Part shown: piece after piece, positions 1-64,000 of the stretch
Layout: each line of letters opens with the position of its first letter
Position numbering within the stretch: position 1 is the stretch's first letter
Assembly (NCBI RefSeq): GCF_001899645.1
Contig: NZ_MKVV01000024.1
Location: forward strand, 121,016 to 185,015
Length of the DNA stretch: 64,000 nt
From: Pseudonocardia sp. 73-21
Lineage (GTDB): Bacteria > Actinomycetota > Actinomycetes > Mycobacteriales > Pseudonocardiaceae
Direction: 5' to 3'
The notes under the pieces: generated by a model
The model's input: the letters and a program-made list of their open reading frames with translations, nothing else
Databases searched by the model: none
What the model was told of the DNA's origin: nothing
Made by a program: the position numbers and the translations under genes

Positions 1-1294
1 CGCGGCGCAGCTCGGTGACGGCGTCGGCGATGGCGGCGAGCTGGTCGCGGTCCGGGTCGGCGTCCGGATCGTCGGGATCGACGACGGGCCGGTACCGCAC
101 CTCGACGGGGTAGCTGCGTCCCGACACCTCGACGATCGGGGCGCCGCCGAAGTGCCGCGAGAAGCGCTCGGGATCGATGGTGGCCGAGGTGATGATCACC
201 TTGAGGTCGGGGCGCCGGGGGAGCAGCTGAGCGAGGTAGCCCAGGATGAAGTCGATGTTGAGGCTGCGCTCGTGGGCCTCGTCGATGATCAGCGTGTCGT
301 ACTGCCACAGCATCCGGTCGCCGGTGAGCTCGGCGAGCAGGATGCCGTCGGTCATGAGCTTGACCAGCGTGGTGTCGCCGACCTGGTCGGTGAAGCGCAC
401 CTTCCAGCCGACCGCCTCACCGATCTCGGTGTGCAGCTCCTCGGCGATGCGGGCGGCCACGGTACGGGCGGCGAGGCGGCGGGGCTGGGTGTGGCCGATG
501 AGCCCGCGGACGCCCCGGCCCAGCTCGAGGCAGATCTTCGGGATCTGCGTGGTCTTCCCGGAGCCGGTCTCGCCGGCGACGATCACGACCTGGTGGTCGC
601 GGATGGCGGCGGCGATGTCCTCGCGACGGGCGCTGACGGGCAGCGTCTCGGGGTAGCTGATGGCCGGCAGGGCGGCACGGCGGGCGGCGATCCGCTGCTC
701 GGCCTCGTCGACGGCGGTGGCGATGCCGGCGAGGTTCCGGTTGCGGGCGGCGCGGTCGCGGGTGCGGTGGGCCGTGTCCAGGCGGCGGGCCAGGCGGTGC
801 TCGTCGCGCAGGCCCAGCGCGGGCAGCCGCTCGGCGAGCGCGTCGAGATGGGCGTCGGAGAACTCGGGCGCCGCATCCTCCGCGAGTCGGGGTGTGCGTG
901 CGTGCGGGTCGGGCTCCGCGTGCGACGGCCGGCGGCGGCGGGACCCGGCCGACGCGGGTCGGTCGCCGTGGCGATGGTCCCGCTCTGCCGGGCCGTTCTC
1001 CGCGCCGCCGTTCTCCGCGCCGCCGTTCTCCGCGCCGCCGTTCTCCACGGGGGCGGGAGTGCCTCCATCGGCCCGGGCGGAACGAGGACGGCGCCGGCGC
1101 GGCCTGCGGGGAGGCCGGGCGTCGACGCCGTCGGGACTCCCGCGGCCCGGCCGGTCGGCGCCGTCGCGGGCGCCTCCACCGGCGGGCACGACACCCTCGC
1201 GGGAGGGGAGGGCGTCGGCGGGTGGGGCGTCCTGCGCGGGGCGCGCGTCGCCGGCTCGGGCCGCGGGAGAGGCTCGATCTACGGGGAAGGACAT
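1..1294 (-). CDS. hrpA: ATP-dependent DEAH-box RNA helicase HrpA, N-terminal part (runs off the left edge)
   Basis: Minus-strand translation gives [47 protein letters not shown] and [17 protein letters not shown]. The frame is open to an ATG at 1294, giving a ~130-aa disordered N-terminal extension; the exact start is uncertain. Absent from the ORF track. Confidence 0.95.
992..1046. repeat. 15-bp tandem repeat x3.7 (GCCGTTCTCCGCGCC), encoding ENGGA repeats in the HrpA N-terminal extension
   Basis: Units start at 992, 1007, 1022 and 1037 (partial). Confidence 0.9.
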
Positions 1295-1321
1295 GGTTCT
1301 TTCAGTGTGACCGATGCGAGA

Positions 1322-1582
1322 TCAGGCCGAGCGTAGGCCGGGTGTGATCTCGTCGTCGACGGGATTGTCGGCCGCCGGGTGCTCGACCAGCGCCAGCACG
1401 CGGTTGGCCAGGAAGCGGGCGGTGCGGATGGTGGAGCCGCCGCGGGTGCTCTCGCTGACCTCGACGAAGCCCCGGCCGTGCGTGATGGAGACCTTGCGGC
1501 CCGCGCGCGTGGCGGTGATGTCGTAGGTGCGGGTGGTGCCGCTGCCGGCGTCGATCACGATCTCTACACGGTCGCCCTTCAT
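1322..1582 (-). CDS. Small hypothetical protein (86 aa, beta-rich; MKGDRVEIVIDAG...)
   Basis: ATG at 1582 with GAAGGA upstream; typical GC3 codon bias; alternating hydrophobic beta-strand pattern. Confidence 0.8.
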   Translation of the reverse strand: MKGDRVEIVIDAGSGTTRTYDITATRAGRKVSITHGRGFVEVSESTRGGSTIRTARFLANRVLALVEHPAADNPVDDEITPGLRSA

Positions 1583-1606
1583 GGCGGTGTCCTTCGATCT
1601 GGAGGA

Positions 1607-1712
1607 GTAGGTGTCCGGACCGGGCGCCGGGCGCCTCACGGCGCGTGGCACACCCGTAGGCGGCGATAGGTAGGACCCGGGGCTCGGATCGCCCGGTTCG
1701 GACACGCACTAC
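1607..1712 (-). ncRNA. Putative structured RNA element, copy B (gene-proximal) of a tandem pair
   Basis: 14/15-bp outer stem TGTCCGAACCGGGCG/CGCCCGGTCCGGACA; bulge ATCCGAGCC; CCGGG/CCCGG stem; C(UACG)G and CGCC(GUGA)GGCG hairpins. Confidence 0.65.
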
Positions 1713-1747
1713 AACCACCCCGACCAGGGAACTGTTCCCCCGACGGG

Positions 1748-1856
1748 GTAGGTGTCCGAGCCGAGCGCCGGGCGCCTCTCGGCGGATGGCACACCCCGTG
1801 GGGTGGCAAAATGGTGAGACCCGGGGCTCGGATCGCTCGACCCGAACAGGCCCTAC
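1748..1856 (-). ncRNA. Putative structured RNA element, copy A (upstream) of a tandem pair
   Basis: 15/15-bp outer stem TGTTCGGGTCGAGCG/CGCTCGGCTCGGACA (3 G-U pairs); same bulge ATCCGAGCC; CCGGG/CCCGG stem; C(CACG)G and CGCC(GAGA)GGCG hairpins. Confidence 0.65.
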
Positions 1857-2689
1857 AACGGGCCGCCCCCCGAAATGATTCCCGCCAGCACGCGATCGGT
1901 GAAGGGCGGCCAGGCCTCGATCGCCCACGGCCCGAAGTCGCGGTCGGTGAGCACCACGCACGCGGCGCCCGCGTCGGGGTCGACCCACAGGAACGTCCCG
2001 GACTGGCCGAAGTGGCCGAAGGTCCGCGGCGAGCTGTTCGCGCCCGTCCAGTGCGGGGACTTGCCGTCGCGGATCTCGAACCCGAGGCCCCAGTCGTTGG
2101 GCTTCTGCCGCCCGTAGCCGGGCAGGATCCCGTCGAGGCCGGGGAAGGCGACGGTCGTGGCCTCCGCGAGGGTGTGGGTGAGCATCGGCGCCTGGAGCTC
2201 CGCGGCGAACCGGGTGAGGTCGGCCGCGGTCGACACCCCGTCGGCGGCGGGGGAGCCCTCCAGCCGCGTGGCCGTCATGCCCAGCGGCTCGCACACGGCC
2301 TGGTCCAGGTACTCGGCGAACGGGATGCCCGCGGCCTCCGCGATCGCGGCGCCGAGCACCTCGAAGCCGGTGTTGGAGTAGATCCGCTTCGTCGCGACGG
2401 CGGCCTGCACGGCGTCACCGGTGAAGGCGAGGCCGGAGACGTGGGCGGCCAGGTGGCGCACCGTGGAGCCCTCGGGACCGGCGGGGGTGTCCCACTCGAC
2501 GGCGCCCTCCTCGACCGCGATCAGCGTCGCGTACGCCGTGAGCAGCTTCGTGACCGACGCCAGGCGGAACGGGCGGTCGATCTCGCCCGCCGAGCCGAGC
2601 ACCGTGCCGTCCGCGGCGACCGTGGTGGCGGCGACGTGGTCGACCGGCCAGTCGAGCACGGTCCCGATGGCGGTGTGCAGGTCGTTCAC
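1853..2689 (-). CDS. Serine hydrolase, beta-lactamase-related family
   Basis: SxxK motif LASVTKL, YSNTGF and FGHFGQSGTFLWVDP; GTG start at 2689. Confidence 0.9.
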   Translation of the reverse strand: MNDLHTAIGTVLDWPVDHVAATTVAADGTVLGSAGEIDRPFRLASVTKLLTAYATLIAVEEGAVEWDTPAGPEGSTVRHLAAHVSGLAFTGDAVQAAVATKRIYSNTGFEVLGAAIAEAAGIPFAEYLDQAVCEPLGMTATRLEGSPAADGVSTAADLTRFAAELQAPMLTHTLAEATTVAFPGLDGILPGYGRQKPNDWGLGFEIRDGKSPHWTGANSSPRTFGHFGQSGTFLWVDPDAGAACVVLTDRDFGPWAIEAWPPFTDRVLAGIISGGGPL

Positions 2690-2704
2690 GCGGCCATCCT
2701 GCCC

Positions 2705-2818
2705 CGGCGGTGCCGATGTCGCCTTCGCGGGACGGTGTGCGTCGGCGGTGCCGATGTCGCCTTCGCGGGACGGTGTGCGTCGGCGGTGCCGATGTCGCCT
2801 CCGCGGGACAGAGCGCGT
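2705..2818. repeat. Intergenic 38-bp tandem repeat x3 (CGGCGGTGCCGATGTCGCCTTCGCGGGACGGTGTGCGT)
   Basis: Units at 2705 and 2743 are identical; the unit at 2781 is diverged. Lies between two divergent start codons. No spacers, so not CRISPR. Confidence 0.9.
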
Positions 2819-2840
2819 CTCCGGTGCCATCCTCGCCGAC

Positions 2841-3659
2841 ATGGCACAGGTACGGGTCGGGACGTCGGGGTGGCGCTACCCACCGTGGCGCCGCACCTTC
2901 TACCCCGAGGGCCTGCCCCAGCGGCGTGAGCTCGAGTACCTCTCGCGGCGGGTCCGGTCCATTGAGATCAACGGGTCGTTCTACTCGCTCCAACGCCCTG
3001 AGAGCTACCGGGCGTGGGCCGCGGAGACCCCCGACGACTTCGTGTTCGCCGTCAAGGGGCCCCGGTTCGTCACCCATCTCAAGCAGCTGCGCGACGTGGC
3101 CGTCCCGATGGCGAACTTCTTCGCGTCGGGGGTGCTGGGGCTCGGCCCGAAGCTCGGTCCGGTGCTCTGGCAACTGCCGCCGCGGATGCGGTTCGACGCC
3201 GCGCGCATCGAGGTGTTCCTGGCGCTGCTGCCGCACACCACCGCCGGGGCCGCGGCGCTCGCCGAGGGCCACGACGAGCGCCTGGACGGGCGGGCGCTCA
3301 CCACCACCGACGCCGACCGGCCCCTGCGCCACGCGCTGGAGGTGCGGCACGAGAGCTTCCGCGACCCCGCCGTCCCGGCGCTGCTGCGCGAGCACGGCGT
3401 CGCGCTCGTGCTCGCGGACTCCGCCGGCACCTGGCCCGTCTTCGACGAGGTGACGGCCGACCACGTCTACGTCCGGCTGCACGGGCAGGACGAGCTCTAC
3501 GCGGGCGGCTACACCCCCGAGGCCCTCGACGCCTGGGCCGGGCGGGTGCGGGGGTGGCTCGCCGCCGGGCTCGACGTGGCCGTCTACTTCGACAACGACG
3601 CCAAGGTGCACGCGCCGTACGACGCGATCGCCCTGGCCGGGCGCCTCATACCGGGGTAG
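2841..3659 (+). CDS. DUF72 (YecE-like) family protein
   Basis: VRVGTSGWRY, SIEINGSFYSLQ, FAVKGPRFVTH, LWQLPP, ALEVRHESF, VYVRLHG and VYFDND. Confidence 0.92.
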   Translation: MAQVRVGTSGWRYPPWRRTFYPEGLPQRRELEYLSRRVRSIEINGSFYSLQRPESYRAWAAETPDDFVFAVKGPRFVTHLKQLRDVAVPMANFFASGVLGLGPKLGPVLWQLPPRMRFDAARIEVFLALLPHTTAGAAALAEGHDERLDGRALTTTDADRPLRHALEVRHESFRDPAVPALLREHGVALVLADSAGTWPVFDEVTADHVYVRLHGQDELYAGGYTPEALDAWAGRVRGWLAAGLDVAVYFDNDAKVHAPYDAIALAGRLIPG

Positions 3660-3835
3660 CCGCACGGCCACCGCGACCGTGACGGCGGCGGTGCCGCCCG
3701 CCGCCGCCCGCCACAACGACACCGGGCGTGATCATCGGTCGGGGACGCGGAGCCGTAGGGGGCGCGGCTGGCGGTCCCGGGGCGACGATCACCCGGCGCG
3801 TGGTCGCCCGTCCGCCGACGTGTGGATCGCGGCGA

Positions 3836-5446
3836 TCAGCCGCGGATGCGGCTGGTCTGGCCGCTCCACTCCTTCTCGCGCAGCTCGAACTTCTGCACCT
3901 TGCCGGTGGAGGTCTTCGGCAGCTCCGCCACGATCTCGACGGTCTTGGGCGCCTTGTAGCGGGCGATCTTCACCTTGACGTGCTCGATGATCTCCTCCGG
4001 CGTGGCGCTCTCGCCCTCGGCCAGCACCACGAAGCCCTTGGGCACCTCGCCCCACTTCTCGTCGGGCACCCCGATCACGGCCGCCTCCAGCACCGCGGGG
4101 TGGGACACGATCGCCTGCTCCACCTCGATCGTCGAGATGTTCTCCCCGCCGGAGATCACGACGTCCTTGGCCCGGTCACGCAGCTCGATGTAGCCGTCGG
4201 GGTACATGACGCCGAGGTCGCCGGAGTGGAACCAGCCGCCCGCGAAGGCCTTCTCGGTGCCGTCGACGTCCTCGTAGTAGCCCTTCATGACGTTGTTGCC
4301 GCGCATGACGATCTCGCCCATCGCGACGCCGTCGGCCGCCACGTCCCGCATGTTCTCGTCCACCACGCGCACGCGGTCGGCGCAGAGCATGCCGACGCCC
4401 TGGCGGGCCTGCCGCGATGCGCGCTCCTCGGGCTCGAGCGAGTCCCAGGCGCGCTGGTACTGGTTCACCGTGTACGGACCGTAGGTCTCGGTGAGCCCGT
4501 AGACGTGGACGATCCGGAAGCCCTTCTTCTCCATCGCCAGGATCGTGGTGGGCGACGGCGGCGCTCCCGCCGTGGTGATCACCAGCTGGTAGTCGAGCTG
4601 CTCGGCCTCGGGGGCGCGCAGGATCGTGGTGACGACGGTGGGGGCGCCGTTGAGGTGCGTGACCCGGTGCTCCTTGATCAACGCCCAGATCGCGTCGCCG
4701 CGCACCTCGCGCAGGCAGACGTGGGTGCCGCCGATCGCCGTGAGTGCCCAGGGGGTGCACCAGCCGTTGCAGTGGAACATCGGCAGCGTCCACAGGTAGA
4801 CGCTGTCGGGCGTGTGCGCGGAGTGGATGATCTCGCCGAACGAGTTCAGGTGGGCGCCGCGGTGGTGGTACATCACGCCCTTGGGCTTGCCCGTGGTGCC
4901 GGACGTGTAGTTGATCGACAGCGTGGCGTCCTCGTCCGCCACGGTCCACGGCAGCGGCTCGTCGTTGCCGCGGGCGAGCAGGTCGTCGTAGCGGACGCCG
5001 CTGCCGATGCCGTCGCCCGGGTTGGCCGGGTCGACCACCGTGATGATCTCCTCGACGGTCTTCAGCTCCCCCGCGACGGGGGCGACCACCGGGTACAGCG
5101 CGGCGTCGACGACGAGCACCGTGGAACCGGAGTGGTCGAGGATGTAGCGCACCTCGTCGGTGGACAGGCGCGTGTTGATCGCGACGAGCACCGCGCCGGC
5201 GAGCGGCACGGCGAAGTGCGCCACCAGCATCTCCGGCACGTTGGGCAGCAGGTACGCGACGCGGTCGCCCGGCTCCACGCCGGACCCGCGCAGCGCGTGG
5301 GCCACGCGGGTGGCCTCGGCCGCGAACTCGGCGTAGGTGTGCCGCCGCTCGCCGTAGACGATGGCCGTCTTGTCCGGGTACACGTCGGCGGAGCGGCGCA
5401 GGAAGGCGAGCGGGGTGAGTTGCGTGTTCCAGACCGACAGGGGCAT
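3836..5446 (-). CDS. Acyl-CoA synthetase (AMP-binding, fatty-acid--CoA ligase family)
   Basis: YTSGTTGKPKGV, YGLTETYG, WFHSGDLG and LPKTSTGKVQK. Confidence 0.93.
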   Translation of the reverse strand: MPLSVWNTQLTPLAFLRRSADVYPDKTAIVYGERRHTYAEFAAEATRVAHALRGSGVEPGDRVAYLLPNVPEMLVAHFAVPLAGAVLVAINTRLSTDEVRYILDHSGSTVLVVDAALYPVVAPVAGELKTVEEIITVVDPANPGDGIGSGVRYDDLLARGNDEPLPWTVADEDATLSINYTSGTTGKPKGVMYHHRGAHLNSFGEIIHSAHTPDSVYLWTLPMFHCNGWCTPWALTAIGGTHVCLREVRGDAIWALIKEHRVTHLNGAPTVVTTILRAPEAEQLDYQLVITTAGAPPSPTTILAMEKKGFRIVHVYGLTETYGPYTVNQYQRAWDSLEPEERASRQARQGVGMLCADRVRVVDENMRDVAADGVAMGEIVMRGNNVMKGYYEDVDGTEKAFAGGWFHSGDLGVMYPDGYIELRDRAKDVVISGGENISTIEVEQAIVSHPAVLEAAVIGVPDEKWGEVPKGFVVLAEGESATPEEIIEHVKVKIARYKAPKTVEIVAELPKTSTGKVQKFELREKEWSGQTSRIRG

Positions 5447-5540
5447 GAGTGGATCCTGAACGCTGCACCCGGGCCGGGCAAGCGCCGAACGGCACTCAGC
5501 GCGTCCCGGTGAGGCTACGGCGCTACCGTTCGGTGCGTGA

Positions 5541-5735
5541 TCAGTCCTCGACGAGCTTGATGGCCGCCCGCGGGCAGGAGGCCACGGCCTCCTCCAGCTT
5601 CGGGCGCAGGGCTTCCGCGGGGTTCTCGTCGAGGATGTAGAGGAAGTCGTCGTCCCTCACCTCGAACACCTCGGGGACGATGCCCATGCAGATGGCGTTG
5701 GACTCGCAGAGGTCGAAGTCGACCGTGACCTTCAT
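5541..5735 (-). CDS. Ferredoxin (single-cluster, actinobacterial P450-type)
   Basis: MKVTVDFDLCESNAICMGIVPEVF...AVASCPRAAIKL, 64 aa; ATG at 5735. Confidence 0.92.
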   Translation of the reverse strand: MKVTVDFDLCESNAICMGIVPEVFEVRDDDFLYILDENPAEALRPKLEEAVASCPRAAIKLVED

Positions 5736-5781
5736 GGGTCCATCGTGCACGGTCACGGACGGGCGGGAAAGCCAGGTCGGC

Positions 5782-5979
5782 CTAACCCGCGGGCGCCCCC
5801 GCCGGGGTGGTGGCCACCGCCCGGGTGGGCGCGGCCGGTGTGGACGTCGCACTGGCCGCGGCGGGCCCCGGGGGACGGTGCGCGTCGACGGCCAGCGCGG
5901 TGCCGGCCATGGCGACGACGCAGGCGGCACTGATCGTGGCGGCGGCGGCCGCCAGCAGGGTGGGACGGGTGAGGGACAT
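5782..5979 (-). CDS. Small putative secreted Ala/Thr/Pro-rich protein
   Basis: Signal-peptide-like N-terminus ending in ALA; GAGG-like RBS; no recognisable domain. Confidence 0.45.
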   Translation of the reverse strand: MSLTRPTLLAAAAATISAACVVAMAGTALAVDAHRPPGPAAASATSTPAAPTRAVATTPAGAPAG

Positions 5980-6123
5980 GAGAGCGGGGGTCCTCTCGTG
6001 GAGCGGCCGTCGAGGGGGAGCGCCGGCCTGACCTGCTCATCTACGGCCCGTCGGCCGTCGTTACCGCTCCGTCACAAGTTGGGCCGTTCGGCTCAGAGCC
6101 GCACCGGCAGGCGGGTCAGGCGC

Positions 6124-8001
6124 TCAGGATTTCCGCAGCACCGGCCGGAGGTCGTCCAGGACCGCCGCGTTCTCGATGGTGCCGGGCACCGGCTCGTCGA
6201 GGCCGTCGGCGATGCCGCGCATGGTCTTGCGCAGGATCTTGCCGCTGCGGGTCTTGGGCAGAGCCGCCACCACCGCGACGTCCTTCAGCGACGCGACGGC
6301 CCCGATCTGCTCGCGCACGAGCTGCACCAGCTCGGCGCGCAGCTCGTCGCCGTCCCGTTCGACACCGGACTTGAGCACGACGAACCCGCGCGGGATCTGG
6401 CCCTTCATCGGGTCCGCGACGCCGATCACGGCGCACTCGGCCACGTCGGGATGCGAGGCGAGGACCTCCTCCATCCCGCCCGTGGACAGCCGGTGGCCGG
6501 CCACGTTGATCACGTCGTCGGTGCGGCCCATGACGTAGACGTAGCCCTGCGCGTCGATCCGTCCGCCGTCGCCGGTGAGGTAGTAGCCCGGGAAGGCCGA
6601 CATGTAGGAGCTGACGAACCGCTCGTCGTCGTTCCAGAGCGTGGGCAGGGCGCCGGGCGGCATCGGCAGCTTGACGACGATGGCGCCGTCGGTGCCGGCC
6701 TCCACGGGCCTGCCCGCCGCGTCGAGCACCTGCACGTCCCAGCCGGGCAGCGGCACCGTCGGCGAGCCGGGCTTCACCGGCAGCAGCTCGATGCCGGCGG
6801 GGTTGGCCACGATCGGCCAACCCGTCTCGGTCTGCCACCAGTGGTCGATCACCGGGATCTCCAGCAGCTCCTGCGCCCAGCGCAAAGTCTCGGGATCGAG
6901 GCGCTCGCCGGCGAGGAACAGGTACTCCAGCGAGGAGAGGTCGTACTTCTGCGCGTACTCCCCGCGGGGGTCCTCCTTCTTGATCGCCCGGAACGCGGTC
7001 GGCGCGGTGAACAGGCTCTTCACCTTGTGCTCCTGCACGACCCGCCAGAACTGCCCGGCGTCGGGGGTGCCGACGGGCTTGCCCTCGTAGAGCACGGAGG
7101 TGGCCCCGACCAGCAGCGGCGCGTAGACGATGTAGGAGTGGCCGACGACCCACCCGACGTCGGACGCGGTGAAGATCGTCTCGCCGGGGCCCACGGCGTA
7201 GACCGACGGCATCGACCAGTTCAGCGCCACCGCGTGGCCGCCGCTGTCGCGCACGACGCCCTTCGGCTTCCCGGTGGTCCCGGACGTGTAGAGGATGTAG
7301 AGCGGGTCGGTGGCCTTGACCGGGACGCAGTCGGCCGGGGTCGCGTCCGCGGCGGCGGTGGCCCAGTCGATGTCGTTCGGGCCCATCTCGGCCTCGGCCT
7401 GGGGCCGCTGCAGGATCACGCACGCCGACGGCTTGTGCTCCGCGAGCTCGATGGCCTTGTCCAGCAGCGGCTTGTAGGCGATCACCCGCTGGCCCTCGAT
7501 GCCGCAGGACGCCGACACGATCACCGTCGGGGCGGCGTCGTCGATGCGGACGGCCAGCTCCTTCGGGGCGAACCCGCCGAACACCACCGAGTGCACGGCC
7601 CCGATCCGCGCGCACGCGAGCATCGCGACGACGGCCTCGGGCACCATCGGCATGTAGATGACCACGCGGTCGCCGCGCCCCACGCCCTGCGCCGCGAGCA
7701 CCCCGGCGAACACGGCGACCTCGTCGCGCAGCTGCGCGTAGGTGTACGTGCGCTGGGAGCCCGTCACGGGGGAGTCGTAGACCAGCGCGGCCTGCTCGCC
7801 GCGCCCGCCCTCGACGTGCCGGTCCAGCGCGTTGTGGCAGACGTTCAGCTCCCCGTCGGGGAACCACCGGTAGAACGGCGGGTTCGACGCGTCGAGCGCG
7901 CGGGTGGGGGCCACGTGCCAGTCGATGGACTCCGCGGCCTTCAGCCAGAACGCCTCGGGGTTGTCGACACTGGCCTGGAAGACGTCGTCGTAGTCAGCCA
8001 C
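6124..8001 (-). CDS. prpE: Propionyl-CoA synthetase (acetate/propionate--CoA ligase)
   Basis: WFPDGELNVCHNALDRHV, YTSGTTGKPKGVVRD, DHWWQTETGW and LPKTRSGKILR. Confidence 0.9.
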   Translation of the reverse strand: MADYDDVFQASVDNPEAFWLKAAESIDWHVAPTRALDASNPPFYRWFPDGELNVCHNALDRHVEGGRGEQAALVYDSPVTGSQRTYTYAQLRDEVAVFAGVLAAQGVGRGDRVVIYMPMVPEAVVAMLACARIGAVHSVVFGGFAPKELAVRIDDAAPTVIVSASCGIEGQRVIAYKPLLDKAIELAEHKPSACVILQRPQAEAEMGPNDIDWATAAADATPADCVPVKATDPLYILYTSGTTGKPKGVVRDSGGHAVALNWSMPSVYAVGPGETIFTASDVGWVVGHSYIVYAPLLVGATSVLYEGKPVGTPDAGQFWRVVQEHKVKSLFTAPTAFRAIKKEDPRGEYAQKYDLSSLEYLFLAGERLDPETLRWAQELLEIPVIDHWWQTETGWPIVANPAGIELLPVKPGSPTVPLPGWDVQVLDAAGRPVEAGTDGAIVVKLPMPPGALPTLWNDDERFVSSYMSAFPGYYLTGDGGRIDAQGYVYVMGRTDDVINVAGHRLSTGGMEEVLASHPDVAECAVIGVADPMKGQIPRGFVVLKSGVERDGDELRAELVQLVREQIGAVASLKDVAVVAALPKTRSGKILRKTMRGIADGLDEPVPGTIENAAVLDDLRPVLRKS

Positions 8002-8288
8002 GGGGCGACCTTAGGGCGAATCGGGGCGGCGGGGCAGGGTCTGTCGTACTGCCACCTGCCTGGGTGGTCAGGACGTCCCCCGTCCGTGTGTACGGACCGT
8101 GAGCGATGAACACAACGTAGCGTCACCACCCGATCGGCGCACTCACGATGGAGGCGCGTCCGTCGTTCCACTCACTGTAGTGATTCGCCTACTGCCTGTT
8201 CGTGGATCTTCGCAGTCACGTTCGCGGTCGGACCGGCGATGGGAGGGCACGGGCGATCGGCGCCCGTGGGGACGAGGGGACGGCAGCG

Positions 8289-9617
8289 GTGGCGGTCTGG
8301 ACATCGGGCGTCGGGTACGCGCCGTGGACGCGCACGGTTCCGGTGCCGTCCGCGCCCCCGGGGCTCCGTCGCCACACCCCGGTCCTGGCCGCCGCGACGG
8401 CACTCATCGCGGCGCTGGGGCTGATGGTCGCGCTGCACGGCGGGCCGGCCGGTGTTCCCACGGCGCCCGCGGCCGCGCCCGTCGACGTCTGCGCGCCCGG
8501 CTGGGTCACGGGCTGGCAGGCTGCGGCACAGCCGGCACCTGCGCCCGCGGGTCTGGCCGGGTCGACGCTGCGGATGATCGTGCACCCGCAGGTGACGGGC
8601 TCCCGGGTGCGCGTGCGGCTGTCCAACGCCTACGGCGCCACGCCGCTGGTGCTCGCGTCGGCGTCGGCGGCGCGCTCGGACGGTGCGGCGCCGGTGCCCG
8701 GCGCGTCGCAGCCGGTCGCGTTCCACGGCCTGGCCGGGGTCGTCGTGCCACCGGGCGGGGAGGTGCTGAGCGACCCCGTGCCGGTGGTGGCGGAGGTCGG
8801 GGTGCCGCTGGCCGTCAGTCTCGCGGTCACGGCCGCACCGGCGGTGGCCACGCAGCACACGGTGGCGCTGCAGACGTCCTACATCGGGCAGTCCCCCGTC
8901 TCGTCCTGGCTCTTCCTCACCGGCGTCGACGTGCTCGCGCCCCGGCCGGAGAACGCCGTGGTGGCGGTCGGCGACTCGATCACCGACGGCGTCGGCAGCG
9001 GCGAGGACGCGAACGACCGCTGGTCCGACGCACTGGCGGCGCGGCTGACCGCGGCGGGCGGCGCCGCCGACATGGCCGTGCTCAACGCGGGCATCTCCCG
9101 CAACGAGCTGCTGGCCGGCAGCGCCGACGACGGCGACACCCCGCTGCAGCGCTTCGACCGGGATGTCGCCGCGGCGGCCGGCGCCACCGACGTCGTGCTG
9201 CACATCGGCACCAACGACATCGCGGCCGGCCAGGGGGCCGACGCGATCGTCGGCGGGATGAAGCAGTTCGCCGAGCGCACCCACGCGGCCGGCAGGCGGA
9301 TCTTCCTCACCACGATCACGCCCTCGACGAACGGCGCGCACGGCACCCCCACGGCCACCGCCGTCCGCGACGCGGTGAACGCCTGGGTGCTGGCCCACGG
9401 CCGCGACTACGCCGATGGGGTCTTCGACTTCGCCGCCGCCGTCGCCGACCCGGCGCGTCCCACCCGCCTGGCGCCCGCGTTCGACTCGGGCGACGGGCTG
9501 CACCTCTCGCCCGCCGGGTACCGCGCGCTGGCCGCGGCGGTGGACCTGCCAGGGTTGACCGGCAGCCCCTGCCTGGCCGACACCTCACCCGCCCGGGTGG
9601 TCGTCAGCGCCGACTGA
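8289..9617 (+). CDS. Secreted SGNH/GDSL hydrolase
   Basis: [22 protein letters not shown] and DGLHLS blocks; N-terminal hydrophobic helix. Start chosen at GTG 8289 after GAGGGG (ORF open from 8202). Confidence 0.88.
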
Positions 9618-9618
9618 A

Positions 9619-9656
9619 GCTATACATCTGTACAGCAAGCTGTACGAATGTATAGC
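9619..9656. promoter_or_regulatory. Inverted-repeat operator over the promoter of the TetR-ABC operon
   Basis: GCTATACATCTGTACAGC-AA-GCTGTACGAATGTATAGC (16/18 paired); overlaps a TAGCCT -10-like box 6-7 nt before GTG 9665. Confidence 0.75.
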
Positions 9657-9664
9657 CTGTCGTC

Positions 9665-10278
9665 GTGCCGCCCGACGACCTGACCGCCCGCGCCCGGATC
9701 CGCGACGCTTCCATGGCCGTGTTCGCCGAACGCGGGGTGGCGGGCGCCACCATCCGCGGCATCGCCGACCGGGCCGGTGTCTCGCCCGCGCTGGTGCAGC
9801 ACCACTTCGGCACGAAGGACGGCCTCCGCGCGGCCTGCGACGCCCACGTCCTGGAGTACCTGCGCGGCGAGACGAAGGCAGGGCTCGACGACGGGCGGAT
9901 CGGCGAGTCGGGCTACGTCGCGGAGGTCTACGCGTCGGCCCCGCCGCTGATGCGCTACCTCGCCCGCGCGCTGGTCGACGGCTCGCCCGCCGCCGCGGAG
10001 GTGTTCGACGAGATGGTCGGCCTCACCGAGGCCCACCTCGCCGACCGGCCCGGCCTCTCGGATCCGCACACCCGCGCCGTCGTCTACACGGCGATGAAGC
10101 TGGGCGTCACGGTCCTGCACGAGCACGTGTCCCGCGCGCTGGGCGAGGACGTGTTCGGGCCGTCCGCCGCGCCCCGCGTCGGCCGCGCGACGCTCGACAT
10201 CACCGCCCCCGGGATGCTGCCGGACGGGCTCGCCGAGCGGGCGCGCGCGGGGCTCGACGCCTTCGAAGGAGAGCGGTC

Positions 10279-10282
<4 letters not shown>
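9665..10282 (+). CDS. TetR family transcriptional regulator
   Basis: [48 protein letters not shown]. Confidence 0.92.
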
Positions 10283-11168
<886 letters not shown>

Positions 11169-11172
<4 letters not shown>

Positions 11173-12716
11173 ACGAGCTGGCGCGGCTGATCCTGCGCCG
11201 GGACAGAGTGTCCCTGGTCGTGTGGATCGTGCTGTCGGCGCTGCTCCCGGTCGGGGTGGCCGCCGGTTCGGCGGGGGCCTATCCGGACCAGGCCACGCGG
11301 GACGCGTTCGCGGCGGGGGTCGCCTCGAACCCGGCCGAGCTCGCCACCCGGGGGCCGGTGTTCGCCGCCTCGGTCGGCGGCCTCACCGCGTGGACGGTGG
11401 CCGCGTCCGGCGCCGTCATCGTCGGGGGGCTGGTCAGCGTGCTGTTCGTCGTGCGCTGGACGCGCGCGGAGGAGCAGGCCGGGCGGCGCGAGCTGCTGGG
11501 CTCCACGGTGCTCGACCGCCAGGCGCCCCTGGCGTCGGCGCTGGTGGTGGCCACCGCGGCGAACCTGGCGATCGGGGTGCTGGTGGCGGCGCTCCTGGTC
11601 GCCTACGGGCTCCCCGCTGTGGGGTCGGTCGCCCTCGGGCTCGACTACCTCGTGGCCGGTGTGCTGTTCGCGACGGTCGGGGCGGTGGGGGCGCAGCTCG
11701 TCGAGTCCGCGGGCGGGGCCCGGGCGATCGCGCTGGTGGTGCTCGGCGCCGCGTTCGCGGTCTCGGCCGTGGGCGAGGTCGGCCGCTCCTGGCTGGTCTG
11801 GGCCACGCCGTTCGGCTGGGCGCGGCGGGTGCAGGCGTTCGCGGGGGAGCGGTGGTGGGTGCTGCTGCTGTTCGTCGCGCCCGCGGTGCTGCTGGCGGCG
11901 GCCGCGTTCGCGCTCTCGGCCCGTCGTGACGTCGGGGCCGGGCTGCTGCCGGCCCGCTCGGGACCGGCCGTCGCCGGTCCGCGGTTGCGCAGCCCGCTCG
12001 CGCTGGCCTGGCGGCTGCACCGCGGCGCCGTGTGGGGGTGGGCCGCCGGCCTGACGGCGCTCGGCCTGCTGCTGGGCTCGGCGATGCGGTCGCTGGGCAG
12101 CCAGCTCGACACGCCGGCGTTCCGGGCGCTCGGCGCCGCGCTCGGCGGCGGGGACCCGGCGGAGGTGTTCTTCCGGTTCGTGCTCTACGTGCTGGCCCAG
12201 GTGGTGGCGGCCTCCGCGATCGCGGCGGTGCTCCGGATGCGCCAGCAGGAGACCGACGGGCTCGCCGACGTCGTGCTCGCCGGCCCCGTGGCCCGGGTGC
12301 GGTGGGCGCTCGGCCACCTGGCGGTGACGGCCGCCGGCGTCGTCCTCGCGCTGGCCGGCCTCGGAATCGGCGCCGGTGTGGCGTACGGCACACCACTCTC
12401 CGTGCTCGGTTCGACGCTCGCGTACCTGCCCGCGTGTCTGCTCTTCGCGGCCGTCGCGGTGGCGCTGTACGGCTGGGCGCCGCGCCTGGCCGCGCCCGTG
12501 GCCTGGTCCCTGCTGGGTGCGGCGCTCGTGCTGGACCTGCTCGGGGAGTTCCGGGTGGTGGACCGGGCGGTGCTGGCGCTCTCACCGTTCGTCAGGACGC
12601 TGACACCGCTGACGGCCGGCTCCGGTCTGGCGGTGGCGCTCACCGGTCTCGCGGTGGTGGCCGTGGCGCTCGCGGCGGCGGGCCTGACCGGCCTGCGTCG
12701 CCGCGACCTCGTCTAA
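11169..12716 (+). CDS. ABC-2 exporter permease (polyketide/ionophore exporter type)
   Basis: [14 protein letters not shown] start; about 12 hydrophobic segments in two halves; [12 protein letters not shown] motif; ATGA overlap with the ATPase. Confidence 0.88.
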
Positions 12717-13102
12717 CGGCGACCGAGCCGGCGCAGGCTGCGGCGGCGGGGCTCGTCGTCCTCGACGACGGGGAGCGGGCCGGTGGGGGTGTCCTCGCGG
12801 TCGAGCCGGTCGATCACCCAGTCGACGGCGAGCGCGCCGGGCGAGACCCCCCGCTCCTGCGCGATCCGGCGCAGCTGCTCGATGCGCAGGGCCGGCAGGC
12901 GCAGCTGGAAGACCTGTGCGGACCCGAAACGGCCGGTCAGCTCGGTGGCGTGCTCCTCGCCACCGGGGGCGAGGGCGGCCAGGTAGGAGTCGAGATGGGT
13001 GTCCTCGTCCAGCGCCGCGTCCGCGAACCCGCCCCCGGGGGGACCGGGCGGCGCCGCCGGTGAACGGTGGCGGGAGCGTCGCGACTCGGGAGGGAGGGCC
13101 AT
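12713..13102 (-). CDS. Hypothetical protein with a ribbon-helix-helix-like segment
   Basis: VFQLRLPALRIEQLRRIAQERGVSPGALAVDWVIDRL resembles a CopG/RHH pattern. Confidence 0.55.
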   Translation of the reverse strand: MALPPESRRSRHRSPAAPPGPPGGGFADAALDEDTHLDSYLAALAPGGEEHATELTGRFGSAQVFQLRLPALRIEQLRRIAQERGVSPGALAVDWVIDRLDREDTPTGPLPVVEDDEPRRRSLRRLGRR

Positions 13103-13138
13103 CGGCCCAGGGTACGACCGGGCCCGGGGAGGCTGGAC

Positions 13139-13360
13139 TCAGCCGGCGAGCCCGAAGCCCGCCGCGTCGAGTGCGCTGGCGATCTCGGAGCGGTCGACCT
13201 CGCGGTCGGCGAGCACCGTGACGGCACCGGTCTCGAGCCGCACGTCGACGGCGCTGACGCCGTGGATCTCCCGGACCTCCTCGGTGACCGACATCGCGCA
13301 GTGCCGGCACGTCATGCCGGTGACGGTGACCTCGGTGCGGAACGGTGCCTCGACAGACAT
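13139..13360 (-). CDS. copZ: Heavy-metal-associated domain protein (CopZ-like copper chaperone)
   Basis: VTGMTCRHC (MxCxxC); AGGAGG RBS before ATG 13360. Confidence 0.9.
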   Translation of the reverse strand: MSVEAPFRTEVTVTGMTCRHCAMSVTEEVREIHGVSAVDVRLETGAVTVLADREVDRSEIASALDAAGFGLAG

Positions 13361-13457
13361 GGAACCTCCTGCTCGCCTACCCACATCGTGTCACCGGTCC
13401 ACCCCCGTCCGAACAGCGGCCCGGCGTGTGCGGACAGTGACCGGAGCGGGTCGCCCT

Positions 13458-13475
13458 CACCCCCGAAGAGGGGTG
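13458..13475. promoter_or_regulatory. Possible CsoR-type operator upstream of copZ
   Basis: CACCCC-CGAAGA-GGGGTG: C-tract/G-tract inverted repeat of the kind CsoR binds. Confidence 0.4.
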
Positions 13476-13635
13476 CGTCACGGGGCGCGGCTAGGTAACG
13501 TCTCGGTCACGGCCACGGGGGCCGTTGCGGGTCGTACCAGCCGGGGACCACCTGTCCCGGGCGTGGGTGACGGCCGGACGGGAGGCGTCAGTGAATGGTG
13601 TCGGGAGTGTGCGTCGCGAGCTCGGGGACGAGAGG

Positions 13636-13827
13636 GTGACCACGACCGGGTCCATCCCGGCGCAGAGAACCGCCGCGGACGCCTACCGCGTCTCGGACGA
13701 CCAGCTCCACCGGGCCCGGCTGGTGGTGGCGAAGAACTCGGCCGACTCCGAGGATCTCCGGCAGCTGCTCGACATGCTCGGGCTGATCTCGGCCAACCCG
13801 GACCAGCCCCCGCCCGTCACGCGCTGA
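13636..13827 (+). CDS. Small hypothetical protein (63 aa)
   Basis: GTG after GAGAGG; RARLVVAKNSADSEDLRQLLDMLGL; followed by a GC hairpin at 13846-13868. Confidence 0.6.
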   Translation: MTTTGSIPAQRTAADAYRVSDDQLHRARLVVAKNSADSEDLRQLLDMLGLISANPDQPPPVTR

Positions 13828-13942
13828 CCTGCGGTCATGCCGAACGGGGGCCCCGGGTGTGGGCCCCCTGTCCGCCGTGTCGTAGTCTTACGGAGCTCCC
13901 AACGGACAGTCGTTGCTGGCGAGGACGGCCCCGGCGGTCCAA

Positions 13943-14015
13943 GTCCCCATCGTCTAGTGGCCTAGGACTCCGCCCTTTCAAGGCGGCAACGCGGGTTCGA
14001 ATCCCGTTGGGGGTA
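13943..14015 (+). tRNA. tRNA-Glu(TTC)
   Basis: Cloverleaf; anticodon arm CCGCC-CT TTC AA-GGCGG; GGTTCGAATCC T-arm. Confidence 0.97.
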
Positions 14016-14048
14016 CGCTCCATCAGTACGGTAGTTTCCACCAAGCAA

Positions 14049-14122
14049 GGCCCAGTGGCGCAGTTGGTTAGCGCGTCGCCCTGTCACGGCGAAGGTCGCG
14101 GGTTCGAGTCCCGTCTGGGTCG
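14049..14122 (+). tRNA. tRNA-Asp(GTC)
   Basis: Anticodon arm TCGCC-CT GTC AC-GGCGA; GGTTCGAGTCC T-arm; acceptor GGCCCAG/CTGGGTC. Confidence 0.97.
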
Positions 14123-14152
14123 CTCCACCAGGTGTCCGACATACGTCGGCCC

Positions 14153-14226
14153 GGCCAGGTAGCTCAGTTGGTACGAGCGACCGCCTGAAAAGCGGTAGGT
14201 CGGCGGTTCGACCCCGCCCCTGGCCA
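14153..14226 (+). tRNA. tRNA-Phe(GAA)
   Basis: Anticodon arm ACCGC-CT GAA AA-GCGGT; acceptor GGCCAGG/CCTGGCC. Confidence 0.97.
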
Positions 14227-14412
14227 CAGTCGTTCCGAGCGCTCTGCGCCGTCTCTCTCCGTGGTGATGTTTCCCCATCGTCGAGCCTTCTGCCGCTGCC
14301 CGCGTCAACGTTGCTGTTCACCGCTTCGGCGTTGCGCAGCGCGTTCGTTCCGGTCGCCCTCCGGTTACGATTCCCCCCGGATGGGGGACACGTGCGCGGA
14401 GGAACATCCAAA

Positions 14413-15750
14413 TTGAGACGGGCCAGGGGGACACGGGGGCAGCCGACTAGGCCGATCGGATCACGCCGATGGGCTGTCTGGTCGTTGCCGCGAAGTGTGC
14501 TGCTGGTCGTCGTCCTCGTCGAGCTCCTCGCCGCCGCCGCCCTCGCCGCCGGCGTGGGTGCGGTCGCCGGATCCCTGCCCTCCCAGTGGGTCTGGATCGT
14601 CGTGGTCCTGCTCGCCTGCGGCACCATCAGCACCGAGGCCTCGCTGGGCGTCGAAAGGCTGCGCCGCCGCACCGACGAGACCCCCCACATCGACCTCAGC
14701 TCCGTGTGGGCGCTCGCCGCGGCGATCCTGCTCCCCGGCGTCGTCGCCAGCGCGCTCGTCGCGGTCCTCTTCGTGCACATCTACCTGCGGATCTGGCGCC
14801 GTTCCGGCGTGCCGCCCCACCGGTTCCTGTTCAGCGTGGCCACGGTCGTGCTCGCCGTGCAGACGGCCTCCGCCGTGGTCCACGGCCTGACCGACGGCGA
14901 ACCGTTCGGCAGCGGCTCCGGGCTCCTCGCGGTCCTGCTCGCGCTGATCGCCTACGCCGTGGTCAACATGGCCCTGATCGCCGGTGTGATCGTCCTGAGC
15001 GGCCCGACGCGGAACCTCAGCACCTTCCTCCAGGTGGTCTCCCACGGCGACGAGGCGGTGCTCGAGTTCGCCACGCTGTCCATGGGCGTCCTCGTGGCCG
15101 GGGCCACGGCGTCGTTCGGGGCGCCGTACGCCGTCCTCGTCCTCCCGCCGCTCATCGTGCTGCACCGCACCGTGCTGGTGCGGCAGTTCGAGGAGGCGGC
15201 CAGCACCGACAGCAAGACCGGCCTGCTCAACGCCGCCACCTGGCACGTCCAGGCGGGGCGGGAGATGCGCCGGGCGGAGCGCGGCCGCACGCAGGCCACC
15301 GTCCTGGTGCTCGATCTCGACCACTTCAAGCTCATCAACGACCGGTACGGGCACCTCGTCGGCGACCAGGTGCTCGCCGCGGTGGCCGCCGCCGTCCGGG
15401 CGGAGGTCCGCGACGACGACATCGTCGGCCGCTTCGGCGGCGAGGAGTTCGTCGTGTTGCTGCGCGGGTCCGACGGCGCCCCCGGCGGGGCACGGGAGGC
15501 GGCGGAGGTCGTCGCCGAACGGATCCGGCTCCGGGTGGCCGGGCTGCGCGTGGCGGTCCCCGGCTCGCGCGACTCGGTGGTCGTCGAGGGGCTCACCGTC
15601 TCCATCGGCGGCGCCACGCTCCCGCTCGACGGCACGGGGCTCGGCGAGCTGCTCGAGGTGGCCGACGCGGCGATGTACGACGCCAAGCACGCGGGGCGCA
15701 ACCGCATCCGGATGGGCGTGGGCAGCGGGCGGTCGGCCGACGAGGGCTGA
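14413..15750 (+). CDS. Membrane-bound diguanylate cyclase (GGDEF domain)
   Basis: Multi-TM N-terminus; DLDHFKLINDRYGHLVGD and RDDD(I-site)IVGRFGGEEF; TTG start after GGAGG (uncertain). Confidence 0.9.
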   Translation: MRRARGTRGQPTRPIGSRRWAVWSLPRSVLLVVVLVELLAAAALAAGVGAVAGSLPSQWVWIVVVLLACGTISTEASLGVERLRRRTDETPHIDLSSVWALAAAILLPGVVASALVAVLFVHIYLRIWRRSGVPPHRFLFSVATVVLAVQTASAVVHGLTDGEPFGSGSGLLAVLLALIAYAVVNMALIAGVIVLSGPTRNLSTFLQVVSHGDEAVLEFATLSMGVLVAGATASFGAPYAVLVLPPLIVLHRTVLVRQFEEAASTDSKTGLLNAATWHVQAGREMRRAERGRTQATVLVLDLDHFKLINDRYGHLVGDQVLAAVAAAVRAEVRDDDIVGRFGGEEFVVLLRGSDGAPGGAREAAEVVAERIRLRVAGLRVAVPGSRDSVVVEGLTVSIGGATLPLDGTGLGELLEVADAAMYDAKHAGRNRIRMGVGSGRSADEG

Positions 15751-15820
15751 CCCTTGTCGTCCGCGGGCCCGCGGCGTGGCACGATCGATCGTGACCGATG
15801 CGCGCCACCAGGAGGGGACG

Positions 15821-16429
15821 ATGTCCGTGACCCCCGTGATCCCCGCGACCCGCCGCGTCGGGCGGCGCCCGGTCACGTCGCGCTCGGAGATCGAGCACAT
15901 CGCGCTGGACCTGTTCACCCACAACGGCTTCGACACCACCACGGTGGACGACATCGCGGCGGCCGCCGGCATCGGCCGCCGCACGGTGTTCCGCTACTAC
16001 GCCTCGAAGAACGACATCCCGTGGGGAGCGTTCGACGAGCAGCTCGACCGGATGCGGGCCACGTTCGCCGGCCTGTCCGGGGATCTCCCGGTGATGGCCG
16101 CCGTCCGCGTCGCGGTGCTCGAGTTCAACGACGTGGCCCCCGCGGAACAGCCGTGGCACCGCAGGAGGCTCCGGCTCATCCTGGACACGCCCGCCCTCCA
16201 GGCCCACTCCACGCTCCGCTACGCCGCGTGGCGTCAGGTGGTGGCCGACTACGCGGCGGCCCGGCTGGGCCTGTCCCCGGACGACCTGGTGCCGCAGTCC
16301 ATCGGCCACGCGAGTCTCGGGGTGGCGCTCGCCGCCTACGAGCGATGGCTGCGCGCGGAGTCGGGGGAGCTGCGGGACCTGCTCGACACCGTCTTCTGCG
16401 CCCTCGAACGGGGGCTCGTCGAGTCCTGA
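15821..16429 (+). CDS. mftR: TetR family regulator of the mycofactocin-system MftR type
   Basis: VGRRPVTS, RRTVFRYYASKNDIPWG, HRRRLRLIL, LQAHSTLRYAAWR and ALAAYERWL match the MftR pattern as I recall it. Confidence 0.75.
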   Translation: MSVTPVIPATRRVGRRPVTSRSEIEHIALDLFTHNGFDTTTVDDIAAAAGIGRRTVFRYYASKNDIPWGAFDEQLDRMRATFAGLSGDLPVMAAVRVAVLEFNDVAPAEQPWHRRRLRLILDTPALQAHSTLRYAAWRQVVADYAAARLGLSPDDLVPQSIGHASLGVALAAYERWLRAESGELRDLLDTVFCALERGLVES

Positions 16430-16471
16430 CGGAGAGGGGCCGGCGGAGGGGTTCTCCGCCGGCCTGTCCTC

Positions 16472-17305
16472 CTACGGAGTCGGCACGCCGACGCCCGGCA
16501 CGGTCACACCGGGCACGGTGACGCCCCCCGCTCCCGGAGCCGTGACGCCCGGGGCGGGCACGGCCGGAGCCGGCACGCCGGGAAGGCCCGGGGCGGGCAC
16601 GGCGGCACCGGGGTCGGGGAGAGCCGGCGTCGGGACGACGGCGCCGGGGCCGGGGAGAGTCGGCGTCGGGACGACGGCGCCGGGGCCGGGCAGGGCCGGA
16701 GCCGCCGGATCACCGGGCGTCGCCGGAGCGGCCGGTACGCACGGGAGAGTGGTCGCCGGAGCGGTGGCCGCGGGGGCGGGCACGTTGGGGGCGGGCACGT
16801 CGGGCGTCGGCACGGTCGGCGCCGCGGCGGCCGGGGCCGGTACGGCGGGCACGGCCGGGCACGGCACCGCGGGGGCCGGGACGGCGGGGGCCGGGGTGGG
16901 CGGCACGTCCTCCGTGCCCACCGCGCTGGCCGGGAGGGCCGGCGCCGCGGGCAGGGCCGGAGCGGCCGGCACCGCCGGAGCGGCCGGCACCGCCGGCACC
17001 GCCGGAACGACGGGTACTGCGGGCAGCGGCACGAGGCCGCCCAGCAGCGAGGGTGCGAGACCCTGGACGGTCACCAGCACGGTGTTGAGGAGCCCTCCGA
17101 GCAACGTGGTCGGCACCCCGGGCACCCCGGGCACCACCGGCACCCCCGGCACCGGGAGCGGGGCCGGCAGCTGCGCCGGCAGCACCGCCGCCGTGGTGTT
17201 CGCCGCGGGCAGTTCCGCGGCGTCGGCCGCGGTGGCGCCGCAGAGGGTGACCACTGCTCCGGTCGTCACCGCGGCAATCGACAGAGTCACTTTGCGACCC
17301 CGCAT
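16472..17305 (-). CDS. Secreted Pro/Ala/Val-rich low-complexity protein
   Basis: Signal peptide MRGRKVTLSIAAVTTGAVVTLCGATAADA, then PAVPA/PGPGAVVPTP repeats. Confidence 0.65.
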   Translation of the reverse strand: MRGRKVTLSIAAVTTGAVVTLCGATAADAAELPAANTTAAVLPAQLPAPLPVPGVPVVPGVPGVPTTLLGGLLNTVLVTVQGLAPSLLGGLVPLPAVPVVPAVPAVPAAPAVPAAPALPAAPALPASAVGTEDVPPTPAPAVPAPAVPCPAVPAVPAPAAAAPTVPTPDVPAPNVPAPAATAPATTLPCVPAAPATPGDPAAPALPGPGAVVPTPTLPGPGAVVPTPALPDPGAAVPAPGLPGVPAPAVPAPGVTAPGAGGVTVPGVTVPGVGVPTP

Positions 17306-17871
17306 CGGAGCCTCCCTGGATCGGTGTGGATGGTGTCGGGGGAATGATGCGGCGCGCCCATTTCCGGCACCAGGTTCCGCAAGGGCCGTGCGATGCCGAC
17401 ACGGCGCCGCGTATGCGACGAACGGTGACCACAACCCGTCGCATGCTCGGAACGGGCGTCCCCCGGAGCGGTGGTCCCGCGATGCCGTCACCCAGGCGCG
17501 CCGCGACGCGCTCGGGCGGGGGATGGAACGTCGGTGGCGGCGTCACCCGACGGCGTGGGACTTGGCCGTCCCTACCCGGTCGGGGACCCATCTCACCGTC
17601 CGTGCTGCTCACGGCGGTGATTTCTCACCCTCGGTAGCAGGCCGTGAGGGTGCACCGCTCGTCGCGCCGGGCCCGCAGCTCGGCGTGGCCCCGTGATAGG
17701 TTCGCCGCGGTTGCAGTCGTGTCTTCCTCGATCGTTGTGAAGCGTCCGTGGAGAGTGACGGTGGGCTTCACAGGCGTCGGGGAGTTCGTCTCTGCGCGCG
17801 TCGGTGTTCCCGTGCAGCCCCTTGTCGGCACAGTGCCGGCAGGGTCCGCTTCACGTGTATGGAGAACAGGT

Positions 17872-18075
17872 ATGCCGCAGGGCACCGTCAAGTGGTTCAA
17901 CGCCGAGAAGGGCTTCGGCTTCATCGCCACCGACGACAACGGTCCGGACGTCTTCGTCCACTACTCGGCCATCCAGTCGGACGGCTTCCGCAGCCTCGAT
18001 GAGAACCAGCGGGTCGAGTTCGAGTCGAGCCAGGGCGCCAAGGGCCCGCAGGCCGACACGGTCCGCCCCATCTGA
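17872..18075 (+). CDS. cspA: Cold-shock protein
   Basis: [15 protein letters not shown] (RNP1) and VFVHYSAI (RNP2); GGAGA RBS. Confidence 0.97.
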
Positions 18076-18105
18076 GTTCCGCCTCAGAGCTCAGCTTCAC
18101 CGCAG

Positions 18106-18131
18106 CCGGTGATCCCCTCGGGGGTCGCCGG
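18106..18131. terminator. Hairpin between convergent cspA and epimerase genes
   Basis: GGTGATCCC/GGGGTCGCC stem with CTCG loop. Confidence 0.5.
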
Positions 18132-18141
18132 CTGCGGCCGT

Positions 18142-19050
18142 TCACCGGCTCTTCAGCCAGGTGACCGTGCGCGCGAGGCCCTCGTCGATCCCGGCCGGCC
18201 GATACCCCAGCGCCCGGGCGCCCGCGTCGTCGACGCGCACCGGCGGGAACCCGCCGTAGACCTCCGACCGGCGGGCGAACGTGCCGGCGTCCGGGCCCAG
18301 CACGGACCCGGGCGGCAGGGCCCGCACCCTCCTCCCGCCCGTCAGGTCGGCGAAAGCGTGCAACACCCGGCGGTAGGACGCGGCCTCCCCGCACAGGAGG
18401 TAGCGCCGTCCGGGCTCGCCGTTCTCGAGCGCCAGCAGGGTGCCGGCGGCGACGTCCTCGGCGAGCACCCACGACACCGTTGCGTCCACCACCTCGGCGA
18501 CCTCGCCGCTCGCGGCGGCGAGCAGCAGCCCGGTGTAGGAGCGGGGCCCGAGCGGGCTGGGACCGTAGACACAGCCCGGGCTGACGATCCGCACGTCGAG
18601 GTCGTCGGCCGCCAGCACGATCTCCTCGGCCGCCGCCTTCGACGCGGAGTACGGGTCGGTGAGGGCGCGCGGCGCGACGGGCTCCTCGGCCATCAGACCG
18701 GTGGCGTCCATGAGCGCGGCCCCCGTGCCGGTGTGGACGAACCGGGGCACACCCGCCGCCCGGGCCGCCGCCAGCACCGCCCGGGTGCCCTCGACGTTGA
18801 CGCGCCGGATCTCGTCCGGGGTCCCGCCGACCGTCCCGGCCAGATGGAGCACCGCGGCTGCGCCGTCCGCGGCCCGGCGGAGACCCTCGGCGTCGTCCAG
18901 ATCGGCGACCACCAGCTCGACGCCCGACGGCAGCAGCGCGGCGGCCCGGGCCCGGTCGCGCACCACCGCCCGCACCGCGTACCCCTCATGGACGAGGAGG
19001 TGGACGAGCACGGTGCCCAGGTAGCCGGTGGCGCCGGTGGTCATCAGCAT
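18142..19050 (-). CDS. NAD-dependent epimerase/dehydratase (extended SDR)
   Basis: TGATGYLG, VLHLAG, NVEGTRAVL and YSASKAAAE (YxxxK). Confidence 0.9.
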   Translation of the reverse strand: MLMTTGATGYLGTVLVHLLVHEGYAVRAVVRDRARAAALLPSGVELVVADLDDAEGLRRAADGAAAVLHLAGTVGGTPDEIRRVNVEGTRAVLAAARAAGVPRFVHTGTGAALMDATGLMAEEPVAPRALTDPYSASKAAAEEIVLAADDLDVRIVSPGCVYGPSPLGPRSYTGLLLAAASGEVAEVVDATVSWVLAEDVAAGTLLALENGEPGRRYLLCGEAASYRRVLHAFADLTGGRRVRALPPGSVLGPDAGTFARRSEVYGGFPPVRVDDAGARALGYRPAGIDEGLARTVTWLKSR

Positions 19051-19325
19051 TCGTCGATCCTGCCAGCCGCTGGGCGTGAACCGAATGCGCGACGACCGGT
19101 CATCGGCACGGATGGAGCAGCCGCCGACCCACCGTCATGTTCCGGTCACCCGCTGCACGTGCCTCGGCGGCCGCCCGACCGGGGGCCCTCGAGGGGGTCG
19201 ATCCCGCTCGTCTCGGTGCCGGGTGCGGTCGCCGCGTGCCTCTGGTCGTTCCGCACCCGACCCGGCACTGTGAGTGTTGAGGAACACAGCAGGTCGAAGA
19301 AATTTCTGTACTGGAGGTTGTTGGG

Positions 19326-19844
19326 ATGTCGGGCTGGGACAGCTACCGCGCGGTGTACGGCGCGGAGCTTCGTGCGGCGGCACACGAGTTCGAGGACCAC
19401 GGCTGGTCCGTGGCCGGGCAGACCGCCACCACGCTGCTGCTGATCACCGGCCGGGCGCTGGACGTCCTCGAGGTGCCCGCCGTCACCGGTCGGGAGATCT
19501 GCGCCCAGCTGCGCGACACCGGCCGGGTCGTCCCCGTGGCCGCCACCGACTCCGGCACCTGGTGGTTCCCCGTGAGCGCCGGCGCGGAGCTGCCGGTCGA
19601 GCTCGCCGCCGCCGGGGGCGTCGTGCTGCACGGCGCCGGGGACGCGGTGCTCGCGCCGCCGTCGCAGGTGCCCGACGGCTGGGTGCACTGGCGGGTCTCG
19701 CCCGCGCTGGTCGGTTACCGCGTGCCGCCCGCCGATGTCGTCCTCCATGCCGCTGTCGACGCCGTTCGACAGCACTCCGCCCACGACCCGCACCCGGGCG
19801 CCCAGCGGCCCGCCGGCGCGACGGTGGCGGCGATGCGGTCCTAG
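19326..19844 (+). CDS. Short, degenerate bifunctional primase/polymerase (Prim-Pol)-like protein
   Basis: LLLITGRALDVLEV, VAATDSGTWWF, VLHGAGDAVLAPPS and VHWRVSP resemble the actinobacterial Prim-Pol-like family; N-terminal part shortened. Confidence 0.55.
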   Translation: MSGWDSYRAVYGAELRAAAHEFEDHGWSVAGQTATTLLLITGRALDVLEVPAVTGREICAQLRDTGRVVPVAATDSGTWWFPVSAGAELPVELAAAGGVVLHGAGDAVLAPPSQVPDGWVHWRVSPALVGYRVPPADVVLHAAVDAVRQHSAHDPHPGAQRPAGATVAAMRS

Positions 19845-20230
19845 CGGACCGCGACCCGGGCTCCGGCTCGGTCCTCGCTGCTGCAGCCGTCGCGCTGCGC
19901 CGAGGACCCCGGTGCCCGGTGGTGCGGCGCGGCGTGAGGTTTCCCGGACGCGGCCGCACCACCACAACATGGCCGGGGTCGGTGGATCACCACCGACCCC
20001 GGCCAGAACACACGACGGCACCGCGGGAGCCGAGTACCTCCCGATGCCGTGGGGGCAATCACGACTCCGGGAGGCACTGCCCCCGACCGGAGTGGACCCG
20101 AAGAACACGTCCACCGGCAGCCGGGCACCGTGGTTCGGGCTGCCCGTCCCCTCCGCCGCGGGGCAGCGGTGGAGAAGCCGAACATGCGATCCGAACACCT
20201 CGCATTCGCGGGGACGGGCACTATGGGTTC

Positions 20231-21598
20231 GTGCAGACTTCGCAGTCCCCCCGATCGGACGCGTCCGGCGACGCGGACACAGGGCCGATCGGTGTCGTTC
20301 CGCCCCGCACTCGTCCGGTCGTGGAGGTCGGGCTCGGGTTCGGTCACGTCGACTCCACCACCCGGGCTAACGACCTCCGGAAGATGAAGCGGCTCGCCAC
20401 CGGACTGCTGCTTGTGGCCACCGCCATCTTCCTGGTCTCACGCTGGTGGGAGGTGAACGACGGCCCCACCTGGATCGGCTACGTCCGGGCGATGGCCGAG
20501 GCCGGCATGGTGGGAGCGCTCGCCGACTGGTTCGCGGTCACCGCGCTCTTCCGGCATCCCCTCGGGATCCCGATCCCGCACACGGCGATCATCCCGAGGA
20601 AGAAGGACATGATCGGCGACAGCCTCGGCGACTTCGTCGGGGAGAACTTCCTGTCCGAGGACGTGGTGCGCGACAAGCTCGCCCGCGTCGAGGTGTCGTC
20701 GCGGGTGGGGGCGTGGATCGGCCAGGAGGCCAACGCCGACCGCATCACCGCCGAGCTCGCCACGGCCGCCCGGGGCGTCGTCACCGTGCTGCGCGACGAG
20801 GACGTCCAGGACGTCATCGAGCAGGTGCTCGTGCGCAAGCTGATGGAGAAGCCGATCGGGCCTCCGCTGGGTACCGTGCTCGAGGGCGTGCTGGCCGACG
20901 GGGCGCACCACCGCATGGTCGACCTGGTGTGCGACCGCGCCTACGACTGGGTGGTGGCCAACCAGGAGATGGTGCTGCGGATCGTGCACGAGCGGGCGCC
21001 GTCGTGGTCGCCGCGGTTCGTCGACGACCTCATCGCCGACAAGCTGTTCCTCGAGGTGCAGAACTTCGCGTGGGCGGTGAAGACCGACCCCGAGCACCCG
21101 CTGCGCAAGGCGATCGACACGTTCCTCGTCGAGTTCGCCACCGACCTGCAGCGCGACCCCGACACCATCGAGCGGGCGGAGCGCATCAAGCAGCAGATCG
21201 TGGCCCATCCCGAGGTGCAGAGGTTCATCGGCCAGGCGTGGGGCACGGTCAAGGGCCTCATCCTCGACGCGGCGGCCGACCCCTCCAGCGCCCTGCGCAC
21301 CCGCGTGCGCGACGGACTCGTGTCGTTCGGCACCCGGCTGAGCACCGACGCGGAGCTGCGCGGCAAGCTCGACGGCTGGCTCGCCGACGCGGCCGGCTAC
21401 GTCGTGCGCCACTACCGGGGCGAGATCACCACGCTGATCACCGACACCGTCTCGCGCTGGGACGCCGAGGAGACCTCCCGCAAGGTGGAGCTCCAGGTGG
21501 GCCGCGACCTGCAGTTCATCCGCATCAACGGCACGGTGGTGGGCGCGCTGGCCGGGCTCGTGATCTACACGGTGGGGCAGGTGGCCTTCGGGGGGTGA
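20231..21598 (+). CDS. DUF445 family membrane protein
   Basis: MKRLATGLL, AMAEAGMVGALADWFAVTALFRHP and GRDLQFIRINGTVVG; start uncertain (GTG 20231 or 20321). Confidence 0.92.
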   Translation: MQTSQSPRSDASGDADTGPIGVVPPRTRPVVEVGLGFGHVDSTTRANDLRKMKRLATGLLLVATAIFLVSRWWEVNDGPTWIGYVRAMAEAGMVGALADWFAVTALFRHPLGIPIPHTAIIPRKKDMIGDSLGDFVGENFLSEDVVRDKLARVEVSSRVGAWIGQEANADRITAELATAARGVVTVLRDEDVQDVIEQVLVRKLMEKPIGPPLGTVLEGVLADGAHHRMVDLVCDRAYDWVVANQEMVLRIVHERAPSWSPRFVDDLIADKLFLEVQNFAWAVKTDPEHPLRKAIDTFLVEFATDLQRDPDTIERAERIKQQIVAHPEVQRFIGQAWGTVKGLILDAAADPSSALRTRVRDGLVSFGTRLSTDAELRGKLDGWLADAAGYVVRHYRGEITTLITDTVSRWDAEETSRKVELQVGRDLQFIRINGTVVGALAGLVIYTVGQVAFGG

Positions 21599-21734
21599 CC
21601 CTTCCGGGGTGAAACTGTCGGTGTTCGGCTCTAGGTTGCGGGCATGGGAATGACGGCGGTGGGGCAGCGGCCCCCGGCCCGGCCGCACGGCCCCACCCGG
21701 CCGCGGCCGGGCCCGGGTCCCCGTGGGCAGCGGC

Positions 21735-22301
21735 TCACACCGGGCGGTACGCGCTGAACAGCACCTGACCGGGCGCCCGCGTCACGGCCACGTCCACCAG
21801 ACCGGCGCGTCCCAGCCGGCCGGGCAGCGTCGCGGGGTCCACCACCGTCATGGTGTCGCCGATGTGCAGGAACCGGAACCGCAGGCTCGGTTGGCTGTCC
21901 AGCCCCGCGAAGACCCCGCCCGGGCGCAGCACGCGGGCGGCCTCGGCGAACAGCGCGTCCTGCTGCTGCGCCGACGGCACGTGGTGCAGCATCGTGAAGC
22001 AGACCACCGCGGAGAACCGCCCGTCCGGGAACGGCAGCGCGGCGCCGTCGCCCAGTACCACGTCCACGCGGTCGCCGAACTCGGCCCGCAGCCGCTCCAC
22101 CGAGGCCGGGTCGATCTCCACGCAGGTCAGGGCGGGCAGGTGGTCCACCATCGCCCGGGTCGTGGCCCCGAAGCCGGGGCCGATCTCGAGCACGTCGTCG
22201 CCCAGCGGCGTGCCCGCGAGGAAGCCGGGCATGCGGTCCCGCACGGCGGCGGCCCACTTCGGCGAGCTGCAGATCCGGCGGTGGATCAGGTTCATCGGCA
22301 T
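21735..22301 (-). CDS. Class I SAM-dependent methyltransferase
   Basis: VLEIGPGFG, GDGAALPFPDGRFSAVVCFTMLHHV and RVLRPGG. Confidence 0.92.
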   Translation of the reverse strand: MPMNLIHRRICSSPKWAAAVRDRMPGFLAGTPLGDDVLEIGPGFGATTRAMVDHLPALTCVEIDPASVERLRAEFGDRVDVVLGDGAALPFPDGRFSAVVCFTMLHHVPSAQQQDALFAEAARVLRPGGVFAGLDSQPSLRFRFLHIGDTMTVVDPATLPGRLGRAGLVDVAVTRAPGQVLFSAYRPV

Positions 22302-22344
22302 GCGTCGACCGTAGGGTGGCGGCTTCACGCGCGGAGGACGGATC

Positions 22345-22533
22345 ATGTCGTCTGACGGTCAGGGGCCGATCGCCGTCGGGTCCCTCCCGATGAACGCGGG
22401 CTGGTGGTTCGGCGAGCACGTCCAGCCGGAGCGGCGGGTGGCCCGCCGCGTCGGCTACGCGACGCCGAGCGCGTTCGTCGCCGCGTTCCGGCGGACGGTG
22501 GGGATGGCTCCGGGCCGCCACCTCGGCCTCTAG
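22345..22533 (+). pseudogene. AraC family regulator remnant (N- and C-termini fused, middle deleted)
   Basis: N-terminal IAVGSLPMNAGWWFGEH joined directly to the C-terminal HTH VARRVGYATPSAFVAAFRRTVGMAPG; only 62 aa. Confidence 0.8.
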
Positions 22534-22886
22534 AAGGCCCCTCCGACAGCGAGGCCGAGCCCGGCCGCGCCGAGCCCGGCCACCACCGAGCCCACCGCGT
22601 TGAACGTCGCGAGCAGTGCGCTCCGGCCCGAGGCCAGCTGCACCGTCTCGTAGCCGAACGTCGAGTACGTGGTGAGCGCGCCGCAGAAGCCCGTACCCAC
22701 GAGCGCGATCACGGCGGGGGAGGACGTCGCGCCGAACACCAGCCCCAGCACGAACGAGCCCACGACGTTGACGGTGAACGTGCCCCACGGGAAGCCGGTG
22801 TCGTGGCGCGACTGCACGAGCCGGTCCGTGGCGTAGCGCAGCGGCGCGCCGACCGCCGCGCCCAGCACCACCAGCAGCGGGATCAC
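22530..22886 (-). CDS. crcB: Fluoride channel Fluc/CrcB (second subunit)
   Basis: GAAVGAPLRY, FPWGTFTVNVVG and GFCGALTTYSTF; GTGA overlap with the upstream crcB. Confidence 0.95.
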   Translation of the reverse strand: MIPLLVVLGAAVGAPLRYATDRLVQSRHDTGFPWGTFTVNVVGSFVLGLVFGATSSPAVIALVGTGFCGALTTYSTFGYETVQLASGRSALLATFNAVGSVVAGLGAAGLGLAVGGAF

Positions 22887-23341
22887 CGGTGCACCGCCCG
22901 CGCGAGCCGGATGCCCGCCCACGTGGCGAGCACCGCGGCGGCGAGCGTGCCGGCGATGTAGGCGGCGGCCGTGCCGACGCGCCCGGTGGCCAGGAGCTGC
23001 TCGGAGTCCACGGCGTAGGTCGAGAACGTGGTGAACCCGCCCAGGAACCCCGTGACGACGAACGGCCGCACCAGCGGATGGGCCTGCCGCCACTCGGTGA
23101 TCACGACGATCAGCGCCCCGATGAGCAGGCAGCCGACCACGTTGATCAGGAACGTGCCGAGCGGGAACGCGCCGGTGCCGTGCGGCAGGGCGAGGCCGAC
23201 GCCGTAGCGGGCCAGCGCGCCGATCGCGCCACCCGCAGCGATCACCGCGAACACCCGCCCCTGCCCGGAGAGGGGTTCGAGCAGCCGCGGCGGTGGGACG
23301 ACGACGTCGTCCTCGCCGCTGGATGGGAGGGCGTCGGCCAT
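22883..23341 (-). CDS. crcB: Fluoride channel Fluc/CrcB (first subunit)
   Basis: GGAIGALARY, FPLGTFLINVVG and GFLGGFTTFSTY. Confidence 0.95.
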   Translation of the reverse strand: MADALPSSGEDDVVVPPPRLLEPLSGQGRVFAVIAAGGAIGALARYGVGLALPHGTGAFPLGTFLINVVGCLLIGALIVVITEWRQAHPLVRPFVVTGFLGGFTTFSTYAVDSEQLLATGRVGTAAAYIAGTLAAAVLATWAGIRLARAVHR

Positions 23342-23351
23342 GGCCCGGAAT

Positions 23352-23834
23352 CTACTCGGGGAGATCCACTCCGGCCGGTCGCCAGCCGTAGTGATGTCGC
23401 AGCAGCCGCTGCAGGAGCGCCTCGAGCTGGGCGCGTTCGTCGGCCGACAACGGCTCCATCAGCGCGTCCTGCGCGCGGTTGACCACCTCGTCGAGGGCGT
23501 GCAGGGCCTCGACGCCCTCCGGCGTGATCCGGATGGCGTTGCGCCTGCGGTCGCGCTCGTCGGGGGCGCGGACGGCCAGCCCGTCGCGTTCGAGCTCGTT
23601 GAGGGCGCCCACGATGTCGCTGCGGTCGATGCCGAGCCTGCGGCTCAGGTCCGCCTGGCTGAGGGGGCCGAACTCCTCGATGCCGGCCAGCACGCCGTAG
23701 TTCCGCTTGGCCCCGGGACGTCCGAAGGCGTCCCCGACCAGCTTGTTGGCCCGGCTCGCCGCCTGGTTGAGCAGCCACGACGGGAGCGCCCACATCCGTC
23801 GCGACGGGATCACCGCCCGCAGGTCGTCGTCCAT
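23352..23834 (-). CDS. MarR family transcriptional regulator
   Basis: LSQADLSRRLGIDRSDIVGALNELERDGLAVRAPDERDRRRNAIRITPEG. Confidence 0.95.
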   Translation of the reverse strand: MDDDLRAVIPSRRMWALPSWLLNQAASRANKLVGDAFGRPGAKRNYGVLAGIEEFGPLSQADLSRRLGIDRSDIVGALNELERDGLAVRAPDERDRRRNAIRITPEGVEALHALDEVVNRAQDALMEPLSADERAQLEALLQRLLRHHYGWRPAGVDLPE

Positions 23835-23852
23835 GGCCCCACCCTAGCTGAT

Positions 23853-23897
23853 CGTTGAACTTCCAACGCTGTTCGGTCTAGCGTTGGAAGTCCAACG
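23853..23897. promoter_or_regulatory. Two MarR-type operators CGTTG-N6-CAACG
   Basis: CGTTGAACTTCCAACG (23853-23868) and CGTTGGAAGTCCAACG (23882-23897), between the divergent marR and MFS genes. Confidence 0.8.
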
Positions 23898-23910
23898 ACA
23901 GGAGCGGGGA

Positions 23911-25290
23911 ATGACCCGGACGGAAGCGATCCCCGCGGCGGTCTGGCGGCTGGCCGTCGTGCTGGCCTTCGGCGGCGTCATGGCGGGGCTGGACACGTCG
24001 GTGGTGAACGTCGGGCTCGACGTCACCGGTCGCGACCTCGACGCCTCCCTCGCGTCGGTGCAGTGGGTGCAGAGCGGCTACCTGCTCGCGCTCGCCGCTG
24101 CGCTTCCCGTCTGCGGCTGGATCAGCAGGCGGGTCGGGGCCGGTCGGCTGTGGCTGTGGTCGCTGGCGGCGTTCACCGGCACCTCGGCCCTCTGCGCGCT
24201 GGCGCCGGGCATCGGCTGGCTCATTGCGTTCCGCGTGCTGCAGGGCGTCGCGGGCGGGTTGCTCGTGCCGTCGGGGATGACGGTGCTCGGGCAGGCTGCA
24301 GGCCCGGGCCGGATGGGACGCGTGGTGGCCACGACGAGCGTGCCGGCGATCCTGGCCCCCGCCGTCGGGCCGGTCGTCGGAGCGCTGCTGATCAGCGAGC
24401 CCTCCTGGCACTGGCTGTTCCTGGTCAACGTGCCGGCCGGGGTGCTCGGCCTGGTGGTCGGGCTGCGCACCGTGCCGCGGGGGGGCACGACGGGAGCGGG
24501 CCGCCTGGACGGGCCGGGGCTCGCCCTGGTGGCCGTCGTGCTGCCGCTGCTGACCTACGCGATCACCGAGGCGGCCGCGTCGCGCACGCTGCTGGCGCCG
24601 TCCGTCGCACCGCCGCTGGCGGGCGGGGTGCCCCCGCTGCTCGCGTTCGTCCGCCGTTCGCTGCGCTCGGCGGCCCCGCTGCTGGACCTCCGGCTGTTCC
24701 GCAACCGCGGCTACGCGGCGGCGTCGTTCGAGGTGCTGTTCAACGGGGCGGCCCTGTTCGGCGGGCTGATCGTCATGCCGCTGTACTTCCAGCTCCAGCG
24801 CCGGGCGGGCATCGTCGAGACCGGGCTGCTGCTCACGGCGTTCAGTCTGGGCGCCGCCGCGACCTTCCCGGTCGCCGGCCGGCTCGCCGACCGCCACGGC
24901 GGCGGGATCGTCACGCTCGCGGTCCTGGTCGTCACCACGCTGAGCACCGTCGCGCTCGCGCTGTCGCCCGCCGACGTCGACGTCGTGACGGTCGAGCTGC
25001 TCATGGTGGCGCGGGGCATCGGCCTGGCGCTCTCGGGCATGCCGGCCGTCTCGGCGGCCTTCGCCACCGTCAGCGCCCGGCAGCTGCCCGACGCCACCTC
25101 GCAGATCACCATCCTGTCGCGCGTCGGCGGGGCGATCGGCGGCGCCGTGTTCGTCGTGATCCTGACCGGCGCGCTGCCCGCCGGCGTCGCCGCCGCCTTC
25201 CGGCTCACGTTCTGGTCGCTCACCGCGGCCACGCTCGCCGCGCTGGGGGCGCCACCTGGCTCGTGCGCGAACAGCGCCGGCCGCCACTGA
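23911..25290 (+). CDS. DHA2-type MFS drug efflux transporter
   Basis: GLDTSVVNVGL, VQWVQSGYLL, FRVLQGVAGG and LLDLRLFRNR; GGAG RBS. The extreme C-terminus may be frameshifted. Confidence 0.88.
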   Translation: MTRTEAIPAAVWRLAVVLAFGGVMAGLDTSVVNVGLDVTGRDLDASLASVQWVQSGYLLALAAALPVCGWISRRVGAGRLWLWSLAAFTGTSALCALAPGIGWLIAFRVLQGVAGGLLVPSGMTVLGQAAGPGRMGRVVATTSVPAILAPAVGPVVGALLISEPSWHWLFLVNVPAGVLGLVVGLRTVPRGGTTGAGRLDGPGLALVAVVLPLLTYAITEAAASRTLLAPSVAPPLAGGVPPLLAFVRRSLRSAAPLLDLRLFRNRGYAAASFEVLFNGAALFGGLIVMPLYFQLQRRAGIVETGLLLTAFSLGAAATFPVAGRLADRHGGGIVTLAVLVVTTLSTVALALSPADVDVVTVELLMVARGIGLALSGMPAVSAAFATVSARQLPDATSQITILSRVGGAIGGAVFVVILTGALPAGVAAAFRLTFWSLTAATLAALGAPPGSCANSAGRH

Positions 25291-25299
25291 GGAGGGGTC

Positions 25300-25736
25300 A
25301 TGACCCGCATCGCCATCGTCATCGGCAGCACCCGTCCCGGCCGGCGGGCCGCCGCCATCGCGCGCTGGGTCGAGAAGGCGGCCGCGCAGCGCGGCGACGC
25401 CGAGTACGAGGTCGTCGACCTGGCCGAGCACGTCCTGCCGCATCTCGACGAGCCGGTGCCGGCGGCGCTGAGCGGGGACTACGCCGCGCCGCACACCCGG
25501 CGCTGGGCCGAGACGATCGCCGCCTTCGACGGCTACGTGTTCGTGACGCCCGAGTACAACCACTCGACGACGGGTGTCCTCAAGAACGCCATCGACTACC
25601 TCTGGCCCTGTCCATCTTCACCGACTTCGACGACACCGAGGTCGCCGCGACACCGCGCCACGGGAGGGAGCTCGACCTCATGCTCGGTCAGGTGGTGGCG
25701 TGGGCGCGGGCTCTCGCGCCGCTCCGTGGGGCGTGA
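25300..25736 (+). pseudogene. NADPH-dependent FMN reductase, internally deleted and frameshifted
   Basis: IVIGSTRPGR...VTPEYNHSTTGVLKNAIDYLW, then at ~25605 a jump to another frame ALSIFTDFDD...MLGQVVAWARALAPLR*. The central YG-GG segment is missing. Confidence 0.82.
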
Positions 25737-25755
25737 TGGATGCCACCCCACCTGC

Positions 25756-25772
25756 GCAAGCAGAGTGCTTGC
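25756..25772. promoter_or_regulatory. Inverted repeat upstream of the XRE-hbhA operon (candidate operator)
   Basis: GCAAGCA-GAG-TGCTTGC, perfect 7-bp arms. Confidence 0.5.
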
Positions 25773-25829
25773 TGTAGCTAGCAGTCGCGGGTAGCTTGGG
25801 AGAGGTCAGCGAGACGGAGGTGAACGAAC

Positions 25830-26264
25830 GTGACGGGCAGCAAGAACGAGAACCCGGTCGGCCAGGCCGTCGAGCTGGTCGAACAGGCCGGTCACGTCGT
25901 CGGCCAGGCCGTCAGTGACATCAGCACCGACATCGGCAGCTACATCCGCAGCCAGCGCGAAGGCGCGCAGGTCTCCCTGCGCCAGCTGGCGCGCACCGCC
26001 GGTGTCAGCAACCCCTACCTCAGCCAGATCGAGCGCGGGTTGCGCAAACCGTCCGCCGAGATCCTCCAGCAGATCGCGAAGGGCCTGCGGATCTCCGCCG
26101 AGGCCCTGTACGTGAAGGCCGGGATCCTGGAGGAGAAGCCGGCGAGCGCCGTCACCGATGCCGTGTTCGCCGATCCGACTTTGACGGAGCGCCAGAAGCA
26201 GGTGCTCCTCGACATCTACAACACCTTCCGGCGCGAGAACGCCGCCGGCACCGAACAGGAGTGA
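25830..26264 (+). CDS. XRE-family HTH transcriptional regulator (Rv0474-like)
   Basis: SLRQLARTAGVSNPYLSQIERGLRKPSAEILQQIAKGL. Confidence 0.93.
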   Translation: MTGSKNENPVGQAVELVEQAGHVVGQAVSDISTDIGSYIRSQREGAQVSLRQLARTAGVSNPYLSQIERGLRKPSAEILQQIAKGLRISAEALYVKAGILEEKPASAVTDAVFADPTLTERQKQVLLDIYNTFRRENAAGTEQE

Positions 26265-26269
26265 TTGAC

Positions 26270-27007
26270 ATGGCTGTTTCCCTGCCCACCGCCGCGGACG
26301 TTCGCAAGGCCCGCGAGCAGGCCGCCCAGAACGTCGCCGAGCAGGCCGAGGTCGCCCGCACGCCGCTGCTGGCCGTTCTCGGCCTCGGCGACTACGCCGT
26401 CGCCACGGTCTCCAAGGCCGTCACCGACGCCCGCACCCGCGCCGCCGAGCGTCGCGAGTTCGTGCAGACGCAGGTCTCCGAGCTGCCCAGCCGCCTGAAC
26501 ACCGACGAGCTGCGCAAGCTGGTCGCCGACCTGCGCGAGCAGGCCGAGGCCACCTACGACGGCTTCGCCGAGCGCGGCGAGAAGACCTGGGGCAAGATCC
26601 GCAAGCAGCCGCAGGTCAAGCAGGCCATCGCGACGATCGAGACCTACACCGAGCAGCTCGACGCCCGTGTCGACACCTTTGTCGACGAGGCGCACGACGT
26701 CGCCGAGAAGGCGCTCGCCACCGTGACGCGGCAGACGCGCTCCACCGGTGAGAAGGTCGCGCAGGGCACGCAGAAGATCGCCGCCGAGGCGGCCGAGGTC
26801 GTCTCCGAGGTCGCCAAGGACGCCGGCAAGACCGTCGCCGAGGCCGGCGACGACGCCGCCGCCACGATCAACGCGGTCGGCGACGAGGCGGCCAGCGAGA
26901 CCCGCAGCGTGGCCCGCAAGACGGCCAACCGCACCGCCCCGAAGACGGCGCCGAAGACCGCCACCCGCAAGCCGGCCGCTCGCCGGACCACCACCAACGG
27001 CTCCTGA
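26270..27007 (+). CDS. hbhA: HBHA-like coiled-coil protein with a Lys/Ala/Pro/Thr-rich tail
   Basis: RTPLLAVLGLGDYAV, coiled-coil core and KTAPKTAPKTATRKPAARR tail; lies between the XRE and DUF2516 genes as in mycobacteria. Confidence 0.75.
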   Translation: MAVSLPTAADVRKAREQAAQNVAEQAEVARTPLLAVLGLGDYAVATVSKAVTDARTRAAERREFVQTQVSELPSRLNTDELRKLVADLREQAEATYDGFAERGEKTWGKIRKQPQVKQAIATIETYTEQLDARVDTFVDEAHDVAEKALATVTRQTRSTGEKVAQGTQKIAAEAAEVVSEVAKDAGKTVAEAGDDAAATINAVGDEAASETRSVARKTANRTAPKTAPKTATRKPAARRTTTNGS

Positions 27008-27025
27008 CCGCTCCTCGCACGACAC

Positions 27026-27058
27026 GCACCCCCGAGGCCTCCCGCGCCTCGGGGGTGC
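27026..27058 (+). terminator. Hairpin after the hbhA-like gene
   Basis: GCACCCCCGAGGC/GCCTCGGGGGTGC, 13-bp stem. Confidence 0.7.
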
Positions 27059-27124
27059 TGCCGTGTTCGGGCGTTCACAGGAGCGGGGATGTGCTCGACC
27101 CCACCCCGCACGTACTCTGAGTGC

Positions 27125-27496
27125 GTGAACGTCCTCGAGCACCTCGACGCGCTGGTGTTGTTCGCGATCGGTCTCGCGGCCGCACCGGTCGCGGGGTACG
27201 CGTTCGTGCACGCCCTGCGACAGCGGTCCGACGCCTTCACCGCCGTCGGCAAACTGACGAAGAACGCCTGGCTGGGCATCACCGGCGCCGCGATGTTCTT
27301 CCTCCTGCTGATCCCCGTCTTCGGCGCGCTCTCGTCGGTCTCCTACGCCGGTTTCTGGGGTGTCGTCGGCGCCTTCCAGGGCCCCGGCAGCAGCATGACG
27401 CTGTTCTGGCTGGCCGGTGTGGTGGCCATCAGCGTCTACATCGTCGACGTGAAGCCGGCCATCGTCGGCGTCCAGGGTGGCGGACAGCGCTGGTGA
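27125..27496 (+). CDS. DUF2516 family membrane protein
   Basis: AFVHALRQRSDAFTAVGKLTKNAWLGI and SVYIVDVKPAI. Confidence 0.85.
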   Translation: MNVLEHLDALVLFAIGLAAAPVAGYAFVHALRQRSDAFTAVGKLTKNAWLGITGAAMFFLLLIPVFGALSSVSYAGFWGVVGAFQGPGSSMTLFWLAGVVAISVYIVDVKPAIVGVQGGGQRW

Positions 27497-28041
27497 CCTG
27501 GCCCGTCCTCGGCACCCTGTCGGCGGTGCCCGCGCTGGAGCGCCCCGACCTGCTCGGCAAGCCCGTCGCTCGCGCGCTCGAACTGCTCGACCCGGCCGAG
27601 GCCGCCCTCGTCGGCGTCGCGGAGATCGATCCCGACCTGGCCGACACGGCCGCGTTCTGCGAGGCCTACGGGTCCCCACTGGACGGCTCGGCCAACTGCG
27701 TGGTCGTCGCCGGGCGCCGGGGTGAGCTCACCAGCTACGCGGCGTGCCTGGTGCTCGCCACCACCCGCGCCGACGTCAACGGCCTGGTCCGCAAGCGCCT
27801 GAACGCCCGCAAGGCGTCCTTCGCGCCGATGGACGACGCCGTGTCGCTCACCGGCATGGAGTACGGCGGCATCACGCCGGTCGGCCTGCCCGACGACTGG
27901 CCCCTGCTGGTCGACGCGGCCGTCGCCGCCGCCGACGCGGTGGTGATCGGCAGCGGCATCCGCGGCTCGAAGCTGGCCCTCCCCGGGGCGCTGGCCGCGC
28001 GACTGGCGCACGCGGAAGTCACCGAGGGCCTCGCCCGTTGA
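27493..28041 (+). CDS. YbaK/EbsC (aminoacyl-tRNA deacylase) family protein
   Basis: IDPDLADTAAFCEAYG, SANCVVV, RKASFAPMD, TGMEYGGITPVGLP and VIGSGIRGSKL; GTGA overlap. Confidence 0.9.
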   Translation: MTWPVLGTLSAVPALERPDLLGKPVARALELLDPAEAALVGVAEIDPDLADTAAFCEAYGSPLDGSANCVVVAGRRGELTSYAACLVLATTRADVNGLVRKRLNARKASFAPMDDAVSLTGMEYGGITPVGLPDDWPLLVDAAVAAADAVVIGSGIRGSKLALPGALAARLAHAEVTEGLAR

Positions 28042-28057
28042 GTCGACCAGGCTCATA
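28037..28057. promoter_or_regulatory. HAIR-like (HspR) operator upstream of lon
   Basis: GTTGAGT-CGACCAG-GCTCATA versus consensus CTTGAGT-N7-ACTCAAG; a second CTTGAGC half-site at 28086. Confidence 0.6.
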
Positions 28058-28130
28058 GTTCCTGCGTTCGCTCGCAGCGGATTTACTTGAGCACTGGAAT
28101 GACGTCAACGGTGTAAGCGTTGTCCCGGGC

Positions 28131-30449
<2,319 letters not shown>

Positions 30450-30457
30450 CCCCCACA

Positions 30458-30506
30458 GACGAACGGCACTCTCGTCGGTACCTCTCCGACGAGAGTGCCG
30501 TTCGTC
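30458..30506 (+). terminator. Perfect 21-bp hairpin after lon
   Basis: GACGAACGGCACTCTCGTCGG-N7-CCGACGAGAGTGCCGTTCGTC. Confidence 0.8.
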
Positions 30507-30555
30507 GTTGGTGGGCAACCTTGCAGTTACGTAATTGCTTTGTTACGCATCTCGC

Positions 30556-30872
30556 GTGCTCGTCCTCGCCGCGCTCGCCGAGCCGGTCCGGCGGGAGATC
30601 GTCGAGCTGGAGCGCTGGCTGGAGCACGTCCTCCGGCCGCCGTCCGGCCCGGCCTCCCGGCTGGACGCGCTCGACACCGAACTGCGTCGCGGACGTCGCC
30701 GGCGTGCCCTGGAGGAGGAGTCCGATGACCGGTCAGCCGGATGACGCGCGGCGGCTCGCGCTGCGCCGCGAGTACCCCGTCGGGCCACAGCGGCCGGGGC
30801 AGCCCGGCGCCCCTGCCGGGATGGATCCTCCCGCGTGTCTCGCGATCGCGGCCGGTTCCTGGAAGACCCCTG
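30556..30872 (+). pseudogene. ArsR regulator plus SRPBCC partner, both internally deleted remnants
   Basis: VLAALAEPVRREIVEL (ArsR N-terminus) fused to ERWLEH...SRLDALDTELRRGRRRR (ArsR C-terminus) with no HTH; an overlapping ATG at 30725 gives RLALRREYPVGPQR (SRPBCC-like start), which then degenerates. Confidence 0.6.
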
Positions 30873-30955
30873 AGGTGTTCGCCGAGACGTTCTCGGTGCC
30901 GCTGCGGTTCCGCCCGACGCGGGTCGGGGGCCACTGCACGGGTGGCGGCAGCCGC

Positions 30956-31828
30956 CTACCGGAACACGACGGTCTTGTTGCCGTGCACCAGGACGCGGTC
31001 CTCGAGGTGCCAGCGCAGGCCGCGGGAGAGCACGAGACGTTCAATGTCGCGGCCGCGGCGCACCATGTCCAGCGCGGTGTCGCCGTGGTCGACGCGGATG
31101 ACGTCCTGCTCGACGATCGGGCCGGCGTCGAGGTCGGCCGTGACGTAGTGGCAGGTGGCGCCGATCAGCTTGACGCCGCGGGCGTGGGCCTGGTGGTAGG
31201 GCCGCGCGCCGACGAACGACGGCAGGAAGCTGTGGTGGATGTTCAGCGCCCGGGCGGCCCAGGCCTCGCACAACTCCGCGGGCAGGATCTGCATGAACCG
31301 GGCCAGCACGATCGCGTCCGGCTCGTGCTCCTCCACCCGCTTGCGCAGCTCCGCGAACGCCGCCTCCTTGCCGTCGGCGGGGAACGGCACGTGGTGGAAC
31401 GGCACCCCGTGGGCGCGGACGACGTCGCCGAGCGTCTCGTGGTTGCCGATCACGGCGTCGAGCTGCACGGGGAGCTCGCCCGCGGTGATGCGGCCGAGCA
31501 GGTCGTGCAGGCAGTGCGGTTCCTTGCTGACCAGCAGCACGGCCCGCTTGGGGACGCCGGTGTCGGTGACCTTCCAGCGCGCCTCGGGCCCGATGCCCGC
31601 CGCCACGTCGGCGAACCGGCGGCGCAGCTCGTCGGCGTCGAAGGGAAGCGAGTCGGCGCGCACCACCTGGCGGGTGAAGAACCAGCCGGTGGTGGGGTCG
31701 GAGTGGTAGGCGGCCTCGACGATCCAGCCGCCCGCGTCGGCGAGGAACCCGGAGATGCTCGCCACGATGCCCGTGGTGTCGGGGCAGCTCAGGGTGACGA
31801 CGTAACGCCGTTCGGACGACGGTTCCAT
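30956..31828 (-). CDS. purU: Formyltetrahydrofolate deformylase
   Basis: LSCPDTTGIVA (ACT), LLVSKEPHCL, VLARFMQIL, NIHHSFLPSFVGARPYHQA and GATCHYVT. Confidence 0.96.
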   Translation of the reverse strand: MEPSSERRYVVTLSCPDTTGIVASISGFLADAGGWIVEAAYHSDPTTGWFFTRQVVRADSLPFDADELRRRFADVAAGIGPEARWKVTDTGVPKRAVLLVSKEPHCLHDLLGRITAGELPVQLDAVIGNHETLGDVVRAHGVPFHHVPFPADGKEAAFAELRKRVEEHEPDAIVLARFMQILPAELCEAWAARALNIHHSFLPSFVGARPYHQAHARGVKLIGATCHYVTADLDAGPIVEQDVIRVDHGDTALDMVRRGRDIERLVLSRGLRWHLEDRVLVHGNKTVVFR

Positions 31829-32331
31829 CAGTGCGTGGCCAGCCAGTCGAGCGTGAACTCCGTCTCGATGCGCAGCAGCTCCTTCACCTGCTCGGCCACC
31901 ACGCTCTCGATCTTGCCGCCGATGATCGGCACCTTGACCGTGACGTCGGTGCGCACCACCAGCTCGCTCAGCATCGGGTCGAGGTCGCGCAGCCGCATGC
32001 CGCCCGCCGCGGACGCCGGGGTGCCCTTGATCAGCACCTGGGCCTCGCCGTCGAATCGGCCGGGCTCCTTGCGCGTCCAGGTCTCGGTGCGCTCGATGAC
32101 GATGTCGCCGTTGAGGAAGTTGCGGACCACCGGCGGCAGGTCCTTCGACTCGAGACCCTGCCTCACCCGGAACCGGGCCCCGTCGGCGTCGGCCGTGTGG
32201 TCCAGGAGCGCCGCGTCCTTGCCGCCGATGGTCGCGAGGCGGGTGCGCAGGTAGTCGGGGTCGACCATCACCGCGTAGACCTGGTCCGCCGTGAACTGCG
32301 ACGTGGACCGGTACTCGCTCTGCCGTGACAT
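31828..32331 (-). CDS. DUF2505 family protein
   Basis: START-like pattern ending VTVKVPIIGGKIESVVAEQV; ATGA overlap with purU; divergent from murB as in mycobacteria. Confidence 0.85.
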   Translation of the reverse strand: MSRQSEYRSTSQFTADQVYAVMVDPDYLRTRLATIGGKDAALLDHTADADGARFRVRQGLESKDLPPVVRNFLNGDIVIERTETWTRKEPGRFDGEAQVLIKGTPASAAGGMRLRDLDPMLSELVVRTDVTVKVPIIGGKIESVVAEQVKELLRIETEFTLDWLATH

Positions 32332-32348
32332 GGGGGGAGGCTACCTTC

Positions 32349-33383
32349 GTGCCCGTGCACGTTCCTGCCGTGGCCACCCCTCTCGCCCCCCTCACGACCC
32401 TGCGCCTGGGCGGTCCCGCCCACCGCTTCGTCGATGCCCCGAGCGCCGACGTCGTCGTCGAGGCGCTGCGCACGGCCGACGAGCCCGTGCTCCTGCTGGG
32501 CGGGGGATCCAACGTCGTCATCGCCGACGAGGGCTGGCCGGGCCTGGTCGTGCGGGTCGCCAGCACGGGACGGCGGGTCGAGCGCAGGCCCGACGGCACC
32601 GTCGTGCTCACCGCGGAGGCGGGGGAGGACTGGGACGGCCTGGTCGCCGCCTGCGTCGCCGACGGCCTCGGCGGGCTCGAGTGCCTCTCGGGCATCCCCG
32701 GCCGCGTCGGCGCCACGCCCGTGCAGAACGTGGGGGCGTACGGCGTGGAGATCGCCGACCTGCTCCTCGACGTCGACCTCTACGACCGGCACACCGGCGC
32801 GATCCGCGAGCACGTGCCCGCCGCCGAGCTGGGCCTGGGCTACCGGACGAGCGTCCTGAAGGGGCGTGACGACGCGGTCGTGCTGCGCGTCCGCTACGTG
32901 CTGCCCGGCGACGGGGTGAGCGCGCCGATCCGGTACGCGGAACTGGCCCGGACGCTGGGCGTCGAGCAGGGGGAGCGGGTGCCCGCGGCCGTCGCCCGCG
33001 ACGCCGTGCTGGGGCTGCGACGCGGCAAGGGCATGGTGCTCGACGCCGACGACCTCGACACCTGGAGCGCCGGCTCCTTCTTCACCAACCCGGTGGTGCC
33101 CGAGGACGCGGCGCCCGCCGACTCCCCGCGGTGGCCGGCCGGGGCCGATCGGGTGAAGCTGCCGGCCGCGTGGCTGATCGAACACGCGGGGTTCGGGTGC
33201 GGGCACGCCGGGCCGGGCGGGCGCGTCGCGCTGTCGGGCCGGCACGTTCTCGCCCTCACCCACAGGGGCGGCGGCACCACCGCTGACCTGCTGGTTCTCG
33301 CCCGCGAGGTGCGCGACGGCGTGCGTACCGCGTTCGGGATCGAGCTGGTTGCCGAGCCCGTCCTGGTCGGATGCGTTCTGTGA
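32349..33383 (+). CDS. murB: UDP-N-acetylmuramate dehydrogenase
   Basis: LTTLRLGGPA, LGGGSNVV, GIPGRVGATPVQNVGAYG, SAGSFFTNP and IELVAEP. Confidence 0.96.
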   Translation: MPVHVPAVATPLAPLTTLRLGGPAHRFVDAPSADVVVEALRTADEPVLLLGGGSNVVIADEGWPGLVVRVASTGRRVERRPDGTVVLTAEAGEDWDGLVAACVADGLGGLECLSGIPGRVGATPVQNVGAYGVEIADLLLDVDLYDRHTGAIREHVPAAELGLGYRTSVLKGRDDAVVLRVRYVLPGDGVSAPIRYAELARTLGVEQGERVPAAVARDAVLGLRRGKGMVLDADDLDTWSAGSFFTNPVVPEDAAPADSPRWPAGADRVKLPAAWLIEHAGFGCGHAGPGGRVALSGRHVLALTHRGGGTTADLLVLAREVRDGVRTAFGIELVAEPVLVGCVL

Positions 33384-33491
33384 CGGTCGCGTAGCCTTCG
33401 TCCGTACCGTGGAGGCGCCCGGAGGCAACCGGGGAGCGTTCGAGGCGTCTTCTCTCCACGGGACAGGTTTCACAAGGGGGAGTACTCGACG

Positions 33492-34676
33492 ATGCGACGC
33501 ATCCTGCTCGTACTGGCCGTGATCGCGGTCGGCTCGCTGGGGGTGGTCACCGCGGCCACCGCCGAGGGCGGGCGCACCACGATCGCCGTACCCGCCGCCG
33601 CGCAGCCCGCCGCCGTCACGGCTCCGGCCGCCGTCATCAGCTACACGCCGGCCGCGGGGGCCGCCGGGGTGCAGCCGGCCACGAAGGCGACGGCCACGGT
33701 CAGGGACGGCGCGTTCGACAGCGTCACCCTCACCGACGACGACGGCAAGCCCGTCGCGGGGGAGTTCAACGCCGACAAGACGGTGTGGAGCAGCACCGCG
33801 CCGCTCGCCTACGGCGCCTCCTACACGTGGGGCGGCAGCGCCACCGGTGCGAACGGGGCGGCCGTGCCGCTGCAGGGGTCGTTCGCCACCACGAAGCCGA
33901 GCAAGCGCATCCGCGGCACCATCAACATCGGCGACGGCCGCACCGTCGGCATCGCCGCGCCGATTCGCATCCAGTTCAACGACCACGTCGCCGACCGCGC
34001 CGCCGCCGAGCGGGCGCTGAAGGTCGAGACGTCCGTGCCCGTCGAGGGCGCGTGGGGCTGGCTGCCCGACGAGGGTGGCGGCTCCCGCGTCGACTGGCGG
34101 CCGAAGGTCTACTGGCCGGCCAACACGAAGGTCACCGTCACCGCGAACCTGCGCGACGTGTTCTACGGCGGCGGCGCGGTGGGCGCCGCGAACCTCACCT
34201 CGACGTTCCAGATCGGCCGGGCCCAGATCGTCAAGGCCGACGCCAAGAGCTTCCGCATGATCGTCATCCGCGACGGCCAGCAGGTCTTCGACTTCCCGGC
34301 CAGCTACGGCCTGGCGTCCGACCCCCAGCGCAACACCCGCTCCGGCGTCCACGTCGTCAGCGAGAAGTTCACCGACAAGCGCATGGTCAGCCAGCAGTAC
34401 GGCTACGACAGCGTCGAGAAGTGGGCCGTGCGGATGAGCAACAACGGCGAGTTCATCCACGCCAACCCCAACTCGGCGGCCGCGCAGGGCTCGGCGAACG
34501 TCACCCACGGCTGCGTCAACCTCTCGATCGACAACGCCAAGGCCTACTACGACACCGCGCTCTACGGCGACCCGGTCGAGGTCACCAACACGCCGATACA
34601 GCTCTCGGCCCGTGACGGTGACATCTGGGACTGGACGTTGAGCTGGGACAAGTGGAAGGCGCTCTCGGCGCTCTGA
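33492..34676 (+). CDS. L,D-transpeptidase with Ig-like domains
   Basis: Signal peptide; WAVRMSNNGEFIHANP...THGCVNLS catalytic motif. Confidence 0.93.
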   Translation: MRRILLVLAVIAVGSLGVVTAATAEGGRTTIAVPAAAQPAAVTAPAAVISYTPAAGAAGVQPATKATATVRDGAFDSVTLTDDDGKPVAGEFNADKTVWSSTAPLAYGASYTWGGSATGANGAAVPLQGSFATTKPSKRIRGTINIGDGRTVGIAAPIRIQFNDHVADRAAAERALKVETSVPVEGAWGWLPDEGGGSRVDWRPKVYWPANTKVTVTANLRDVFYGGGAVGAANLTSTFQIGRAQIVKADAKSFRMIVIRDGQQVFDFPASYGLASDPQRNTRSGVHVVSEKFTDKRMVSQQYGYDSVEKWAVRMSNNGEFIHANPNSAAAQGSANVTHGCVNLSIDNAKAYYDTALYGDPVEVTNTPIQLSARDGDIWDWTLSWDKWKALSAL

Positions 34677-34721
34677 CCAGCTGGGTGGTTGCCGGGCCGG
34701 GCCCACGGGTACGGGCCCGGC

Positions 34722-34904
34722 ATGACACCCGACCACGGGCCCGGCATGACACCCGACCACCGTTCCGAGACCAGCTCCGAGAGTCCGGAGGCCCAGGAGG
34801 ACGCGATCCTGCGGGAGTCCGAGGAACGCGTCGAGGGTGCCGTCGACGGCGAGGCCCCCGCCGACGGTGCCGACGAGCACCGCCGCAGCGAGGACACCGT
34901 CTGA
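34722..34904 (+). CDS. Small acidic hypothetical protein
   Basis: 60-aa Glu/Asp-rich ORF; its start lies within a 24-bp tandem duplication (34713-34760). Confidence 0.4.
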   Translation: MTPDHGPGMTPDHRSETSSESPEAQEDAILRESEERVEGAVDGEAPADGADEHRRSEDTV

Positions 34905-34908
34905 CCGC

Positions 34909-35646
34909 TCAGGACTCCCGGTACGCGCGCATCGCGTTCGCCTGGGCCCGGGGCTTGAGCACGATCTGGTCCAGGTTGACGTGGCTCGGCCGCGTGGCGG
35001 CGAACGCGATCACGTCGGCGACGTCGTCGGCGGTGAGCGGCGTGATGCCCTTGTAGACGTTCGCGGCCTTCTCGGCGTCGCCGTCGAAGCGGACGAGGGA
35101 GAAGTCGGTCTCGACCATGCCCGGAAGGATCTCGGTGAGCCGCACCGGCTGACCCAGCAGCTCGCCGCGCAGTGTGCGGTGCAGCATCGCCTGGGCGTGC
35201 TTGGCGCCGGTGTAGCCCGCTCCGTTGTCGTAGGGCTCCAGCGCCGCGATCGACGTGACCGTGATGATGTACCCGTCACCCGAGGCGATCAGCGCAGGCA
35301 GCAGGGCCTTGGTCACCCGCAGCGTCCCGATCACGTTGGTCTCGAACATCCAGCGCCAGGCGTCCTCGTCGGCGTCGGCGACCGGTTCGAGGCCCTTGGC
35401 GCCGCCGGCGTTGTTCACCAGCAGCGACGCCTGCGGGATGGCGGCCGCGAACGCGGTCACGGACTCGGCGTCGGTGACGTCGAGGCGCAGGGCGGTGCCG
35501 TCGATCTGGGCGGCGATCTCGGCGCAGAGGTCCACCCTGCGGGCGCCGAGGACGACGTGGAAGCCGGATCTGGCCAGTGCGCGGGCGGTGGCGGCGCCGA
35601 TGCCGGAGCTGGCTCCGGTGACGACGGCGGTGGGTCGGTCGGTCAT
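34909..35646 (-). CDS. SDR oxidoreductase (YdfG-like)
   Basis: VVTGASSGIG, VNNAGG, YTGAK (YxxxK) and ILPGMVET. Confidence 0.93.
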   Translation of the reverse strand: MTDRPTAVVTGASSGIGAATARALARSGFHVVLGARRVDLCAEIAAQIDGTALRLDVTDAESVTAFAAAIPQASLLVNNAGGAKGLEPVADADEDAWRWMFETNVIGTLRVTKALLPALIASGDGYIITVTSIAALEPYDNGAGYTGAKHAQAMLHRTLRGELLGQPVRLTEILPGMVETDFSLVRFDGDAEKAANVYKGITPLTADDVADVIAFAATRPSHVNLDQIVLKPRAQANAMRAYRES

Positions 35647-35664
35647 GGACGTGAGATTAGGCGG

Positions 35665-35916
35665 TCACTGCAGGCCCCGCTGCGCCGTGCGGGAGCCGCG
35701 CCGCGCGGCGGACCGCTGCCAGGCGAAGACGCTGTAGCCGACGCCACCGAGGACCGCCCCGACCACGCAGGTGAGCAGCACGATGTCGGGCGGCCGGACC
35801 AGTGCCGCGACGACGGCCGCGACGATCCATAGCGCGGTGCCCACCGCGAGCAGGGTGGTGACCTGGTTGAACCGGGGCGGCAGTGGCGGAGGGCTCGGCT
35901 GCGCGGATTCGGCCAC
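35665..35916 (-). CDS. DUF2530 family membrane protein
   Basis: PPPLPPR...VGTALW...TCVVGAVLG...QRSAARRGSRTAQRGL. Confidence 0.8.
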   Translation of the reverse strand: MAESAQPSPPPLPPRFNQVTTLLAVGTALWIVAAVVAALVRPPDIVLLTCVVGAVLGGVGYSVFAWQRSAARRGSRTAQRGLQ

Positions 35917-35936
35917 GGGACCCCTTGCCTCGGAAG

Positions 35937-35955
35937 AGTGGTTAGGCTAACCTCA
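35937..35955. promoter_or_regulatory. IdeR/DtxR-like iron box
   Basis: AGTGGTTAGGCTAACCTCA matches 15/19 of TTAGGTTAGGCTAACCTAA, with an intact GGTTAGGCTAACC core. Confidence 0.55.
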
Positions 35956-36002
35956 TAGACGTCGCTTCGTGGTGGGAGCGGCGCGTCAGTTCGGGGAACG
36001 AT

Positions 36003-36036
36003 ATCGGGGTCCTGGCCGGCAGGCCAGGACCCCGAT
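36003..36036. terminator. Perfect 15-bp hairpin downstream of the GH16 operon
   Basis: ATCGGGGTCCTGGCC-GGCA-GGCCAGGACCCCGAT. Confidence 0.65.
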
Positions 36037-36319
36037 TCGCGTTCCGGGCCCGCGACGCGGTCCGTGATCGACGTGCGGGGACGCCGGACCGGATCGGACA
36101 CGGTTCCTGGCCCCTGGGTGGTGATCATGGGGCGGGTGGTGGTCGCGTGCCCGCTCTCGCCGTCGTGCAGCTGCTGGAGGTCGGCCCGTGCGGGCTCGAC
36201 CCATGATCGCCGTGGTCGCGTGGCGATCACCCGAGAGGCGGCCGGCGCATGATCGACCTCCGCCGCACGTCAGCGCCCTCGGTGGGGCCGCATCGTGCGG
36301 TGGATCGCGATCACCGGGG

Positions 36320-37210
36320 TCAGAGGCCGTAGATGCGCACCCAGTCGACCTGGAAGCCGACGGACTCGGGGGTCTGGGCGTTGCGGGCCGGGATCCAGTC
36401 GTCGCCGTACGGGCCGACGTCCTGCTGGATCGCGAGGTGCATCGGGCGCGGCGGGATCTGGTCCTTGTCGGTGGTGCGGAAGATCTCCTGGCCGTCGATG
36501 AAGCCGGCGATGTGGTCGGGCGTCCACTCGACCGCGTAGTTGTGCCACTGGGTGAAGTCGCCGGGCACGTCGACGCCGTTCTGGCTGTTGTCCGAGCCGT
36601 AGTGCACGGTGAACTTGGCGATCTTGCGCTCGGGCTTCGGCATCTCGAGGAAGTCGATCTCCCCGCCCTCGGGCCAGTCCTCCGCGTCCGGCCACAGCAG
36701 CATGACCGGGCCGTAGCCCGCGCCCGCCTCGGAGCGGGCCCTGACCTCCCAGCGCCCGTACTTCTGCCCCGGGTACCACGACAGGCCACCGGACTGGTCC
36801 TTGTGGCTGTTGATCGTCAGCACGCCGTCGCCCACGGACAGGTTGGCGGGGTTGTTGCGCCCGACGTTGTCGGTGGTGGGGCCGCTGTAGGGGCTCCACG
36901 TCGCGGTGTTGAGCGACGTGCCGTTGAAGTCGTCGCTCATCTTCAGCGGCCAGTGGCCCCGCACGGCGGCCTGCGTGTCCGAGCTGGTGTCCGGGGCGAG
37001 GGTGGTGCTGTGCTGCGGGTTCTGCGGGCCGCCCGTGCCGTGGGTGGCGGATCCGGTCTGGCGGGTGCCGTCGCGCACGACGGTGAGCGTGATCGCGATC
37101 AGGGCCACGACGGACGCGACGGCCAGCACGATGATCACGGCTCGCCGGCGGCCGGGGGGAGGGCCGGTCGGGGACGAATCGGGCGTGCTCAGCTGCTGTG
37201 TGTCGGACAC
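36320..37210 (-). CDS. Membrane-anchored glycoside hydrolase family 16
   Basis: N-terminal TM helix; SDDFNG, KYGRWEVR, LLWP, GEIDFLE (ExDxxE), WHNYAVEWTPD and VDWVRIY. TAGGGT 7 nt before GTG 37210 suggests a leaderless start. Confidence 0.88.
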   Translation of the reverse strand: MSDTQQLSTPDSSPTGPPPGRRRAVIIVLAVASVVALIAITLTVVRDGTRQTGSATHGTGGPQNPQHSTTLAPDTSSDTQAAVRGHWPLKMSDDFNGTSLNTATWSPYSGPTTDNVGRNNPANLSVGDGVLTINSHKDQSGGLSWYPGQKYGRWEVRARSEAGAGYGPVMLLWPDAEDWPEGGEIDFLEMPKPERKIAKFTVHYGSDNSQNGVDVPGDFTQWHNYAVEWTPDHIAGFIDGQEIFRTTDKDQIPPRPMHLAIQQDVGPYGDDWIPARNAQTPESVGFQVDWVRIYGL

Positions 37211-37268
37211 GGTGGTCACCCTAGGGAGTGGCCACTGTGCACTCGCTGAGAGCATCCCCCCGGACGGC

Positions 37269-38843
<1,575 letters not shown>

Positions 38844-38871
38844 CGGGGGTGCTCCTCAGCCGGTTGTCGCA

Positions 38872-39471
38872 TCAGTCCTCCCCCGTGGGGAGGTCGGGGT
38901 TCTCGGCGGCCACGAGCCACCGGCCGTCGGCCTGGCGGGCCAGCACGATCCGGCTCGTGACGAGGTCGACGGCCAGAGCTCCGCCGGGCGGGCCGGTGGC
39001 GGTGCCGACCTCGGCGCGGTAGCCGCGCCGGGTGCCGCCCGCATCGGCGGCCACCAGCTCCAGGGCGGTGACGGTGGCGGTGCGCAGCGAACCCGCGGGC
39101 GGCGGATCCAGCACGACGACGCCGACGGCCGCGGCCGTACTGCCCGGCACCGCGTAGCCCGCCGCCCGCAGCTGGGTGCGGCCGGCGTCGCCGGGTGCGA
39201 CGGAGTGGGCGGCGGCGAGGTAGGCGCGGGCGACGGCCTCGGGGTCGGTGAGGTCGACGCCCGGGTCCGCCGCGGCGGGTGGCGCTCCGCGCTCGGCGGG
39301 CACCGCTCCGAGCGCGGCACGGTCCTCGTCGCTCAGCGCGGCGCCCAGCGGCGGGTCGGAGGACGGCGGGGCCTGAAGCGCTCCGGCCGCACCGACCAGC
39401 AGCAGCGCCAGCACGGCGACCACGACGGCGGCGCCGGCCGCGAGCACGGGACGCAGGAGGGTTCGGCTCAC
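38872..39471 (-). CDS. Secreted/membrane hypothetical protein, NTF2-like pattern
   Basis: N-terminal hydrophobic helix; DPEAVARAYLAA...IVLARQADGRWLV. Confidence 0.65.
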   Translation of the reverse strand: MSRTLLRPVLAAGAAVVVAVLALLLVGAAGALQAPPSSDPPLGAALSDEDRAALGAVPAERGAPPAAADPGVDLTDPEAVARAYLAAAHSVAPGDAGRTQLRAAGYAVPGSTAAAVGVVVLDPPPAGSLRTATVTALELVAADAGGTRRGYRAEVGTATGPPGGALAVDLVTSRIVLARQADGRWLVAAENPDLPTGED

Positions 39472-39475
39472 GGCG

Positions 39476-40639
39476 TCACTCCCGGAAGCTGGCGTGGACG
39501 TGGTCGTAGTGGCCGCCGGTGGCATCGCGGACGTTGTAGACGCCGCCGCCCGTGTAGGCCTGGCCCCAGCTGCCGCCCTGGTCCTTGACGCTCGGATCCC
39601 AGTAGCGCCCCTGCCAGATCAGGTACTTGACCTGCAACGGGCCGGCGTTGGCGCGTAACCACTTCGCGATGGTCCAGCCGTGGTCGAGCTCGGCGCCCTT
39701 GGCGAACGTGCCCGGCGTGGTGACCATGAAGTCGCAGGCCTTGCCCTTGGAGTGGTCGCTGGTGGGGTTCCAGGCGTGGGCGTCCCAGCAACCGGTGTTG
39801 TGGATCAGCGGGCCGTTCTTCCAGCCCCCGAACGTTGCGGACACGGCGTCGAGCCCGTGGCGCGTGGCCCCGGTGAGGCAACCGCCCTTTCGTGTCGGGT
39901 CCTGGCCCGGTCGGCAACCCGTAGCGCCGCCGTTCCACGCGGCGGGTGCCGCGGGCTGGGCGGGGGCCGGAGCGGCAGGCGGAGGGGGTGCGACCGGGGG
40001 AGCGGCGAACCGTTTCAGGTTGCCGTGCACCGCATCGATGTAGCGCCCGATCACCTGCGCGCAGCGCGCGGCGCAACCGGCCTCGCCCGCCGTCGGGATC
40101 CCCGTCCTGCTGCCGGTGACCCGCCCGCAGCCCGCGATGTGGCAGACCAGCATCGCGTCGAGCGGGGCCGTGGTCTTGCCCGTGGCCTTGAGGTGGGCGG
40201 TGACGGCCCGCAGGTTCGCGCAGACCCACGGCACCGCGATCTTCAGGTGCGCCGCCGCCGTGAGGACGTCGGCGTCCGCCCCCGGGGGATCCGACGCCCA
40301 TGCCCTGCCGCCCGCGGCGATCCAGTTGCGCTGCCCGAACTGGTAGAGCCCGGCCGGACCGCCCGGTTCGTCGGAGTGCAGCCCGGCATCCCATCCGGAC
40401 TCGGCCTGCACCTGCGCCACCACCCACACGGGCGGCAGCTCGGGACAGCCCGTGGATGTCAGGTCGACGATCAGTGGCAACGACTCGCGCGCCAGGGCGG
40501 GCAGCGTGGCCGCGTCCACCCCGGACGTGGCGGGGGCCGGGTCGGCGGCCCGGGCGGGCGGGGAGCCCAGCAGGACCACGCCGGTGGCCGCCGCCAGGGC
40601 GAGCGTGGCCAGACGCCCGAGCGAGACCGTGAGCGGCAC
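39476..40639 (-). CDS. Secreted cell-wall hydrolase: lytic transglycosylase-like domain plus a C-terminal His-rich peptidase-like domain
   Basis: Signal peptide; VAQVQAESGW and AGLYQF (SLT motifs); C-terminal SDHSKGKACDF, KYLIWQGRYW and HYDHVHASF. Confidence 0.8.
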   Translation of the reverse strand: MPLTVSLGRLATLALAAATGVVLLGSPPARAADPAPATSGVDAATLPALARESLPLIVDLTSTGCPELPPVWVVAQVQAESGWDAGLHSDEPGGPAGLYQFGQRNWIAAGGRAWASDPPGADADVLTAAAHLKIAVPWVCANLRAVTAHLKATGKTTAPLDAMLVCHIAGCGRVTGSRTGIPTAGEAGCAARCAQVIGRYIDAVHGNLKRFAAPPVAPPPPAAPAPAQPAAPAAWNGGATGCRPGQDPTRKGGCLTGATRHGLDAVSATFGGWKNGPLIHNTGCWDAHAWNPTSDHSKGKACDFMVTTPGTFAKGAELDHGWTIAKWLRANAGPLQVKYLIWQGRYWDPSVKDQGGSWGQAYTGGGVYNVRDATGGHYDHVHASFRE

Positions 40640-40642
40640 GGC

Positions 40643-41224
40643 TCACCCCGCCCGCCCGGCGCCCGCGGCCTCGAGCGTGTCGTCGTCCCAGGCGTCCTCC
40701 GGACGGGCCGCCGGCAGCACGGGCCGGGCCACGGCGATCCGTTCGACGGGCTGCAGCCCGCGCCACAGCGCCACTGCCCGCGGCCGCAGGGCCCGCGGCG
40801 GCGCCGGGTCGGTGAGCTGCCCGGACCGCACGAGCGCGCCGGCCAGCAGCCGCAACGCCCCGGTGAACTCCTGCAGGGGCCGGGGCAGGTGGTCGAAGGG
40901 CTGGCCGAGCAGCGTCGCGAGCTCGTCGGCGGGACGGCCGAGCCCGACCCAGCGCTCGACGCGCGGCAGCAGCACCACAGCGCCGAACCGGGACTGCAGC
41001 ACCCGCGGCCGCGGGTACCCGCCGTCGCCCGTGAGGGCCAGCAGCGGCAGCCGGCCCGACCGGTCGGTGAGGACCGCGGCGGCCCGTTCCGGATCGGCGC
41101 AGACCACGACGTCGGCGGTCGGATCGCGGTGGTCGCCCTCGTGGGCGTGCAGCGCGGCCGCGACGGTGCTCGTGCCGACGCCGCGTCCGAGCCCGACGAC
41201 CACCGGGACCCGCAGGCGGCTCAC
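40643..41224 (-). CDS. Degenerate MinD/ParA-like P-loop protein
   Basis: VVVGLGRGVGTSTVAAAL (deviant Walker A lacking Lys); GTGA overlap with the upstream gene. Confidence 0.55.
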   Translation of the reverse strand: MSRLRVPVVVGLGRGVGTSTVAAALHAHEGDHRDPTADVVVCADPERAAAVLTDRSGRLPLLALTGDGGYPRPRVLQSRFGAVVLLPRVERWVGLGRPADELATLLGQPFDHLPRPLQEFTGALRLLAGALVRSGQLTDPAPPRALRPRAVALWRGLQPVERIAVARPVLPAARPEDAWDDDTLEAAGAGRAG

Positions 41225-42219
41225 CGTCCACCCCTGACGCCGGGCTCGACGAGCGGGTCGTCGTCGGCGAGCGCGTGCTCGTGCGGCCGGGGGACGGGCA
41301 GGGCCGGGGGCGGTGCGTGCTCGCCGAGCGTCTCCTCCCAGGCATCGACGACGAGCCTGCTGCCGTTGAACGTGACGGGCACCGACAGCCGGATCCAGCA
41401 CGAGGCGAGGCTGCGCCAGCCCCGCCCGGTGGGGGCGGGGGCCGCCGCGGGTGACCCGGCGACCGGGGGATCCGGCTCGGCGGGATCGGGTGTCTCGGAT
41501 GTGTGGTCGCCGACCGACCGGTAGGGCGTGACGCGCACCCGGACGTCGACGAGCACGCGCCCGTCGCCGTCGGGGTGCACGAGCCCCGGTAGCGCGAACT
41601 CCGCGCGTTGGCGGCCCACCCCGGACCAGCCGAGGCGGGCGGGGTCGCTGCCGGCCGAGGACAGGTAGTCGAGCAGGACGCGGCCGCGGCGGGTCGGGTC
41701 GTCCTCGTCCCACGACAGGTAGTCGACGGCGAACGCCCCGGCCAGCGCCGAGGCCTCGGCCGGATCTGGGGTGCGGGCCGGGGTGGGGCCCGACCAGTAA
41801 CCGTCGGCCGGGACCGGCGGGAAGCCGTGGGGATCGGTGGGCGGGTCGAGGTCGGCCCCGGCCGGCCGCGCGGACCGGGTGGCCGGTCCCGGCCACGGCG
41901 CGCCCGCCCCGACGGGAGGAGCAACGCCCCACCCCGGCCCGGGCCGCGCAGATCCGCGTGGCGCAGATCCCGGTGGCGCAGATCCGGGTGGTGCGGAGCC
42001 AGGCGGAACGGACCCGGGGGGAGCCCAACCACGGGGTGCGGCACCGTGCGGGGCGGGACGCGCCGGACCGGCCGTCGGGCGCCCGAAGAGGCGGAAGCGG
42101 GCCACGGCCGTCACCGGAGTACCGGCCGGCGGGGCGGCTGAGCGGGACGTCGAGGCATGGTTCCCCCGTCTGCGGGCATGTGGAACCACATCCACGGCGT
42201 AGGCCGTGGATGCGATCAC
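41221..42219 (-). CDS. TcpC/VirB8-like conjugal-transfer-type protein with a Pro/Gly-rich N-terminus
   Basis: GAFAVDYLSWDEDDP...RVLLDYL...GWSGVGRQRA...VDVRVRV; PPGSA repeats; start uncertain (42219 or GTG 42114). Confidence 0.6.
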   Translation of the reverse strand: MIASTAYAVDVVPHARRRGNHASTSRSAAPPAGTPVTAVARFRLFGRPTAGPARPAPHGAAPRGWAPPGSVPPGSAPPGSAPPGSAPRGSARPGPGWGVAPPVGAGAPWPGPATRSARPAGADLDPPTDPHGFPPVPADGYWSGPTPARTPDPAEASALAGAFAVDYLSWDEDDPTRRGRVLLDYLSSAGSDPARLGWSGVGRQRAEFALPGLVHPDGDGRVLVDVRVRVTPYRSVGDHTSETPDPAEPDPPVAGSPAAAPAPTGRGWRSLASCWIRLSVPVTFNGSRLVVDAWEETLGEHAPPPALPVPRPHEHALADDDPLVEPGVRGGR

Positions 42220-42322
42220 CGGGTGGGGTCGAGCGGATCGGGACCGACAGTAGGAGCGGTCCGGGGCGTCCCGTGGCGGAACGGGAGAACGCTTTGCGAT
42301 CGCGAACGATCGGGTCCCGCGA

Positions 42323-43828
42323 CTAGGTCAGCGGCCAGTCGTGGACGGGCTCGTTGGCCTCGGAGAGCTCCAGGTAGCGGGCGAGCATGCCGCGCAGGGC
42401 GGCCGGGCGGTCGGCGCCGCGCTCCTCGAGCGCGGCCACCATGTCCACCTGCCAGGCGGCGCCCGTGCGCCGGGTGGCGCAGCGGCGTTCGATCACCGAC
42501 AGGTAGCGGTCGATGACGTCGGGGTCCACGCCCCAGCGCGCCAGCCCGTCGGCGGCCTGGGGGAGCAGCTTGCGCAGCACCAGCTCGTCGGGGCGGATCC
42601 AGCCCGAGCCCGGCCAGTACAGCGGGCCGCCCAGCCCGTGGCGGGCGGCGGTGGTGAAGTTCTCCTCCACGGCCTCGAACGACATCGAGCTCCACAGCGG
42701 CCGCTCGGCCTCGACGAGCACGCGCAGCAGGCCGTAGAAGAACAGCGCGTTGGCCACCATGTCGACGGCCGTGGGGCCCGCGGGCAGCACCCGGTTCTCC
42801 ACGCGGACGTGCGGCACCCCGCCCGCGATGTCGTACACGGGCCGGTTCCAGCGCCAGATCGTGCCGTTGTGCAGCCGCAGCTCGTCGAGCTCGGGGACCC
42901 GACCGGCCTCCAGCTCGGCCATCGGGTCGGTGTCCTCGGTGACGGGCATGAGCCCGGGGAAGTAGCGGCCGTTCTCGGTGAACAGGTCCAGCACGGAGGT
43001 GATCCAGCGTTCCCCGAACCACACGCGTGGCCGAACGCCCTGGTTGCGCAGCTCCACCGACCGGACGTCGCACGACTGCTCGAACAGCGGTATGCGCGTC
43101 TCCGCCCAGAGCCGCGACCCCATCAGGAACGGCGAGTTCGCGCCGACGGCCAGCTGCACGCCCGCGAGGCACTGCGCGGCGTTCCAGTAGCTCGCGAACG
43201 AGTCCGGGTGCAGTTGCAGGTGCAGCTGCATCGACGTGCAGGCGGCCTCGGGGGCGATGGAGTCGAAGTCGGCCTGCAGGTGATCGGGTGCGATGGAGTG
43301 CCGGCCGGACGGGTCGTCGCCGGCGATGTCGAGCCGGATCGGTTCACCGCGGGCGCTGAGCATCTGCTCGTTGAGCAGCACGTAGCGGCGGTCGGTGGAC
43401 AGCGCCTCCACGACGAGGTGCTGGTGTTCCAGGGTGGGCAGGATGCCGATCACCGCCAGCTGCGAGCCGCACTCCCGGGCCGAGTTGCGGACCTTGGCCA
43501 GCTCCCCGAGCAGCTGCAGCTCGAGGTGTCGCCACTCGTCGCCGGGCAGCAGCCGGGGCGGCATGTTGAGTTCGAGGTTCCAGCGGCCAAGCTCGGACTG
43601 GAACTCCGCGGCGCCGATGGCGTGCAGGACGTCGTCCCCGGACAGTGACGGGGCGAGGTCGTCGCCGACGAGGTTGAGCTCCACCTCGATGCCGGTCATC
43701 GGTTCGTCGCGCGCGAAGGTGTGCTCGCGGAGCATCACGGCCAGGGTGTCGAGGCACTGCTGGACCTTCACCCGGTAGAGCTGCCGATCGCGTCGACTGA
43801 ACGTGGTCCGGTCGACGTCCTGGCCCAT
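42323..43828 (-). CDS. Glutamate--cysteine ligase family 2 (GCS2) protein
   Basis: MGQDV...TGIEVELNLV, FQSELGRWNLE, EAACTSMQLHLQ, LHNGTIWRWNRPVY and RVENRVLPAGP. Confidence 0.9.
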   Translation of the reverse strand: MGQDVDRTTFSRRDRQLYRVKVQQCLDTLAVMLREHTFARDEPMTGIEVELNLVGDDLAPSLSGDDVLHAIGAAEFQSELGRWNLELNMPPRLLPGDEWRHLELQLLGELAKVRNSARECGSQLAVIGILPTLEHQHLVVEALSTDRRYVLLNEQMLSARGEPIRLDIAGDDPSGRHSIAPDHLQADFDSIAPEAACTSMQLHLQLHPDSFASYWNAAQCLAGVQLAVGANSPFLMGSRLWAETRIPLFEQSCDVRSVELRNQGVRPRVWFGERWITSVLDLFTENGRYFPGLMPVTEDTDPMAELEAGRVPELDELRLHNGTIWRWNRPVYDIAGGVPHVRVENRVLPAGPTAVDMVANALFFYGLLRVLVEAERPLWSSMSFEAVEENFTTAARHGLGGPLYWPGSGWIRPDELVLRKLLPQAADGLARWGVDPDVIDRYLSVIERRCATRRTGAAWQVDMVAALEERGADRPAALRGMLARYLELSEANEPVHDWPLT

Positions 43829-44011
43829 GTAGGTACTGCCTCCTTGCCCGCGGGCCATGGCGATCGTGTCCTCCCGATCCCGCGTACGTTCGCCCGATCG
43901 GGCGGGCTGTCCACCGTGACATACGAGTGATCCCGCCGCTACGGCTGTCCGGATGACGGGGCCGAGTGGCACCCGTGTCGCACACGACCCGGCCTGGGAC
44001 GATGCGGAGTC

Positions 44012-44824
44012 GTGGCCACCATCACTCCCGTCGCCGAGGCGACCGACCCCCGTGTGGACGACTACCGCGACCTCACCGAGGCCGACCGGCGCCCCGACCG
44101 TCCCGGCGGCCGTGGCCTCGTGATCGCCGAGGGTGTCGTCGTGGTGCGCAGGCTGCTTCACTCTCCGTACCCGATCCGGTCGGTGCTGGGGGTGCCCCGG
44201 CGGATCGACGAGCTGGCCGAGGACCTCCGCGTCCACGACGTGCCCGCCTACGCCACGGACGCGGACACGATGGCGACCGTCGTGGGCTTCCACCTCAACC
44301 GCGGTGTGCTCGCCGTCGCGGACCGGGCACCCGCTCCCGACCTGGCCGAGCTGCTCCGCACGGCGAGGGTGCTCGCGGTGCTGGAGGGCGTCGGTGACCA
44401 CGAGAACCTGGGCTCGCTGTTCCGCAACGCCGCCGCGCTCGGCGTCGACGGGGTGCTGCTGGGCCCCCGGTGCTCGGACCCGCTCTACCGGCGCAGCGTG
44501 CGGGTGTCGATGGGGCACGTGCTGCGCGTGCCGTTCACGACGCTGACGGGTCCGTGGCCCGCCTCGCTGGACCTCCTGCGGGCCGCGGGCCTGACGGTGG
44601 CCGCCCTGACGCCCTCGGCGGATGCCGTGCCGCTGGCCCGGGCCGGGCTGGCGGGGCAGCGGGTGGCGCTGCTGCTGGGTGCGGAGGGCCCCGGCCTGAC
44701 CGACGAGGCTCTCGCCGCCGCGGACGTCCGGGTCCGGATCCCCATGGCCTCGGGCGTGGACTCTCTCAATGTGGCAACGGCCGCGGCTGTCGCCTTCCAC
44801 ACCGTGGCGTCGCCCGTAGGCTGA
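44012..44824 (+). CDS. TrmH/SpoU family RNA methyltransferase
   Basis: LEGVGDHENLGSLFRNAAALG, LLGAEGPGL and VRIPMASGVDSLNVA. Confidence 0.95.
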   Translation: MATITPVAEATDPRVDDYRDLTEADRRPDRPGGRGLVIAEGVVVVRRLLHSPYPIRSVLGVPRRIDELAEDLRVHDVPAYATDADTMATVVGFHLNRGVLAVADRAPAPDLAELLRTARVLAVLEGVGDHENLGSLFRNAAALGVDGVLLGPRCSDPLYRRSVRVSMGHVLRVPFTTLTGPWPASLDLLRAAGLTVAALTPSADAVPLARAGLAGQRVALLLGAEGPGLTDEALAAADVRVRIPMASGVDSLNVATAAAVAFHTVASPVG

Positions 44825-44829
44825 CCGGC

Positions 44830-45363
44830 GTGCTCGGGGAACGGCAGCCAGGCGATCCGCAGCTGCCCGGTGACCTGCGGGCCGCGCTGCAGGAGTGGTC
44901 GACGTTCGCCACGGCCGCCACCCGGTCGGGCCGCGCCGAGGAGCTCCAGCTCGTGCGTCGCCGCGGCCGGCAGCTCGCCTCGCGGGTGGCGGACGTCCTG
45001 GGCCGGCCGGTCGACCTGATCGACCCGGTCACCGGCGCCGTCGAGTCGGTGCAGGTGGGCGCGGTCACGGGGCCGATCCCGCGGCTGGCGCCGGAACCGG
45101 TCGGGCCGACGCCGTGGTCCACAGGGCTCGCGGTGGCGGCGTTCTTCGCCGTGTTCGTGGCCATCGCCGACGTGGTGCTCAGCCGGTCGTTCGCCGAGGC
45201 GTTCGGGCTGCTGTGGGTGCCGGCCAACCTGCTGGTGGGGCTGGGCCTGTCCCCGTCGCTGTGGCTGGTGCGCCGCACGCCGTTCTGGCGCTGGCCGGCG
45301 TTGGGCGCGACGGTGGGGTTGGGCGTGGCCTGGGTGGTGCTGCTGCTCGGCCTGTTGGGCTAG
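44830..45363 (+). CDS. DUF2537 family membrane protein
   Basis: PTPWSTGLAVAAF...PSLWLVRRTPFWRWPALG; follows TrmH as in mycobacteria. Confidence 0.78.
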   Translation: MLGERQPGDPQLPGDLRAALQEWSTFATAATRSGRAEELQLVRRRGRQLASRVADVLGRPVDLIDPVTGAVESVQVGAVTGPIPRLAPEPVGPTPWSTGLAVAAFFAVFVAIADVVLSRSFAEAFGLLWVPANLLVGLGLSPSLWLVRRTPFWRWPALGATVGLGVAWVVLLLGLLG

Positions 45364-45472
45364 CAGCCGGTTCACCCTGACCGTCGCCGTGCCCGTATTC
45401 TCGGACACCCGGTGGCTCGCGTCCGCGCGCCGGATGCGAGTTCCGCGCGCGAACAGGCGTCACGCGCGGGCC

Positions 45473-46750
45473 TCAGCGCTGGCCGCGGACGCCCAGCAGA
45501 ACCTCGTCCCACGAGGGCATGACCGGCTTGCCCTTCTTCGTGCGGCGGGCCGCAGGGGCGGCCTCGGGCTCGGCCGGGGTGTCTGCTGCCGCGGGCGCCT
45601 CGGATTCCGGGCGGGGCTCGGTCTTCGGGGCGGGCGGCTGCGTGACAGGGGTCTGGACCGCGGGCTGCTGGGGGGCAGCGGGCGGGGTGGGCGCGGGCGT
45701 CGTGGCCGGGGGCGCGGTCGGCTCCGACTGACGGACCGGCTCCGACTGACGGACCGGCTCCGACTGACGGACCGGCTCCGACTCACGGACCGGCTCCGGC
45801 TGACGGACCGGCTCGGGCTGCCGCGGCGCCGGGGGCTCCGGCCGACGGGGCTCGGGAGCCGTGCGTGCCGGAGCCCGTTCGACCGTCGTCCGGGCCTCCG
45901 GGGCGGGGCTGCGGACTTCGGGGCTGCGGGTCTCGGCCGTCCGGTTCTCGGCGGTGCGCGGCTCGGCGGTGCGCGGCTCGGCGGTGCGGGCCTCGGCGGT
46001 GCGGGCCTCGGGCGCGCGGACGCCGTCGTTCCAGCCCTCGACCCGGACGCCGCGGGCCGGGTCCGTCGCGGTGGCGCGCAGCTCCTCGACCGGGCCGGGA
46101 CCGGTGGGGTTCTCGTCCTGCCGGGCGATGTCGATCACCGGGCCGACGGTGCGCAGCGGGCGGGCCGGCAGGCCCTCCACCAGGTCGGACGCGTGCTCGT
46201 CGACGGCCGTGACCGTGCCGCCGTGCGCCCCGGGCTGGAACGTCCAGTGCGCACGGTTGTCGGAGCGGCCGGCGCGCCAGGACAGCGAGACGACCCAGCG
46301 GCCGTCCTCGCCCTTCCAGGAGTCCCACTCGGCGTCGGTGTACTCCTGGCCGCGCAGGCCGAACGTGTGGGCGACGACGTCGCCGAGCATCCGGGAGTCG
46401 GGCCCGTCGGCGCGGACGGGGTGGGCGCGCTGGGCGACCTCCGCCGTGCGCGAGCGCTCGAGCAGAACCGGGTAGGCGAAGCGTTCGATCTTCTGCTGCG
46501 GAACGCCGGCCGCCGAGGCGACCTGCTCCACGGACGCTCCGGCGCGGATACGGGCCTGGATCTCACGTGGACGCAACTGGCTCTCCAACTCGATCGCGAT
46601 CTGTCCGAGCCGGGTCAGGTCCCCCCGGGCGGCAGCGCGGAGCTGCTCGTCGGCCGTGACGGTGAAGCGCTCTCGACGGCCCGGGTCCTCGAGGACGACG
46701 GACAGCTCACCGTCGCCCTCGGTGATCCCGACGACCCGCAGCGCCCGCAT
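45473..46750 (-). CDS. sepH: Septation protein SepH (DUF3071)
   Basis: MRALRVVG, LRPREIQARIRAGAS, IERFAYPVLLER and C-terminal KGKPVMPSWDEVLLGVR; next to serC. Confidence 0.9.
   Translation of the reverse strand: MRALRVVGITEGDGELSVVLEDPGRRERFTVTADEQLRAAARGDLTRLGQIAIELESQLRPREIQARIRAGASVEQVASAAGVPQQKIERFAYPVLLERSRTAEVAQRAHPVRADGPDSRMLGDVVAHTFGLRGQEYTDAEWDSWKGEDGRWVVSLSWRAGRSDNRAHWTFQPGAHGGTVTAVDEHASDLVEGLPARPLRTVGPVIDIARQDENPTGPGPVEELRATATDPARGVRVEGWNDGVRAPEARTAEARTAEPRTAEPRTAENRTAETRSPEVRSPAPEARTTVERAPARTAPEPRRPEPPAPRQPEPVRQPEPVRESEPVRQSEPVRQSEPVRQSEPTAPPATTPAPTPPAAPQQPAVQTPVTQPPAPKTEPRPESEAPAAADTPAEPEAAPAARRTKKGKPVMPSWDEVLLGVRGQR
45720..45815. repeat. 18-bp tandem repeat x5 (EPVRQS/EPVRQP) in the sepH linker
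   Basis: GGCTCCGACTGACGGACC units at 45720, 45738, 45756, 45774 and 45792; separate 15-bp (AEART/AEPRT) repeats around 45930-46015. Confidence 0.88.
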
Positions 46751-46939
46751 CGGCGGCCTCCCCGCTCTCTTTTCCCCGTCCGGGTGACGGTAGTTGTCGA
46801 ACCGCAACCCGCGACGGAGGCGCGCCGGGGCGGGAGAACCGCCCCGACGAGGGAAAAGTGCTAGACCCGCCCCCGCCGCACACGCAGCGTGTCATGTTGA
46901 TCGCATTTGGTAAAGCTGGGGCTGGTGTTACTGGTGTGA

Positions 46940-48560
<1,621 letters not shown>

Positions 48561-48704
48561 GGGCGGTGGGAGCGGTTTGTCCACCGTTCGACGGACGCCC
48601 GGACCCGTCACCGTCGGTGTTTCGGGCGAAATGCCGCCGCGGGTGCCGGTGGAGCTGCAAGGATGCGGTGATCACGAGCTGAAGCCAGGGGGGCCAGGCA
48701 GATC

Positions 48705-49979
48705 ATGACGGACACACCCGATCGAGCCGGACCGGAGCGCGAGCCCGACCGCGACGACGACGCCACGCCGCCGCAGGGGACGCCGGCGCAGGTGGCGCAG
48801 GATCCGTCCGTGAAGGAGCCGTCCGCGCCGTCCGGGGCGCCGCCGGGCTACGGCCCCCCGCCCGGTTACGGATCACCACCCGGTCATGGCGGCCCGCCCG
48901 CGCCGGGCTACGGCCCCCAACCCGGCTGCGGCGGCTACGGCGGCCAGCCGGCCTACGGCGCGCAGCCGGGCTACGGGCTGCAGCCCGGTTACCCGGCGCC
49001 CGGCTACGGGGCGGCGCCCGGTCAGCCCCCGGGTGGGATCGTGCCCCTGGCCCCGTTGGGGATCGGCCAGATCCTCGGCGGCGCCTTCGGCTACATCCGG
49101 GCGAACCCCGTCTCGACGCTGGTCGCGGCGGCCCTGATCTTCGTGGTCGCCGCCGTGGTCCAGGGGCTGGCGCAGGTCCTGCCCGCGCTGGCCGTCGGCG
49201 GGTCGATCCGCAGCGCCGGGTCCGCGGTGGGTGCGGTGGGGGTGTCGCTGCTCGCGTCGCTGGCCGGCGCCGTCGTCAGCCTGCTGGCGTCCGCGCTGGT
49301 CACCGGCGTGCTGCTGGTGGTGCTGCGGCGGGCCCTGCTGGGCCGGCGCACGTCACCGGGCGAGGCCTGGCGGGGCGCGACCAGGCGGGTGTGGGGCCTC
49401 GTCGGGGCGAACCTGCTGGTGGGCCTCATCATCGGCGGCATCGCGACGGTCGGAATCCTCCTGGCGTTCATCATCGGGATCGCGGGCCGCAACTCCGGTG
49501 GTGTGATCGCCGTGGCGGTGGTGGTCGGGCTCGCGGTGCTGGTCGTGGTGGTGTACCTGGCGGTGCTGCTGTCGATGACGCCCGCGGCCTACATGATGGA
49601 GGACATCGGCGTCACCACGGCGCTCGGACGGTCCCGGGCGCTGGTCCGCGGGAGCTGGTGGCGGATCCTCGGGATCCAGCTGCTGGCCGGCATCGTGCTG
49701 GGGGCGATCGCCCTGGTGATCTTCCTGATCCTCGGTGCGCTCTTCGGCGTCAGCCTCGGTTCGCTCGCGCGGGGCGGCTCCGGGCTCTCCGTGACGGGTG
49801 CGGTGCTCACCGGGAGCGCACTGGCGATCTTCATCGTCGTCGCCGGCACGTTCTTCACCCCGTTCGTCACGGGCATCACCGGCCTGCTCTACACCGACCA
49901 GCGGATCCGCCGCGAGCGCTTCGACCTGGAACTGGCCGCCCGCGCCGCCGGACAGACGGGGCCTGGACAGCCCTGGTAG
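48705..49979 (+). CDS. Integral membrane protein with a Pro/Gly/Tyr-rich N-terminus
   Basis: PGYG repeats, GIVPLAPLGIGQILGGAF, about 6 TM segments and LLYTDQRIRRERFD. Confidence 0.8.
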   Translation: MTDTPDRAGPEREPDRDDDATPPQGTPAQVAQDPSVKEPSAPSGAPPGYGPPPGYGSPPGHGGPPAPGYGPQPGCGGYGGQPAYGAQPGYGLQPGYPAPGYGAAPGQPPGGIVPLAPLGIGQILGGAFGYIRANPVSTLVAAALIFVVAAVVQGLAQVLPALAVGGSIRSAGSAVGAVGVSLLASLAGAVVSLLASALVTGVLLVVLRRALLGRRTSPGEAWRGATRRVWGLVGANLLVGLIIGGIATVGILLAFIIGIAGRNSGGVIAVAVVVGLAVLVVVVYLAVLLSMTPAAYMMEDIGVTTALGRSRALVRGSWWRILGIQLLAGIVLGAIALVIFLILGALFGVSLGSLARGGSGLSVTGAVLTGSALAIFIVVAGTFFTPFVTGITGLLYTDQRIRRERFDLELAARAAGQTGPGQPW

Positions 49980-49999
49980 TTCCCATCATGCTGGGTAGT

Positions 50000-51070
50000 G
50001 TGAAGCAACTCAGGATCCACCCGGCGGGGTGGGCCGCGGCCGTCACCTTCCTGGCGCTGGTCGGCGCGGCCGGGTTCCGGGCCGTGCCGGGTGTCCTGAT
50101 GGACCCGCTGCACCAGGAGTTCGGCTGGTCGGTGAGCACCATCTCCGCGGCGGTGGCCGTCAACATGGCGCTCTACGGACTCACATCACCGTTCGCTGCG
50201 GCGCTGATGGAGCGCTTCGGCATCCGTAAGGTCGTCACCGCCGCGCTGCTCGTCGTCTCGGCGGGCAGCGGGCTGACGGTGTTCATGACGGCGAGCTGGC
50301 AGCTGATCCTCTGCTGGGGCGTGCTGGTCGGGCTGGGCACCGGCTCCATGGCCCTCGCCCTGGTCGCGACGGTCACCGGGCGCTGGTTCGTGAAGCGCCG
50401 CGGGCTCGTCTCCGGGGTCCTGACGGCGGGCGGGGCGGCGGGCCAGCTCGTGTTCCTGCCGCTCATCGCGTGGGTGGCCACCACCTACGGCTGGCGGCCG
50501 GCCGCGCTCGGCGTCGCGTTCGCGGCACTGGCCGTCGCGCCGTTCGTCGTGTGGCTGCTGCGGGACTCGCCCGCGGACGTCGGCGCTCTGCCCTACGGCG
50601 GCACGGAGGCCGACGTCGTGGTGCCCGTGCGGGTCGGCGCGGGCCGGATCGCGATCCGCGGCCTGGTGGAGGCGGCCCGCGCCAGGCCGTTCTGGTACCT
50701 GGCCGCGGGCATGATGATCTGCGGTGCCACCACGATGGGCCTGATCCAGCCGCATTTCATTCCCGCGGCCCACGACCACGGCATGCCGGTGACCATGGCG
50801 GCGAGCCTGCTGGCGGTGGTCGGGCTGTGCGACATCGCCGGCACGATCGCGTCGGGCTGGCTCACCGACCGCATCGACCCGCGGCTGCTGGTGTTCGCGA
50901 GCCACCAGATCGGGGCGGCCCTGATGGCGCTGGCCGCGGGCGTTGTGCGCGACCAGCTGCACTCCTACGACGCGGCCTGGTACGCGGGCGGGGCCCTGTG
51001 CGTGCTGGCCGGCGGGCTGTCGTTGCTGGTCACGAGAGGTCGTGCGCGGATATCAGTGCCGGGGCACTGA
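50000..51070 (+). pseudogene. MFS transporter with an apparent in-frame internal deletion (~60 aa)
   Basis: The open ORF has ~356 aa; GWLTDRIDPRLL is joined directly to VFASHQIGAA, and the intervening TM helices typical of this family are absent. Confidence 0.65.
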
Positions 51071-51089
51071 TATCCGCGCACGAGCGGCG

Positions 51090-52247
51090 TCAGCCGTGCT
51101 GGATCTCGCCCCAGCCCTCGACGGCCTCGGGCTTGCGCGGCGCCGGGCCGATGTACTGGGCCGACGGACGCACGAGCTTGTTCTCACGCTTCTGCTCCAT
51201 GATGTGCGCCGACCAGCCCGCCGTACGGGCGCTCGTGAACATCGCGGGCATCATGTGCGGCGGCACCTCGGCGAAGTCGAGGATCACCGCCGCCCAGAAC
51301 TCGACGTTGGTCTCGATGGGGTGGTCGGGGCGCCGCTCGCGCAGCTCCGCCAGTGCCGCCTGCTCCAGCGCGACCGCCACCTCGTAGCGCGGGGCCTTGA
51401 GCTCCTGGCAGGTGCGGCGCAGCACGCGGGCGCGGGGGTCCTCGGCGCGGTAGACCCGGTGCCCGAAGCCCATGAGCTTCTCCTTGCGGTCGAGGATGCC
51501 CTTGACCAGCGCGGTCGGGTCCTCGGTGCGCTCGGTCTCGGTCAGCATCGGCAGCACGCGGGCCGGGGCACCGCCGTGCAGCGGGCCGGACATCGCGCCG
51601 ATGGCACCCGACAGCGACGCCGCGACGTCGGCACCCGTGGAGGCGATGACGCGCGCGGTGAAGGTGGAGGCGTTCATGCCGTGCTCGGCGGCCGAGACCC
51701 AGTAGGCGTCGACGGCCTTGACGTGGGCCGGGTCGGGCTCGCCGCGCCAGCGCGTCATGAAGCGCTCGGTGATGGTGGTGCTCTCGTCGATGCGCTTCTG
51801 CGGCACCGCGGGCACGCCGATGCCGCGGGCGGACTGCGCGACGTAGGACAGCGCCATCACCGACGCGCGGGCGAGGTTGTCGCGGGCGTCGGAGTCGGAG
51901 ATGTCGAGCAGCGGGCGGTAGCCCCAGTACGGCGCGAGCATGGCCAGCGCGGCCTGGACGTCGACGCGCACGTCACCGGTGTGCACCGGGATCGGGAACG
52001 GGTCCGCCGGGGGCAGGCCCGGGCCGAAGCGGCCGTCGACCAGCAGCGCCCAGACGTTGCCGAAGGTGACCCTGCCGACGAGGTCCTCGATGTCGACGCC
52101 GCGGTAGCGCAGTGCGCCGCCGTCCTTGTCGGGCTCGGCGATCTGGGTCCGGAAGGCCACGTGGCCCTCGAGACCAGACTTGAAACCGGGTGGCGGCGGG
52201 GGTACCGCGTCGTCGGTGGTGGACGGGGCGGTAGGCGCAGCGGTCAC
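51090..52247 (-). CDS. citA: Citrate synthase 2
   Basis: FKSGLEG, LRYRGVDIEDL, AEHGMNASTF, GPLHGGA and MGFGHRVYRAEDPR; GAGGAGG RBS before GTG 52247. Confidence 0.95.
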   Translation of the reverse strand: MTAAPTAPSTTDDAVPPPPPGFKSGLEGHVAFRTQIAEPDKDGGALRYRGVDIEDLVGRVTFGNVWALLVDGRFGPGLPPADPFPIPVHTGDVRVDVQAALAMLAPYWGYRPLLDISDSDARDNLARASVMALSYVAQSARGIGVPAVPQKRIDESTTITERFMTRWRGEPDPAHVKAVDAYWVSAAEHGMNASTFTARVIASTGADVAASLSGAIGAMSGPLHGGAPARVLPMLTETERTEDPTALVKGILDRKEKLMGFGHRVYRAEDPRARVLRRTCQELKAPRYEVAVALEQAALAELRERRPDHPIETNVEFWAAVILDFAEVPPHMMPAMFTSARTAGWSAHIMEQKRENKLVRPSAQYIGPAPRKPEAVEGWGEIQHG

Positions 52248-52401
52248 CGCGACCTCCTCATCGTGGTCGGTGGTTGGCGTCACCATGCCCCGGTGACCCG
52301 CTCGCTGCAACGGTGCAGGTGGGTGGCATCGGTCACCGGCGTTGTCCGGAAGGACACGGGGGACATACGGTCATGGGCCGACCACAGGCTAGGGGGTTCC
52401 A

Positions 52402-53055
52402 ATGGCGGAGCGGCAGCTGGCCGGGATGCGGGTCGACTACCGCACCGAGGGCTTCGACGTGGACGCGCTCGCGCCCACCTGGCACGAGCAGCTCGCGAAC
52501 TGGCTCGCCGAGGCCGAGGCGGCCGGGGTGGCCGAGGCGAACGCGATGGTGCTGGCCACCGCCACCCAGGACGGGCGGCCGTCGTCGCGCACCGTGCTGT
52601 GCAAGGGCCTCGACGAGCGCGGCGTCGTGTTCTACACCAACTACACCTCGGCGAAGAGCCGCGACCTGCGCAACACCCGCTACGCGTCGGTCACCTTCCC
52701 CTGGTACCTGCAGCACCGGCAGGTGCACGTCCGCGGCGTCGTCGAGGAGGTGTCCCCGGCGGAGACGCAGGCCTACTGGGACTCCCGCCCGCGGGGTTCC
52801 CAGCTGGGGGCCTGGGCGTCGGCGCAGTCGGTGGTGGTGCGCGACCGCCGCGCGCTCGACGACGCGCTGGCCGGCGTCACCCAGCGCTTCGCCGACGACG
52901 AGACCGTGCCGGTGCCCCAGCACTGGGGTGGCTGGCGGATCAGGCCCGACGAGGTGGAGTTCTGGCAGGGCCGCACCAACCGCATGCACGACCGGCTGCG
53001 TTTCGTCGTCGACGTGCACGACCGCAGCTGGACGGTCCGGCGCCTCGCGCCGTGA
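52402..53055 (+). CDS. pdxH: Pyridoxamine 5'-phosphate oxidase
   Basis: [25 protein letters not shown] and [13 protein letters not shown]. Confidence 0.96.
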
Positions 53056-53290
53056 TCGGCTCTCCGGTGATGATCCGCCCACGCCCTCCCACCGCCGCAT
53101 CGTCACGGCACCGGCCGCCGGGCTCGTCGGGGCGCGGCTGTTCCTGGCCCCCCGCCGTGGCGTTCGCCGACCGAACCGCCTGTCCGGCGGGGTCGTCGTG
53201 CGGGACACCGCGGGTCCGGGCCCGGGCGTGACGCTCGCCCACTGATCGCCGCGGACGCGCGGACGGTGGCCGAAGTGGTAGTTCTGATGG

Positions 53291-54673
53291 GTGACCACGC
53301 CCGGCCCTGATCAACCCACCCGTCCGAACCGGGCGAAACGGGAGCAACAGCCCACCGCCGCGATCGCCGCAGGCCCGGACGCCCCCACGCGGGCGATCCC
53401 GGGCCTGCGCCGGTTCTCCGGAGCGGTGCGGGGTGCACTGGCCGACACCCGGCCGCTGCAGACCCCGGCCTACCGGCGGCTGTGGCTCGCCGGCGTCGTC
53501 ACGGTGATCGGCGCGCAGCTCTCGGTCGTGGCCGTGCCGCTGCAGATCTACACCCTCACGGGCTCGTCGGCCTACGTCGGGCTGACCGGCCTGTTCGGGC
53601 TCGTCCCGTTGATCGTGTTCGGGTTGTGGGGCGGGGCGATCGCCGACGCGGTCGACCGGCGGGTGCTGCTGCTGGTCACCGGGGGAGCGATCGCGGCGAG
53701 CTCGCTGTCCCTGTGGGTCACGGCCGCCAGCGGCACCGGCAACGTGTGGGTGATCCTCGTCCTGTTCGCGGTGCAGACGGCGCTGCTGGCGATCAACCAG
53801 CCCACCCGCAGTGCGGTCATCCCACGGCTGCTGCCCGCCGACCAGCTCCCCGCCGCGAACGCGCTCAACATGACCGTCGCGCAGGTCGGGGCGATCGCCG
53901 GCCCGCTGCTGGCCGGGGTGCTGATCCCGTTCATCGGGCTCTCCACGCTCTACCTGATCGACGCGATCTTCCTGCTCGCCACGCTGTGGGCCACGTGGAG
54001 GCTGCCGGTGATGCCGCCGGAGGCGGGGGTGGCGCGCAAGGCCGGCATCCGCGAGATCGTCGACGGCTTCCGCTACGTGGCGCTGCACAAGGTGCTGCTG
54101 GTGTCGTTCCTCATCGACGTCGTCGCGATGGGGTTCGGGATGCCGCGGGTGCTGTTCCCGGAGATGGCGGAGAAGACCTTCGGCGACCCGCCCGGAGGTG
54201 GCCCCGCGATCGGGCTCCTCTACGCCGCGATCCCGATCGGCATGGTCGTCGCCGGGCTGCTCTCGGGCTGGCTGCAACGGGTCCGGCGCCAGGGCGTGGC
54301 CGTCGCGTGCGCGATCGGGGTGTGGGGGCTGGGCATCGCCCTGTTCGGGCTGACGGGCTCGCTGTGGCTCGCGGTGGCGGCACTGGCGATCGCGGGGGCC
54401 GGCGACCTGGTCAGCTCCGTGTACCGCTCGTCGATGCTGCAGACCGTCGCCACCGACGAGATGCGCGGACGGATGCAGGGCGTGTTCATGGTGGTCGTCG
54501 CAGGCGGGCCGCGGATGGCGGACCTGTGGCACGGCGGCGCGTCGGTCTGGACCGGTCCCGGCCTCACCGCCACGGTCGGCGGGATCGCCGTCATCGTCGT
54601 CGCGACGCTGGTGGTGGCCCGCTTCCCGGAGTTCTGGCGCTATCGCGGGCCGGTGGCCGACGACCGTCCGTGA
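53291..54673 (+). CDS. MFS transporter (EntS/DHA3-like)
   Basis: DTRPLQTPAYRRLW, GGAIADAVDRR and DEMRGRMQG; about 12 TM segments. Confidence 0.9.
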   Translation: MTTPGPDQPTRPNRAKREQQPTAAIAAGPDAPTRAIPGLRRFSGAVRGALADTRPLQTPAYRRLWLAGVVTVIGAQLSVVAVPLQIYTLTGSSAYVGLTGLFGLVPLIVFGLWGGAIADAVDRRVLLLVTGGAIAASSLSLWVTAASGTGNVWVILVLFAVQTALLAINQPTRSAVIPRLLPADQLPAANALNMTVAQVGAIAGPLLAGVLIPFIGLSTLYLIDAIFLLATLWATWRLPVMPPEAGVARKAGIREIVDGFRYVALHKVLLVSFLIDVVAMGFGMPRVLFPEMAEKTFGDPPGGGPAIGLLYAAIPIGMVVAGLLSGWLQRVRRQGVAVACAIGVWGLGIALFGLTGSLWLAVAALAIAGAGDLVSSVYRSSMLQTVATDEMRGRMQGVFMVVVAGGPRMADLWHGGASVWTGPGLTATVGGIAVIVVATLVVARFPEFWRYRGPVADDRP

Positions 54674-54777
54674 TTCGCTTTCGCCCTACGTCACACGCTC
54701 TGCACAGCACAACGACGCCCGGTAGCACTAGCGTTGGGTACAACAACGAAGAGATCTGAGTGTGAGGGAACCTCCAC

Positions 54778-56079
<1,302 letters not shown>

Positions 56080-56103
56080 AGACGGCGCCTGCCACACCCG
56101 TGA

Positions 56104-56160
56104 TCGACGAACGGGGACCAGGAACCGTGTGTGAGGCGGTTCCCGGTCCCCGTTCGTCGA
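56104..56160 (+). terminator. Long hairpin after gltA
   Basis: TCGACGAACGGGGACC(A)GGAACCG / CGGTTCC(C)GGTCCCCGTTCGTCGA. Confidence 0.75.
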
Positions 56161-56248
56161 TCTCCGGTGTGCATCCCCGGCCCGCCGGATCCGCGTCGGC
56201 CGGTGGTGGCCGGGCGGGGTGTGGGCGCGGCCGCTAGCGTCGAGTTCC

Positions 56249-57610
56249 ATGAGCGCCAACGCCGTCGTCTGGTTCCGGCGGGACCTGCGGGTCCGCGACC
56301 AGCCCACCTTCCTGGCCGCCGCGCCCCGGGCGCTGGCGCTGTTCGTGCTCGATCCCGCCCTCCTCGGCCCGTCGGGCGCGGCCCGCAGCACGTTCCTGTT
56401 CCGCTCGCTGCGGGCCCTCGACGCGTCGCTGCGCGGGAAGCTGCAGGTCGTGACGGGCGACCCGGCCGAGGTCGTGCCCCGCATCGCCGCCGCCGTGGAC
56501 GCCGCGGCCGTGCACGTCGCCGCCGACTACGGCCCCTACGGTCGCATCCGTGACGAGGCCGTCGAGAAGACGCTCGTCGAGGACGGCAGGGAGCTGGTGC
56601 GCACGGGATCGCCCTACGCCGTGGCGCCGGGGCGGGTCCGCAAGCCCGACGGCGACCCGTACAAGGTCTTCACCCCGTTCCGCCGGGCGTGGGCGGAGCA
56701 CGGCTGGCGCAAGCCGGCCGACACCGACGCGTCCACCGTCGAGTGGCTCGACCCGGTCGAGAAGAGCGTGATCCCCGACGACGTGGACATCGACGCGGAG
56801 CTGCCCGAGGCGGGCGAGGACGCGGCGCTCGCGCGGTGGCAGGAGTTCCTCGACGGGGCGGTGGGGGAGTACCAGGACGGCCGCGACCGGCCGGACAAGC
56901 CGGGCACCTCGCGCATGTCCCCGTACCTCAAGTACGGGCTCATCCATCCGCGCACGATGCTCGCCGACCTCGCGTCGAAGCGGTCGGAGTCGGCCCAGAC
57001 CTACACCACCGAGATCGCGTGGCGGGAGTTCTACGCCGACATCCTCTTCCAGCGCCCCGACTCCGCTCGCGAGAACTACGACCGCTCCTTCGACGCCCTG
57101 CCGCTCGCGTCCGGGGCGGCCGCCCGGGTCGCGTTCGACGCGTGGTGCGAGGGCCGCACCGGCTTCCCGATCGTCGACGCCGGGATGCGGCAGCTGCGTG
57201 AGCAGGCGTGGATGCACAACCGGGTGCGGATGATCGTCGCGAGCTTTCTCGTGAAGGACCTGCACCTGCCGTGGTGGTGGGGAGCGCGGCACTTCATGCG
57301 CCTGCTCGTGGACGGCGACCTGGCCTCCAATCAGCACGGATGGCAGTGGACCGCGGGCAGCGGCACCGACGCGTCGCCCTACTTCCGGGTGTTCAACCCG
57401 ATCACGCAGGGGGAGAAGTTCGACCCCGACGGCGACTACGTCCGGAAGTTCGTGCCCGAGCTGCGCGGCGTGCCGGGCAAGGCCGTGCACCAGCCGTGGG
57501 CGCTGCCCGGAGGCCTGCCCGAGGGGTATCCGGAGCCCATGGTCGACCACAAGGCCGAGCGCCTCGACGCCCTCGCCCGCTACGAACAGGTGAAGGCCGC
57601 CCGGGGGTGA
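56249..57610 (+). CDS. phrB: Deoxyribodipyrimidine photolyase (class I)
   Basis: VVWFRRDLRV, TSRMSPYLKYG, WREFY, GRTGFPIVDAGMRQL, WMHNRVRMIVASFL and FRVFNP. Confidence 0.93.
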   Translation: MSANAVVWFRRDLRVRDQPTFLAAAPRALALFVLDPALLGPSGAARSTFLFRSLRALDASLRGKLQVVTGDPAEVVPRIAAAVDAAAVHVAADYGPYGRIRDEAVEKTLVEDGRELVRTGSPYAVAPGRVRKPDGDPYKVFTPFRRAWAEHGWRKPADTDASTVEWLDPVEKSVIPDDVDIDAELPEAGEDAALARWQEFLDGAVGEYQDGRDRPDKPGTSRMSPYLKYGLIHPRTMLADLASKRSESAQTYTTEIAWREFYADILFQRPDSARENYDRSFDALPLASGAAARVAFDAWCEGRTGFPIVDAGMRQLREQAWMHNRVRMIVASFLVKDLHLPWWWGARHFMRLLVDGDLASNQHGWQWTAGSGTDASPYFRVFNPITQGEKFDPDGDYVRKFVPELRGVPGKAVHQPWALPGGLPEGYPEPMVDHKAERLDALARYEQVKAARG

Positions 57611-57667
57611 TTCGCCCGTACGGGGGTACGCCATAATCGAGGAACCGCACGACTGAGGGGTGGTCCG

Positions 57668-58819
<1,152 letters not shown>

Positions 58820-58921
58820 GGCCCGTTCCCGAACCTCCATGATCAGCGCCTCGGCGCGGAAACGGCCAGATCCGGCCGGGAACGCGCCGAACTCCCGCTC
58901 ACGGACGAGGCGGCGCCGGCC

Positions 58922-60103
58922 TCAGCCCCGCAGGGCCTCCCGCAGGCTCACCCGCGAACCGGTCCGCAGGATCGAGTTCCGGTACACCCGCCCGGCCAGC
59001 CGCACCACCACGGCGATCGCGACGAGGGTGATGAGCGCCGAGACGCCCACCTCCCAGAGCGGGGCGACGCCGAGCGCGTACCGCGCGGGCATCACCGTCT
59101 GGGCGAAGAACGGGACGAACGACAGGACGGCGGCCAGCTCGTTGCGGGGGTCGTTGGGCAGCAGGTTCACCGTCAGCACGAACGGGATGATGAGCAGGAA
59201 GATCATCGGCGCGATCACCGGGCCGAGTTCCTCCTGGCGCGAGACGGTGGAGCCGATGCCCGCGTAGAGCGAGGCGAAGAGGAAGAAGCCGAGCAGGTAC
59301 CAGACGATCACCATCACGAACATGCTGACGGCGGCGCCGGGCACCGTGAGCAGCCCGGTGACCCCTGCGCCCACCACGCCGATCACCCCGAGGATCACCA
59401 GCTGCAGCAGACCGACGGTGCCCAGCCCGAGGATCTTCCCGGCGAGCAGCTGCCAGGGTTTCATCGTGGCGAGCAGCAGCTCCACCACGCGGCTCTGCTT
59501 CTCCTCCACCACGCCGGTGGCCACGAGCTGGCCGTGGGCGCTGAACGAGAAGAACAGCAGGAACGAGCCGACCAGCGCCAGCGCGAGCTGCTGCCCGCGG
59601 TCGGGATCGGCGGGCTCCAGGGTGGTCGTGGCCACCTGCGACTGCCGGCTCAGGGCCACGGGATCGACGCCCGCGCCGGCCAGGGCGGCGCGGAGCTGCT
59701 GCTGCTGCACGGCGGTGGAGACGATGGACTGGACCGTGCTGTCGACGGTGTCGCGGCCGAGCAGCTGGTAGTCGCCGGGGACTCCGGTGAGCAGGGCGTC
59801 GAGGTCGTCGTTGGCCACCTGGGCCCGGCCCGTGCCCTCGTCGACGGTGCTGATCCGCAGCTCGACGTCCTGGGTGGTCGCGGCCTGCGCCAGCGCGGGC
59901 TGCAGGGAAGCGGTCCGGGTGGTGAGCCCGAGCGTCTTGTTCGACGACTGGCTCGCGACGAAGCCGCCCAGCAGTGCGACCCCGGCGATCAGCACGATCG
60001 TGATGACGAGTCCGATCACGAAGCTGCGCGACCGAACCTGGGCGGTGAACTCGCGGCGGGCGACCAGCAGCACGGCCTGGCGGGAGGTCAGCGGGGCGCT
60101 CAT
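58922..60103 (-). CDS. ABC-2 transporter permease (NatB-like)
   Basis: LVARREF, GVVEEKQSRVVELLL and AGKILG; 6 TM segments. Confidence 0.92.
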   Translation of the reverse strand: MSAPLTSRQAVLLVARREFTAQVRSRSFVIGLVITIVLIAGVALLGGFVASQSSNKTLGLTTRTASLQPALAQAATTQDVELRISTVDEGTGRAQVANDDLDALLTGVPGDYQLLGRDTVDSTVQSIVSTAVQQQQLRAALAGAGVDPVALSRQSQVATTTLEPADPDRGQQLALALVGSFLLFFSFSAHGQLVATGVVEEKQSRVVELLLATMKPWQLLAGKILGLGTVGLLQLVILGVIGVVGAGVTGLLTVPGAAVSMFVMVIVWYLLGFFLFASLYAGIGSTVSRQEELGPVIAPMIFLLIIPFVLTVNLLPNDPRNELAAVLSFVPFFAQTVMPARYALGVAPLWEVGVSALITLVAIAVVVRLAGRVYRNSILRTGSRVSLREALRG

Positions 60104-61023
60104 GCGGCCTTCTCCTCCTTCGCCATGTCGCGCACGACGTCGCGGTAGAGCTCGGTCAGCGGGGGCCGGAAACGGCGGAACTCGTGTACGGGGCCGGCGG
60201 CCACCGCCGCGCGCAGCACGTCCTGGTCGTCGACGCCGTCGGTAAGCCGCAGCCGGGTACGCGCGCCGTCGACCGACACCACCTCGACGCCGGGCACGCC
60301 GTCCGCCCAGCCGGCGGGTGGGCCGTCGACGTCGAGGACGACGCCCCTGTCATGACCGGCGCTGTCGCGGGTGCGCAGCTCCTCCACGGTGCCGACGGCC
60401 ACCATCCGGCCGGCGGCGATGATGCCGATGCGGTCGCACAGCCGTTCCACCAGCTCCAGCTGGTGGCTTGAGAAGATCACCGGCACGCCCTCGGCCGCCT
60501 TCTCGCGCAGCACCCCGCTCATCACCTCGACGGCGGTGGGGTCGAGACCGGAGAACGGCTCGTCGAGCACGAGGACCTCCGGGTCGTGCACCAGCGCGGC
60601 GCACAGCTGCACGCGCTGCTGGTTGCCCAGTGACAGCTTCTGCACCTCGTCGCCGATCCGGTTCTCGATGCCCAGACGCCCGGTCCAGCGCGTGACCGAC
60701 GCGGCGGCCTCGGCCTCGCCGAGCCCGTGCAGGCGCGCGAGGTAGCGCAGCTGGTCGCCGACCTTCATCTTCGGGTACAGGCCGCGCTCCTCGGGCATGT
60801 AACCGATGCGACGGCGCACCTCGGCGTCCACCGGCTCGGCGCGCCACCGCACCTCGCCGGCGTCGGCCGAGAGCACGCCGAGCACGATGCGCATGGTGGT
60901 GGTCTTGCCCGCCCCGTTGCTGCCGACGAACCCGAAGACCTCGCCCGGCTGCACCGAGAACGAGACCCCGTCGAGTGCCTGGAGGGTGCCGAAACGCTTG
61001 GAAATCCCCCCGATGTCCAACAT
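60100..61023 (-). CDS. ABC transporter ATP-binding protein (NatA-like)
   Basis: GSNGAGKTT, LSLGNQQR and VLDEPFSGLDP; ATGA overlap with the permease. Confidence 0.94.
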   Translation of the reverse strand: MLDIGGISKRFGTLQALDGVSFSVQPGEVFGFVGSNGAGKTTTMRIVLGVLSADAGEVRWRAEPVDAEVRRRIGYMPEERGLYPKMKVGDQLRYLARLHGLGEAEAAASVTRWTGRLGIENRIGDEVQKLSLGNQQRVQLCAALVHDPEVLVLDEPFSGLDPTAVEVMSGVLREKAAEGVPVIFSSHQLELVERLCDRIGIIAAGRMVAVGTVEELRTRDSAGHDRGVVLDVDGPPAGWADGVPGVEVVSVDGARTRLRLTDGVDDQDVLRAAVAAGPVHEFRRFRPPLTELYRDVVRDMAKEEKAA

Positions 61024-61098
61024 GTGGACGACACTAGTGGGATCCCGCGTCACGGTCCCGACACCGGACCGTGACCCGGCCTGGCGAGACTCCCGCAG

Positions 61099-62910
61099 GT
61101 GGACAGCGGACGATCAGGGCATGTCGTGGTGTGCGGGGTGGACGGGGCCGCCCTGCGGACGGTCGAGCAGCTGCGGGCGGCCGGGGCCGAGGTGGTGGTG
61201 GTCGACCCCTCCGGCCGCGCCGACACGGCCGCCGACCGGCTGCTGGTGCAGTGGAAGGTGCCGCGCATCGAGGGCCGGGTGCGGGAGGCGCTGTTCGACG
61301 CCGGGCTCGAGGGTGCCGCCGCGGTCGTCTGCCTGCTCGGCGACGACCTGCGGGCGATGGAGACGGCGCTGCTGGTCCGCCGCATGCGCCCCGACGTCCG
61401 GCTCGTCGTCCGGATGGGCAACGGCGGCGTGGGACGGGCCCTGGCCGAGGTGACGGGCGAGGGCAGCGTGCTCGACGTGGCCGCGCTCGCCGCCCCGTCG
61501 GTGGTGGAGGCCTGCCTGGGCACGCGGACGCACGCCATCGAGCTGGCCGGCCGGCCGTTCCTCGTCGCGGAGCTGGTGGCGGGCAGCACCGCGACGCTGC
61601 GCGAGCTCTACGGCGAGCTGGCCCCGCTGGCCGTCGCGGGCGGGGAGGAGCCGGTGGTGTGCCCGGGCCGCGACCACCGGGTGCATGTGGGCGACCGGGT
61701 CACCGTCGTGGGCACCCCCGAGCAGTTCGGGACGCTCGGAGTGGTGGACGTGCTGCGCCCGCAGGCCCCGGTCCGCCGTGCGGCGGGAGCCCGCCAGGCG
61801 GGGGCGGAACGCGCGGCCGAGCGTGCCGAGCGGGGCGGTCGGGCGGGGCTGCGGTCGTTGCTCCGGTCCCTGGTCGCCGAGGCCGACCGTCCGCTGCGGG
61901 TGACGCTCGCCGTGCTGGCCATCGCGATCCTCGTGTCGATCGTGGTGCTGCGGATCGGCTACGTGAAGGACGACGGCTCCCACATGAGCGTCGTCGACGC
62001 CGTCTACTTCACCGTGGAGACGATCGCGACCGTCGGCTACGGGGACTTCTCCTTCGCGCTGCAGCCGACCTGGCTGCGGATCTGGGCGATCGGCCTGATG
62101 GGCGGCGGCGCCATCCTCACGGCGATCATCTTCTCGCTGGTCACGCAGCTGCTGGTCAGCCGGCGTCTGGAGCAGTCGTTCGGGCGCCGCCGGGTCGGGT
62201 CGATGCGTGGGCACGTGATCGTGGTCGGGCTGGGGTCGGTGGCGCTCGAGGTGGTGGAGGGTCTCGTCGCGGCGGGGCGGCGGGTGGTCGTCGTCGACCG
62301 GGACGAGGCGGGGCGCCACCACGGCCGGGCCCGGGCCCTGGACGTGCCCGTGGTGGTCGGCAACGCCACCGACGTCGGGGTGCTCTCCGCCGCGAACCTC
62401 GACGCCGCCACCGCGGTGGCCGTGCTGACCAGCGACGATCTCGTCAACATCGAGACCGGTCTCGTCGTGCGGGACCTGCTCCGCGAGCGCTGGGAGCAGG
62501 TGGCCGTGGTGCTGCGGGTGTTCGACCGGGAGCTCGCGGCCGGCGTCGAGGACGGCTTCGGCTTCCGCCACGTGCGGTCCACGGCGGCGCTCGCGGCGCC
62601 CTGGTTCGTCGGTGCGGCGCTGGGCCTCGACGTGCTGGCCACGTTCTACGTCGACCGCGTCCCGTTCCTGGTCGGGCGGTTGTCGGTCGGCGCGGGCGGC
62701 GGGCTGGACGGCCTCGCGATGGGGGAGCTGTCGGAACGCACCCGGGTGGTGGCGATCCACCGCGCGGGCGCCCCCGACGGGGAGCTCGAGTACCCGCCAC
62801 GGCGGGGCACCCGGTTCGCCGCCGCCGACGAGGCCTATCTCGTCGGCCCGTACGAGGAGCTGATCGACGTGCTGCGCCGCGACGGGCCGGCGGTACCGTC
62901 CGGGGCATGA
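61099..62910 (+). CDS. Potassium channel with RCK (TrkA-N/C) domains on both sides
   Basis: N-terminal HVVVCG RCK; pore TIATVGYGDF; second RCK HVIVVGLGSV. Confidence 0.9.
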   Translation: MDSGRSGHVVVCGVDGAALRTVEQLRAAGAEVVVVDPSGRADTAADRLLVQWKVPRIEGRVREALFDAGLEGAAAVVCLLGDDLRAMETALLVRRMRPDVRLVVRMGNGGVGRALAEVTGEGSVLDVAALAAPSVVEACLGTRTHAIELAGRPFLVAELVAGSTATLRELYGELAPLAVAGGEEPVVCPGRDHRVHVGDRVTVVGTPEQFGTLGVVDVLRPQAPVRRAAGARQAGAERAAERAERGGRAGLRSLLRSLVAEADRPLRVTLAVLAIAILVSIVVLRIGYVKDDGSHMSVVDAVYFTVETIATVGYGDFSFALQPTWLRIWAIGLMGGGAILTAIIFSLVTQLLVSRRLEQSFGRRRVGSMRGHVIVVGLGSVALEVVEGLVAAGRRVVVVDRDEAGRHHGRARALDVPVVVGNATDVGVLSAANLDAATAVAVLTSDDLVNIETGLVVRDLLRERWEQVAVVLRVFDRELAAGVEDGFGFRHVRSTAALAAPWFVGAALGLDVLATFYVDRVPFLVGRLSVGAGGGLDGLAMGELSERTRVVAIHRAGAPDGELEYPPRRGTRFAAADEAYLVGPYEELIDVLRRDGPAVPSGA

Positions 62911-63479
62911 GCTGGCCGGTCCTCCACTCGCCCCCGCGACGATGGGTCCGGGGCTGGCGGGTGGGAGTGGCCGTCGTGGTGGCCGCGGGCCTGGTGATCG
63001 TGGGGCGGCACGTCCTGCTGGGTGGGCTCTCCGCGTGGGGCTGGGTGCTCGTGGTGGCCGGCGCGCTGTACGTCGCGCGGGCCGCGGTCCTGGTCTGGCG
63101 CCGTGCCGCCCGGCCGCGGCTGAGCCGGGCCGACGCCCGCACGCTCAACCCCGCCGAGGGTGCGCGGGAGCGCGAGGAGCTCGACAAGAAGATGCGGCTG
63201 GCGGTCAGGGAGCGCACGCCGCTCCCGCCGGAGCTGCACCGCACGGCGGCCCTGGCGGTGGCCCACTCGTCGCGGACCCAGCCCTGGTACCCGGCGGTCG
63301 TCGGGCTGTTCGGCCTGCTGGTGATCGCCGTCGCGGGCCCCGGGAGCGCGGTGACCGACCCGTTCAACCTCGTGGTCTACGCGTTCACCGCCGCCTGCTA
63401 CCTGCCGCTCTTCACCGACGAGCACCGGATCCGGCGCGCCGCCGAGGCCGCGGGAGCCGTCCCGTCCGGGATGCCGTGA
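62907..63479 (+). CDS. Hypothetical membrane protein (about 4 TM)
   Basis: ATGA overlap with the channel gene; two pairs of hydrophobic segments. Confidence 0.6.
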   Translation: MSWPVLHSPPRRWVRGWRVGVAVVVAAGLVIVGRHVLLGGLSAWGWVLVVAGALYVARAAVLVWRRAARPRLSRADARTLNPAEGAREREELDKKMRLAVRERTPLPPELHRTAALAVAHSSRTQPWYPAVVGLFGLLVIAVAGPGSAVTDPFNLVVYAFTAACYLPLFTDEHRIRRAAEAAGAVPSGMP

Positions 63480-63619
63480 CCGCTCGGTGAGCGGCGGGTG
63501 CCGGCCCGATCGGACGCCCGACCTGAGGATCCCGGCCCGCGAACGGCCCGACGACGATCCGGCGGAGGCCCGACCGCCGCCACGTCCGCCGCCGACGCCG
63601 CCACCCCGTCGACCGGAAC

Positions 63620-63731
63620 CGCTCAGGCGCCGGACCCGGGGGTGGAGATGCCGTAGCCGCGGATCGATGCGACCCCGAGGTGGGTCGCTCAGGCGCCGGA
63701 CTCGGGGGTGGAGATGCCGTAGCCGCGGATC
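63620..63731. repeat. 46-bp direct repeat duplicating the 3' end of the downstream activator gene, with a hairpin in the spacer
   Basis: 63620-63665 and 63686-63731 differ by one base; GCGACCC/GGGTCGC hairpin at 63669-63688. Confidence 0.88.
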
Positions 63732-64000
63732 TTCCGATAGATGGTCGCCCGGGACATGCCCAGGTGGCGGGCGGCCTCGGCCTTGTTGCCGTTGTTGTCC
63801 AGCAGCGCGTCGACGATGGCGTCGCACTCGATGGCCTCGAGCGGGGTCAGCACGCGGCGCGTGATGGCGCGGGTCTCCGGCGGCAGGTCCGACGGCTGCA
63901 GGACGCCCGCCCGGCGACGGGCGACGGTCTTGCGCAGCACCTGGTAGAGCTGCTCCACGTTGCCCGGCCAGCGGTTGCGCATCAGCACGCGCATCGCCTC
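63689..64000 (-). CDS. Fis-type HTH enhancer-binding-like activator, C-terminal part (runs off the right edge)
   Basis: RWPGNVEQL and GNKAEAARHLGMSRATIYRKIRGYG. Confidence 0.9.
   Translation of the reverse strand, partial: EAMRVLMRNRWPGNVEQLYQVLRKTVARRRAGVLQPSDLPPETRAITRRVLTPLEAIECDAIVDALLDNNGNKAEAARHLGMSRATIYRKIRGYGISTPESGA

Follow-up and report, generated by a model that had tools for sequence, protein, structure and literature searches.

Tandem three-way-junction RNAs with SigH/SigR-type promoters ahead of a small ORF-hrpA operon in Pseudonocardia

Organization of the locus

The window analysed here is a 64,000-nucleotide stretch of the Pseudonocardia sp. 73-21 genome (contig NZ_MKVV01000024.1, positions 121,016 to 185,015). 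Close to its start, on the minus strand, two similar structured elements (copies A and B) lie in tandem between a serine hydrolase gene and an operon that comprises a small conserved ORF and hrpA. The features of the locus are summarized in Table 1. The two copies are separated by a spacer of 35 nt and are 80% identical; their P1-closed cores span approximately 1754-1847 (copy A) and 1613-1703 (copy B). BLAST and covariance-model searches identified them as the sole copies in the 7.09-Mb genome, with E ~1e-13 for the window copies in the whole-genome covariance search. A third genomic match of the covariance model (C76:553-680, 26 bits) proved to be an unrelated hairpin. Measured against shuffled sequences, the folding stability of the copies corresponds to z = -2.2 for copy A and z = -3.5 for copy B. 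The sequences, coordinates and strand of both repeats agree with those of the initial annotation, which had also placed the ATG of the small ORF (1582) just after copy B; the distance is 24 nt. At the upstream end, the TAG stop codon of the serine hydrolase gene (1853-1855) lies directly 3' of the -10 element of promoter A.

Table 1. Features of the tandem RNA locus in the window
Feature	Position	Strand	Remarks
Serine hydrolase gene, beta-lactamase family, PF00144	1853-2842	-	upstream of copy A; promoter A lies within its last codons
Promoter A, SigH/SigR-type ECF consensus GGGAATC-N16-CGTTG	1856..1883	-	sequence and regex match
RNA copy A, short-P3 subtype	1748..1856	-	fold; covariance model R1, 81.2 bits; covariation
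Promoter B, GGGAACA-N16-GGTTG	1712..1739	-	starts 10 nt past the end of copy A
RNA copy B, short-P3 subtype	1607..1712	-	fold z = -3.46; covariance model R1, 77.2 bits
Short leader, copy B to start codon	1583..1606	-	folds; no terminator
ORF of 86-aa all-beta protein, conserved	1322..1582	-	first gene of the small ORF-hrpA operon
hrpA, 5' part, DEAH-box RNA helicase	2..1294	-	27 nt downstream of the small ORF

The 86-aa protein encoded by the small ORF has 3,240 homologues across the Actinomycetota and no sequence match in Pfam, NCBIfam or PDB. AlphaFold2 predicts six beta strands (pLDDT 82), and a fold search with this model returned nothing significant (best E = 0.3, TM <= 0.36). The UniRef label 'DUF1876' carried by a homologue is not backed by a Pfam scan. 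In genera that do not have the RNA, the 86-aa ORF usually precedes hrpA. Two tandem repeats of another kind occur in the flanking genes. A perfect 15-bp x 3.7 repeat in the 5' region of hrpA (992-1046) codes for GGAEN repeats within a long, low-complexity N-terminal extension of the helicase. A 38-bp x 3.3 repeat (93% matches; 2705-2828) is found at the 5' end of the annotated beta-lactamase-family gene or upstream of it; it may be a regulatory repeat, or the true start codon may lie further downstream.

Secondary structure and covariation of the RNA

The RNA folds into a three-way junction of helices P1, P3 and P4. P1 (~14 bp) joins the 5' and 3' ends and is followed by a 2-nt bulge and a 3-bp extension, the middle pair of which covaries as CG/UA/AU. 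After the extension comes a long, C-rich and near-invariant junction, GUGUCCCC(C)GGGYCUCA (also given as GUGUCCCCGGGYCUCA). The P3 arm occurs in two forms. It is either a short hairpin capped by a YNCG loop, the short type present in the window, or a long arm with a conserved 2x2 internal loop, an AAUA/AG internal loop and a small P3b hairpin, which combine into the near-invariant string GGAAUACCGUUCGGCUGGAGCC. P4 is an invariant CGCC-GNGA-GGCG hairpin. In copy A these parts are a 14-bp P1 with its 3-bp extension, the junction GAGCCCCGGGUCUCACC, P3 CACCC-CACG-GGGUG and P4 CGCC-GAGA-GGCG; the arms of copy B are P3 CGCC-UACG-GGUG and P4 CGCC-GUGA-GGCG. The YNCG-type loop (CACG/UACG) and the GNRA loop (GAGA/GUGA) that had been described initially are thus present in both copies. 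Nearly all nucleotides of P3 and P4 are conserved across orders, a pattern seen more often in RNAs that bind a ligand or a protein than in simple base-pairing sRNAs. An apparent association between the type of the GNRA loop and the type of P3 (GCGA with long P3) is true in Pseudonocardia and fails in other genera, and was dropped.

More than 150 homologues support the fold through covariation. Covariance model R1 was built from 15 long-type copies and R2 from 71 copies; their calibration was shortened, which makes the E-values rough and leaves the bit scores unaffected. Among 60 copies of the Pseudonocardia group, 97.7% of the cells at modelled pairs are paired and 17 of the 34 pairs are doubly changed, as compared to 26-40% pairing in slid controls, far more than chance would produce. 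Covariation extends to every one of the 14 P1 pairs in an alignment of 97 copies drawn from many genera, where P1 pairing reaches 98.7%. The internal helices P3 and P3b covary as well. In the window, the sense strand scores 77-82 bits against the covariance model and the best antisense match, at copy B, 24.5 bits; the overall ranges are 77-148 bits for the sense and 16-25 bits for the antisense strand. Because the sense score is far above the best antisense score, the assignment of the RNA to the minus strand in the initial annotation was right, and its proposal that selection acts on RNA structure on that strand is strongly supported by the covariation in the 60- and 97-copy alignments. The element is a strand-specific, covarying three-way-junction RNA.

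Several details of the structure first drawn from the two window copies alone have to be revised. The compensatory changes in the outer stem, two of them full (G-C to A-U and A-U to G-C) and two from G.U to G-C, can be read from the sequence and fold as originally described; the outer stem of copy B also contains one A.C mismatch that had gone unmentioned. The proposed inner helix CCGGG/CCCGG is 66.8% paired in the homologues and shows no covariation. The stretch AUCCGAGCC, described as unpaired and invariant, is in part helical: its CCG forms a helix with the CGG that precedes the 3' strand of P1, and it is here that the CG/UA/AU covariation occurs. The outermost helix GUAGG/CCUAC is only about 50% paired in homologues, and its 5' half overlaps the promoter -10 element GTTG. 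A mutual-information scan of 68 sequences recovered the modelled helices only, with no further pairing partner for the junction, a CCCGGG pseudoknot included.

A SigH/SigR-type promoter ahead of each copy

Each of the two copies is preceded by a promoter that the initial annotation had overlooked: GGGAATC-ATTTCGGGGGGCGGCC-CGTTG for copy A (1883-1856) and GGGAACA-GTTCCCTGGTCGGGGT-GGTTG for copy B (1739-1712). These match GGGAAY-N16-19-SGTT(G), the consensus of promoters recognized by M. tuberculosis SigH, S. coelicolor SigR and C. glutamicum SigH (PMC3489674). The motif and its fixed spacing to the RNA are general features of the family. GGAAY-N17-19-GTT ends 1 nt before the first model position in nearly every Pseudonocardia copy, and an ECF-type motif is present ahead of 126 of the 153 distinct copies family-wide. 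Both window copies have what is expected of members of a SigH/SigR regulon, a consensus match at the proper distance from the RNA. No sigma-70 promoter or terminator was predicted in 1200-2100; the repeated unit therefore consists of the promoter and the RNA.

The strict form of the motif is rare, with just 23 sites in the source genome, including sites upstream of dnaK (C80), clpC (C44) and an FtsH-like gene. A relaxed form, GGAAT-N18-GTT, is found at a sigH-rshA-like locus (C95, approximately 87300-88340), where an RshA/RsrA orthologue has the classic HxxxCxxC motif; the zinc-finger region of this RshA begins about 920 nt downstream of the promoter motif. This position is consistent with a promoter of the sigH-rshA pair, the sigma-factor gene being expected there. 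From the promoter match we infer that SigH drives transcription of the RNA and that the RNA is induced by stress. The transcript would begin at the base of P1, because this is the usual spacing after a -10 element.

Distribution and novelty of the family

The R1 and R2 models detected the RNA in 163 of 201 Pseudonocardiaceae genomes, representing 47 of 60 genera with 1-4 copies each, and in 160 of 301 genomes sampled across the order. It was also found in 9 of 41 genomes of Streptomycetaceae and, at E <= 0.01, in 12 of 41 genomes from the family to which Gordonia belongs, where eight of the matches are strong. Copy number across the RNA family ranges from 1 to 5 per genome. An exact-pattern scan detected it in Micromonospora, Actinoplanes, Dactylosporangium, Actinomadura, Nonomuraea, Catenulispora, Yinghuangia, Gordonia, Amycolatopsis, Saccharothrix, Lentzea and others.

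The RNA is also carried by 72 plasmid records from Streptomyces, Rhodococcus and others, some of them conjugative, and this suggests that the RNA gene spreads horizontally. On a plasmid of Streptomyces sp. NBC_00111 (L334, 3950-4150) the unit has an intact promoter and terminator and lies where the annotation shows no gene; on pDF01 of Rhodococcus sp. p52 (L335, 3986-4113) the unit lies in unannotated intergenic DNA. A search of a phage collection gave no match to the RNA.

The RNA is absent from Rfam. Its novelty in this respect, which the initial annotation had left to a cmscan run, held up: with permissive settings (E <= 1 to 10) applied to positions 1-6000 of the window and to 11 loci from other genera, no Rfam 15 family overlapped any copy. 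A literature search found no description of the motif, nor of a SigH/SigR-dependent sRNA. The RNA represents a large, as yet uncatalogued candidate family of actinomycete non-coding RNAs.

Gene context and terminators

Outside Pseudonocardia, in Micromonospora and others, a GC hairpin (-27 to -39 kcal/mol) with a T-rich tail typically begins 0-5 nt past the end of the RNA. At 102 diverse copies, for which the context genes were called crudely as GC3-based ORFs, the next gene is co-oriented in 59 cases and convergent in 40. Several loci contain two or three tandem promoter-RNA-terminator units with a convergent next gene. Among these, two Pseudonocardiaceae loci (L174, 301-1336, and L177; genomes G195 and G144) have 2-3 tandem copies convergent with ligA, with a stable hairpin after each copy and a recognisable ECF-type promoter on most; they are the clearest stand-alone sRNA layout in the family.

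Co-oriented next genes differ from group to group. In Pseudonocardia the neighbour is hrpA, with or without the small ORF ahead of it. Other Pseudonocardiaceae have an MFS transporter gene at this place, and Micromonospora has a gene for either a formate-dehydrogenase-like oxidoreductase or a small acidic protein. GCS2 together with an Erm-like methyltransferase occurs in one case. Some copies end just 10-30 nt from the start codon of a co-oriented gene, and a cis role is possible at loci where such a gene follows closely. At five Micromonospora loci (L208, L218, L247, L256 and L259) the RNA and a strong terminator lie 75-160 nt upstream of the co-oriented formate-dehydrogenase-like molybdopterin oxidoreductase gene.

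A test for riboswitch-style switching covered 89 copies with strong downstream hairpins. Duplexes of the 3' strand of P1 with the 5' strand of the terminator were on average no more stable for cognate pairs (-8.86 kcal/mol) than for non-cognate ones (-9.10 kcal/mol; p = 0.62). Convergent neighbours, terminators that appear constitutive and the lack of a cognate antiterminator favour an independent small-RNA gene over a riboswitch. Outside the window locus the architecture is usually that of a stand-alone gene, and across the family the RNA as a rule has its own promoter and terminator irrespective of the orientation of its neighbours; in the window the promoter is present and the terminator is not. 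Of the three possibilities raised by the initial annotation (tandem aptamer, protein-binding RNA, repeated sRNA), the repeated sRNA fits best.

The short-P3 copies as leader of the small ORF-hrpA operon

Copies A and B belong to the truncated short-P3 subtype, have no terminators and stand ahead of the small ORF-hrpA operon. Relatives within Pseudonocardia have 1-3 tandem copies, and where a long-type copy is also present, the short-type copy is the one proximal to the ORF. The source genome has no long-type copy at all, and the window copies lack the most conserved module of the family; they may have a derived role.

As there are no terminators, transcripts from promoter A should read through copy B into the small ORF and hrpA, and those from promoter B should carry copy B as their 5' leader. 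A pyrimidine tract in this leader, UCCUCC (1601-1606), can pair weakly with the Shine-Dalgarno sequence GAAGGA (1590-1595). Similar weak pairing is found in 17 of 23 such leaders, a raw count taken without a shuffle baseline, and provides a hint of anti-SD/SD pairing.

In several genera without the RNA (Geodermatophilus, Blastococcus, Actinomycetospora, a Microbacteriaceae MAG and others) the same ECF promoter is found 45-60 nt upstream of the small ORF. It therefore seems that the small ORF-hrpA operon has long belonged to the regulon and that the Pseudonocardia lineage inserted promoter-RNA modules into the operon. An obligate module of RNA, protein and helicase is unlikely, since the RNA mostly occurs away from the 86-aa protein and hrpA.

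Proposed function and alternative explanations

The interpretation that we favour, and that we consider probable, is that the repeats are stress-induced, independent non-coding RNA genes which at this locus double as promoters and leader of the small ORF-hrpA operon. Each repeat would be a separate transcription unit, in which a SigH/SigR-type ECF promoter is followed by a compact three-way-junction RNA. Thiol-oxidative, heat or translation stress would free SigH from its anti-sigma factor RshA, and both promoters would fire. The resulting transcripts would carry one or two folded RNA modules as 5' leader and continue into the small ORF and hrpA. The RNA itself would act in trans, either through pairing of its C-rich junction with G-rich ribosome-binding sites or through binding of a protein. 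Our best guess is that it is a trans-acting member of the SigH regulon; within such an sRNA model, base-pairing by the junction and protein binding are about equally open. A genome search for long complements of the junction gave no convincing trans targets.

The tandem aptamer or riboswitch controlling the downstream gene, which headed the initial annotation, has features in its favour. In this explanation each copy would bind a small molecule and regulate the small ORF-hrpA operon at the level of transcription or translation. Many aptamers are, like this RNA, compact three-way junctions whose joining strands are very conserved and whose closing stem, here P1, varies. The start codon follows 24-30 nt after the ORF-proximal copies, a weak anti-SD/SD hairpin is found repeatedly after P1, and at some MFS loci (L175 and L171) the order is RNA, terminator and gene, the P1 3' strand resembling the 3' strand of the terminator. 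The conserved, covarying, aptamer-like fold of a riboswitch is thus present, but a consistent place in the 5'-UTR of co-oriented, functionally coherent genes is not: the next gene is convergent at 40 of the 102 copies, some tandem copies are followed by convergent genes only, the co-oriented genes (hrpA, MFS, Fdh-like, GCS2/Erm-like, or none) are mutually unrelated, and the RNA also exists as an isolated unit on plasmids. Nor was a switching expression platform found. The terminators follow immediately and show no cognate antiterminator pairing, which leaves the weak SD pairing in Pseudonocardia leaders as the sole positive sign. Moreover, tandem riboswitches are not built with a promoter for each copy, so that stress-induced RNA genes are the likelier explanation; we regard a riboswitch as quite improbable.

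Somewhat less improbable, though still unlikely, is that in Pseudonocardia the RNA is purely a cis-acting 5'-UTR element without trans function, the short-P3 copies guarding the operon mRNA from 5'-end-dependent decay or tuning translation via the anti-SD tract. The short-P3 subtype occurs in Pseudonocardia and close relatives, lies next to the ORF when accompanied by a long-type copy, and does without the module conserved in the rest of the family; A and B lead into the ORF with no intervening terminator, most leaders show weak pairing of the SD, and P1 would be at the very 5' end of the transcript if transcription starts 5-9 nt after the GTT. A mere stabiliser would, however, have no need of the junction sequence and P4 that the short type keeps invariant. 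Some short-type copies are 120-190 nt from the ORF with hairpins or another ECF promoter in between (L059 and L032), and the SD pairing is weak (-2.6 to -8 kcal/mol, likewise without a shuffle baseline).

An explanation at the level of DNA, a REP/MITE-like repeat or mobile promoter cassette whose hairpin potential is incidental, would account for the long terminal inverted repeat formed by P1, the patchy distribution with one to five copies and the presence on plasmids. Yet the source genome has two copies only, synteny is kept within genera, and neither target-site duplications nor an association with transposases were seen. Scattering through the genome away from genes, which the initial annotation had named as the mark of a REP/MITE, is not what is found: genomes have 1-5 copies, each of them a unit equipped with a promoter. 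G.U pairs and a strand asymmetry of 50-120 bits indicate selection on one RNA strand, and the internal helices P3 and P3b covary. As the covariation is strand-specific, a DNA-level repeat is essentially refuted.

A broader version of the favoured stress-induced RNA genes can also be envisaged, in which the RNA is the non-coding arm of the SigH/SigR regulon and, in place of an ordinary base-pairing sRNA, a stand-alone sensor or adaptor. The invariant junction, the P3 internal loop and the GNRA hairpin would bind a specific partner. Candidates are a thiol-stress metabolite, a protein, the ribosome and the HrpA helicase; the unit would have spread horizontally on plasmids and been captured repeatedly by stress genes (hrpA, MFS pumps) as promoter plus leader. 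This is speculative, and we think it rather unlikely in this full form.

Comparison with known RNAs

The closest functional analogy is with the enterobacterial sRNAs RybB, MicA and MicL, to which the RNA has no similarity in sequence or structure. Their genes have an ECF sigma-E promoter and an intrinsic terminator of their own, and they form the non-coding arm of a stress regulon. RybB, MicA and MicL use a single-stranded 5' seed together with Hfq, a protein that actinomycetes, to our knowledge, lack. In the RNA described here the 5' end is instead locked in P1 and the three-way junction is highly conserved, and the window copies have no terminator and are fused to an operon.

The invariant junction CCCC(C)GGG recalls the conserved Gram-positive sRNAs 6C (Actinobacteria) and RsaE/RoxS (Firmicutes), in which unpaired C-rich stretches pair with G-rich ribosome-binding sites. 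The differences from 6C are the lack of an Rfam match, a three-way junction rather than two hairpins, and the location of the C-rich stretch in the junction, where it is part of a CCCGGG palindrome. Orphan non-coding RNAs such as the raiA motif RNA are likewise stand-alone, strongly conserved, multi-helix RNAs with GNRA loops and a wide distribution. The RNA here differs in its smaller size (~105-135 nt), its link to an ECF promoter, its frequent tandem arrangement, its additional use as an mRNA leader and its absence from Rfam 15.

Glycine riboswitches and tandem complete riboswitches share the arrangement of two similar structured domains in series upstream of a gene; here, in contrast, each copy has a promoter of its own, there is no fixed gene class or orientation, and no switching platform was found. 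In the YrlA Y RNAs bound by Ro60/Rsr, the two ends likewise pair in a long closing stem, and there is a superficial resemblance between the Ro-binding stem and the P1 strand (UGGUCGG / UGUCCGG); the tRNA-like module of YrlA is missing here. A Y RNA was rejected: no TROVE/Ro60 domain (PF05731) was detected in the source genome although controls were detected, and there was no match to YrlA in Rfam.

Implications for the SigH/SigR regulon

In actinomycetes, among which are antibiotic producers and relatives of pathogens, SigH/SigR governs the response to thiol-oxidative, heat and antibiotic stress. No conserved non-coding RNA assigned to this regulon was found in the literature. The RNA described here is a well-defined new family of about 120 nt, with a three-way junction, more than 150 aligned members and a recognisable stress promoter. 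Over half of the genomes sampled from the order carry it, and it is also present on plasmids.

The promoters upstream of the small ORF, with or without the RNA, suggest that the small ORF-hrpA operon, which encodes a helicase linked in Streptomyces to tolerance of ribosome-targeting drugs, belongs to a SigH-type regulon in many genera. The stress induction of hrpA in S. coelicolor depends on WblC, an activator of sigR as well; the Streptomyces HrpA helicase is ribosome-associated, and deletion of hrpA makes S. coelicolor 4-8 fold more sensitive to erythromycin and tetracycline (PMC7157823).
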